Source of the DNA: Octopus vulgaris
Lineage: Eukaryota
Reading direction: 5' to 3'
Assembly: GCA_951406725.2 (NCBI GenBank)
Contig: OX597837.1
Coordinates: 744,001-808,000, forward strand
DNA length: 64,000 bases
This document shows, piece by piece, positions 1 to 64,000 of the stretch. Made by a program: the position numbers and the translations under genes. The notes beneath the pieces were generated by a model. The model did no database searches. It saw only the letters and a list, made by a program, of their open reading frames with translations, and was not told the DNA's origin. The stretch's first letter is position 1; each line of letters begins with the position of its first letter.

Positions 1-299
1 ATTGCAAAGAAAAAAACACAAAACATTGTACTCTGATGTTGATGTTGTTATTGTTGTTTCCTTGTTGAGTTCGGAGGTGAGGTATAATTGGCCAGACTCG
101 AGTCACGTGGGTCGCGGCTCAACCAACAAAATTGGTTAGTATTGACCCAAAGATCCATAGCTTCAAAAATGCCATACTTCCGTACAGTCGAGATTTACGA
201 AGGGATAAGTTCTTGGCTTTTTATAAAAGAATATTTCATCATGTCGAACCGTTAATCCCTACACATTTTTACTCTCTCCTACTTTCTTTTTCTTTCTCT

Positions 300-420
300 C
301 TCCTTATTTTTTCCCCTGACATTCATTTCTGTTGAAGAGCGTAGGCTCGAAAAATCAAAGACTTTTCCATTCTTCCCGAGGGTTAAACTAATACACCTGC
401 TTGTTCCTTCACTTGTCATC
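300..420 (+). mobile_element. Penelope-like terminal-repeat fragment with degenerate hammerhead-shaped motif
   Basis: CTGTTGAA(329-336)-GAGC-GTAG-GCTC-GAAA(349-352). A related downstream part (CGAAACGTTAAA...CCTGAGCGT) recurs at 57891-57992. Confidence 0.45.
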
Positions 421-429
421 GTCTTTCGT

Positions 430-630
430 CACCCGCCATCACTTGGCAACCGATGCTTGTGCGTTTATATCCCCGTAACCTAGCTGTTCGGCAAAACACA
501 CCGATAGAATAAGTACTAAGCTTACAAAGAATAAGTCCAGGGAGTTGATTTCGTCGATCAATATCTTTTAAGGCGATGCTCCAGCATGGCCACAGTCAAA
601 TTACTGAAACAAGTAAAAGAATAGAAAAGA
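430..630 (+). mobile_element. SINE, 3' half (octopus-type family)
   Basis: Matches the 3' half of the full copy at 54777-55185 (CAACCGATGCT...CCCCGTAAC...CCAGCATGGCCACAGTCAAATTACTGAAACAAGTAAAAGA). Confidence 0.9.
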
Positions 631-689
631 ATACACACATACGAGAGTTCCTGTCTTTGGATAAAAGAAAATTCTTGAGGATCAATTAT

Positions 690-980
690 GGTTTTATCCA
701 AATTCAATTTCCCCTCTCAGATTCATACACTTATTACAATGGCCCTCCGGGTTTTTTAAGCCTTGTAAAAGAACTCGGAAGGTTGGGCCTCCAACCAGGC
801 CTTTCGCGATACCCTTAAAGGATTTCCAAGTGGTCTTTTCCGATCTCTTGGATACCATTAATAAACTGCACGAGTCAATCTTTTGTCTGTGATCCTTAAA
901 ACATGGCCAACCAAGCGGAACTTATGTCTTCGGTATTCTGCAATCACACCGTTCACTCCGTTTCAAGGTGCTTTCTTAAT
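690..980 (-). pseudogene. RTE-clade LINE, decayed C-terminal ORF fragment
   Basis: The minus strand translates to RLVGHVLRITDKRLTRAVY*WYPRDRKRPLGNP, the typical RTE C-terminal (W)AGHV.R..D.R...W.PR..KR..GRP motif, with an in-frame stop. Confidence 0.75.
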
Positions 981-1170
981 GATATATTAAAAGCTAAAAT
1001 ATATATACGTATGTAAATGTGTATATGTAAGTTTATATAACAGTGTATATAGAATGAACAACGAAAGCGCTTATAGACAATACGATAACTCTGTCGCGGA
1101 AGCTTCTTGCCATTTTGTTTTACAAAGGCTTTTAAAAAAGGGAGTAATAATTTTGAAGATCATTTTTCTT

Positions 1171-1236
<66 letters not shown>

Positions 1237-1249
1237 CATACATACATAC

Positions 1250-1865
1250 ATGAAATTGTATCATACAAAGATATTGTGAATGAAGCTAGAGTGACCCAAG
1301 AATATTATACCAGAGTAAGAAAAATATGGCAGTCTGAACTCTCTTCTTACAAAAAGGCAATATCCTACAATGCATTGGCAGTACCAGTGCTGATTCCAAC
1401 ATTTGGGATACTCGACTGGTTTGTAGAATGAATCCTCTCCATAAACATTAAGACCCGCAAGATTCTAACATCAACTGGAAATCTCCACAAAATTAGTGAT
1501 ATCGCACATTGGTGTGTGACATGACGTTGATGAAAAAATTATACAATGCCATTCGGAAAAAACACTGTCCTGTAATAAATATAGAGAACCCCCTGGTATT
1601 TAATCCGTACACAAATACCAGCACAAAGAATACTGGTGGAACATTCCCCTTAAAACATCTGCCGGATATTGTTGTTTGGGATACAAGATAACGTATGTAC
1701 CGTCATAGAGGTCAGCCGTCCTGCTAATGTGAATATACCTCTGAAAATGAAAGAGAAAGAAGATAACTCGAAACCTCCAGCTTCTCTATCCGGATTACAA
1801 ATTTACATTTATACATATAGTGATTGGAGCATTTGGTTTTTGTAAGTAAATACCTAATTGTCAGT
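1250..1865 (+). pseudogene. R4/Dong-like restriction-like-endonuclease LINE relic
   Basis: EYYTRVRKIWQSELSSYKKAISYNALAVPVLIPTFGILDW, then IKTRKILT..GNLH and PDIVVWD..IEVS. These are post-RT and PD-(D/E)xK motifs of R4/Dong elements, frameshifted and internally deleted. Confidence 0.8.
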
Positions 1866-1882
1866 CTGGATAAATGAAATAC

Positions 1883-1952
<70 letters not shown>

Positions 1953-2150
1953 AGGTGTATTTGCATGACTATATATGTGTGTGCATGAATATGTGAGCTT
2001 AGGCATGACCGAGTAATTTTTTTTTATTCGCATGCATGAGGTCATAGGCCTCTACCAAATGCATGAGAACCTTTACCAAAATCCCATCCAGTGACCAGCA
2101 GCATTATTACACGAATTTCCATAATTTGAAACGCTTAAACGCAGAACGCT

Positions 2151-2444
2151 AATATTCTTTTCTACTCTAGGCACAAGGCCCGAAATTTTGGGGGAAGGGG
2201 CCAGTCGATTAGATCACCCGCAGTATGCAACTGGTAGTTAATTTATCGACGCCGAAAAGTTGAAAGCCAATGTCGACCTCGGCAGAATTTGAACTCAGAA
2301 CGTAACAGCAGACGCAATACCTATTTCTTTACTGCCCACAAGGGGCTAAACACAGAGAGGACAAACAAGGACAGACAAACGGATTAAGTCAATTATATCG
2401 ACCCCAGTCTTTCGGGCCTTGTGCCTAGAGTAGAACAGAATATT
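2151..2444 (-). mobile_element. Composite SINE segment bounded by 35-bp inverted copies of the SINE tail
   Basis: 2151-2185 and 2410-2444 are reverse complements (1 mismatch). The interior is two partial minus-strand copies of the family seen at 10382-10610. Confidence 0.8.
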
Positions 2445-2760
2445 TTCATTCAGAAAATCATGAACCTGTAATGCATAATGGGGCGAAACCCCATCCTGCT
2501 GAGACTAGACGGGATTTCCCTTTCCAAGTGAATGCACGTGAGGTGTCAGCTTGTTGCCAAGCATGTTCAGATACGAATCACTAGTCACAGAGCGCTCAAA
2601 ATAAAATGGTCCAATTACTTGATTGGGCCAAATCCCACACCATACCATTACCTTGCTCCCTCCTTGTTGATTATCTGCTTCCATCCAATGAGAATTGGTT
2701 TGTGAGAAATATCGGCAGTTGTTGAAAAGAGATAAGGTTAGCGGTTTCACAAATTGCAGG
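2445..2760 (-). pseudogene. Tc1/mariner-superfamily transposase relic
   Basis: NCRYFSQTNSHW...KVMVWCGIWPNQVIGPFYFERSVTSDSYLNML...*SQQDGVSPHY, a DDE/DDD-domain signature (VWCG..IGP.FF; QQDGAPPH) with a stop codon. Confidence 0.85.
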
Positions 2761-3188
2761 ATGGTGCTTGACTTCATGACAACACTGTATAATAAGTTTC
2801 AGTTGAGCACTGAACTCATCTTAGCCAGTACCCGAATTTTCAAGCATTGTGCCACAATTTTAAACCAATTTTATAACTGCAGATAAATGTTCAAGATTGC
2901 TCCTCAGATTTAGCAGCTATGTGGATATGTAGACGCAAACACATATACACGTATTTATAAGTGTGCGTATAGGATAGTGTATGAAAATCGGAGGAACAAA
3001 TTTCAATATATAGAGCAGGGAATGTTTATTCTTTGGAAGTTGTTAATCTATACGGTTGTTACTCAGAGTTTTACATGGCATGCTATCCTTTATGCGGTGC
3101 CTCAATGGGTGCAAGTAGCCTGATTAGTGGCGGTGTGAGTAATGACATTGGAAAATGTGTTACACATCTATCTATACACACATATTTA

Positions 3189-3232
<44 letters not shown>

Positions 3233-3298
3233 AAACTACATTCATATTTATATATATAAGTACTTTCATATTTATATATATACACATATATACATACG

Positions 3299-3367
<69 letters not shown>

Positions 3368-3595
3368 TTTATATACATATTTACCTATGTATATATTTAT
3401 ATACATAATATATATACATACATATACATTCATATACATTATATATATACATACATATATACATATACATACATATATATATACTTACATAAACATATAT
3501 GCATATACATGTGTATACAGGCATATATGTACAGATATGACGCAAATATATGTACATGCATATAAAAATGTAAATAAATGAATATAAATATAATG

Positions 3596-3643
<48 letters not shown>

Positions 3644-4374
3644 AATATGTCTCTCTCTACACACACACATACATACATATACATAAGTTTATGCATGTAT
3701 CAAAAACGTATGGTTGTTCGTCGCTTTCTCCTTTCAAATTTCAAACCTCTGAACGCAATGCAGATTACTCATACATAACCTCCGATCTTTGATGGTTGCC
3801 ACGTGACCTTTACCCTTCGATCTCAACTTTAGTTCTTCAGAAAAAAATACCCAATCAATAATCTTTAGCATTTAAAGCTCTCTCCTATTTTATTCTGTAT
3901 TTGAAAAAAAATATCATATATATATACATATATTTTATCGACGCCATTGTAAAGCAGACGATACTGAGTGAAGCACGTACATCTATATCTATCTATCTGT
4001 GGCGTCTCTGTATAATAGATATATGAATATGATTTGTTTGATGTGTACGTGTGTATATGCATGTGTTTGCGTGCGTTTCTCGTTCATGCGCTATTATTAC
4101 ATGAATACTTAGAGCATTGTATATGTCATGAAGGGAAACACGTTACGTGTATGTGAGCGTGAGTTTCTCGTGTGTAGTTGTGTTTATGTGTGTGAGTGAG
4201 ATTGTGTATGTGTGTGTATGAATGTGTGTGTGTATGTATGAGAGAGAGAGAGAGTGCGTGTGTGTGTGTGACAAAGAAAGAGAAAGGGAGAAAATCAGAA
4301 TGGGAGAATATTTGTTAATTTTGATGTCTATTTGTTTCTGATATGGATTTATCTGGTGTATATAATTGCCAGAA

Positions 4375-4409
<35 letters not shown>

Positions 4410-5992
4410 CACATGAAGAATTGCATAAAAATATATGCGTGTATAGGCAGACACAGAACTGTACGCATATATTTTGCATTTTTCTGAGTGAATTTGTTTG
4501 TGGTATGTGTGCAAATGTTTGTTTGAAAGCGTGTTAAAATCGTTAATGCGTATGACCAGTTCGAGCATTTGTAAGTTAGTATGTATAACAATGCGTATAT
4601 ATAAAGAGGAAAAGAGTGGCATATGGTTCTAAAGCGTGTTGTGATATTGGATAATGCCGTCAAGACAGATGGAAGTATGAACGGTTGCATACGGGTGCAG
4701 ATGTAAAAGTTTTCTGTGTTTTTAGGTTTGTTATAGCCATCAGGTCTAGCAGCCAAGCTGGAGCACTAAATACGGATCGATCTGGGTCAGTGTCTATACA
4801 TTTTTAAGTGAATCTGATATATATATACGCACACACACACCAGTGCGTAGTATATATGTGAAGGGATGTATATATGTGTATATATGTGTACAGTTGTTGA
4901 TGTATGCACATGTATTTCATGTTTCACTATAAATGCGTAATATTGTTGTACGTATGTTTTTTCAGAATGAGGTCATTCCCCTGTTTTTATCTTTGCGCCT
5001 ATGTTAAGAGTAAATATATCGTAGACATGGCTGTCCTGTTAAAAATTTGCTTCACAACCACGATGCTTCAGGTTCAGTCCCATTGCATGCGACCCAGAGC
5101 AACCGCCTTCTATTATAGCCCCAGGTTGTCCAAAGCGTTGAAGTGGATTTGGTAGATAGAAACTGAAAGGCCATCATTCATGCATATATATGTATGTGTG
5201 TATCGTGTTGCTTTGTTCTGGCTTGCGGCAGAAAAGCCACAGTCTTCATGCAAATAGTGCTGTTCTTTTGCCGTTTCCTTTGAAAATGTGTCCGGTCATC
5301 GAGTAATTTATCTTTCAAAGACTAGAGGTAACATTAATTTGCTTGTAAACAGGTGGATGTTAGCAACAAGACGAGTATCTGGCTGTCAAATAACTGCCTC
5401 AAAAAAATTTCCCTGACCTATGCAAGCACAGAAAAGTGGACATTAAAATGATGATGATGTGATATATGTTAATGTAGCCGATATATTATAAACATAATAT
5501 ACAAAGTATATAAAATATAAAATTTATAAATTATTATTTATTCATTTTTAAAAAAATATTTTTTTTAATTTCAAATTAATAATTTTTTTAATTCTTAAAT
5601 TAAATTTTTTTAAAATTTTTATTTATTTATATATAACTATCAAAAATTATTAAAAAGTTTAATATAAGATAATAAGTAAAACCACTACGTACGTTTCATT
5701 GCCATAACCTAATTCGAATTACAATAATTTAAATTCAATTTTCTAAAGTTCGGTATGTGGTGAAGCAAATTTTTCTTGCTGAACCCTAATTATAATTATA
5801 CTCATAATTTTACCGGAATAGTTCAATACTGAATTTTTATTCCGACTAGGCAATTTGTTACCGAAATGCATTGCGAAAAAGCCCGCCATTTTCATAGATA
5901 TGTAAGGATAAACATTCGTACAAGCTACGACGAATTCTACGGTTAGCTATCGAGTTTGTAATGTTATGTTTTTTCTAATATTTCTTGAGTTT

Positions 5993-6056
5993 GTTGCACT
6001 GACGAACATGAAATGCATATTCTGCATTAAATGCGAAATCACATGTGATATGTAAC
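5993..6056 (+). ncRNA. Type I hammerhead ribozyme (copy 1)
   Basis: Stem I GTTGCA(5993-98)/TGTAAC(6051-56). Core CTGACGA(5999-6005). Stem II aCAT..AATGCA-tattc-TGCATT..ATGc. GAAA(6035-38). Palindromic stem III ATCACATGTGAT. AUA cleavage triplet ending 6050. The stem II closing pair is an A.C mismatch. Confidence 0.8.
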
Positions 6057-6488
6057 TGAGTTCTTTTTTAAAATGATGTGTTTTGAAGTTTTGCATTCGG
6101 TAAAATTTTGTTTATTTTTAGTAGTTTTGACCGCATTGGTCCCTCTTAGCGTGTTGATATCTACGAATAGTAGTACCCTCAATATAATATAAATGAATAT
6201 TTTCAAAGAGGAAGATTTTACGGATTTTTTCTCTTACGAGGTTTTTCACGCTGACTACTGATAATTTCTTTTAAAGATTTTATCCTCAATTGTTAATTTA
6301 TATTTTTCACCGGAATAGTTCAATACTGAATTTTTATTCCGACTAGGCAATTTGTTACCGAAATGCATTGCGAAAAAGCCCGCCATTTTCATAGATATGT
6401 AAGGATAAACATTCGTACACGCTACGACGAATTCTACGGTTGGCTATCGAGTTTGTAATGTTATTTTTTTCTTATATTTCTTGAGTTT

Positions 6489-6552
6489 GTTGCACTGACG
6501 AACATGAAATGCATATTCTGCATTAAATGCGAAATCACATGTGATATGTAAC
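6489..6552 (+). ncRNA. Type I hammerhead ribozyme (copy 2)
   Basis: Identical to copy 1. Core CTGACGA 6495-6501, GAAA 6531-34, predicted cleavage after 6546 (496 nt from the first site). Confidence 0.8.
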
Positions 6553-6801
6553 TGAATTATTTTTTAAAATGATGTGTTTTGAAGTTTTGCATTCGGTAAA
6601 ATTTTGTTTATTTTTAGTAGTTTTGACCGCATTGGTCCCTCTTAGCGTGTTGGTATCTACGAATAGTAGTACCCTCAATATAATATAAATGAATATTTTC
6701 AAAGAGGAAGATTTTACGGATTTTTTCTCTTACGAGGTTTTTCACGCTGACTACTGATAATTTCTTTTAAAGATTTTATCCTCAATTGTTAATTTATATT
6801 T

Positions 6802-7142
<341 letters not shown>

Positions 7143-7309
7143 ACAAAACAACAGTATTTGTGGAGACTTATTTTTGTCGTAAAAGAAATAGTAGCCCTTT
7201 GACTGCTATTTCTAATATTTTGGGTACGTGGTTTAAGCAACTTGTTGCAAAAAACCCTTATTATAAATACACACACACACACACCCACCCATATATATAT
7301 ATATGTATA

Positions 7310-7640
7310 TATCGGAGAGCAGGGATATTTCCTCCGTCAGGTAGCTACGTCTATACCGTCCTACACCGTTTCCATATTTTTTTGTTTCACTAGAGACTGC
7401 AGGAAAAGCCTCGAACTGCGATGAAACCCCAATGTTGCGACGCCATATTCTTATGCACACAGTCGTACCTATAATCCAAACTTTAGCTTCGTTACTTATG
7501 CACCGCGTGATGAAATCCTGCTCCTGATATTTATTATGTTTCAGGACAAAACCATTTAGTTCCACCAACATTTTCTTATTTCAAACTGGAAAATCATAAA
7601 TCTATGATAATGAAGCCGTGTCCTTGTTTTTGGCAATCAT
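7310..7640 (-). pseudogene. Possible heavily decayed Penelope-type RT fragment
   Basis: LVELNGFVLKHN resembles the PLE RT L.EL..FVL.NN motif, with an RY(ID)-like remnant about 230 nt further on. The similarity is weak. Confidence 0.3.
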
Positions 7641-7801
7641 TCTTGGTCTACTTAGGGATCAGATCTAGAATGCCTAGTTTTAATCATTTCTAAGCTGTGT
7701 GCGTACTTTGACTGATACATGCGTGGGTTTGTGCCGGCCTGACTGTCAGTTTGTGTGTGATCATGTGTATGCATTTGTGTGTGTGTGTGTGTGTGCGTGC
7801 G

Positions 7802-7845
<44 letters not shown>

Positions 7846-8178
7846 CGTGTTTGTGAGTGTGGGGGCGGTGTGCAGCATGCCGGAACGATTTAGAAGTTTA
7901 CTTCGTAATGACGTCTCCGCAAATTCGGTGCCACCGCCTGGTGTCTTGGACTAGAGACTTTTACTGTAGCCTTTGTTTGATCCATCAGTCGTAAGCAGAA
8001 ACTGTCGGTTAGATTGTAACTGTAACTAACTGGTACAACCTTGTCATACAGAGCTGGTAATTTTTTTGTAGAAATAGCGAAATGATGGAAGTTGTCCTCT
8101 GCGGGATTTGATTTGAGAACGTAGAGACAAGGAACGATTTCCGCAAGGCGATCACTCAAAGGGTATGTAACCGCTTTG

Positions 8179-8241
<63 letters not shown>

Positions 8242-8245
<4 letters not shown>

Positions 8246-8478
8246 CGTATATTTGCCATTTGAATATGGCTAACCCCTAAGGGTGGATGCTACTGTAGTT
8301 TGTAGCCCCAGGAGGACACCTCCTCCAGCTGGCTATAGACACACTTTCTGTGCCCTATCAGAAAGGGCACAGAAAGTGTGTCTGTAGCCAGCTGGAGGAG
8401 GTGTCCTCCTGGGGCTACAAACTACAGTAGCATTCACCCTTAGGGGTTAGCCATAATCAAATGGCAAATATACGTCAC
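8242..8478. repeat. Near-perfect 237-bp palindrome (115-bp arms, 7-nt loop) inside (TA)n
   Basis: Arm 8242-8356 is the reverse complement of 8364-8478 with about 3 mismatches. The loop is ATCAGAA. Confidence 0.95.
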
Positions 8479-8525
8479 CATGTGTTGCTGCTACTGTTTA
8501 TAACTCGCTCTGAGATTTATCATTG

Positions 8526-8558
<33 letters not shown>

Positions 8559-8564
<6 letters not shown>

Positions 8565-8766
8565 GAGGCAAAAAATACCTCCCACATTTTAGCAACCGAT
8601 GCGTTGCTAATGAACTTATGCAAGTGTCAATGATATTTTCATTTTGCTAATGAACAAAAACTGCAACCCTTTGTTTAAACAACAGTAAAATTAATTTTTC
8701 ATAAATGTTGTTTCTTTTTCATTTTGTCGACCTTTCAGATGTGGGAGCTATTTCTGCCGCACCCTG
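8559..8766. mobile_element. Tc1/mariner-type MITE
   Basis: Imperfect ~28-bp TIRs AGGGTGAGGCAAAAAATACCTCCCACAT / ATGTGGGAGCTATTTCTGCCGCACCCTG, with TA context at the left end. Confidence 0.75.
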
Positions 8767-8879
8767 TGTGTGTATACATATATATATATATATTTTTTTT
8801 TTCAGCTGTTTCTTCTTCCTACTTGTGTAGAGTCGCTCAAACTTTTCTAAAAAGGAGCCGGTTGCACCGGAGTAAACAC

Positions 8880-9015
8880 ATAAATGTGAAACAAGGTGGA
8901 AAAAAGAGTACTCAAATCCAGTGGGTAAAGTTCCATCATTTTCAGCTCTTTCTTCGTCCTACTTGTGTAACTTTACTCACTGGATTTGAGTACTCTTTTT
9001 GCCACCTTGTTTCAC

Positions 9016-9021
<6 letters not shown>
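8880..9021. repeat. Inverted repeat (~53-bp arms) in a (TA)n-flanked cassette
   Basis: 8880-8932 pairs with 8969-9021. A short direct repeat CAGCT..TTCTTC.TCCTACTTGTGTA occurs at ~8803 and ~8943. Confidence 0.9.
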
Positions 9022-9074
<53 letters not shown>

Positions 9075-9145
9075 CACACAACTATATGCATATATATATA
9101 CATACACAAAACTATATATATATATGTATATACACATACACACAA

Positions 9146-9190
<45 letters not shown>

Positions 9191-10092
9191 ACATGACGGA
9201 CTTCTTTCAGTTTCTCTTTATCAAATCCACTCTCAAGGATTTCCTCTACAGTAGAAGACACATTCTCAAGATGCCATGCATTGGGACTGAACCCTGAATC
9301 ATTTGGTTGGGAAGCAAGCTACTTACCACACAGTCTCCCCCACACACACACATACATACAAGCACGTCTGTCTGTGTGTATGTTTATGGTGGATATTTTA
9401 AGGGCGTGACGGTCTCAGCTGTGACACCTTTGATCATAAGTCCGGGTTGACCTGAGTGTAAACAACACCAACAACAACAGCAAAAACAACAACACTAACT
9501 TCACCTTCTAGTGATATCCACCGACAAATTAGGAAGGGGCGTTCTTTCTATTTGCCGATCCTAAAAACATGACAAGCAGGAACGGTTTCATTTCACGTCA
9601 ACATTGATAAAGGCGACCATAAAATATTTTGTTGCTGCGGTTGTTGTTTTTTTTTTTTGTTGAAATGCGACAGGAGATAGAAAGTTTAAAATAACAGGGG
9701 AAAGAAGCCTTCCGTTATATTACTGTCATTTTTATTTTCTGTGACGCGGTGTGTTTGCAAGGGGTCTTATTTCGAAGGAACTAAGAAATAAAGCGGGCGA
9801 CAATAATGAATAAATAAATAAATAAAGTTATAAAACGGGAGATTGAAGATACTTCTAGAATAACATCGGAAAGTAGAGGAAATTGACGGGGGCGGGGAGG
9901 CGTGATTGCAACAATTAGTCCACAAAAATGGCGCAGGGGTGGCTGTGTGGCAAGAAGCTTGCTTCCCAATTACATGATTCTAGGTTCAGTTCCTACACTG
10001 TGAGACTTTGAGCATACGTCTTCTGTTATACATACGGGCTTATCAAAGCCTTGTGAGTCGATTTCATAAACGGAAACTAAACGAAGCTCGTT

Positions 10093-10142
<50 letters not shown>

Positions 10143-10381
10143 GAAATGATAAGAGGGCATAGAAAATTCTTTAACATACCTTTAGGAATTCGTTACAATA
10201 GTTTCTATACCAACTCTACTTCCAACGTCAGTTTACGCAAACACTCGAAGTGAAAATCTACGTATGGTATACGGTTTTAGACATCAGAGAGGTACTTAAT
10301 CAGACTTGCATCAAAAGGTGCGCTGTCATATTTTGCCTCTTCCAGACCTTGTTTTTGGCTTATATATATATATATATATAT

Positions 10382-10610
10382 AAGGCGAGCTGGCAGAAAC
10401 GTTAGCGTGCCGGGCGAAATGCTTAGCCGTATTTCGTCTGTCGTTATGTTCTGAGTTCAAATTCCGCCGAGGTCGACTTTGCCTTTCATCCTCTCGGGGT
10501 CGATAAATAAAGTACCAGTTTGTCACTGGGTCGATGTAATCGACTTAATCCGTTTGCCCGTCCTTGTTTGTCCCCTCTATGTTTAGCCCCTTGTGGGCAA
10601 TAAAGAAATA
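10382..10610 (+). mobile_element. SINE, full-length (family beginning GGCGAGCTGGCAGAAACGTTAGC)
   Basis: B-box-like GAGTTCAAATTCC. Further copies at ~22243-22460(+), 22470-22697(-), 24320-24510(+), 44665-44850(+), 45240-45630(-, two), 52310-52505(-), 61130-61360(+) and 61410-61620(-). Confidence 0.9.
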
Positions 10611-10611
10611 T

Positions 10612-11055
10612 ATATAATATAAAATCCGTTCTGTGTGTGTGTTTTCTAGGATCTCTGGCATCCTCCATCCGATTGCGCTCAAATTTGATTTGATATGTAG
10701 ATACCGACGGTATCAGGGCGTGTATAAGTCTTGAAAAAATTACAAAATTGATTCCATGCGATCGATAAAGCCGTGGGAGCGTGCATTTGTACGCGCAAGT
10801 ACATCAGCTGTTGCGATGTACTTACTGGTACTTTAAACTCTTCGGTTGCATATTTGTGTGAATAAAATCGTTTTCCTTTGAAATAGAAAAAATCCTATCT
10901 TTATTTCTTCTTTTACTAGTGTTTCAAATTTAGGTTAATTCAGTGTTTCTGAAAGAGGAGGCCTATGGGACGATCGGACAAGTTGTTTTGAGAAAATATG
11001 GCTTAAATGTTTGACAATTTAGCACCGTCCATTGGACGGGGGGCGTTTTTCTCGT
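10612..11055 (+). mobile_element. Non-autonomous Helitron-like element
   Basis: The 5' start ATATAATATAAAATCCG..CTGTGTGTG is typical of animal helitron non-autonomous elements. 3' hairpin CCGTCC-ATT-GGACGG (11025-11039) lies ~11 nt before a CTCG|T end (CTRR-like). Confidence 0.65.
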
Positions 11056-11518
11056 ATATATATATATATATATATATTTGAAAAATTTAGTCATCAAGAA
11101 GGAGTACGGTTGAATATTTATTTTCAATCCCTACAATTGTTTCTATGCAACGTATTTCTCCAGGCGTGCAGGTACTTGATTATGCAACCGTTTCCCTGCA
11201 TTATGAGATCTAGTTGTTTTACCTCAGGCGATATGTATGTAATGTCTCCGTATGTTCAAATTCTCGGCTTCAAGAACATTCTCTCTGTATGTCGTGGCCT
11301 GAATGAATTTAGTAGTGATCAAAAAACAAATGTGGAACCGTATTTCTTCCTGTTGATTCCAAATTTGTTTATCCATTCGCACGCCTCAGATGCCCAAACG
11401 CAAACCTGGAAATACTCATGACACTAGAACTTGATAGCACAGGTTGAAACCCGTAGGTCGACGAGCTTTATACTGCACTAGGTTCTTAACAGAAAATAAC
11501 ATAACTATATATATAATT

Positions 11519-11552
<34 letters not shown>

Positions 11553-11602
11553 CGTGTGTGTGTGTATGTATTATATATATAAAATTTAAGTGTGCGTGTG
11601 TG

Positions 11603-11659
<57 letters not shown>

Positions 11660-12578
11660 TACATAATTTAAATTTGGGTATAATAGAAGTAACTGAAACG
11701 GAGATTTAAAACCAGGCACCTTTTGAAAAGTCACCTTATGAGACACATCGCCGCCAATGACGGACCACAACAATTTGTAGACAATCTCACCCACGAAGCA
11801 CCGATGCAAGATGAGTCGAAACAATCGTAGTGATTAATAAAGTATCTCGTGAATTCCATTACTTTCTCTCATATTTTATATGTGAGTGTGTGTGTATTTG
11901 TTGTTCGCCACAACTTGACAAGCGGTTTTGGTATCTATTTTACGTCCCTTTCAAATAGCAGTATGACAAAAGTTACCGATAGGTCTACTCATTCTTCAAG
12001 ACGATGCCCCAGCATGGCCGCAGTCTAATGGCTGAAACGAGAAAAAGTAGATAAAACATAGTGATCAAACAAAGACGCCCAGAACGCGAACCTTCAACCC
12101 AAATATTTAAGATATCTCCTTTCTCCTCTCGAAAAATTGCTCTTTCACATATATTTTACTTAAATTTTTTATTCTTTATTTTATTTATTTATTTATATTT
12201 TGTTTATTTTATTTTTCTCCTCAAATTTCCAATTTTTTGTGTAAATCCTAAGTTTTTACGTGTGTCAATGCGTATATAATATGTGGACCCTAACGAATAT
12301 GTGTATACTTGTGTGTGTTTATTTGGGTGTTTGTGTGTGCGTTTTTGCGTGTATTTTACCGCGGCGGGTGGCTGGTGTGGCTGGTACTTGACACTTGTTT
12401 TTTGTAAGACAAGTTTTAATTGGTTGACTGAAGGTCAACATTGTAATGACCTCATAGGACTATATTTTAATCTCTTATCATTCACACACAAATTCACATT
12501 TTCGCGCTAAAAAAAACGTAGACAAAAATACATATGCGTCAGAGCATTCGTATAAAATATGCATAAACACGTGTTTTC

Positions 12579-12900
<322 letters not shown>

Positions 12901-13041
12901 AGGCGATATGAGAGGTGAATATATTTATTTACAGCCGTTTCACAGGTTTCTTCACGTAATAATAAGCCACCTCGTCAGATCACTTCACATCATGGTTATA
13001 TTCATGTCTGTCTGTTTGTCTGCCTGTCAATCTATATGTAT

Positions 13042-13928
13042 ATATAAGAATGAATGTTTTTATATATAATGAACGTGAAACACAGGAAGGGACGAACACG
13101 GAACACAGACAAATCATTCGAAGCCTTCAATCTTCAGTCAGACACCGAACCATCATAGCAAATTTCGGCTGTTCAATTCTGATATTTGCTCCAATTCGGC
13201 CAGCCCCAAGAAAAAAAACTAAGCTGTAAGCATTAGATTTCTTGGTAGAAGACAGGAATGTGAACGCACAAGACGGATGTAAATACAAGAGACGAAAACG
13301 AAATTGAAAACGGTAATGAACAAACAAAACATATATAACGGTGGTTGTCATACGACTTTAGACCAAATGAGACAGAAACAACAACAACATAGCTGGCGTA
13401 GAAATAATTACCGTTTCGGTAGCGGGGACACATGTTGGTCGAGATACGAAGGCCAACAGAATGGTTTAAGAAGCAGCAGGTCGCAGGAGAGAGAGAGAGA
13501 AAGAGAGACAGAGAGAGAGGGAATCAAAGAGGGTGGAAGGCAGGGGACAGAATCAGTGACCAAGAGAAAAGGAGAAAGAAGGGATTAAGGAGGATGGGAG
13601 GAGGATGGGAGGAAGAGAGGGGAAGAATCGGAGGGCGCCAAAAAGTTTGGTGAAGAAGCAATGGCGGGCAGGAAAGACAGTGTGTATAGAAGTCGTGCAG
13701 GGTTTAAAATTGGACAAACAAACGGGGGGGTGCACGTAACGCCGCAATAATATAAGAATGAATGTTTTTATATATAATGAACGTGAAACACAGGAAGGGA
13801 CGAACACGGAACACAGACAAATCATTCGAAGCCTTCAATCTTCAGTCAGACACCGAACCATCATAGCAAATTTCGGCTGTTCAATTCTGATATTTGCTCC
13901 AATTCGGCCAGCCCCAAGAAAAAAAACT
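13042..13928 (-). mobile_element. Element with identical 179-bp direct terminal repeats (PLE pseudo-LTR-like partial tandem)
   Basis: 13042-13220 equals 13750-13928. A diverged homolog lies on the + strand at ~60510-60781. There is no ORF and no TG..CA LTR ends. Confidence 0.7.
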
Positions 13929-15514
13929 GTGTATGTAAATACACATATGTATATATACACACACACACAATCACACACATATATATATATGTACACACGT
14001 ACGATTGAGTTAATTGTTTCCCCTTATCGGAATCAACCGCAAAATATTGGTCGGTGTCGAGCTTATAGTAAAAGACACTTGCTCTAGGTGCCTTCATGTA
14101 CGGCGCAATCTAAAATAACGAGGTTACAAAATAAACTTTTCAACGTCACAACCATGCCTCTACTTATACATCTAGGTATACTACCATGCCTATCTAGGCA
14201 TACAGCCCCGTATACGTGCCTATATAGACAGCTACTGCATCGCCTATGAATACAGCAATGTCTACAGCTATACAAATAGCCCCGCATGCGCTTATGCATA
14301 TAATATATCTATGAACATCGTTTTTAGAAACCAAAACTTGAAAAATATGAAAGCTTTATCCGATTATTGCGGGGATATAGCGTAAAAAGCACCTATAGAA
14401 CTTTAACATAAATTGAAAAAATCTTTAATTAAAAAGAATGGTTTCTTCCTGAAAAATCTCAAGAATTTTGAATTTTTATTTCGAATATTTCCATTATGAA
14501 ATAAAATGTCGTTTTTCTGCTTTTACACTAAGTTTACAGAAACTGCTCGATTGATTTTGATATTTTGTATTGTCCAAAGTTCAATATCCAATGGTAATAT
14601 TCATATTTATTTGTCGATTTTTAAACAAAAAATATAAGACATCTCGTTTCTTCTCTTTTGATCGATGTTCTAACGATATAAATTTATTGATGTTTCTCAA
14701 CTTAAACGGCACCGTCGTTGGTTCAATATACTTCTTAATAACTTGTACATTAACAAGTGGCAATTTTCTACACTAAAACGATGAATCTAGAGATGTGTTT
14801 TCCAGCAAAACTACTTTTATCATGGCTTCCAGAATTACGTACCTGAACTGGATTTGAACTGGTTGAAGGCAAGAGTTTCTCTCAGCTGATGTTTGACAAA
14901 ATATATATGGCAGATCTGGATTTATAGGATAGTTGTGATGAATGGAATTGGTCTCGACAAGCTTGCAATATCTGTGTTTATTTAGGAAAATATTTTTGCA
15001 AAAACACATTCACAAGGCGCTCCAGCAAGGCCGCAGGCAGATGACTGAAACAATCAAAAGAATGAAGGAATAAAGGAATAATTATTTGACAACTCTCCTA
15101 TCAGCATCCATTGACATCGATCTCCCTCACAAATTCGTCCACAAGGCTTTGGACACTGGGCTATATTAGAAGACACTGGGCACCAGTACTACGAAATAGG
15201 ACTGAACCAGAAACCATGTGGTTACGAGGTGAATTGCTCAATCTCCGCATGCACGTTATTTTATTTTATCTTGTTTTTTTATTAATAATTTTTATCTAAT
15301 TAACATGACACTATTCGCTAATTATTCAGTAAGGCCCTGGATGTCTGTAATGGGAAAGTAGAAAGCTAATAACATAATTAGATTGATAAAAGATACAAAG
15401 AGGGGAAAAATAATTAGGGGCGTGGTAAGTGGAAAAGGGGTGAGGTACGGCGGAAGACAAGTTGCTATTTTTGACACCAACCCCGAAAAGAAAATGTTTG
15501 TGTGTGTATGTGTA

Positions 15515-15558
<44 letters not shown>

Positions 15559-16298
15559 AATGTGAAAACACGATATAAAACGTGTGAGGAAATGACAGGA
15601 GACAGATAAATTGCAAACTCAAAGGGATGGATTTATTGGTCTTATCTTTTAACAGAATTCTTTCTTTTTTTCTTTTAAGGACCTAGAAAGCCCTTAATTG
15701 GGAAGGACGTGAACAAAGAGAAAAAGAAAAATATTTGTTGCACCCAAATGAATTAATAGCACACACACACACACACACATTATCAATTCACCCATTCCCC
15801 CTAACTTTTCTCTCTTTCTCCCTTTGTCGCTTATTAGTGACGGGTGACACCGTTCTTCCTCTCTCACTCCCATACTGTCGCTGTCTGCTTCTCATTCGCC
15901 CTTGCAGAGACTGTCAACAGCAAACCCGAACACAACATATGTATTCATGTCTGTCTGTGTGTCTCTATGTCTGACTGTCTATACGTACGTACGTACGTAC
16001 GTACGTACGTACGTACGTATGTATGTATGTATGTATGTATGTATGTATGTATGTATGTATGTATGTATGTATGTATGTATGTATGTATGTATGTATGTAT
16101 GTATGTATGTGCGTCTTTTTATTTAATACTGAAAATATTATTTATGTAACGCACGTACCCAAAAGTAGATATTTACAGATGTAATTATGTGTGCGTGCGT
16201 ATATGTTTGTAGTGTGTGTGTGTGTGCGTGTGTGTGTGTATAGATGCAAGTATTGTGTATTGTATATATGTGTGTTTGTTAGTGTCATTGTATCATTC

Positions 16299-16352
<54 letters not shown>

Positions 16353-16547
16353 ACTATGTATGTGTAAATTTTTCTTTTACTTTCTCTTGGAGAATTTTTA
16401 GTCGAATATATCGACCCCATTACTTGTCTGCTTAAAGCCTGGTACTTACTCGATCAGTCTGTTGACGAACCGCTAATTTGCGGAGACGAAAACACACCAC
16501 CAGCACCGGTTGTCAAGTGGCGGTAGGGGACAACACAGACATACACG

Positions 16548-16611
<64 letters not shown>

Positions 16612-16729
16612 CGTATATACATACGACGGGCTTCTTTCAGTTTCCGTCTACTAAATCGACTCACAAGGTTTTGGTCAGGTAGCCCGAAGTCACTTGCCCA
16701 AGGTGCCACACTGGGACTGAACCTACGCT

Positions 16730-18060
16730 GATGAGAACTGGATGTAAGTCTAGGTCTTAAAGGAGGAACCAGAGAAGAGCTCAGCTGAACAATGTCCATG
16801 GAAATACTTATGGAAGAGAGACAAAGAAGACACACAACCATGATGAGGACGTGAATCCAATTTAGAAGATATATTAGGACCAATAGCATTACAAATACGG
16901 TGTTGAATGCGGTCGAACAGAGTAAAACAATCCACAGGAGCACCTGCCCACATGTGACAATAGTGCTCAATGCAGAGGCGAATTGTGGACTTATAAAGAT
17001 AAAGACTAGTCTCAGGCGTGAGATAACTCTTCAAACGAAGCTGTGGGCCTACCTCCATTGCAGCTGATTTGGAAATAGATTCAATGTAAGTCCTCCAAGA
17101 AAAATCATTACAGAAAGTCTCTCCCAGGGGACGAAGAGAATGTCTGTCAGGTAAGTCAATACCATTCATCGAAATCTATAGCAAAAAAGGATTTCTGAAG
17201 TGATTAATTGAAAGAAGTTTAGTTTTCGATGGATTGAACGTTACAAACCATTTCCTACCCCCACTCAACAAAAGATCGAAGATCATCCTTAAGGTTAGCA
17301 GCGATCTCAACCTTATCAAACAAGTCGTCAGATTTGTCCAAACAAGAGAACAAAGTAGTCATCAGCATAGATTACTAGCTGACAGATGATATGATCAGGC
17401 AGATCATTGATAAAATGAGGAAATAGAGTTTGGCCCAGAAAAGATCCTTGAGGAACCTCAGCATTAATAGAATGACTAGATGAAGATTGACCATCAAGAA
17501 TAACCTTAATCCTATGGTCATAAAGGAAAGAAGAGATGATGTTTAGCATGAAACCTGACATACCAAAGGATTGGAACTTCCATATAAGTCAAACATGCCC
17601 AAACCTATCAGATGCCTTAGAGATATCAAGAGCAACTACCCCAGTATGAACAGATACATTCAAGGCACGATAAAACTGCTCAGATATAACAGTGAGAAGA
17701 TCAGCAGTAGAGCGTCCGGCACGAAAACCATATTGAGAGTCGGAGAATAAACGATTTGAGTCAAGATATTTTACAAGAGAGTCATTAATCAAGCACTGAA
17801 AAACCTTACTGATGATTGGTAGTAGACTAATTGGTCTATAATTACAAGGATTAGATTGATCACCGCAGTTCTTAAAGGCAGGAAAACTGTTGGAAATTTC
17901 TATAAAGAAGGAAAATAAGATTCTGAAATACACTTTCGGAAGAGCCTAGATAAGATAGAAGACAACTCAGGAGAATGTTTCTGAAGAACAATGACGGGAA
18001 TACCATCAGGTCCAGTTGCTTTACATGGACCCAACCGCTGCAACCTTAGCAGAAGTAATA
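16730..18060 (-). pseudogene. CR1/L2/Jockey-group LINE reverse transcriptase pseudogene
   Basis: NYRPISLLPIISKVF, QYGFRAGRSTAD, VALDISKA, VPQGSFLG..LF..FINDLP, YADD and LYKSTIR..EH..H.W are spread over three frames. Confidence 0.95.
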
Positions 18061-18144
18061 TGACAACAGTTTATCAGTTTTGAAAATAATACAACAGAAA
18101 GTGGATGACTAGAATCATTGAGGATAGAGTGAGAACTATTGTAT

Positions 18145-18244
<100 letters not shown>

Positions 18245-18287
18245 AAATTTCTTTTTAGTTTCTCTTGGAGAATTTTTAGTTGAATAT

Positions 18288-18640
18288 AGGCTGATTTAGT
18301 GACAACTAAATCAGCCTCTATTCAAGCCAGTAAGCTAGGTAGGAGTACGAAGCCGGGCGTTAGGTAAACCCATCTATTCCTAATCCCATCAACGAATGTT
18401 GCTAACCAAAAGAGCACCATCCTACCCTACAACAGTAGTTCCTCCACCCTTTGACGGGTCTTATTTTTAGTCCCTTGGGGTGTCCAACAATCTCCCTCCT
18501 CACCAAGCAACCCTCGGTGGGAATTGCTAGTTTAGTCGCCGACGACCCGACTAAATAACTGGTTGTACTGGTTTACATGGTACCAACAACGTTCGTGAGC
18601 TTCAGGTTTCAACTTGCCTGTTTGACTTAACTCCCTTTGT
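18288..18640 (-). mobile_element. Structured GC-richer segment resembling an RTE-type LINE 5' UTR
   Basis: Hairpins AGGCTGATTTAGT-GACA-ACTAAATCAGCCT (18288-18317) and TTTAGTCG..CGACTAAA (~18531-18555). The family assignment is from recalled resemblance only. Confidence 0.4.
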
Positions 18641-19579
18641 CTAGGACGTGAAAGTGTGTCTATTTGTGTGAGAGTATGTATGCGTATATGTATGTGTGTT
18701 ACAAGGCGGTGAGCAGGCAGAACCGTTATAACGCCGGACAAAATGGTTAACGATGTTTCTTCCGTAGTTTTTCGTTCTCAGGTCAACTTTGCCTCTCATT
18801 CTCTCGGCGTCGTTGGGCTCGATGTAATTCACTGCCCCGACCTCCTCATTTCCCTAGCTTTAAGTGAAGATCTTTGTGTCAAAATGTATGTTACATAGTG
18901 GACGCTGCAATGGATGAGTAATTTAGAATATTTCTTCTCGACTACGAGGTCCCGGGTTCAATCTCATTTCGAGTTTACTTAGGCAAATATAACTTGAGAG
19001 CGAAATAGCGTATGCGGAAACTGTATAGAAGCCCGTCGAATAGATCATACCTTGTATATAAAGGTAAAGCCTTGTCACACTCTGTGTCATGCTGGTTCGG
19101 CCGGAGAATTAAGTAAATGGTACACGTATCCGTGGAGTACTCAGCCATTTAACTGTTAAATCAATGAGTTTAAACGATTAGACAATAAATCCTCATTGTT
19201 AAGACCGATGAAGAGCGTGAATTATATACGTATGTATCAATGCACGATGGGGGAGTAAGGCCTGGTGCTTAGGATGCTGCACTCACAGTCGCGAGATCAG
19301 GGTTTCGATTTCCAGACTGGGTGGTGTGTTGAGTTCTTGAGCAAAGCACATCACGGGTCAAACACGCTTGACCTATGGTACACAGTGCACCAGCTCAGGC
19401 AACATCGATTTGATGTCGGGTGCAAGCTAATGTACGGCGCATACATTTGACCACGATAAACAAATCATTTGTGTCAGGTCGTTCAGCAAAACAGTCTTTC
19501 TCGGACTAAGAGTGACGAGCACCATATTATATATGTGCGAATATATGAATACATACATTCACACACGCACGCACACACA

Positions 19580-19698
<119 letters not shown>

Positions 19699-19715
19699 TT
19701 ATCTATCTATCTATA

Positions 19716-19755
<40 letters not shown>

Positions 19756-19808
19756 TCTATCTATCAATCTATCTATCTATCTATCAATCTACCTACCTAC
19801 CTATCTAT

Positions 19809-19894
<86 letters not shown>

Positions 19895-20195
19895 TTCTAT
19901 CTATCTATCTATCACGAAGAAATGGATGGAGATGCTTTATATAATATCAAAATGTATCATATACATCCACACACATAGATACACACATAAACACATAATA
20001 CATACACTCAACTATCATAAATCTTAATATATTATATAACGCCTCTTCATCGCTCGGTTTTACATAACACGTTCTTGTTTGTACCACCAACACCACCACC
20101 ACCACCATCACACACACCACATGTTTTCCTAATACGTTTGTAACATGTTTTTGCTTGTATGAATGGACCTTCTCCAGTGGCAAGAAATACAACAA

Positions 20196-20283
<88 letters not shown>

Positions 20284-21027
20284 CATTATTATTATTATTA
20301 CCATTATTATTATTATTGTTGCTATCATTGATGCTACATATTTCATGGAAACCAATCCGTGTTCATTGTGGAACCGAAAGCGAACCTAAAATGGATTACA
20401 ATGCTAAAATGGTAAATCAAAGAATATTCCTGCGACATTCTTGGATAGAATCGGATGTGACTTGTTTGACAGAAGGTTATAGATCTGGCGAAAAGCGGAA
20501 TCAGCTTTGATGCGATTTGACATTCTTTCATAGCGGAGAGTCTACTATATATAAGTTTGTTGGCAGAAAGGAATGAGGCATTGGAGAGAGAGAGAGGGAG
20601 GAGATAAGAGAGATAGAGAAATATGGAGGGAGATAAAGGGAGGCAGAGAGAGAGAGAGATAGAGAAATTTGGGGGGAGATAAAGGGAGGCAGAGAGAGAG
20701 AGAGAGAGAGAGAGAAAGACGGAGGGAGAGAGAGGGGGAAAGGCAGGGAGAGAAAGAGAGAGAGAGAAAATGAGAAATATATAGTTGAAATAAAGTGAGA
20801 TACATACATGCAGAGCAAGAGAGGGGGGAAACAGATAAAAAGAGAGACAGAGAGAGAAGAAAGAGGGAGAGGTGGAGGAGAGAAAATTGGTGTTGATGCG
20901 AGAGGAGTTGACAGAAAGAGAAACATATGCAAGGATGGAGAGAAAGAGGAATGGATGATAGATGTGCGGTTGTGTGTGTTTGCATGTTAACTGTGGACGC
21001 GTTGGTATGAATGTCAGGCGATATATG

Positions 21028-21059
<32 letters not shown>

Positions 21060-21119
21060 TGTATGTACTTTTGTTCATTTATACGGTTAAGCCCAAATTC
21101 TGTGGCCATACTGGGGCAC

Positions 21120-21415
21120 CGTCGGTGTTATCACCTTTTCAATAACCATTCTTTTGTGGTTGGCTTTTGGTGAAGCGGGGAGTTCGATATTGCAGACTTC
21201 TTTTGAGTCTCTTGCCATGATTTAGGATCTTCTGAGAGTTTGGTCAGCAAGAGGTCAAGATGCTTCTTGAAAACGTCTAGCCCCTACCTTATGCCGATCT
21301 CTCAGATGTTTTGGCAAGATATTAAATAGCCGTGGGGGCTTTTCAATGCCAAGGTATTGCAGTTGCATGGTCCTCACTCTAGACGAGATGGCCGGGACTT
21401 TTGGAACTGGGCAGT
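21120..21415 (-). pseudogene. CR1-group LINE 3' fragment
   Basis: PRLFNILPKHLRD...FKKHLDLLL. Same family type as 55400-56105. Confidence 0.75.
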
Positions 21416-21428
21416 ACACACACACACA

Positions 21429-21463
<35 letters not shown>

Positions 21464-21509
21464 GTATAAAACAATATTCCTGTATTTACGTCATTGTGTC
21501 ATTAACTCT

Positions 21510-22169
21510 TCAAGGTGTAGACAAGTGACCACCACCGCCACCGCCGCCACCACCACCACCACCACCACCACCACCACCACCACCACCACCGCCGCCATCA
21601 CCACCACTGCCACCGTCACCACCACCACCACCGCCGCCGCCACCATCACCACCACCGCCACCATCATCATCGTCTTCGTCATCATTGTCTTCTTTTTCTT
21701 CCTCTGCTTTGGTGATTATCATCATCAGCATCTGCAGCAGCATCCGCGTCATGTATGCCCGACCTGGTTGGTGTGAAGAGATAGACATTTCCAAAGGACT
21801 GACCATACTGGAGCAATCCAGGTTCTCAAGAGGAGGGCGCAGATGACTGGCACAGGTAGAATGTAGCCTCGAACCACAGTCCCCACCACCACAACCACCA
21901 CTACGACCATTACAATCACCAGCACCGACAACAACAACAAGACTGCCACCACTTCTGTCACCACCACCGCCGCCGCCACAACCGCCACAACCACCACGGC
22001 CGCCTCCACAACTGCCACGACCGCCACCATCGCCACCATCCAGAACAAGAACAAGCTGAACAACGTCAATGGCAATAAATTTAGCTCCAAATCTAGCCTG
22101 ATTGATCACGACTGACGAAAGATATTCCATCCCTGCCCACCCTGCCTGTCTGTTTACCCTAACACTCAT
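21510..22169. repeat. GC-rich (ACC/GCC)n low-complexity island with a unique core; 219-aa Gly-rich ORF on minus strand of doubtful reality
   Basis: Trinucleotide tracts 21527-21680 and 21880-22040 flank ~170 bp of unique sequence. No recognisable domain. Confidence 0.5.
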
Positions 22170-22242
22170 GCTGTGCTTTCTAATTTATTTTTTTAACAAT
22201 GTAAAATATAATTTGGAGGAGATTTATCTTGTGGCCTATTGC

Positions 22243-22697
22243 TAAGGCGATGAGCTGCCAGAATCGTTAGTGCGTCGAACAAAATGCTTAGCGGCATTTC
22301 TACCGTTGCTTTACATTTTGGAGTTAAAATTTACACTGTTCATTTCCGCCTTTCGCTCTCTCGGGGTCGATAAATTAAGTACCTAGGATTGATGTAATTG
22401 ACTGATCCCCTCCCTCAAAATTCCAGTTCTTGTGCCTTTAGAAGAAAGGATTGTTATTATTATTATTAACAATAATAACAATCCTTTCTTCTAAAGGTAC
22501 AAGGAATAAAATTTGGTGGAAGAGGATGAGTCGATTACATCGACCCCAGTGCTCCACTGGTACGTATTTTATCGATTCCGAAAGGATGAAAGGTAAAGCC
22601 GACCCCGGCGGAATTTGAATTCAGAATGTAACGATGGATGAAATGCCGCTAAGCATTTCTTCGGCGTGCTAACGATTCTGCCAACTCACCGCCTTAA
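22243..22697. mobile_element. Tail-to-tail inverted SINE pair
   Basis: The + copy is 22243-22467 and the - copy is 22471-22697. The tails 22429-22461 and 22471-22503 are reverse complements with 1 mismatch. Confidence 0.9.
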
Positions 22698-22705
22698 AAA
22701 GTATG

Positions 22706-22777
22706 GAATGTGGCCGGGAATCGAAAATCGGTCTCTCGCGAGACAGGCGGGGATATTTACCACTATACTACCGAGGA
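22706..22777 (-). pseudogene. tRNA-Asp(GTC) pseudogene
   Basis: The minus strand reads TCCTCGGTAGTATAGTGGTAAATATCCCCGCCTGTCTCGCGAGAGACCGATTTTCGATTCCCGG, close to conserved eukaryotic tRNA-Asp. The T-stem is damaged and the 3' acceptor strand is absent. Confidence 0.85.
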
Positions 22778-23508
22778 TCTCAGCGTAGTACCAATAAGCG
22801 TTTAAAGGACCTTGAAGCCTGATGGAAGGGAGGTAGGAAGTATTCTGAAATCGGAAAGCAGGTCCTAATGCCGCCGACGAGGCTAATGGCGGCCCTGGTA
22901 GCATATGAAGTGGGGGTGCTGTGAAACCTGGGAGACGCATTAAAGCTACCAAGCAAGCGGATAAGAGCGGGATTTCACTCCAGAAAACAAAGAGAAAAAA
23001 AAGCCAGAGCAAATACTGTAAAGGCATCGAAGCCAAGGCTCTAGTTATCGACCCAGGAAAGAATGCTACAAAAATTTGATCCCTGTAAGATCTGAACTCG
23101 GAACGGAAGAAACCGCACCATATATCCCGTATTGCTTCGTCTGTCAGCGAAGTTGGTGTTTATGCCGTTGCAGGTTCTTGTGTTGCTGTTGTTGATGCTT
23201 TTTGGGTAGAGTTGTTTGTGTGTGTATACACACACACACTTAGATACACGCATATACGCCGAGAAACAAACGCACGCGCACGCACAGACATCTTTTCTGA
23301 AGCTACAAGCGAACATGTGAGAACTGACACATTTTTCCTTTGATGAAAAAAGTTACAAATTTTCTGAAATAAACTGAGAAAAACATCGACATAAACTACA
23401 CGAACAGTGCAAGAACATAAGCAAATTATTTATAACAAAAAAAAAACATTATCATACCGCACACACACGCTCTCTATCTCTCTCTGACACACATGTATAC
23501 ACACATGC

Positions 23509-23545
<37 letters not shown>

Positions 23546-23630
23546 CACATACATAAACGGTATATATACACCAATTTCTGTATATCTTATCTCTGTCAAT
23601 GCCATTTCTACACTTGTAGTTGAATAGACA

Positions 23631-23677
<47 letters not shown>

Positions 23678-23810
23678 AGAGAGAGAGAGAGAGGTAGATA
23701 GGTAGACAGACAGACAGAGATAAATAGATAGATAGAGAGTGAAAGATAAATGGAGAGAGAGAGATAAATAGATAGATATGGAGAGAGATAGAGAGATAGA
23801 TGGATGGATG

Positions 23811-23860
<50 letters not shown>

Positions 23861-23939
23861 GAGAGATAAATAGAGATAAACAGAGATGGAGATAAATAGA
23901 TAGATAGAGAGATAAATAGAGAGATAGAGATAGAGATAG

Positions 23940-24014
<75 letters not shown>

Positions 24015-26376
24015 CATACAGTTAGCTGTGGAGTCTGGCAGATATGATAGCAACATTATTTTTGCTGCCATTGTAATTCTATATTCTGAGAAGCAAGTCT
24101 TTGTCGAAAGTAGTTGTCACAGTTAATCAGATATAAAAAGTATCAACATTTGTATATAAGAAGACAATACGATCAAATGAATGGCTTTGAACTTTTGGGA
24201 ATGAACAATAAATTTGTAGAACACAAGAGGAATGTCAGGAAGACTTTAGAAACGAATTTGACGGAATATCGTTAAAATGGGCCGAAATTTTTGTTCTGCC
24301 AATATTGTGATATTCTAAAGCGGCGAAACGTGCAGAATCGTTAGCGCACCATACAAAATGCTTTACGGCGTTTTGTCCGTCCTTACGTTCTGAGGTCTCA
24401 TTCCGCCGGGGTCAATTTTCATCCTTTCAGAGTTGATAGAATAAGTACCAGTTTGGCACTGGGGGAAGGGGTGGGGACGATGTAATCACCCTTCTCCTAA
24501 AATTCCTGGCCTTGGGCTGTAGCATGTCTTCGGTGGACGAAGATTGTTAAAATGGTTCCGTACAAACACTGATAACCGTCACTCGCAAGCGCGAGTTGTC
24601 ACGAGAACCAATTCAGCGGATCATGGAGAATATAAGAAATGGGGGGGGGGGGCTTGAGCTTGGACGAAACAATGTTAGAAGTGGAAGGAATGTGGTTTCT
24701 AGAGTCAATCTCTGCTACTGTAATGGCTGGCAGAATATGACGACTCCGAAGAGTCATAGTGATTCGGAGTCCTGATTCATAGTAGTCGACGGTCTTTCTA
24801 AATACATGGCAAAGAGTATAATGAGGAAGAGCCAAGCTTACAGAGTGTCTCCCTGCAGCCCGCAGTCGACTGTATTGAATGGCATATGTCTGTATGTTTC
24901 AGTGGCAGACGAGGGTCAGTCTATCTTAAGGACTTCCACACAGTTCCTTCCTACTTGATTTAACTCACAAGACTTGAGTCGACCAGAGGATACGATAGAG
25001 GACGCTCGACTAAGCAATCACGCCGCCGGACTGAATCCAGGGTTTCTTGATTGCCAAGCAAACTTCTTGAACATTCGACCTCCAAATGAACATCAACAAC
25101 AGCAACGCTAGAGAAGTGACAGAATCGTTAGCGCATGGGACTAATTAACTAACTCTGTTTGTTCCGGACGTTTGGATTCTGAGTTCAAATCTCGCAGCTG
25201 GGGTGAAATAAAGGTACCAGTCATTTACTGAGGTCGATATACTGATTTGTTCTCCTCTGCCCAAATTTGTAGTATTGTGCCTTTGTTATTTATAATAGCA
25301 ATAGAAATACACAATAGTAGTTCCTAGCAGGAGGGGAGCTTCTATGCAATCACTTGCCCTGCTAGAAATAACAGCTAAATTTCTCCCATTTTATTTTTCT
25401 GTTATCTAAGGGTACATATGATGCTGTGACACAGCTATATAAAAATGAGGAGATGGCTCAGGCTGGAACGCTTCTGATGATTTTTGTGTTACTTAATGTT
25501 GGCCTGGTCTCTAAAGAGAGATAAAAACGAATAAATGAAGGAGGTTCTATGCGGTAAGTTCGAAATGTTTGCTAGAAATGGTATTCAAATCTGTCTGCCT
25601 GTACCCACACCTTATTATGCTAGGTGAGGTGTGGACACACTAGCCATTATAGTCTTAAGTCAGAAGGAATGAAGGACACTGTTGGAATGTTTTTGATCAT
25701 AGCTCTTCTTGATAAGTATTAACAACAACAGCAGCAGAAACAGAAGCAGCAGCGACAACAGCAATAGTCGCAAGAAGCTAAACCCTGTTCAAACATCCAA
25801 CGCAACCGATCATGAGATCGAACTGACGAAACACTATATGTTCTCTATTGATTTTACGCAGATGCTGATCCTATTTGACGGTTGCAACTCTTGGACACAC
25901 GTGCAATCTGATTTTCTCTCACGCGAAAAGACGCGAGATTTAAGACTAAAACGTATAAAACAGCAACAGATAGCAGAACGTATTCAATTCGACACTCCAA
26001 CAGTTCCATCTTCGCCCCTGAACTTGTATTTTATTCGACTCCTATAAAGAAAAAAGATTATCCAGGTAATGGTTAACCATGACGGATTCGAACCCAGGTA
26101 TCAAATACCGCTGTTTCTAAACCTAACGACTCCGCCCTGAGGCTACAGGCGATGCGAGACGGTTCTGAAAACTTGAATCCAACATAGAACGTTAAAACAA
26201 ACCATAAAAGCTTGTATATAAATGAATATATAAATATAAATACAAATATATATATATATATGTGTGTGTGTATGTGTGTGTATATGTATATATATATATA
26301 TATACACGTATAAGTATATGTGTATTATATTAGTATATATATACATATAGACATGCATATGTGTACGTGTGTGTAT

Positions 26377-26441
<65 letters not shown>

Positions 26442-26444
26442 ATG

Positions 26445-27490
26445 TTCCAATTGCCCCTGACATTACTAGTGGAGGAGTAAAAGGTCTCTAAGGTGCGTCT
26501 GCAATCGATGTTGTCTGAGTCAAGGGACACTGAACACCAAGTAAGGCAGCTGGAAGATGAGAGGCGTCTGGGTCACGCAGAGCAACAAGCACAGCAGGGT
26601 CGGTGGCTGAATTGGGATGATATCGAAAAGCTGGAGTTGAAGTGGTCTGATGGGTGGTGGTTGAGTGCAGAGCATTTGAAAACTCTGATCCGAACTGCGT
26701 ATGATGTGCATCCGTCTCCAGCAAATCTCAAAAAATGGGTATCCGGAATCCACAGTGCCACTTGTGTGGGAAGTATGGCAGCCTCAAGCACATGCTGTCA
26801 GCTTGCCCAAAAGCACTCCGGTCTGGATGGTATACATTTAGACATAATTTAGTGCTAAACGTTGTTGCTTTGGTTGCAAGAGAAGGTCAAGTGCCTGAAC
26901 TGAGCTTGTGCAAGACAGCATTTGTGAAGCAAGGTGTGAGGCCGAAGAGACAGAAACCTGAGCAGGCTGAAGAAAAGAAATGGGAGGTGTTCGTGGACAA
27001 GCCATTGCCTGAAAGTATCGTGTCAGCACTCATGCCCGACCTGGTTTGGTAGATGAGGGTCAGAGAGGTGTGGTCCTTGGGGAGGTCATTGTGCCATGGG
27101 AGGAGAGCATAGCTGAGGCCCATGAGCGGAAGCTGTTGGGCTATGAAGAGCTGGTAGCTGAGATTCGGGAGAAGGGTTACATCTGTGAGCTGGTTGCGTT
27201 CGAGGTCGGCTGCAGGGGTTTCCCAGCAGCTTCGCTCAGAAGGTTTCCGAATGTGGCTGATGTATCTGCTGCGAGGAGGATCATCAAGGAATGTGGGGAG
27301 AAACCAGTTGAGGGTAATGCTTGAATTACCAGAAGGTTTATGAATGCGTGTGAGGCCACAGAACTGCCATGAGTCCGGCTGCAACGCAATACGTCCACCG
27401 TGTGGAGAGATACTGAGTTTAATGGGCCGAAATCGTGTCGAAGCACGGCACTCAGCTGATGATTGCAGCCGGACGAGAAATGGAGCACTT
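26445..27490 (+). pseudogene. Hero-like (RLE-clade) non-LTR retrotransposon, 5'-truncated: zinc knuckle + restriction-like endonuclease + 3' UTR
   Basis: QGRWLNWD..LIRTAYDVHPSPANLKKW, CHLCGKYGSLKHMLSAC (CCHC), YTFRHNLVL, PDLVW and EVIVPWEE..AHERKL..YEEL..FEVGCRGF across frameshifts. It begins right after (TA)n. Confidence 0.9.
27373..27474 (+). ncRNA. Candidate pseudoknotted / permuted hammerhead-like RNA in Hero 3' UTR
   Basis: Contains GAT-A (27409-12), GAAATC (27429-34) and CTGATGA (27456-62), plus five complementary segment pairs (see findings). Confidence 0.55.
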
Positions 27491-27713
27491 GGTGTTTTCT
27501 TCTACTATATACATTATCTTTAACAATACATAATAATGACTTTTATTACTTTTACTCGTACCTCAGTTCATCTAATTGCATATACCTATCGTTACTTTTC
27601 ATAAAAAGCCTTTACTTTTTCTGATTTCCAATGTGCATTTTCGCTTATTTTTCTTCTTACTTTTCCCTTACATTTCCACGTGTAATTTCTATTTTCTTTT
27701 TGTAACATATTTC

Positions 27714-27754
<41 letters not shown>

Positions 27755-28546
27755 CCTATTTAGATGAGAACAAGTCGAAAGACAAAATCTCATACGATAT
27801 TTACGTTCTACGTTCAAATCACGTTCTCGTCAACTTCGCTTTTTATCATTTTCTGTATGCAAAAAAAAAAAAATAAATAAATAAAAACAAGAAAAAATGA
27901 GTAGAGAATTTGAAGGCCTATATCTTTGTTGTACTTATTTAAGTTATGAGATTGCGGCCATGCTGGGGTGCAGCCTTGAAGAATTTTAGGCAAACGAATC
28001 GACCTCAGTACCTGTTTATTTCTTTTTAAAATTCTGGTACTTAATTTATTGATCTCCTTTGCGGAACCACTACGTTACGGGGATGTGAACACACCGATAC
28101 CGGTTGACAAGCAGTGTTGAGGGACAGACACAAATCCAAGGACACACAGACGCGACGACACGAGTATGCACACACACACACATACACAACAGGTTTCTTT
28201 CAGTTTCCGTCTACCAAATCTACTTGGCAAGGCTTTGGCTATAGTGGAAGATAAACCAAAGTGCCACACAGTGGTGGAACTGAACCCTGAACCACGTTGC
28301 CAGGAACTTCTTACCACCCAAACACATCTGCGCCTATATTATGTACGTGTGTGTGTGTTTGTGTGTGTGAGTGTAATATTAATCGACAGTCCGACAAATA
28401 GCACATTCCGGTTTTCGAAGCTTCCGATTTTCTCAATTCCATTAAATCATCTTCTGAACTGCCCAGTATGAAGAGAGAGGCGAGTTCATTCCCTGTATTT
28501 AGCATATAATGGAGACGATGTATAAATCCTAGGCTGATAAAGTATA

Positions 28547-28799
28547 CAGTAATCCCTCGTCATATCGCGGTTCACCTATCGCGGTTTATTATTTAAACAT
28601 ACCTTGGTACTTCTGTGGTGTTGTTCTGCATATAAATGCAGAACAACACCACAATATACACAAATAAAACAAAAATACACAAATTATAAAAATAATTAAA
28701 AGATATACAGTACAGTTTTGTTTCGACTTCGCGGATTTTCACCTATCGCGGGGGTGGATGGTGGGTGGAAGTAAACCCGCGATAGTCGAGGGATTACTG
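28547..28799. mobile_element. pogo/Tigger-type MITE
   Basis: TIRs CAGTAATCCCTCG / CGAGGGATTACTG with TA target duplications at 28545-46 and 28800-01. Internal palindrome TGTGGTGTTGTTCTGCAT..ATGCAGAACAACACCACA. Confidence 0.92.
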
Positions 28800-29087
28800 T
28801 AGTGTTATATGTCCCTTCAACAAGAAGCGAAAGCGACAAAGCCTTCTCTGCCACCACCACCACCAACTCAAGACAAGCCCTCCTTCTTCCCTTCGTCGTC
28901 GCCATCAACCACACAGCGACAACATTAGCAACAACAACAACAACAACGAACCGCTTACCTGTAACAATGTACACGTGATTTTACAAATACTGATTAATAA
29001 ACGTTTTCACACCTATTACACACTGCCTAACACACAAACGCATATATGCATATTTAGCGTCCAAATTGGGTGGTGAATTTGTCAGCG

Positions 29088-29155
29088 GACAGTTTAGCTC
29101 AATGGTAAAGCACTCGGCCGGAGTCTTTGAGGGACATGGGTTCGAGTCCTTGTAA
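29088..29155 (+). pseudogene. tRNA-like relic / SINE head
   Basis: A-box TAGCTCAATGGT and B-box GGTTCGAGTCC. There is no acceptor stem. Confidence 0.6.
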
Positions 29156-29339
29156 GAGTAAATTACCCATTATATCTGCTGTTCTAGCGGCAACTCTACG
29201 TTCGAAAAAATATCTTCTTACACATTTTCGGCGCTACTAATAAAAAGAAACAACAAATATCTATTCGTTTACATACACACATTATTTATCTTATTGTTCC
29301 AATCATAGTCGCAGTTCCACTCCATACTCTGCCTTTTAG

Positions 29340-29690
29340 ATCTTGACAGAAAATGATGGACCCAGGTCTCATCTCCTGTGGCTATTCTCTCCAAAGAGCT
29401 TCGCCTTCATCGTTGTTGCCGTTGACTCAGCGTTGACAGATCTCCACACGATTGCTCTTATGCGTTTCGGTAAGTTAACTTGGAATCCATTCCACACTGA
29501 CTTTACAGAATTAAAGCTTGTCATAGAGGATTTCGTATGCAAAAAAATGACTAATATGCTGGGAAAACTGCATCTCATCGTTGGTTACTGGTCGTTTCGC
29601 CAGAACCATCTTTCGCGCTTGTTCAATCTCCACGTCAGTGGTGAAAATTGATGGGTGTCCTCCTGCCCCCTCATGCGTCATATTGTAGAG
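29340..29690 (-). pseudogene. mariner transposase relic
   Basis: YEILYDKL*FCKVSVEWIPS*LTETHKSNRVEICQR...EGEALWRIATGDETWVHHF contains the mariner WVP(H)EL linker and first catalytic TGDETW motif, with multiple stops. Confidence 0.9.
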
Positions 29691-31683
29691 CGCTCTCCCC
29701 GTATTATATAGAAAACTTGTAATAAATTTCAGCCCCTGGAACATCGTCACACCCAAATAAATCTGATCATAGGTCTCTGGTCTTCCTTGGTGAACAGTGC
29801 TAACGGAGCAGCCGTGTTCACAACGTAGCGCAAGAAAGAAAACTGGAGCGATGAAAGTCAGACCTCAGTTTGGTAACCATAAGAGTTCTACCTATTAGCC
29901 CGTATACGCTGAAAGCAATGTGGCCAACCTCAAGAAAGTACGGATGTTTTACTTTCTCCTTTATGTATGTCTGTATGTGTGCAGTTTTGTATGTTTGTAT
30001 GTGTGTGTATTTATGTATATGTTGGTGTGTTTAAGTCCCCGTAACTTAGAGGTTTGGCAAGAGAAACCGAAAGAATAAGTACTAGGCTTACAAAGTCCTG
30101 GGGTCGATTTTTCGACTAAAAGCGGTGCTCCAGCATGGCTGCAGTCAAATAACTAAACAAGTAAAAGTATAAAAGAATATGTATGTATATATTTATGTAT
30201 ATGTTCGTATGTATGTATATGTGTGTGTGTATATGTATGTTATTTTTTCTTCAAATTTGGTTGGCCAAAGTTTTTCTGTCATGTTTTTGCCATAAGGACA
30301 TATAGCATAGTTCAGGTTAAGATAAGTCGGAATACTTTTTATCTTTGTATCGCAATTAATCCAGAAATTACCTAGAGGTATACAACAGCAACAATAATAA
30401 AAATAACATCATTAATAACAACAGTCCTACTGACCCTAATTATAACATACATACACACACACATGCATGCATTTATACAAATATACATATACGTATATAT
30501 ATATATATATATATATAGTGTAATAAATAAAATATATGCATACATACAAACATATATGTACGTACCGATATCTATATATATATATAAGTGTGTGTGTGTG
30601 TGGATACCAGTTGCGAATAATAGAAAAAAGTCACACTAACAGCAGTGCCTAAAAAACATCTCCGTAGCAAACACCTGCTGCACTAAATATTCTGTTGAAA
30701 ACCAAATTAGAGGTTATAAATTGGCTTGGATCACATTGTGCTGGAGTTGTTGTTGTTACTGATGTTATTGCTGTCGTTGTAATTAGAGGTGTTAATATAC
30801 AACGTTATGTATGTGCCTATTTCGGAGAGAATATGTGTGATGATATGTGTGCATATAGAGAGAAGTGTACGTCTATATGTTTTATATATGCGTATCTGTC
30901 GGAGGTTGGGTGAGGGGTGTATAAGTTTGGACAGCAATACTTAAATGTCTGTCAGTATGTCTGTCTAATTGTTTGAGTGTATGTAGGTATGCATGCATTA
31001 ATTAGTATGTATGTCCAATTATCTATCAGACTGTCAATACACGTACGGACCTACACACTTGTGCATGCATGTATGTAGTATATACGTACGAACGGGCTCA
31101 CGTACGTAGGTACGTATATACATACATACATGTGTAAGTATGTATGTATGTTTGTATGAATGTTTGTATGTATGTCTCTATTTATCAACTTACCCATCCA
31201 TCTATCTGTCTATCCGTCTATGATTCAAACGATCTCATTCTCTTTCTATTTATTCTATAACAATTTACTATTTGCGTCAAAAATTCTACTTCTCGTACTC
31301 TGTATATAAAAATGTATATATATATATATATATATATATGCATGTGTATGTATGAATGGTGTGTGTGGAGGAGGTTGTGTACGTTCAAACGCCCACACAC
31401 ATACATACACAGCATAGATGTATATAACTGAATTAAACAAACACAAGGGAATACACATAACATATGGTCACACACACACAAATCTCACAGGAGCACATAC
31501 ACACAGTCACGCATACACACATTTATAGAGAGAAGAAATCAAACTTATGTAATTAATGAAGTGTTTTTCCACGACCTCTCAGCGAAAAATCAGAGCAAAA
31601 ATTTCACTGGAAAATATTTCGATAGGTTTTTTTTTCTGTTCTTCAAAATATATTCATATATCACTCTCTCTCTCCCACACTCT

Positions 31684-31727
<44 letters not shown>

Positions 31728-32001
31728 TCTTTTCTACTAATATACGCTCACCTGTAAGTTTGTATTCATATAAACATATGCAAGCTCACAAATACTCGCA
31801 GACATGCATAGGTGTGGGTGTGAGCGTGTGTGTATGCTTGTGAGTGTATGTATATATACATACATAATATATACACACTCACACATACATATATATATAT
31901 ATTCCCATACAAATCTATATTGTTGTATGTATCCGTATTCATATGTAATGATATTATTATTTATAATACCCATACTTCTTTATGCGTGTATATATACATG
32001 T

Positions 32002-32058
<57 letters not shown>

Positions 32059-32470
32059 TGTGCGCGTGAGCGTGTAATCTTTATCTTTTATTTTATCAAA
32101 AATCGTATTTTTTCTTCAGCTTTCCATTCACTTATATAAAACGTTAAATTGGATGCGATTTTCTTCTTCTTCTTCTTCTTCTTCTTCTTCTTCTTCTTCT
32201 TCTTCTTCTTCTTCTTCTTCTTCTTCTTCTTCTTCTTCTTCTTCTTCTTCTTCTTCTTCTTCTTCTTCTTCTTCTTCTCCTCCACTTCATCATTATCATC
32301 ATCATCACCATTCCTCTCGAGCTTCTAATTTCATTATATTCAACCGCCTCGTTTTCTTTCTATTTCTACAAAAATTTCTTTTTTCCTTCCGTGTTTTTCA
32401 TTGAAAGAGATTTCTTGGGCAAAGCGACAAGAAATTATGTATATATATATGTATATATATATATATGTAA

Positions 32471-32527
<57 letters not shown>

Positions 32528-32986
32528 TATATATATGTAGATATATATATATATATAGGTAGGTAGGTAGATAGATAAATAGATATATAGATACACATTA
32601 GGTATGTTGTTGTACAGTTTCGTTGTAGGCGAATCTCTACATTTAAGAATCGATGCTTGTGTGTAACTATTGTGTGTGTCTTCGTGCAGGCATGCGCGCG
32701 CACACGCGTCAGTATGTGTTGTGCGAGCGTTCGTGTGAGCGTGTCTACGTGTGTGTGTGTAAGGGATGTGTGCATTCCTATTTGCATACTTTTGTGCAGG
32801 TTTGTTGCAAAAACTCTGTGTGTATTTCTAATTAACGGTTTTTACCTCAACACAGGGAAGCGTAACACACACAGAAACACACACTATTAGAATCAGTCCC
32901 AACAGAATTACTATTATTTGTACAAAAACGTGTGTATACGTGTCTAAAGCTACATATGAATATATATGAATATATATTAATATATG

Positions 32987-33030
<44 letters not shown>

Positions 33031-33036
33031 TTGTAT

Positions 33037-33067
<31 letters not shown>

Positions 33068-33364
33068 CATGTATACATGTATATATACATTTATACCCGT
33101 AGATACATATGTGTGCATATACATATATTTAAATGCAGTTTAACCATTTTTAACAAGATCTATGCTAAAGTAAATAGTTAATTATTGCAACCACGTTTCT
33201 TCATACACACAGACTTAACGAAAATATATAGAGTTATACATACAAACATATATATATATATATGTGTGTATGTGTGTGTGTGCTTTTATTGTATATATAT
33301 ATACATATCATATATATATATATATATGTACATGTATTGTGTATATATATATGTGTGTGCTTGT

Positions 33365-33403
<39 letters not shown>

Positions 33404-33452
33404 GTGCATATATATATATAAATATATAGATATATATCCATATATATGTATG

Positions 33453-33483
<31 letters not shown>

Positions 33484-33596
33484 GCATATTCACATATTTA
33501 TCGTAATGCATATAAATATATATATATACAAAGTGTATAATAATACATAAAAGTCTATACAAATATATACATACATATTCATACATTATATATATA

Positions 33597-33635
<39 letters not shown>

Positions 33636-34299
33636 ATATACGTATATCTTTGTATGGATCTATGTATATCTTTGTATGGACCTATGGTATGTATGTGTGT
33701 GCACGTATGTCTGCATGCGTGTGTGTGTGTTATGTGTACATGTATATATGTGCGTTTGTAGGTATGTATGCATGTAGGTAGTGTGTGTGTGTATCGAGTC
33801 AGCAAATGATGTTGAAAAAATACTTAATTAGGAATATCAAACTTTGTTTACATCATCTTTGACAAATTATTTGTTATATGGTAACGATGTTTTGTGGAAT
33901 GTGTGTCGGAGGTGGGGGTGGAACCGGTGCCGGTGGCAGCGGCGGCAGCTGAGATGGTGGCGAAGATGATTATTGCAGAGCTAGTTATGGTAGTGACGAC
34001 AATAGTCGTCGTGGTGACGGTAGTTCTATGATGGTGTTGCGGTTCTGTTGCCAATAGTGACGATGATAATATCTTTTTTTGTATAGTGTGGAGTGACAGT
34101 GGCTGCGACGGTGGTGGCGGTAGTAATAATCATTGGTGGGTGATTTAGTGGTATTCTCTGTGGTGTACCGCGATGTTATTTGTCATGGTGTTGTATGCAG
34201 TGGAGTAGTAAATGTGGTGTTGCCATGTGTGTAAGGTTGTTGATTTTGTTGTGTTTTGTGTGACTATGATGTGTGTGGTCGTATTGTGTGTGTGTATTA

Positions 34300-34800
34300 A
34301 CATAGGGCGAGGTCAATATACATAGGGCAAAAGCTCGCTCGATCTCGATTTTCAGCACGAATATACATTAACACAGGGCGAGGACAATTGGGCGCAATAT
34401 ATCGTAGCCTTTGAGTTTCAAAATCCTTCAGTGAGTAGTTTGTAGGACTGGAGCAGTTGCAGGTTTCGGACACGGAACAACATCTGTGTAGTTGCATTTT
34501 TGTTTATTTCTGTTGTATCGTTTAAATTTTAAATCAGTTCTCTCTAGGCAGGTATGATTTACCTTAACGTTGTGTAGATTAAAATGTTCCTGGTACTTAT
34601 GGTGCCTTTGAAAGTACTTTCCAAATTGGGGAAGCAAGTTTCTAGTTGATTGAATTGGAAATTGATTCAGGTTAAATATTTCTTTCTATGCGGAGGGTAG
34701 GAGAATCCTGCATACATTCTAACATTTCTTTAACGTCACATTGTAAAGAATTGCATCACTGTTTGAGTTATCCATTCTACGATAAATGAGATATTATATT
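34300..34800 (-). pseudogene. Penelope-like element relic (linker + start of GIY-YIG endonuclease)
   Basis: PYSSA..KYFQRHHKYQEHFNLHNVKV..TC..KCN...CP...VLMYIRAE..MYIDL resembles PLE PP(Y/F)S..K.FP..HK...FN..N.K.SYSC..CNC..CP..VVY.A..YIG. Confidence 0.65.
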
Positions 34801-35756
34801 AATAATACTACATATTTAGTTTCTAATAATAGCTAAGCTTTCAGTTCCTATGGAGGCGTACAGTTTTCACGGTAAATTATCGACTGGGATGGTATATATT
34901 CTTTCTTGGTTTGGGGTGATATTAAAAAATGTCGACCCCAGTTAAGCCACTGCTGAAACCCTATTACCGGTCCACAGGGACGATGCTGTCTTTCAAATGC
35001 GGTGACATTACATTAATGCAAACGGATCTGATGACTTCATAAAAGGGACCACACAATATATGCACTCCTTCAGGTGCACGAACTGAGTAATTTCCGCTTC
35101 CATCTCCCGTTTCATCGATAGACTCCGTAAGGAAAGAAACGGTTTCATAGAACATCTTTAGTAGAGACTCCCCTTACTCATCTGGAGCTCTCCTTCTAAG
35201 GGAAGCTCCATAGATTGCCGAAGCCTAGTGTATATATTAACAGGAAAACTAATCCATCATTTCTTTGCCATCAAGGAAATGCAATGCTTATTAACTTCAC
35301 CTCAGATCCATACTTGTTATTACCTTAGAAATAACTATTCAACAAGGTCTGGCCCATAGGCAAATTCACTGGGAGTTTATTTGTCTTGCACTACCACCAA
35401 CGCTGCCTAACACTGGTGAAAACATGTAAAAGAAAGAGGCACAACATAAAACAATAAGTAATCCATCACTGCTAGATTAATAACTTCGCCACGTGGAACA
35501 GTGGCAGGAGGCATACGTCTGATTCCATTGTTATTGAACTGTAAGACTTCATGGGACCATAAACAAGGTCATTTGATGTCGCTGAACTGTCAACTTCAAC
35601 ATGTGACATCACTCAACAAATAGAAGCCTTCCCCTCTTTACATCCGGAAGCTATATTTTTCTCTTCATTAATTGGATCACAAGGGCTCTAAAAAGGTGGA
35701 CATACAGATTTAAATTTATAAAACATGACGTACTGCAGGAATAAATAGACCTGTTG

Positions 35757-35831
<75 letters not shown>

Positions 35832-36589
35832 CAATCATATAGGACGCTGGATAGATAAATGAAATATCTGACAATATCTATAAAGATCTATTTATACGTG
35901 TATGTATATATGTATATTAAATCTAATGATAGATACATATATATGTATATATATATATTAATTTATATATATATATAATTGTATGTATATGTGCGTTTTA
36001 CATATATGTATGTATATAGATTTACGTACATGTATATACATATAGACACTCAAACATATATAAATGCACACGCAAATAGATACATATAATCTAAAGAAAA
36101 ATAAGGTGTGTGTGTGTGTGTGTCTGTGTGTACGTATGTCTCCTATCTTTTATGAGAAATTATTCAGATTGTTTTCCTTATCGATTTCTCCAATCGTCTG
36201 GAACGTTCTTTGACCCATCCATTCAAATGTGACATAATTCGATAGTGTGCGTCTGTGAGTGTCTGTTTGTGAGTGCGTTGAGGTTGTGTGTGTATGCATC
36301 GTATATAATATGTGTGTTTGTGTGTGTACTTATACTGCGTGATTAATTTTTGATGACGTGTGAGTGGTTTGTATGGCGTTTGGTGTCTATTTCTGTATTT
36401 CTTCGTATGTGTGGGGTATACATTTCTGTATAGTGTTGTTTGTGCATAAAGATACATTTGTATATGTGTATGAGGTATGTGCATGTGTGTGGTTGGTGAG
36501 AGAGTGTATGTGAAAAACAGGAGTGTTGCCATAAAAACAGGGAAACCTGATGACTATCTCTCACGTACGCATGGATTTCTATCTATCTA

Positions 36590-36672
<83 letters not shown>

Positions 36673-37109
36673 ATGTATACGAGTGTGTGTGTGTGTGTAT
36701 GTGTCTGTACACGCACGCGCTCGTTTGCTCTTAAGGCTCATTACATACACATAATACCCTTAAACCGTACTTACGCATACATACATATGCACACACATAC
36801 ACACATGTATCTGTGTTTGTTTTATATCCAGTTTATAATAAAAACAATCTTATATTAATCCGAATGGTTACTCCATACGTTAGTAGAGTACAAATTTATC
36901 ATTCTGCAACAAGAATGGTATTGACAGAGACTTCGAAGTCTTGGCCAGCTAAGCCATCATCGGACTATCCGGTGATGGCTTGTTAGAGAATAGTTAATAT
37001 ATATCCATCCATCCGTCCGTCCATCCATCCATCCATCCGTCCATCCATCCATCCATCCATCCATCCATCCATCCATCCATCCATCCATCCATCTATCTAT
37101 CTATCTATC

Positions 37110-37140
<31 letters not shown>

Positions 37141-37646
37141 AAGAGTGTGTGCGTACGTGCGTATATTTATTCTTTTAAACCGCTCCAGATCTATTGAAGC
37201 TCAACTCAAAGCAATTATACCCACAAATTCTATAGAGAGATTTATTCTCAGGCATAAATTCCTGCTGTTAATGCCTTTCGCATTCTAGCGTAGAGAACTG
37301 TATCAAATATATATATATCACATGGTTTCGAGGTGTATACCTATGTCTAAAATAACTGCCTATGTACATGTGCACGTGTGTGTATGTATGTGTGTTTGTG
37401 TCTGTCTGTGTATTATACGTGTGTGTGTTTGTGTCTTTGTTTGTCCCCATCACTTGACATCGGGTGTTGTTGTGTTTATGTCCACATAGCTTAACATTCG
37501 GCAAGAGAGAACGATAGAATAAATACTAGGTTCAAAAAGAGAAAAGAAAATCCTGGGATCGATTTCTCCAACTAAAACCCTTCGGGGCGGAACCCCAGCA
37601 TGGCCGGAGTCAAAATGTGAAACAAATAAAGTATAAAAGAATATAT

Positions 37647-37700
<54 letters not shown>

Positions 37701-38850
37701 CCATCATTAAACCAACCCTCGTTCCTTGAACGCGCCTTCTCTTAACTTACTGTACCTTGAAACATATTAGTAGTCCCAAGCATCGCAACTCTCCTATCGT
37801 ATGATGTTTAATTGGATAAGCGCTCGCTTTTACGTGGCCTCATAAAATAAAGTTGAAGTAATTATTAATTTATTGCTAATTAATGAATAATTATATTAAA
37901 TATTTTAGAAGACAGCTGTACAGAAATAAATTTGTGAAAATTTGAAAACCGAAAATTGGTTTTAGATTTAGAGTATATATGTATGTACGTGCATGATTAT
38001 GCATAGGTTTACATATGTGTGTATGTGTGTGTGTACTGAAGGGCTCGTGGCTTAGTGATTAGTGTCTCGTACTCGCGATCGGGAAGTTGTGGTTTCGGTT
38101 CTCGGACCGAGCGATGAGCTGTGTTCTTAACTATAACAATTCATCGAATGTTGCTTTTCGAAGATTTCCATAGCAGACGTTTGGCTCACGGCGTCCCTTT
38201 CCAGGCAATGTCGGCTTGATGGAGGGAGCGTACCCAGTACAAATAGTTGATCACTGTAAACGAATCGTGAAAATTGTCCAACAAACTATTGTGGAAAGCT
38301 CTATCGTCTATGGCATGAGAGTTATATATATATATAATAATAAGATCAAAATCCTTTCACATGCGATAAGTTCATAGGAAGAGCTTCCAGGATTCTATGG
38401 CGTATATATATCGACAACCGGTGTTGGTGTGTTTACGTCACCGTAACTCAGCGGTTCGAAAACAGAACGACAGAATAAATACCAGGCTTTAAAAATGTCC
38501 TGAAGTCGATTTGTTCGACTACTACCCATTCAAGGCGGTACTCCAGTATGGCCGCAGTCAAATGGCTGAAACAAGCAACAGAATAGACGAATAAAAGGAC
38601 AAAAGAATATATATATTCACATACATTCATACACACACACACATGCATCTATCTATCGATATATATATATATATATATTTATACGCACACACACTTCGGA
38701 CTCACTATTTACCATTCCTCGTAAATGCTTAATATGTACTCTACGAAAAAGTATTGAGTAATCTTTCGGTTGAATGTTAAATTGTTTTTATATAAAACTT
38801 GACGTGAAAGCGAACATTACTACATATGTGTGTGTGTGTGTATGTATGTA

Positions 38851-38936
<86 letters not shown>

Positions 38937-39015
38937 CACATATATATATACATATATATACATGTACACACATATATACATATGTATATACATATATATA
39001 TATATAATACATACA

Positions 39016-39065
<50 letters not shown>

Positions 39066-39223
39066 TGTATTTCACCACACACTCGCTCATATACAAACGT
39101 ATACTTACGTACATGTGTATATTTTATGAGTTTGTGTTCTTGAAGTTACAGAGATCGTAAAAAGATATCGTTAACAAGTGGAATTTGATTGTTTCTGCCA
39201 AGATTTCACTCCCAGTGCCGTTC

Positions 39224-39293
<70 letters not shown>

Positions 39294-39500
39294 TGCACAC
39301 ATATATATGTATGTATATTACTTTCGAGATTGACGTTATTGGCCAGTTGAAGAATTTTCTTGAGAAAATATTGGAATGGTCAGCTGATTGATTGACTCAT
39401 CATAAAACTCACAATGTAAACAATTATAACGATGTTGTGTTTGGTGGCTGTCGATGGCCATTATAGATACGGCGATACGATTATAAATACATATATGCAT

Positions 39501-39538
<38 letters not shown>

Positions 39539-40276
39539 GTATGTGTATATATACACATACATACGTGTGTTTATGATTATATGTAAGTATGTATGTATGA
39601 TCTCGTATACTCTTTAATATTTTCCGTCACCAGTAAGAGATTCAGTCTCCAGACCATAAACAAAGATCCTTCATTAACATCTAGTATGGATATATATGTG
39701 TGTATGAATGTATATGCGTGAGGATGTGATTATGTGCAGATGTGTATATGCATCTATGTATCTATGTACATGTATGCATGTATGCATGCACGTTCTGGTG
39801 TAAGTCTATACATACATACATATATGCATAGATTGATAGAAAGTAGGATAGATGGACAGACTGATATATGATTATATTAATGAATGTGTATGTGTGTGTG
39901 CGTCCCCTCTTTAATTGTTAGAATACTTTTGGGAGTCAAAGACTAGTTCCCAAAAGTGAAACAAAATCACATTTTAATTTCGAAAACCACAGCAATAATT
40001 TTCACATACTAAACTTTCAGAAAGTTATGTATATTTCTACCGTTCTACTTACAGATTCTATTTTTAAAGTTCGTAATTGCTTTTTCGTTTGTCCCGTTGT
40101 TTGTCTGAAATTCCAGCTTTTCTTGACGTTTAGTAATATTGACAAATTCTCGAATAAAAATGTCTTAATCCACGTAGCCATGTATGGACCTCCGTTTCTA
40201 AGTCTGCATATCTGTTTGACTGTGGGCATGCGTATTTGTACCTACGTATGTTCGTATGTATGCATATATGTATGTA

Positions 40277-40313
<37 letters not shown>

Positions 40314-41430
40314 ATGTATGTATGTATGTATGTATGTTTGCATGCCAATATTCAGTTTTATTTCAATATTTCTTGTCAATAGAGAAAGATTCGGTTTCTA
40401 ACCTAGATTCAAGGCTTCTCCATTGGAATTTCAACGTCAATAGGGTATTTTGTATGTGTATGTATGTATGTATGTATGTATGTATGTATGTATGTATGTG
40501 TGTATGTATGTATGTGTGTATGTATGTATGTGTGTGTTTGTATTTGTGTATGTGTGTGTATGTATATGTATGTATGTTTGTGTGTATGTATGTTTTTTTC
40601 GTCTGGTGTTATTTGACTTCTTCATAAGAGAGTTCAAACCGGTCAGTAATGTATGTATATCTTCATCTATATAGTCTCTCATTCTTTTACTGCTTTCAGC
40701 CAGAGGCTGGGGCCATGCTACGCATGTCAGCACACCGGTGCTAGTTTGTTGAAATGTTCAGGAGTTCGCTTCGCAACAAGGAAGTCTCAGTTTCGATCTC
40801 CTTGTCAAGCAAATCTAATTTCTATTAACTTCAAGCCAACTAAGGCCTGAGTGTGAATTTGACTCGACGGAAATTGTACGGAAGCCCTGTTATATTGCCT
40901 TTCCTAGCTGTATTTTTGGCATAATTCAGAGAACATTCTTCTTTTTCTGGCACTGAATCCTTATTTTCCTTATTCTTTTTCTTACCATATATTTCTCTGC
41001 TTTGCATGTTTCCTTGAGAAAAAACTTCTGTGAATGTTTTGGCTAATCTCTCTCACTTTTGACAGATTTCTTGTGATATATTATTCTTTCGTCTATTCTC
41101 GTCTAATTCCGGAGTTTTTCAGCGACACCATTAAATTCTGTTTCAGGTCCACCACTTATATTCGAACGTTCTCTTCTTATTGCATCCAGTCTTTTTCTTA
41201 TCTCATTTTATCCAGTTTTGAAACTAAGAGATATAATTATTTCTTAGTTTGTATTTAAAAAAAAACAATAAACAGACACCACATAGCAGATTATCTTCCG
41301 TTGACAAACGAAGAATTTTGATTTGTTTTCTAAATCAATTATGCCGTTTTAATTACTATTATTTTCCGAAGATTTCTTCTTTAGATCCGATGTTACTGCT
41401 TGTCAGCTGTGAAAAAAGTATATACATGTG

Positions 41431-41722
41431 TTTTGTTGTGTCTGGAGAGGGTCATAGTGCCTTAATATAACACACTCACCGGTTCAATTTCCACTCATTT
41501 ATTTATTGATTGATTGATTGATTCCATTCTATAAAAAGCTTTTTCATCGTTGAGTTTTTGCACCCGTGTCAATGGATTTTGACTGCCAAAATCTATTGAT
41601 ACAGATACAAAAACGCAGCAGCGAAAAAGCTTTCTGGAATAAATAAATAAATAAATGAGTGGAAATTGAACCAGTGGGTGTGTTACATTAACACACTATG
41701 ACTCTCTCCAGACACAACAAAA
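41431..41722. repeat. ~290-bp imperfect fold-back (palindrome)
   Basis: TTTTGTTGTGTCTGGAGAG..GTCATAGTG pairs with CACTATGAC..CTCTCCAGACACAACAAAA. The centre is GATTTTG-ACTGC-CAAAATC near 41576-41594. Confidence 0.9.
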
Positions 41723-42791
41723 TTTGTTTCGACACTCAATTCACACAAGGAACCTTGCAAACCTGATCAATATACATGTGACCAGGCGTCATTATCATCA
41801 ACAAGAAATTTCCTGGTCTCGTATCAATGCTAGAATCTTATGATTCATCCTATATCACTAACAGGAATAAATCATTCTTAGAAACATATCATTAAGTCAT
41901 GAGTTCATATTTTTTATGATACAATTATTATCGTGGCTGCAGCAATGGTCGCTAGGGGACTTAGGCGTTTGAGAAATTGAACACGAAAGCGCTTGCACAC
42001 ATAATACAGAAACGTCTGTGTCATTCTTGTTTCCGAAAAAATTTTTTTACATTAGTTAAGAACACTTAGGAAAATCTTTTTTTAAACACATACATACATA
42101 AATACATACATACATACAAACATAAATAGACACACACATATGTATATGCACGTCCATGTACCAGTTTTTGAACACGGCTTATAGACACTCAGGAATATAT
42201 TTTTGGGCGCCTCCCCTCCATCCCACAGAGCTGAAATCGGTTTTTAGGTCGAGAACCAGCACAATACAAAGAAACACGCTTTAGTTGACTGCAAAAAACG
42301 AGTGCAACGTTACGAAACAAAATGCCTGTAGCACAAATCGAAACGCTGCTCCATAAGACAACAGGTTGGATAAACATAGAATATTTATTTTGTTATCTAT
42401 AAATTAAATTGAATGCTTCCGATATTCGATAAGTTAATAGGAGAGGAAGAATAGAGGGAGATTTTGATAGAAATTGTAGAAATGCTACAGAACAAATCTT
42501 AATGCCTTGTCTTAATGTATCTACATAATCTGGTTCTGTTAAGGTAGAAATCTCCCTTGGATAAAGCTGAACAATACATATACAAGAGATAAGATTCCAC
42601 TGCCAATATCTTTCTCCAGCTTACATTCTAAGAACAAAATAAAAACAAAAACACCCGGAATCAATAGGTAATCGATATTGCTATACAGAAATTAAATTTT
42701 AAACTATTTAATTAAATCTACAACGGTGTATTTATTTATCAAACGCATCGACCGAAAGCTACATTGGCAATGACAAAACGAAATGCATGCG

Positions 42792-42869
<78 letters not shown>

Positions 42870-42898
42870 CCTATCTATCTATCTATCTATCTATCTAC

Positions 42899-42956
<58 letters not shown>

Positions 42957-43323
42957 ATCTATCTATCTATCTATCTACCTATCTAGCTATATATCCGTAC
43001 TTATGTATGCATACATATATGCAAAGTTCTGGATAGATAACTGGATTTCGTTAGACTTTTAACTAAATTAAATATTTTAATGTTAAATATATAATATTCA
43101 GGGGATAAGGCGAATTACATCTAATTATGTACGTGCGTATGCTTATATGTGTGCGTATGTGTGACTTGTGTGTATGTTTCTCCTAGTACAACTGTTCGGG
43201 TACATTTAGCAAAAAGCAATTGAAGTACCTGTGTCTATATATATTTAGATATGTGTGTGCATGTTTATTGTGTGCCTTTGTAGCAACGCACGAACAAGGA
43301 ATATATATATATGTGCGTTTGTG

Positions 43324-43376
<53 letters not shown>

Positions 43377-43714
43377 GCACATATGCATAAGAATATTTGA
43401 CTTCCTTTTCAACATCATATTAGCGAAGGATTTTAATCCAAAGCTGGTGTTTGTTAAGCTGTACCATTGCAACAAGCCAATGACAAACCTTGTACGTGGT
43501 AGCGTGATATGGTAGAAATAGCAGCAAAGCCTTTCACAAAAAAAGAGTAGGAGAAGGCTTTGTATAATATCGCCCAACATCCATACTGACTGAAATAGAT
43601 GGCCATGGGTGGTAAATGTATGATTAAAGACCTTCTGGATTAGGGTCAGTTTGTGGTGAAGCTACTGTAACAAGAAACGAAAATGAGTGATTTAACCGCC
43701 AAAATTGTAATATG

Positions 43715-43836
43715 AACATAATTCCGCGTTCAGACCCACTGCGTGGCACCTTGAGCATATGTATTCTACTATAGCCCCGGGCCGATCAAAGCCTTGTCAG
43801 TGGATTTTGTAGACGGTAACTGCAAGAAGCCCGTCG

Positions 43837-43877
<41 letters not shown>

Positions 43878-44100
43878 CTATGTGTCTCTCTTTGTCTCCG
43901 CATCGTCGCTTGACAACCGCTGTTGGTATTATGTACGTTCCCATAATCTAGCGTTTCGGCAAAAGAGACCGACAAAATAAGTACTAGTCTTATAAAGAAT
44001 ATAGTACTGAAGTTGATTTGTTCCACTAAAATCCTTGAAGGCGATGCTCCAGCATGGCTGCAGTCAAACCACTGAAGCGAATAAAATAATAAAAGAGTAA
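43715..44100 (+). mobile_element. SINE with internal microsatellite (family of 54777-55185)
   Basis: Head GTTCAGACCCACTGCGTGGCACC, internal (TA)/(TG)n and tail CCAGCATGGCTGCAGTCAAA. Other copies or fragments at ~5020-5175, 9195-9335(-), 9930-10095, 11900-12050, 16390-16725(-), 27950-28320(-), 30020-30175, 37430-37640, 38415-38600, 45760-46100, 52960-53135(-), 62968-63125 and 63770-64000. Confidence 0.88.
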
Positions 44101-44409
44101 AACCATATAAGATATAATTTGATCGTGGGACCCAACCGTTGTGAATAAAATTTGATGGATGGAAACCGTGTGGAGCCGTGATTTTCAACCGAGGTCCACA
44201 TGACCGTAAGGGCTCCATATAAGACCTTGTCATTAAAATTTACGTGCGATAAGTTGGTTGTATCTCTACAGTACAGAAAATATTTTAACATTCTTTTTAT
44301 ACAATTCCCAATAATATTTAATTGGCTACTAGGGTCCAGTAGAATAAAATATAAAATAGGAACCAATATAGGAACTAATTGGGGGAAAATGGAACGGGTG
44401 TAGAAGAAC

Positions 44410-44464
<55 letters not shown>

Positions 44465-45812
44465 ATTCTTATCATTGGGTTGTGCTTTTCTCCCTTCGTT
44501 TGGTTTAAATCGAGCTCTTTGACCTTTAGTTGTCATAATTCGTCGTTTGCTTCGAGATAAACCCTTGACTCTTGGATATACTTTTCATTTGTGGTTTGGT
44601 TTAACGCAACTCCCTGACCCTTTCCAAGGAATGCACTTTGTTCAAACTCCGATTCCAATATTAGAAGACTGGCAGAATGGTTAGCACGCTAGACAAAACA
44701 CTTGTTAGCATTTTCTGTCTTTACGTTCAAATTCCGCCGAGGTCAACTTCGCCTTTCATCCTTTCGGGGTCTATAAAGTAAGTACCAACTAATCACTGGG
44801 TTCAATGTAATCGACTTACCAGCTCCATCGAAATTGCCGGCCTTGTGACAAAAGTTGAAACCATGGTTAGAAGACTTCATCCTTTCTTTCAACATGTCTG
44901 CGGGTTCCTCGATGAGTATCATGGACGCTTTCTCCACCACCTTCTCACCAAACTATTAAAAAAACAATCCAATATCCATTTGGAAACAAAAATTCTTCAG
45001 CAATTTCATTCGATTCAGGAATTACGCAATCAAGTTCTCCAAGACATTTCAGTATTACTATTGCTTATGTAAATTCCACAGATTACATAAATTCAAAGAA
45101 ACAGGACAACGAGAGAAGCAAATTAATTAAAGTGAATCTCAAAATTTTTTTTTTCTTTGAAACCGAGAAGTCGACAGAGAATTGTTACAAGACAACATGA
45201 TTTTGACTTCAAATTTTATCTTATAGACAAAAAAGGGGAAAAAGGGGGTATGTCGATTATATCGACCCCAGTGCATGGCTGGTGCTTACTTTATCGACCT
45301 CGAAAGGATGAAAAGCAAAGTCGACCTCGATGGGATTTGAACTCAGAACGTCAAGACAAAATACAGCTAAGGATTTTGCCCGCCGTGCTAATGTTTCTTA
45401 TTTCTTTATTGCCCACAAGGAGCCAAACATAGAGGGAACAAACAAGGACAGACAAAGGGACCAAGTCGATTACATCGACCCCAGTGTGTAAATGGTACTT
45501 AATTCATCGACCCGAAAGGATGAAAGGCAAAGTCGACCTTGGCGGAATTTTAAACTCAGAACGCAACGGCGGACGAAATACCGCTAAGCATTTCGCCCGG
45601 TTTGCTAACTTTTCTGCCAACTCACCGCCCTCACAATTAACCTGATGGCGATAACGAAAGGATCTGACGCAACACAAATACTAAGGAAGTGGACATTTGA
45701 AGAAATAAACCATATTAACGTTTAAGTATGGTTGTTGCAGACCTGCTTCGGAGGCAAAAATCTCGCTTAGCAACTACGGGGTTTCGGGTTCAGTCAGTGT
45801 GAAAGCTCGTCG

Positions 45813-45875
<63 letters not shown>

Positions 45876-47071
45876 GTGTGTGTGTGTATAAGTATATATG
45901 TGTCTGTGATTGTTTACCATCACAACTTGATAAACGGTGTTGGTTGGTTTACATCCTTGTAACCTGGCAGTACGGTAAAAAGAAACCGATAGACTAAGTA
46001 CCAGTTTTTAAAAAATAAGAACTGTGTTCGATTTTGTTCGACGAAACCCTTCATGGTGGTGCTCCATCATCGCCGTAATCCAATAACTGAAATGAAATAT
46101 AAAAGATTTAGTTCAAATATGAAGGTTGGTGGCCTCGAGGTTAGGGTATTGGGCTAAAGACCATTAGGTAGTGGGTTCGATTTTCGGGCTGGGCACAGCG
46201 TTTTTTTTTCAATTTCCGTCTACCAAATCAATTGATCGTCGGTGTAGTAGAAGACATTCTCTCAAGATGTCACGCAGTGGGACTGAAACCGGTTGGGAAG
46301 TAAACCTCTTATTACACAGGCATGCCGGCAAAGACTATTTTTCCATTCATTTGAAGATGACAAAAGACGTTAATTTATCCAAAGAGACAAAATCTTTACG
46401 ACACAACTAAGTACCATACCGAAGTTTGCGATGAGTTGGAAGTCTTTTAAATATGAATGCTTATGTTTAAAGCACAGAAAACAAGACATTTCGAGAACGA
46501 AAATAATTTCAATGTATACCATTACATCTTGTTGTATGTGAATTCGAAGGAGTTCTATGTCTATGAAACGTGTTATGGAGAAGAGATAATGTTGGAATGA
46601 ATGGCGATTGTATTGAAGCGATGAGAAAACACAGGTTTATAGATGTAAGGGTCAGGTAAAGAGAAAGACTATGAGTTGAATATCTCTAGATTTACTACTG
46701 AGCCAGGAGAGGAATAAATATAGATAGCAGCCATTTTGAATAACACTTTTCAAACAAATGTTTGTGCGCGTGTGGGTGCAAGGGAGGAAGGTTTGTTGCG
46801 CCTGTGAGTGTGTATGTGTGTGTGTAGGGTGGGTACTTTGTGTACATATATGTATGTACAACGGTATCACCAGTCATATACTGTTACACACACACACACG
46901 CACACACACAAGCACGCGTACACACATATGTGATCATATATATATATATACATATATACATGTATAGTTTATATATATAAACATATACATACGTATATAT
47001 ATATATGTATATATATATATGTGTGTGTGTGTGTTGCTATGTATATATATATGTGTGGAGAATGTGTATAT

Positions 47072-47105
<34 letters not shown>

Positions 47106-49282
47106 GCATAAATATGTAAATGCCCGTATATTTTAATATGTTGTCTTATATACTCTTGTGCTTAAATACAGCAATTTATACGTGCAGATGCACATAACTA
47201 CACACTTATATGCATATTTACACACACGTACATATGCGCACAGATGTATATATATATATATATGACACACACATACACACCAATAACTCACGCATGTACA
47301 CTTGAATACATACGCACACACACACACCTTGCTTCCTATACACCCACACAGATACAACCATAAGCATGTATATATATATAATTTACATATATATATATAT
47401 ATATATAATATAATATAATATATATGTGTGTGTGTTTATGTCGGTGTGTTCATTATAAGAGCTGAGTTAATATTCAGCCTTTCTAATCCGGTCTTAAGAT
47501 AATCCATTTACAAATCTTCAATATTCTCTACAACGGAATGTATAAATCTTAGTTACATGTAAGGCTTCTTTACACCACATTGAACATACATGCACACTGG
47601 CGAACACATCTACAGGTGCAGTCAATATATATGTGTGTGTATGTATACATACATGCACACTGACACACACACACACACTCATACATACAAGCTAACATAC
47701 ACACACACACACACACACATAAATAGATATATACTTGCTCAAACAAGTACACATAGAAAATAAACACAATTATATGAATCTATACACGTATAAATAGACA
47801 CATACAAACTTGCTACATGTGTGTGTGTGAGGGTGTGGCTGTAAATATACAGTTCATACACATATTTATGAAATAATTTTATTCAGATATAGAAGACAAA
47901 ATACACATACATGAGTACACACAGAAAACGCACTCACTCGCACACACACATGCCCACACACATACACATTCACAAGCGCGCGCACACGCACACACACACA
48001 CACAGATGTAATATACATAGTGAGTGTAGTTGTATTCATACTTGGTTTTACTATTGTATCAAATAATTTCGACACAGCCGCGTAGTCAGTTTCCAGTCGA
48101 CTTTCGTTGTAGTTGTGGAAGTAATGTATACAAGATGGCGACACGTCACATGATGTATGACGTCTCCAGTGACGTCTCCAGTTTTTGTCAGTTTCCTCTG
48201 AAATGAAAAATAGGTAACAACAATAGCAAGTGACTGTATAGGGACGACGGCTGCACTGGCGAGATTGCCGATATGTCTTGCTGAAACAAGTAATAACCAG
48301 TTTTAAAAGATTAATCAGCAAACAATAATAAGAAAAGCTAATCTTTCATCAGCCAACTTCTGCGTTCCTTGTTTCAAACCTAAGCCACAGCCTTTTATTA
48401 AAACATTCAGATTGGTAGAATCCTACAGAATGTGATTAATGAAATACGCGTAGCACAGAATTTAGGAAACATAGAAGCTGTGTGTCCTCTGATGAAGCGC
48501 ATTTCAGAAAGACGAGTGACAAGCGCGGTTAGGCACTCGCATGTACCCACTCGAAACGTACAATGACACCTTACATGTAAGCGAAACAAAAACTCATAAA
48601 TCTATCATACATACGATCGGGTTCATTCTACCTTCGAGTAAGATTACTTTTTTTACATGCGAAGTGAGAAACTTTCTCTTCTTGATGATAAAATACTTCC
48701 ACAAAGACAACTGTCATAAATCCTTTAACGGAAATAATATAAAAGTCAGCTATTCTACATAGCAACATAATTCTTCGACAGAGCTCAAACAGAACAAACA
48801 AGAGAAGAGTTAAAAGCAATTGCCATCACATTGGGTCCTCTCCCTTGCAACAACGCATAAGAACCTACGCCGTTTAGCAAGGCTCTGCGAAAGAAAATAG
48901 TGTAAGTATAGTTTGACGACAGTTTAAAAGAAAACTCATTTAAGAGCTGATTGAACAATCATAAAATACCTTCCATACGCGGTCCCACAATCTTCTATAT
49001 TGCCTCAGGAAGTACATATGATAAAAAAAGTGAGCTCGGCGGCTAACTTGAACAGTTTCATTTCAATCCCAATCTTAAGCAGATGTGTTTAACTGAAAAA
49101 TATATCAAGTCGATGTTGTTTGAACAGGTGCACGGTGTACCACGCGTCGACGTGATCGCTGAGCAAGACGAGGTTAAGTGTATTGCTCAAGAACACAATG
49201 TGTCACCCGATCTAGAAATTGAAATTGAAATTAGGATCGCTAGATCGTGAATGCAACATCCTAATCACAAGCTCGCGCACAA

Positions 49283-49313
<31 letters not shown>

Positions 49314-49719
49314 TATATATGATTGTATGAACGTATATGTAAATCAAAGATCCATCCCGAACCACATTTTCATTCGGCCCCTCCCCTGGATTTCGAGGCT
49401 TATATATTTCGGCTCCCTGGATGGGTTCCCGGTCCATCACAAGATCACTCATCCCTGGCCAGTTAAGTGAACTGGAACAATGCGAAATGGCGTATCTTTC
49501 TCAAGAACACAACCGATTATCCAGTCCAGGAATCGAAACCACAGTCTTACGATCAGGTGTGCATCACTCTAACCACGCAACCCCCACGCACACACACACT
49601 GGTTCGAAAATCGATTAACACTATCAATTTTTTTCCAATCTCCAGAGAAATAGGTGTATTCACCCAATTAGAATTTGTTCTATGTAGGTTTACATATACA
49701 TGCATTAAGACATACAGAT

Positions 49720-50560
49720 ATGGGGGCGGACCGCCTTATTGGGATGAGAGACATTGGTCTTGTGTTGCTAATACCAGGCCATCTGCTTCTGTTTTTAGTC
49801 TACAATTTTCCAGCTGATATTTGCTTTCACTCCTGCTTCCTTCCTTTCCGTCCAGCTGTTGGATATTGACCATGGAGTGGGTTTTCTCTATATTTTCCTT
49901 CAATACATTTTCGAAATACATTTTGATTTTGTCTTTTGTTTCTTTTTTAACCTTTTGAATTGTTTTTCCTAATCTAAATTTGTGAGTTCAGTGTTGTTAG
50001 TTTCCGGTTTCTATTTTATAGTTTTCTTATATATAAAGAACTGCTTATTTTCCTTCATGTTTCCTTATTACATATATTAGGTTCCCTTTCTTTGTTTCGT
50101 ATTTGTTTCTTGTTCTATTACATTGTCTGTTTTACAAGTTTTCTATTTATATCATGCCCCGCCCTCATTATTTGCAGGATAGGTATATTCTGCCTATATC
50201 GACATTGGAATGGTAGCACAGGAATGCTGTCAATAATTTCCTGTTTTTATTTCTAAGCTTTTCAATTCACTTAACATCCCGTGTGTTATACTGAAGCTGT
50301 AAATTTACAACAAAAATGGCCAACATATATTTATTCTCTTATTACTAGAAATGAATTTACTTATTTATATTAAGTCTGGCGTTTCTCTAATACTCTTTCT
50401 TAATTTTATCAATCATTTCTTTGTATTATTTCTTTTATTTGTGTCTGTGCTGCTGAAAGAATTCTCCGATTTCGATGTCTATATCTAATTTACTATTATC
50501 AGTTCCAGTTGATTTATATTTTGTCTGTACCCTGGGGTAGAAAATCTAAGGTTTGTCGTC
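49720..50560 (-). pseudogene. R4/Dong-like LINE relic
   Basis: YSFSI..LSELKSLEIKT, HSNVDIGRIYL..GRGMI (DIDRLY..GGRGL) and LKTEADGLVLATQDQCL (ETEG..AAQDQ). Confidence 0.75.
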
Positions 50561-51629
50561 GAACATGTTTGTTTTGTTTTGTAAATATTCGTTGTTTAAA
50601 AACATGACTGTTTTTTCATCGTCTGGCGAACACGTCGCCAAGAAGTTTGAATAAATCTTCGAATATTTTGTGAAGACGAACATGAATATAGAAAAACAAA
50701 ACTGACCAGAAAGGAAAAATGAAAACTCTTAAAGCAGTAAACACAGACATTGGCACTACGCAAACAAAAAGAAGACAATTTCACAAACTGCAAAGAACAA
50801 TTGAGATGGTAACTGAGACGGCAAGTATTTTGCCAATGTTGTTCACGAAAAAGTAATTCTGAACATGGGTCCGAAGAGGTGAGGGATGGGCGGCGTGCGA
50901 CACTGCAGCGCGTTGTTGCATTCACAATTTATCGATATACTGCCAGGTCCTTCCGGAAGACCCGTCCAGCAGATTGTCGGTCAGACCCCTTCTCTGCGAG
51001 ATACCTCCTCATCTGCCGTGATAAGTAGCATGTAGTCGACCTACACGAACCGACAATCCAGCTGGATTCTCAGCTCCAACTCGGAAAAATCTAGCAGCGT
51101 GGCCCAAAAAAAAGACTGAGCTGGTTCACCCGAATCACACGAGTAACAAGGACACATCCCAGTTTCTGATTAGGGTCGTCTGTTGGATTCGAAACCCAAC
51201 GAACAACTCTGCTCAGAAACTGGCTCGACTCTCAGAATACGAATGTTGGAAGTGAAGTAATCAAAAACTCTCCACTCTCTTTCTCTAGCGATTGTATCGA
51301 GGAGGAAAGGACACGCCGACAGTGTCACATCTTTGATTATCATCCCTGGAGGGACTTTTGGTCTATTCTCAAAGGAGCAACTGAAAGATGCCACGTCTGA
51401 TACATAGATTATTGTATTTCTCTTGATCAAAGAGAGGCATATGAGACTATATGTGTGGTTTTCAAGATGGAAATATAAGGAGGCAAACTGTTTCATAGCT
51501 TCCTTCCTGAAGGCTGGCAACGAAATGCATGAGAGGAATGAAACAGAATGATATTCACCTTAATAGCGAATATAAACTCTTATGTAGTTGTCATCTCGGT
51601 GATGCTATAAGGACAGGATGTGTATAAAC

Positions 51630-51826
51630 CAGCAGTTCTCCACCTTTTTAATATCCGGGCTAGATCCAAAACCAGGATCATTTTAAGGGGGCTGCATTAA
51701 AAAAACTAAATCACAGGGGAATTAAAGAAAACTTTATTATATTTATAAAGGGAAGACCGCCGATGGCTGCCGGAATGATGACTGAGGGCCGCATGCGGCA
51801 GCGAGAGTCGCGGTTGAGAACTGCTG
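51630..51826. mobile_element. hAT-type MITE
   Basis: TIRs CAGCAGTTCTCCACC / GGTTGAGAACTGCTG with an 8-bp TSD GTATAAAC (51622-29) / GTGTAAAC (51827-34). Confidence 0.9.
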
Positions 51827-53183
51827 GTGTAAACCTTTAGCTTCTAGTCACCTTCTTGACGCTTTATAAGCAAATAATAATCGTAAATGTAACCAAAAGC
51901 TGCATGTGATAGAGGGCCCAAATGGATTTGGGGTCTCAACGACGTCCCAGACCCCAAATCCATCGCAAGTGCAGGAAGAAGAGCATGTTTGGGGATGAAA
52001 GGTATAAAGCGCAGACATTACAAATGCGGCAGTGAGAGTGACAGGAAAACTTTTCACTCTGAGCCGGGAGAAAGCAGAGGGAAAGGACGGACTGCAACAG
52101 AGCTAGAAATAAAAGCCGCAGGATACAGAATTTATAGTCGCAATAAAACCACTGTTCTCAGATCAAGAGATGGCAGAAAAAATATTTTATCGTCCTTAAT
52201 CTTAGCTGTCGATAAAGGCCATGGTAGAAAGCCCACCCCCAGGAGCATTACGTCAGCATTTTGTGATGAAGAACGAATGGTGGCTGAAGAATTAATCCTT
52301 TTTATTCTAGGTAAATTGCCTGAAATTTTAGATGTTGGGCTTAGTTGATTACATCTACCCTAGTATTTGACTGATACTTATTGCATCGATTCCGAAAGGA
52401 TGACAGACAAATTGGGCGGAATTTGAACTCAGAACGCAAAGAAGAACGAAATGCCACAATACATTTTTCCGGCGTGCTAACGATTCTGCCAGGTGACCGC
52501 CTTAAAAAGATAATGCAAGCTGTGGGTGGTGAAAATGGAGAAAAATCGCCGAATAGCGTTAAAAAAAACCCCAGCTCCATAACAATGCAATGAGAGGATA
52601 GGTGGGATTTCAGGGAAATTTTGGATGCTATTTCAGTAACAGGCTGAACGACAACGTAGAAGCTTCCTCGTTTAATATAGGTGAAGGTCGTAGCGTTGGT
52701 GTTTGTGGTGATGGTGATGGTGGTGGTGGTGATGGTGGTGATGGTGGCAGTGGTGGTGGTGATGGTGGCGGAGGAGATGGTGATAGTGAAGCTTGTTTAT
52801 GATGATGATGATGATGGTGATGGTAATGAAGCGCTGATTATCGATCTGTTATTCGGGTGTCGAGGAATTGTTCTTCAAGAAGGTTGGTTGTTGTTGTTTA
52901 CTTCCCGCTGGAACCCGATTGTGCTCTTTCTCTTTTTTTCTTTCACTTTGTTTTAGTCTTTGGGCTGCTCCCATGCTGGAGCAGCGCCTTGAAAGGATTC
53001 AGTCGAACAAATCCACACCAGTACTTACAGTTCTGAAGTTTGGTAATTAGTCTATCGGTTTCTTTTGGCCAAACTGCTAAGTTACGAGGATTTATACAAC
53101 CCTACACCTGTTGTCAAACTCTGGTGGGGGGATACACAAATACTCACACACAAATACGAGCACATACACATACATGCATGCAT

Positions 53184-53214
<31 letters not shown>

Positions 53215-53351
53215 TATATATATATGTCTATAACATATATGGATATGTATAAATAAATATATATACATATACTCATATACTTTTATTGTTTTATCCTTTC
53301 ATACTTTCTGCCCTTGGGCTGCGGCCATGGTGGATCACCGCCAATTAAAAA

Positions 53352-53393
<42 letters not shown>

Positions 53394-53399
53394 CGAGCT

Positions 53400-54015
53400 T
53401 ATTGTATACATTGCTCAGGTACTCTACAACTCATGAGAAAAGGTAGCCAAAAGGGCCGTGTACAGCACATAGAATGATGCACAGAAAGTGAACAGTGAGT
53501 GAGACGTTTAAAACAAAAAAGCGGGTGGGGTGAGGCATCAGATGTACTGTTGGTGGATTTCAGGAAGCATGGAAGTTTTGAAGGACGTAATGTCACGACA
53601 TCTAACAACTGATGCAGATAGTTTATTCCATGCTTCAGCAATTCTGAGCATGACAAAATGTTCCTGAAAGTCATGGGTGCTGTGTTGTATTTTGATTTTA
53701 TAAGCATGTCTGCGAGTGTTTGTCATATGGAATTCATAAAGATACCCAGAGTTGTTGTTGGAAGGATGGGGAATAATCTTGTTGGTGTCAACCAAGTCTG
53801 ATGCCAGACGTCTGAGCTCCAATGTATCCATACCCAGGGAAGCAAGACGTTCAGAGCATGGTAGATGCCTGGCGGCGAGTATTCGTTTTGTTGCTCGTTT
53901 CTGAACAGTTTCCAGAATATTGGTATGCAGAGTAAGGTAGGGGTTCCAGATTGGTGATGCAAACTATAAGTGTGGATGTACCAGTGTCATATACAGCTTT
54001 AAATAGTTAGAGAGG
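53400..54015 (-). pseudogene. CR1-clade LINE 3' fragment
   Basis: LYMTLVHPHL*FASPIWNPY...TLELRRLASDL...NTRRHAYKI..FVMLRIAEAWNKL, the CR1 TRGH..K..R....WN.L C-terminus. Confidence 0.88.
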
Positions 54016-54139
54016 GGCTCATATCATTGAGTTCTGTCTGCTGTGCGAGATTTAAGGGCAAGTTATCGACCTGCGGCCTGTCTCGTGGTCTTCGAAAAAT
54101 CTCTCCATAATTCATTTGCTTCTGTATTTCCGCATTTAG

Positions 54140-54700
54140 AAATATTTGGATGTGTTATTCATCTCAGACAGTCTATTTGGCAGAAGATATGTGCACTTGG
54201 TGAGATACAACACGGATGAAAGATTTCAGCTTAAAATTAAGTGTTTTTGCGCTTTAGCATTTTTACCAATTGAAGACGTTGTAAATGGATTTGAAGATTT
54301 GTCTGATGATGAAAGCATCTCTTCTGAGTTTATCACTTATTTTGAGAATTCATATATTGGGACTGTAAGGGTCTCCACCGACGAAGAGAAACCCCACAGT
54401 TTCCTTATCCAACTCTGGAATATACACGATCGCGTTTTAAGTGACTTGCCAAGAGCAAATAAATCGGTAGAAGGGATATTTTGCAGTCATCGATAACATC
54501 CAGACATCCACATTTATGGAAACTATGCAATGCCCTTAAGACAAAAGAAGGCTTAAGCCAGATGAAAATTGCGTACATCCGACGTGGAGAGTCGACAACA
54601 AAGAAAAAAAAAAAAATAAAACCTAAAGTAGCCAGTTGAGAATTATTAATCTGAAAATGCTCTGCAATTTTTAAGAAATATTGCACGCAATTTGTCATAA
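54140..54700 (+). pseudogene. Mutator-like (MULE) transposase C-terminal relic
   Basis: CALAFLPIEDV..FITYFENSYIG..LWNIHDR..LPRANKSVEG..HPHLWKL matches MULE RTNN..EG.H / HP.IW motifs. A probable TIR remnant lies at ~55210-55246 beyond an inserted SINE. Confidence 0.85.
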
Positions 54701-54776
54701 AAGAGTTTTCTTCAAATAATTTTAACTTTTTTCATCACTTTATTTTTATGTCCTCGCCATCATTTAAAAAAATCTT

Positions 54777-55185
54777 AGTGGCTGTGTGGTAAGTAGCTTG
54801 CTAAACAACCACATGGTTCCGGGTTCAGTCCCACTGCGTGGCATCTTGGGCAAGTGTCTTCTGCTATAGCCCCGGGCCGACCAATGCCTTGTGGGTGGAT
54901 TTGGTAGACAGAAACTGATAGAAGCCTGTCGTATATATGTATATATATATATGTATGTGTGTGTGTTTGTGTGCCTGTGTTTGTCCCCCTAGCATTGCTT
55001 GACAACCGATGCTGGTGTGTTTACGTCCCCGTTACTTAGCGGTTCGGCAAAAGAGACTGATAGAATAAGTACCGGGCTTACAAAGAATAAGTCCCGGGGT
55101 CGATTTGCTCGACTAAAGGCGGTGCTCCAGCATGGCCGCAGTCAAATGACTGAAACAAGTAAAAGAGTAAAAGAGTAAAAGAGTA
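54777..55185 (+). mobile_element. Full-length tRNA-derived SINE (best-preserved copy)
   Basis: A-box TGGCTGTGTGGT, B-box GGTTCAGTCCC, internal microsatellite, 3' stem-loop CAGTC-AAAT-GACTG and (GTAAAAGA)3 tail. Confidence 0.93.
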
Positions 55186-55282
55186 ATCTAAAATATATTC
55201 ATATTACCTATAGTGAAATTGACCGCAATAGAATTGACCTAGAACCATATACATAAACACACACACACACTCACAAACACAC

Positions 55283-55359
<77 letters not shown>

Positions 55360-55399
55360 CATGCATACATACATATATATGCATATAAAACTTAGATAA

Positions 55400-56105
55400 A
55401 CTTAGATGTTTCGACCAAAGATTGGCCCAGGCCATGTCTAGCTTAATAACACCACCTGATAGGATTATCTAAATCCTTTTTAAGTCAGGTTTTGTGGTAT
55501 TATGGTCCATTCAAGTAGTGAGTTCTTGTTGAGTGAGTTGTATCCAGGTATAGGTGGCTTATCTGGTATTCCTTGAAGAAATTTGTCCAGGCTCTGTTTA
55601 AAGGTGATGGGATCCTCTTCCTCTTTGATCAGTTTTGGGACAATGTTAAACAAGGCAGGGCCTGTTGAGGAAAAGAATTTGTGTCGCAGTGTACCTATAT
55701 GTTGTGATCCTGAATTGAGCAGGGGACTATGGCCCGTGGTCCAGCCTTGAATGAACCTTGAAAGTAATGTTCAGATCGTTTGGGCAATGCTGGCAGTATA
55801 TTCTCCACATCGTGTAAATGATGTACCGCTCGCGGCGGCGGCGCTGGAGAGAGTAGAGTTTCAAGGCTTTAAGGCGGTCCCAGTAATCGAGATGTTTTGT
55901 TTCGAGATGTTTTGTTTTGTATCGGGAGACCACAAGGGGCAGCAGTATTCGAAGTGTGGCCGTACAAAGGAGGACAAACGGGGAATGATGACACCTTGTT
56001 CTTTGGACCGGAAGGTTCTTAAGATCCATGAACTCATCCTACGAGCTATATCGACCTTATTGTTGATGTGGGCATTCCAACTTTATTATCAACAATTATA
56101 CCTAG
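55400..56105 (-). pseudogene. CR1-group LINE 3' fragment
   Basis: HLDYWDRLKALKLYSLQRRRRERYII...GPALFNIVPK, with frameshifts. Confidence 0.85.
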
Positions 56106-56116
56106 GTCTCTGTATG

Positions 56117-56149
<33 letters not shown>

Positions 56150-56453
56150 GTGAGGTGTGTGTGTATGTGTGTCTGTGTGTGTGTGTATTAGAGTGTCTTG
56201 TTAATATATATTTGTATGTATGTATGTATGTATGTATATTCACGGACGCTCTTCCCCCACCGTTTCTGTGTACGAAATCTGTTCCCGAGTATTTAGTCAT
56301 TCTGGGGTTATAGTAGGAGTCACTTGACCGAGGTGTGGGAGTGAACCCGAAGTCACGTACAGTTCAGATGTGCGTGTGTGTGCGTGTGCGTGTGTGTGCG
56401 TGTGCGTGTGTGTGCGTGTGCGTGTGTGTGCGCGTCTGTGTTCGTGTATATAT

Positions 56454-56487
<34 letters not shown>

Positions 56488-56867
56488 ATCTGTGCCTATA
56501 TTCTGCGTGTTTGTGTATGTCCGTGTGTATGTGTGTGTAAGTGTGAACATGTCCCTCAGTACATGTTCGTACGTGTGTGTGTGCGTGCGTGTGTATAGCT
56601 TCTTTACGCTCTGTGTCTGTGTGTGCGTGCCGACCAGCCATAGTCGGTGCTTAGCAGTGTCAGTCGGCTGTGTCTGTGTGTGCGTCTTCAGATCTTAACC
56701 ACCGTCTGTTGCCCTTCTCATTTCACTCCGGCTCACTGCCTCGCTGTGTCTGTGTGTGCGTTGAACACCGTCAGGTTTGTTTCGCCGTCAGCTCATCTCT
56801 TCGTTATGGAGAAGTGTGTTCCTTTTAAATGTGTGTGTGTGTGCGCATCCATAAAAAATTATATATT

Positions 56868-56893
56868 TCTACAACCTTATATCTGTCTCTCTG

Positions 56894-56948
<55 letters not shown>

Positions 56949-57338
56949 GTCTATTTGTCTGTATGTATGTCTATCTGTCTGTATGTCTATCTGTCTGTCT
57001 ATCTACCTGTCTGTCTATCTATCTGTCTGTCTATCTATCTGTCTGTATGTCTATCTACCTATCTATCTGTCTGTCTGTCTGTCTGTATCGATATTAGTAA
57101 TTATAGGGTAATACGATCCTAAAAATCCTGGTACAAGAGGTTTGTTAGCTTCAAGGGTGTACTGAGTCAGTATAGATGCCGAAAGGTGGACAACATACAA
57201 CAAAGAAAGGTTGATAACCATCAGACGTAACACTTCGTCCCATATTGAAATCAATGGAAATTTCGATTAACTGACTGTCGCTACACGACTCACGGTTTAG
57301 CATCTAAATTCGCTTAACATTCCCAAATATACATACAT

Positions 57339-57424
<86 letters not shown>

Positions 57425-57988
57425 CAATAAGAAAATGGAGGGGATCAATATGTGGTTCATCAACTTTTAGACATTATATTATGTCAACTTCTTTATTCTT
57501 TACTAAAATGACAATTACAAGAATATACATACCTGTATAGCATATTATGCTTTACATATAAAATATATAAATATATAAAGATACCAGTAATTATTTAAAT
57601 ATAACATACAGACTGAAGGAATAAAGGTAGAATGAGGTATTTTTGCCTCTTGGCTGAAACAGCTGTAAGATATTTTTCCAATTTATATTCCTGTATGTTA
57701 TATTTAAATAATTACTGGTATCTTTATATATTTATATATTTATATATTTTATATGTTATACATGTATGTATATTCTTGTAATTGTCATTTTAGTAAAGAA
57801 TAAAGAAGTTTAAATAATATAATGTCTAAAAGTTGATGAACCACATATTGATCCCCTCCATTTTCTTATTGCTATATATATATATATATATCGAAACGTT
57901 AAACCCTTCTTCTTCCCTTCCTTCCTGAGCGTCCAATAATATTATATTTGTTCCACGTCCTCGCGTTGTTGTGTTTTCATGTTTGGAT

Positions 57989-58056
<68 letters not shown>

Positions 58057-58362
58057 TGTATGTATGTATATTTGGGAATGTTAAGCGAATTTAGATGCTA
58101 AACCGTGAGTCGTGTAGCGACAGTCAGTTAATCGAAATTTCCATTGATTTCAATGTGGGACGAAGTGTTACGTCTGATGGTTATCAACCTTTCTTTGTCG
58201 TATGTTGTCCACCTTTCGGCATCTATACTGACTCAGTACACCCTTGAAGCTAACAAACCTCTTGTACCAGGATTTTTAGGATCGTATTACCCTATAACTT
58301 ACTTATATCGATACAGACAGACAGACAGACAGACAGATAGATAGATAGACATACAGACAGAC

Positions 58363-58429
<67 letters not shown>

Positions 58430-58443
58430 GATACGGTTGTAGA
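56868..58443. repeat. ~1.6-kb nested inverted duplication
   Basis: Outer unique arms 57085-57343 / 58055-58314 (few mismatches), extended by (TCTA)n/(TAGA)n and TCTACAACC/GGTTGTAGA. Inner arms 57421-57611 / 57691-57875. Confidence 0.95.
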
Positions 58444-58521
58444 TATTATTTTACACGTTCCAGCCCTGAGACAGTGGCAATGCTGGGGCACCACCATATG
58501 CATCACACACAAAGACGCACG

Positions 58522-58566
<45 letters not shown>

Positions 58567-59279
58567 TATATATATATTTACACACATACACATATACATG
58601 TTCACTGATATATACATGTGTATATCTACACATGCATACATATATATCTGTATATCAATCTATCTATCATTCGTCCTCTGCCTATCTCTATCTCTCACTC
58701 CTCTCTCTCTCTATCTGTCTGTCTATCTTTCTCTCTAGCAGTATGTATGCATGAATATATGTATATATGCAGAGAGAGGGAGAGAGAGATATATATATAG
58801 TAAGAGAGATTGAGCGAGAGTGAGTTAGAATGTAATACTCATGTTTGAAAGAGAGAGAAAGAGAGGGAAAAACGAGAAAGAGAGAGAAAGAAAGGGAGTG
58901 TGTGAGTGTGCGTGTATGCGTGTGTGTGAATGTGAAGTTCGTGCTTGAGAAGTCGGGATGAAACTCGTTGATGTGACGAGAGTCTGAGGATTGGGAAATA
59001 TACGATGACTGTTCTATCAACAGGAATATAGAATGAAAGTTGGAAGGAAGTATTGTGGTGAGAATTGATACGACCCTTGGATGGTGCAGTCCAATGAAAC
59101 TCTGTCTGGCATTCGGGGAAATGGTGGCTGTCGGTGACGGTGGCAGTGGTCAAAGGGCCGAAGGGAGGGAGGAAGGTCGTTCGTTAGTGATTTTGACGGG
59201 GTAAATTTTAGAGGGACAGGGCTCTGACGACGCCTTGGCCTTCATTCCTTACTGGACGCACGTTGAAGATGGGAGATGA

Positions 59280-59332
<53 letters not shown>

Positions 59333-59471
59333 CATACATATATGTATACATATACATATATATATAAGTATATATATATATACATATATATACATATATA
59401 TACATATACATATATATATGAGTATATATATATATATACATATATAAGTATATATATATATACATATATAT

Positions 59472-59510
<39 letters not shown>

Positions 59511-59522
59511 CTTATATATATT

Positions 59523-59554
<32 letters not shown>

Positions 59555-59777
59555 ATATGTATATATATACATATATATATATATAAATATGTATAAGTAT
59601 ATATATACATATATATATATATATATAAGTATATGTATATATATACTTATAATAAATTAATTTTACTCTGCTATGTATTGAGTACCTTATTTACTGTGGT
59701 TAACCCCGAATCAACCCGGGATCTACATATATATAAGTATATATATATATACATATATATATATAAATATATATAAG

Positions 59778-59831
<54 letters not shown>

Positions 59832-59866
59832 TATATAAGTATATATATACATATATATATATATAA

Positions 59867-59899
<33 letters not shown>

Positions 59900-59946
59900 A
59901 ATATATATAAGTATATATATATACATAGATATATATATATAGATAC

Positions 59947-60509
<563 letters not shown>

Positions 60510-60781
60510 TGTCTCAAAGCCGTAGGGCGCCTGTGTCATCCTTGTTTTTAACCGTTACTGTCTTCAAAACAGTTTTTTTCGTTTCATGTTCGTCTCCGTT
60601 GTGTTGCATTCTTTCCTTCTGGGGCTGGCCGATTCAGAGCGGATCTCAGAATTAAACAGCCGAAATCTGCGATGTGGAATCGGTTTCTGACTGAAGAACG
60701 AAGGCTTTGAATGACCCGTCTGTCTCTTATGTTCGTCCCTTCGTGTATTTCACGTTATTTATTTATGTAAAGGTTTATTCT
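60510..60781 (+). mobile_element. (TA)n-flanked repeat, homolog of 13042-13330 family
   Basis: Shares GGGGCTGGCCGA..CAGAATT.AACAGCCGAAAT..TCTGACTGAAGA..GAAGGCTT.GAATGA..GTTCGTCCCTTC with the reverse complement of 13042-13220. Confidence 0.85.
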
Positions 60782-60833
60782 ATATATATATATACATATA
60801 TATATATACATAATATATACATATATATATATC

Positions 60834-60905
<72 letters not shown>

Positions 60906-60954
60906 TATATATATATACATACATATATATATATACATATATATATATACACAC

Positions 60955-60989
<35 letters not shown>

Positions 60990-61000
60990 CATTTAATATA

Positions 61001-61048
<48 letters not shown>

Positions 61049-61622
61049 CATATAATATATGTACATATACATATATATATATATATATAATATGTATATA
61101 TGCAATATATGTGTGTGTGTGTATCTGTAGGGCGACGAGCTGGCAGAATCGATAGCACGCCGGGCGAAATACATAGCGATATTCGTCTGGCGTTACGTTC
61201 TGAGTTCAATTTCCTCCGAGGTCCACTTTACCTTTCATTCGTTGGGGGTCGACTAAATAAGTACCAGTTACGCACTAGGGTAGATGTAATCGACTTAATC
61301 CCTTTGTCTGTCCTTCTTTGTCCCCTCTATGTTTAACCCCATGTGGGCAATAAAGAAATAAATATATTTGTGAGTATATTTATATATAAATTACATACTT
61401 ATATATTGCATTGAAATTTTGGTACAAAAGCAGAAATTTCGATGTGTGGGGTAAGACGATTACTTCCAACCCCAGTGCACAGCTGATACTCATTTTATCA
61501 ACCCCAAAGGACGAAAGGTAAAGTCGACCTCGGCGGAATTTTAACTCAGAACGTAAGGACGCACGAAATGTCATGAAGCTCTTGGCCCAACGGGATAACG
61601 ATTTTACCAGCTTGCCTTCGTA

Positions 61623-61667
<45 letters not shown>

Positions 61668-61713
61668 GTACTTGGAGAAGAAGAACGGAACGAAACGAAC
61701 GAATCGAATCGAA

Positions 61714-61761
<48 letters not shown>

Positions 61762-61768
61762 TACGTTT

Positions 61769-61937
61769 AAATATTTGTTGTGCAAGATTTTTTTGGTGAA
61801 GTCGTGTGTTGAAACAGATATTGTTATATTTCGGAATGGTCATATTGCCAGTTTAGCCAATAAATAACACCAAATATATAGTGCGTGTGTTTTTATTGGC
61901 TAAACTGGCAATATGACCATTCCGAAATATAACAATA
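61769..61937 (+). repeat. Degenerate hammerhead-shaped motif overlapping a perfect 46-bp inverted repeat, inside (TA)n
   Basis: AAATAT/ATATTT stem and GAAACA-GATAT-TGTT. IR arms 61819-61864 / 61892-61937. Confidence 0.75.
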
Positions 61938-62048
61938 TATATATATAAATGCATATATATACATGCATATATATGCATATATATAGATATATAGATATAT
62001 ATAATATGCATATATATAGATACATATATACATATATATATATATATA

Positions 62049-62088
<40 letters not shown>

Positions 62089-62094
62089 CATACA

Positions 62095-62142
<48 letters not shown>

Positions 62143-62330
62143 TTTATATATATATATGTAAATATGTATACATATATTTATGCATATATATATATACATA
62201 TATGCGTATATATGATTTATATATAAATGATGTATATATACATGTGTATGTATTATGTGTGAATGTATGTATATGTATAAGAATGTTATATACTTAACGT
62301 ACTAAATTTATACACACATGCACACACACG

Positions 62331-62371
<41 letters not shown>

Positions 62372-62419
62372 AAGAATGTCGATACACGCACATACAAATA
62401 CGCAGACGTTTTAAAAGCT

Positions 62420-62900
62420 CAATGTTAAGCTTAATCCTCCTCCTTAACCGAAAGCTTCGGTTACCCGCTGAAAGACAACAGGGCAGATACTCATTCACCG
62501 GTCCAGACTCGCTTGTTTCCCTGGCAGTAATATGGCGGTCAAGCAAGGTGTGTGCCGTCCTCTTCATCAAGAGCAAAGCAAAGAGAAAACGCTGGAGCTA
62601 AAAACATTTCAGAACATAAGTAGAATATAACAAAATGAAGAGCAAAATAGATCTTCTTTGTAATTAAAGTCGTAAATTCTTTTTGAGCCAGAATACGGCT
62701 TAGACATATCGGCAGTAAAACAGTGTAAGGCGAACGAAAGCATTGAATGTGATGATGTTGATACAAGAATTAAGACGTTCAGACTCAAACGAGATATTTT
62801 GTGCGTAAAGGATTAGGAAAGAATTCGATATACAAAAGCTGAAACAAGGTAAAAGATATTACTGAAAACCGGGTGTGTACAGGGTGTTAATGAATTTAAG
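62420..62900 (-). pseudogene. Possible decayed PLE GIY-YIG fragment
   Basis: FSLC..KRTAHTLLDRH..SGPVNEYLPCC loosely resembles F.C..YIG.T.R.L..R..EH..S.V..HL..C. Confidence 0.3.
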
Positions 62901-63128
62901 TAACACGGATGCAAATCTGTGTTCGACATTGAAATACTAGGCCCGATGGGTACATTATATATGCATAGCGGTGGCTGTGTGGTAAGAAGCTTGCCTCCCA
63001 ACAACATGGTTCCGGGATCAGTCCCACTGCGTGGTGGCACCTTGGGAAACTGTCTTCTGCTATAGCCACGGACTGGCCAAAGCCTTGTGAGGCGATTTGG
63101 TAGACGGAAACTGAAAGAAGCACGTATA

Positions 63129-63233
<105 letters not shown>

Positions 63234-64000
63234 TATGTGTATATTCATACATATATATGTGCGTGTGTGTACGTGTACGTACATAAGTACATATAAACCG
63301 ACAAATACATTCATTTATTTACTTAAATATCGACATATATACGTACGCACATACATACACATATACATACCTACATACACGCATGCATGCGGACATACAT
63401 TACTTGTACGTTCATAAACACATGCACGTAAGTTCATACATATACATACACATTTTCATTGTATGAATATTCGCGAGTATTTCTACTCTTTACTGGCACA
63501 GATCGATAGAATATCTCAGAAATCCACTGCCTCATCTCGCGACCTCGATTTCGATCTCAGCGCACGGCAACCAGCGCGCGTGAACCAATAACACGAGTGG
63601 GCGACCTGGAATTACATACATACTTAAATCTCTCTATAGTCATACACACACGCACACCGGTATATACATAAATACATGCATACGTAAATACATATATGTT
63701 TGTGCATATGTATGTATATAGATATGTGTTTAAGTGTGTGTATAAATAAATAAGTAAATATATATGTATGTATGTAGCTTGCTTATCAATCACATGGTTC
63801 AAGGTTCAGTCCCACTGCATAGAACCTTGGGCCAGTATCTTCTACTATAGTCTCCTGCCGACCAAAGCCTTGTGAGTGGATTTGGTAGACGGAAACTGAA
63901 AGAAGCCCGTCGTGTGTGTGCCTGTGTCTGTACACCCAACCATCGCTTGGCAACCGATGTTGGAGTGTTTCCGTTCTCGTAACTTTGCGGTTCAGCGAGG

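Follow-up and report, generated by a model that had tools for sequence, protein, structure and literature searches.

Is the tandem repeat at 5804-6801 of the window (the whole stretch of 64,000 nucleotides of Octopus vulgaris DNA that was analyzed) a retroelement that carries a self-cleaving hammerhead ribozyme, and if so, by which enzyme and from which form of its RNA is it copied into new sites? Among animals, non-LTR retrozymes have been shown in coral, mussel, and axolotl, so the class is already known, including in a mollusc (mussel; PMC7229834). In the available text of two sources, the mobilizer of retrozymes and the use of an RNA circle as template are only proposals so far (PMC7229834; 10.64898/2026.07.22.740005). 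We propose that the octopus unit (referred to as family A) is very probably a non-autonomous hammerhead element mobilized by Penelope-like machinery. This agrees with the initial annotation, which placed the unit among non-autonomous ribozyme retroelements of the retrozyme kind tied to Penelope-like elements, and the agreement comes from copy number, insertion anatomy, and covariation.

The tandem unit and its hammerhead motif

The window sits on a chromosome-scale contig of the 2.8-Gb genome. TRF gives the repeat (5804-6801) a period of 496, 2.0 copies, and 98% matches, with gap-free self-alignment blocks at 5808-5973/6305-6470 and 5969-6268/6465-6764. The dimer has a GC content of 31% and its longest ATG frame is 49 aa, in keeping with the original description of two head-to-tail, slightly diverged units devoid of ORFs. 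An assembly duplication had also been considered at that stage; the two units differ by six substitutions in the compared part and by a 1-nt indel, and therefore they are not a simple duplication of that kind. Both carry an allele that is present in only 5 of 83 insertions. The window insertion is one-armed, L-ended, and 995 bp long, and unit 2 runs into (TA)n as first described. The features are:

5483..5740, minus strand: older AT-rich repeat fragment (family B), carrying the GAAAC-GTAC-GTA half of a hammerhead
5740..5812, plus strand: 3' end of family C, a different repeat that bears a hammerhead; older fragment, by sequence match
5808..6304, plus strand: unit 1 of family A (497 bp, non-coding), with copies 96-99% identical genome-wide
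5858..5870, plus strand: strand of a long-range helix, pairing with 6092-6103 across the monomer and kept with changes in sister families
5993..6056, plus strand: type I hammerhead 1 (sequence and covariation), predicted cut after 6050
6051..6546, plus strand: predicted 496-nt cut-to-cut monomer, a candidate circle (predicted cuts and fold)
6176..6194, plus strand: short (S) 3' end site CCCTCAATATAATAT, internal in the window insertion; second copy at 6672
6282..6304, plus strand: ATCCTCAATTGTTAA, the long (L) 3' end site, present again at 6778, the copy used by the window insertion
6305..6801, plus strand: unit 2 of family A, terminating at the long (L) 3' end (self-alignment, TRF, and end mapping)
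6489..6552, plus strand: type I hammerhead 2, same sequence as hammerhead 1, predicted cut after 6546
6795..7108, no strand: (TA)n target tract (TRF)

The family C fragment matches one locus at 84% (L037) and two others at 82% (L111 and L125). Unit 1 begins at a short word common to this fragment, which suggests that it was joined to the older family C insertion by microhomology. Families B (minus) and C (plus) adjoin both in the window (5483-5812) and at the unrelated locus L037:1425-2797, and in both families short 3' ends are separated from long ones by about 100 nt and the targets are TA. A scan of 15 window frames revealed no host gene; an RVT_1 fragment (E 3e-9) of another retroelement is located at 17592-17945 on the minus strand.

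In hammerhead 1, stem I is formed by 5993-5998 and 6051-6056 (GTTGCA/TGTAAC, six pairs, one of them G-U), the core CTGACGA occupies 5999-6005, and stem III is the palindrome ATCACATGTGAT at 6038-6049; in hammerhead 2, the core starts at 6495 and the palindrome at 6534. Stem II contains three pairs above an A.C mismatch, then an internal loop and a further helix, after which GAAA follows. The AUA sites end at 6050 and 6546, i.e., 496 nt apart, exactly where the cuts had been predicted. The core and the three helices of a full type I hammerhead are thus present in each unit as annotated, but it had been overlooked that the base of stem II (pair 10.1-11.1) is A.C in family A, not G-C. This A.C pair, we assume, may weaken catalysis; a literature search on the 10.1-11.1 pair yielded nothing useful. 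An Rfam hammerhead search of the window, suggested as a check, came back empty both at the gathering score and at E values up to 10. Within family A, substitutions amount to 8.3/kb in the motif vs 16.8/kb elsewhere (131 arms of insertions; permutation p 0.028), position 7 is the sole site inside the motif with two common alleles, and the perfect 12-nt palindrome is found in 125 of 135 motif contexts. Judged from its sequence, the family A motif is conserved and likely self-cutting.

Genomic copies, sister families, and RNA folding

A genome-wide count, also called for by the initial annotation, found 404 exact matches to a 16-mer of stem III on many contigs (control 1) and 703 to a 17-mer of the L end (control 0). 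Two tandem stems III occur at only 32 places, none of them adjacent to another, and 1 of 30 loci with the stem III pattern was outside family A. Family A is a young, dispersed, non-coding mobile repeat of hundreds of copies. Fourteen read sets containing the stretch were taken as RNA by guess, none being recorded as RNA; contigs of four runs presumed to be RNA cover parts of the stretch with no joints, and such contigs cannot show ends, strand, or circles. Transcription by RNA polymerase III is unlikely, since runs of T argue against it and there are six runs of at least five T per unit.

Three sister families are present in the genome, 62-79% identical to family A: A2 with a 481-bp period (62-74% identical), A3 with one locus, and A4 (67-79% identical). 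In an alignment of 11 motifs from the four families (A, A2, A3, and A4), the hammerhead core is invariant, and 6 of the 14 helix pairs have changed on both sides (four in stem I and two in stem II), the four families being related and therefore not independent events. Altogether 92.9% of the cells are paired, compared to 20-44% in slid controls; pair 10.1-11.1 is unpaired in 5 of 11 rows, and so is the outermost stem I pair (5 of 11). An earlier alignment of nine motifs gave the same picture. The core is invariant and stems I and II show compensatory changes in the four families, which indicates that the hammerhead is more than a chance motif; conservation among genomic copies, on which the initial reading depended, is thereby borne out. 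The 10.1-11.1 pair is A.C in A, U.U in A2, G-C in A3, and G-C or G-U in most of A4, so that the four families form a natural series for the base of stem II. Four pairs of stem III are invariant across the four families, and loop III is palindromic in family A only.

A genome pattern for the G10.1 variant had four matches, i.e., three unrelated loci and one sister family. In A2, the extra helix of stem II ends in a GNRA loop, either GTAA or GCAA (loci L214 and L215). At L160 (reverse strand 1-1530), a two-armed repeat with a period of about 547 bp carries a hammerhead-like motif with a 14-nt palindrome, and unrelated hammerhead-like motifs were seen in the flanks of other loci (L032:810, L038 minus 2391, L042 minus 2863, L199, and L203). 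The octopus genome seems to be rich in hammerhead-like families.

The family A monomer folds with a z of -2.1 in linear form and -2.6 as a circle, and single circles lie 2.6-7.3 SD below 25 shuffles. When the monomers of A, A2, and A3 are folded as a circular consensus, stems I and III are present together with long helices in which paired changes occur, the fold being derived from the same alignment on which the paired changes were counted. Taken alone, the motif is not folded more stably than its shuffles (z +0.55), and the active fold lies above the most stable one by 1.4-1.7 kcal/mol in the isolated motif and by about 3 kcal/mol in the circle. Energy by itself does not select the active hammerhead fold. 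Four complementary pairs had been listed across the unit and all exist at their places, but only two of them, 5858/6092 and TAGCGTG/CACGCTG, are part of the fold common to the sister families. CGGAATA/TATTCCG forms a hairpin locally, within sequence that two sister families lack, and CCTCTT/AAGAGG was dropped as it is missing both from the fold of the single sequence and from the shared one.

Insertion anatomy and the RNA template

From 137 hits, 98 unique insertions were kept, chosen not at random but by best score, contig order, and the two-hammerhead pattern; 50 are two-armed and inverted, 46 single-armed, and 2 complex. The 152 arm 3' ends fall into two main groups, 62 ends (S) lying at positions 380-395 of the unit and 76 (L) at 484-3; the two groups are about 105 nt apart and account for 138 of the ends. 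(TA)4 follows within 30 nt after 124 of these 138. A minor third cluster of about eight arms ends at unit positions 345-362, upstream of S. Among the 50 two-armed insertions, 41 combine L with S, 7 L with another end, and 2 S with another end; the same-end pairs L+L and S+S were not found at all (0/50), while free choice would give about half. Likewise, 16 of 18 two-armed A2 insertions pair a short with a long end (hand count).

The arm 5' ends, by contrast to the fixed 3' ends, are scattered (5' truncation). In loci selected by the L end, 20 of 37 arms cross the predicted cut site and none of the 37 stops within 8 nt of it; the linear cut monomer was rejected as template on account of these absent 5' ends. 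The longest arm is 1215 nt and the largest insertion totals 1576 nt, with at most two stems III per arm in all 98 family A insertions. The L end directly adjoins the start of the next unit with no gene between them, the junction being identical in 51 of 67 cases and altered in length in 3, and none of the 98 insertions continues into a coding frame in place of a unit. TA as target, truncation at the 5' side, arms in inverted orientation, and a fixed pair of 3' ends give the family A insertions a Penelope-made look.

Seven two-allele sites divide family A into haplotypes. Within an insertion, alleles agree in 117 of 118 comparisons of tandem copies and in all 119 comparisons of inverted ones, against 53% between loci, and rare alleles are shared at 3.4/kb (tandem) and 2.3/kb (inverted) vs 0.10/kb between loci. 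In A2, the units of two arms with three and four hammerheads are 0-1 mismatch apart, and one of the two arms keeps a locus-specific unit length (484/484/483 vs 481); the A2 arms at L214 and L215 measure 1510 and 2036 bp and consist of near-identical units. Allele sharing within insertions points to one RNA template read past unit length, and together with the conserved junction it implies repeated copying, on both target strands, of a single unit-length sequence. The template is probably a circle, as the simplest explanation of repeated copying of one unit; alleles would likewise be shared if uncut transcripts came from a source locus with units homogenized earlier.

Mobilization and relation to known elements

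Two intact Penelope-like families exist in the genome, with frames of about 1008 aa and 781 aa that contain RVT_1 plus a GIY-YIG domain at the C terminus; both have a cysteine-rich linker and end in (TA)n, and by the description in the available text of PMC8557442 they appear to be Neptune-like. In one of these two autonomous families, a pair of 3' ends is separated by about 40 nt, with a (TA)n target. According to the accessible part of PMC11167929, a purified Penelope-like protein in vitro cleaves the two strands of AT-rich DNA and extends each of them, and it begins within the RNA at two sites that delimit the genomic tail. Cut-and-ligated circles have been proposed as templates for more-than-unit copies (PMC4209133, PMC7229834, in the portions available).

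The reading that we favor, and consider reasonably probable, is that family A is a retrozyme that a Penelope-like reverse transcriptase/GIY-YIG protein, acting in trans, copies from a cut and circularized monomer and puts into TA microsatellites. A locus with two hammerheads would be transcribed on the plus strand, both hammerheads would cut, and the released 496-nt monomer would be ligated into a circle; we infer the cutting and the circle because the fold is conserved and other retrozymes behave in this way. A putative Penelope-type protein would nick the (TA)n target, where the insertions are observed, and reverse transcription would start inside the RNA at the fixed AU-rich sites S and L, which are observed as fixed ends. 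To account for the observed pattern of arms in two-armed insertions, priming would take place at S for one target strand and at L for its partner, with a single RNA serving both, in line with the shared alleles. Copying would then pass the cut site and the unit length and stop at scattered points to produce partial tandems, a minority of which, with two hammerheads, could restart the cycle. More tentatively, and at somewhat less than even chances, a dimeric Penelope-type enzyme may act on one ribozyme-made RNA circle, with S priming one strand, L the other, and copying running round the circle. If true, retrozyme circles would be tied to Penelope enzymes, and the one-sided tail would reflect an obligatory priming asymmetry.

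The most serious alternative, which we nevertheless hold to be unlikely, retains the Penelope-mobilized element and omits the circle: uncut linear transcripts would be copied by re-priming or template jumps within the source, and the hammerhead would be weak, protein-assisted, or serve another step. It gains from the in vitro system, where RNA is used mainly in its uncut form, reads with an end at the cut are absent, and hammerhead mutants did not impair insertion (PMC11167929, available text), as well as from the 10.1-11.1 mismatch in families A and A2; the missing 5'-end pile-up at the cut fits uncut RNA as well as a circle. However, no long source array for family A was found among the 32 two-hammerhead places, i.e., none long enough for the longest insertions, the rare alleles in both units require one unit copied twice, the unit junction is precise, and the helices remain under selection. 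Another source of such units would be the terminal repeats (pLTRs) of an autonomous Penelope-like element from which they became detached. In parts of three sources, pLTRs have hammerheads and an anatomy equally marked by tandems, inverted copies, and tails (PMC8557442, PMC3846280, PMC4209133), and the partner search scored only the best 150 of 6136 and the best 150 of 14818 endonuclease candidates. We regard this origin as very improbable, since the L end leads straight into the next unit and not into a gene, the arms pass two units without leaving the repeat, no insertion enters a coding frame, and the unit has no similarity to the two intact Penelope-like families.

The initial annotation also suggested that the two palindromic stems III of one dimer transcript could activate the cores by pairing. 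The duplex is predicted at -15.8 kcal/mol vs +0.4 for the isolated hairpin in family A, in which the palindrome is nearly always kept, the sister families could form weaker duplexes (predicted -11 to -12 kcal/mol), and dimers help axolotl retrozymes (PMC7229834, in the text available). Yet four stem III pairs never vary, the palindrome of loop III is lost in A2, A3, and A4, and the obligate dimers described in the available text of PMC4209133 have one to two stem III pairs; activity restricted to such dimers is accordingly rather improbable, and we do not retain it. Least credible of all is a DNA-level tandem duplication, satellite, or assembly duplication with a chance hammerhead-like motif, which would agree with the absent Rfam match and the unremarkable fold of the isolated motif (z +0.55); dispersed copies, fixed 3' ends, scattered 5' ends, inverted arms, helix covariation, and the differences between the two units make it extremely improbable.

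In place of these alternatives we retain the Penelope-mobilized retrozyme, and family A, as far as its sequence goes, falls within the sequence-level definition of a metazoan non-LTR retrozyme. It shares with the elements in the available text of PMC7229834 a short tandem unit that is low in GC, has no ORF, and carries one type I hammerhead, the dispersal of monomers and dimers, and the presence of Penelope-like elements in the same genome; axolotl HHR_Amex2 also has a weak base of stem II (U U). It differs in its 497-bp unit (the tested circles are 170-400 nt), in the lack of long arrays, and in that its cleavage and circle are predicted; two fixed ends, one per arm, and shared alleles are not described for metazoan retrozymes in that text. 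In Xenopus, as given in the available part of 10.64898/2026.07.22.740005, 8 of 9 predicted dimers did not cleave and 24 of 57 retrozyme families have TE homology, unlike family A, which has no sequence link to an autonomous terminal repeat in the two families compared.

Like the EN+ Penelope-like elements (Neptune/Poseidon/Naiad) treated in the accessible portions of PMC8557442, PMC3846280, and PMC11167929, family A shows partial tandems, 5' truncation, an adjacent inverted copy, an optional tail between two start sites, and AT-rich or (TA)n targets. Unlike them, it has no coding frame, its tail is about 105 nt instead of 30-40, and its hammerhead has a full 6-bp stem I and a 4-bp stem III in place of a minimal hammerhead. 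With the minimal dimeric Penelope hammerheads in the available text of PMC4209133, it has in common the type I topology and, in family A, the palindromic stem-loop III; it is distinguished from them by four stem III pairs, a palindrome not kept in sister families, a long bipartite stem II, and the lack of the conserved G10.1-C11.1 in A and A2. A search found no paper on a cephalopod element of this kind, with most subscription papers, Repbase, and supplements outside its reach. With its fixed priming sites, one-of-each-end rule, and allele sharing, family A offers a defined 497-nt substrate for the in vitro Penelope assay, and intact candidate Penelope-like enzymes sit in the same genome.

Chimeras between family A and neighboring repeats, considered at two to three loci, were rejected, as TA tracts or other repeats lie between them, and were read as shared targets. 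The Neptune-like family with the frame of about 1008 aa (L156-L179, e.g., G000:C2:59921500-59931500) is very young, with a 6.17-kb unit, copies 98-99% identical, a CA-rich 3' region, and a minimal hammerhead core that is mostly CCGACGA, not CTGACGA. At L172 and L184-L186 (G000:C6:67114149-67126577), an A2 end fragment occurs three times about 6.1 kb apart around Neptune-like copies, which suggests tandem duplication of the Neptune unit with flanking DNA. The second Neptune-like family (L290-L298), with the 781-aa frame, has a 40-nt optional tail, and its hammerhead core is TTGATAA, the U3-A8 variant described in the available text of PMC4209133.
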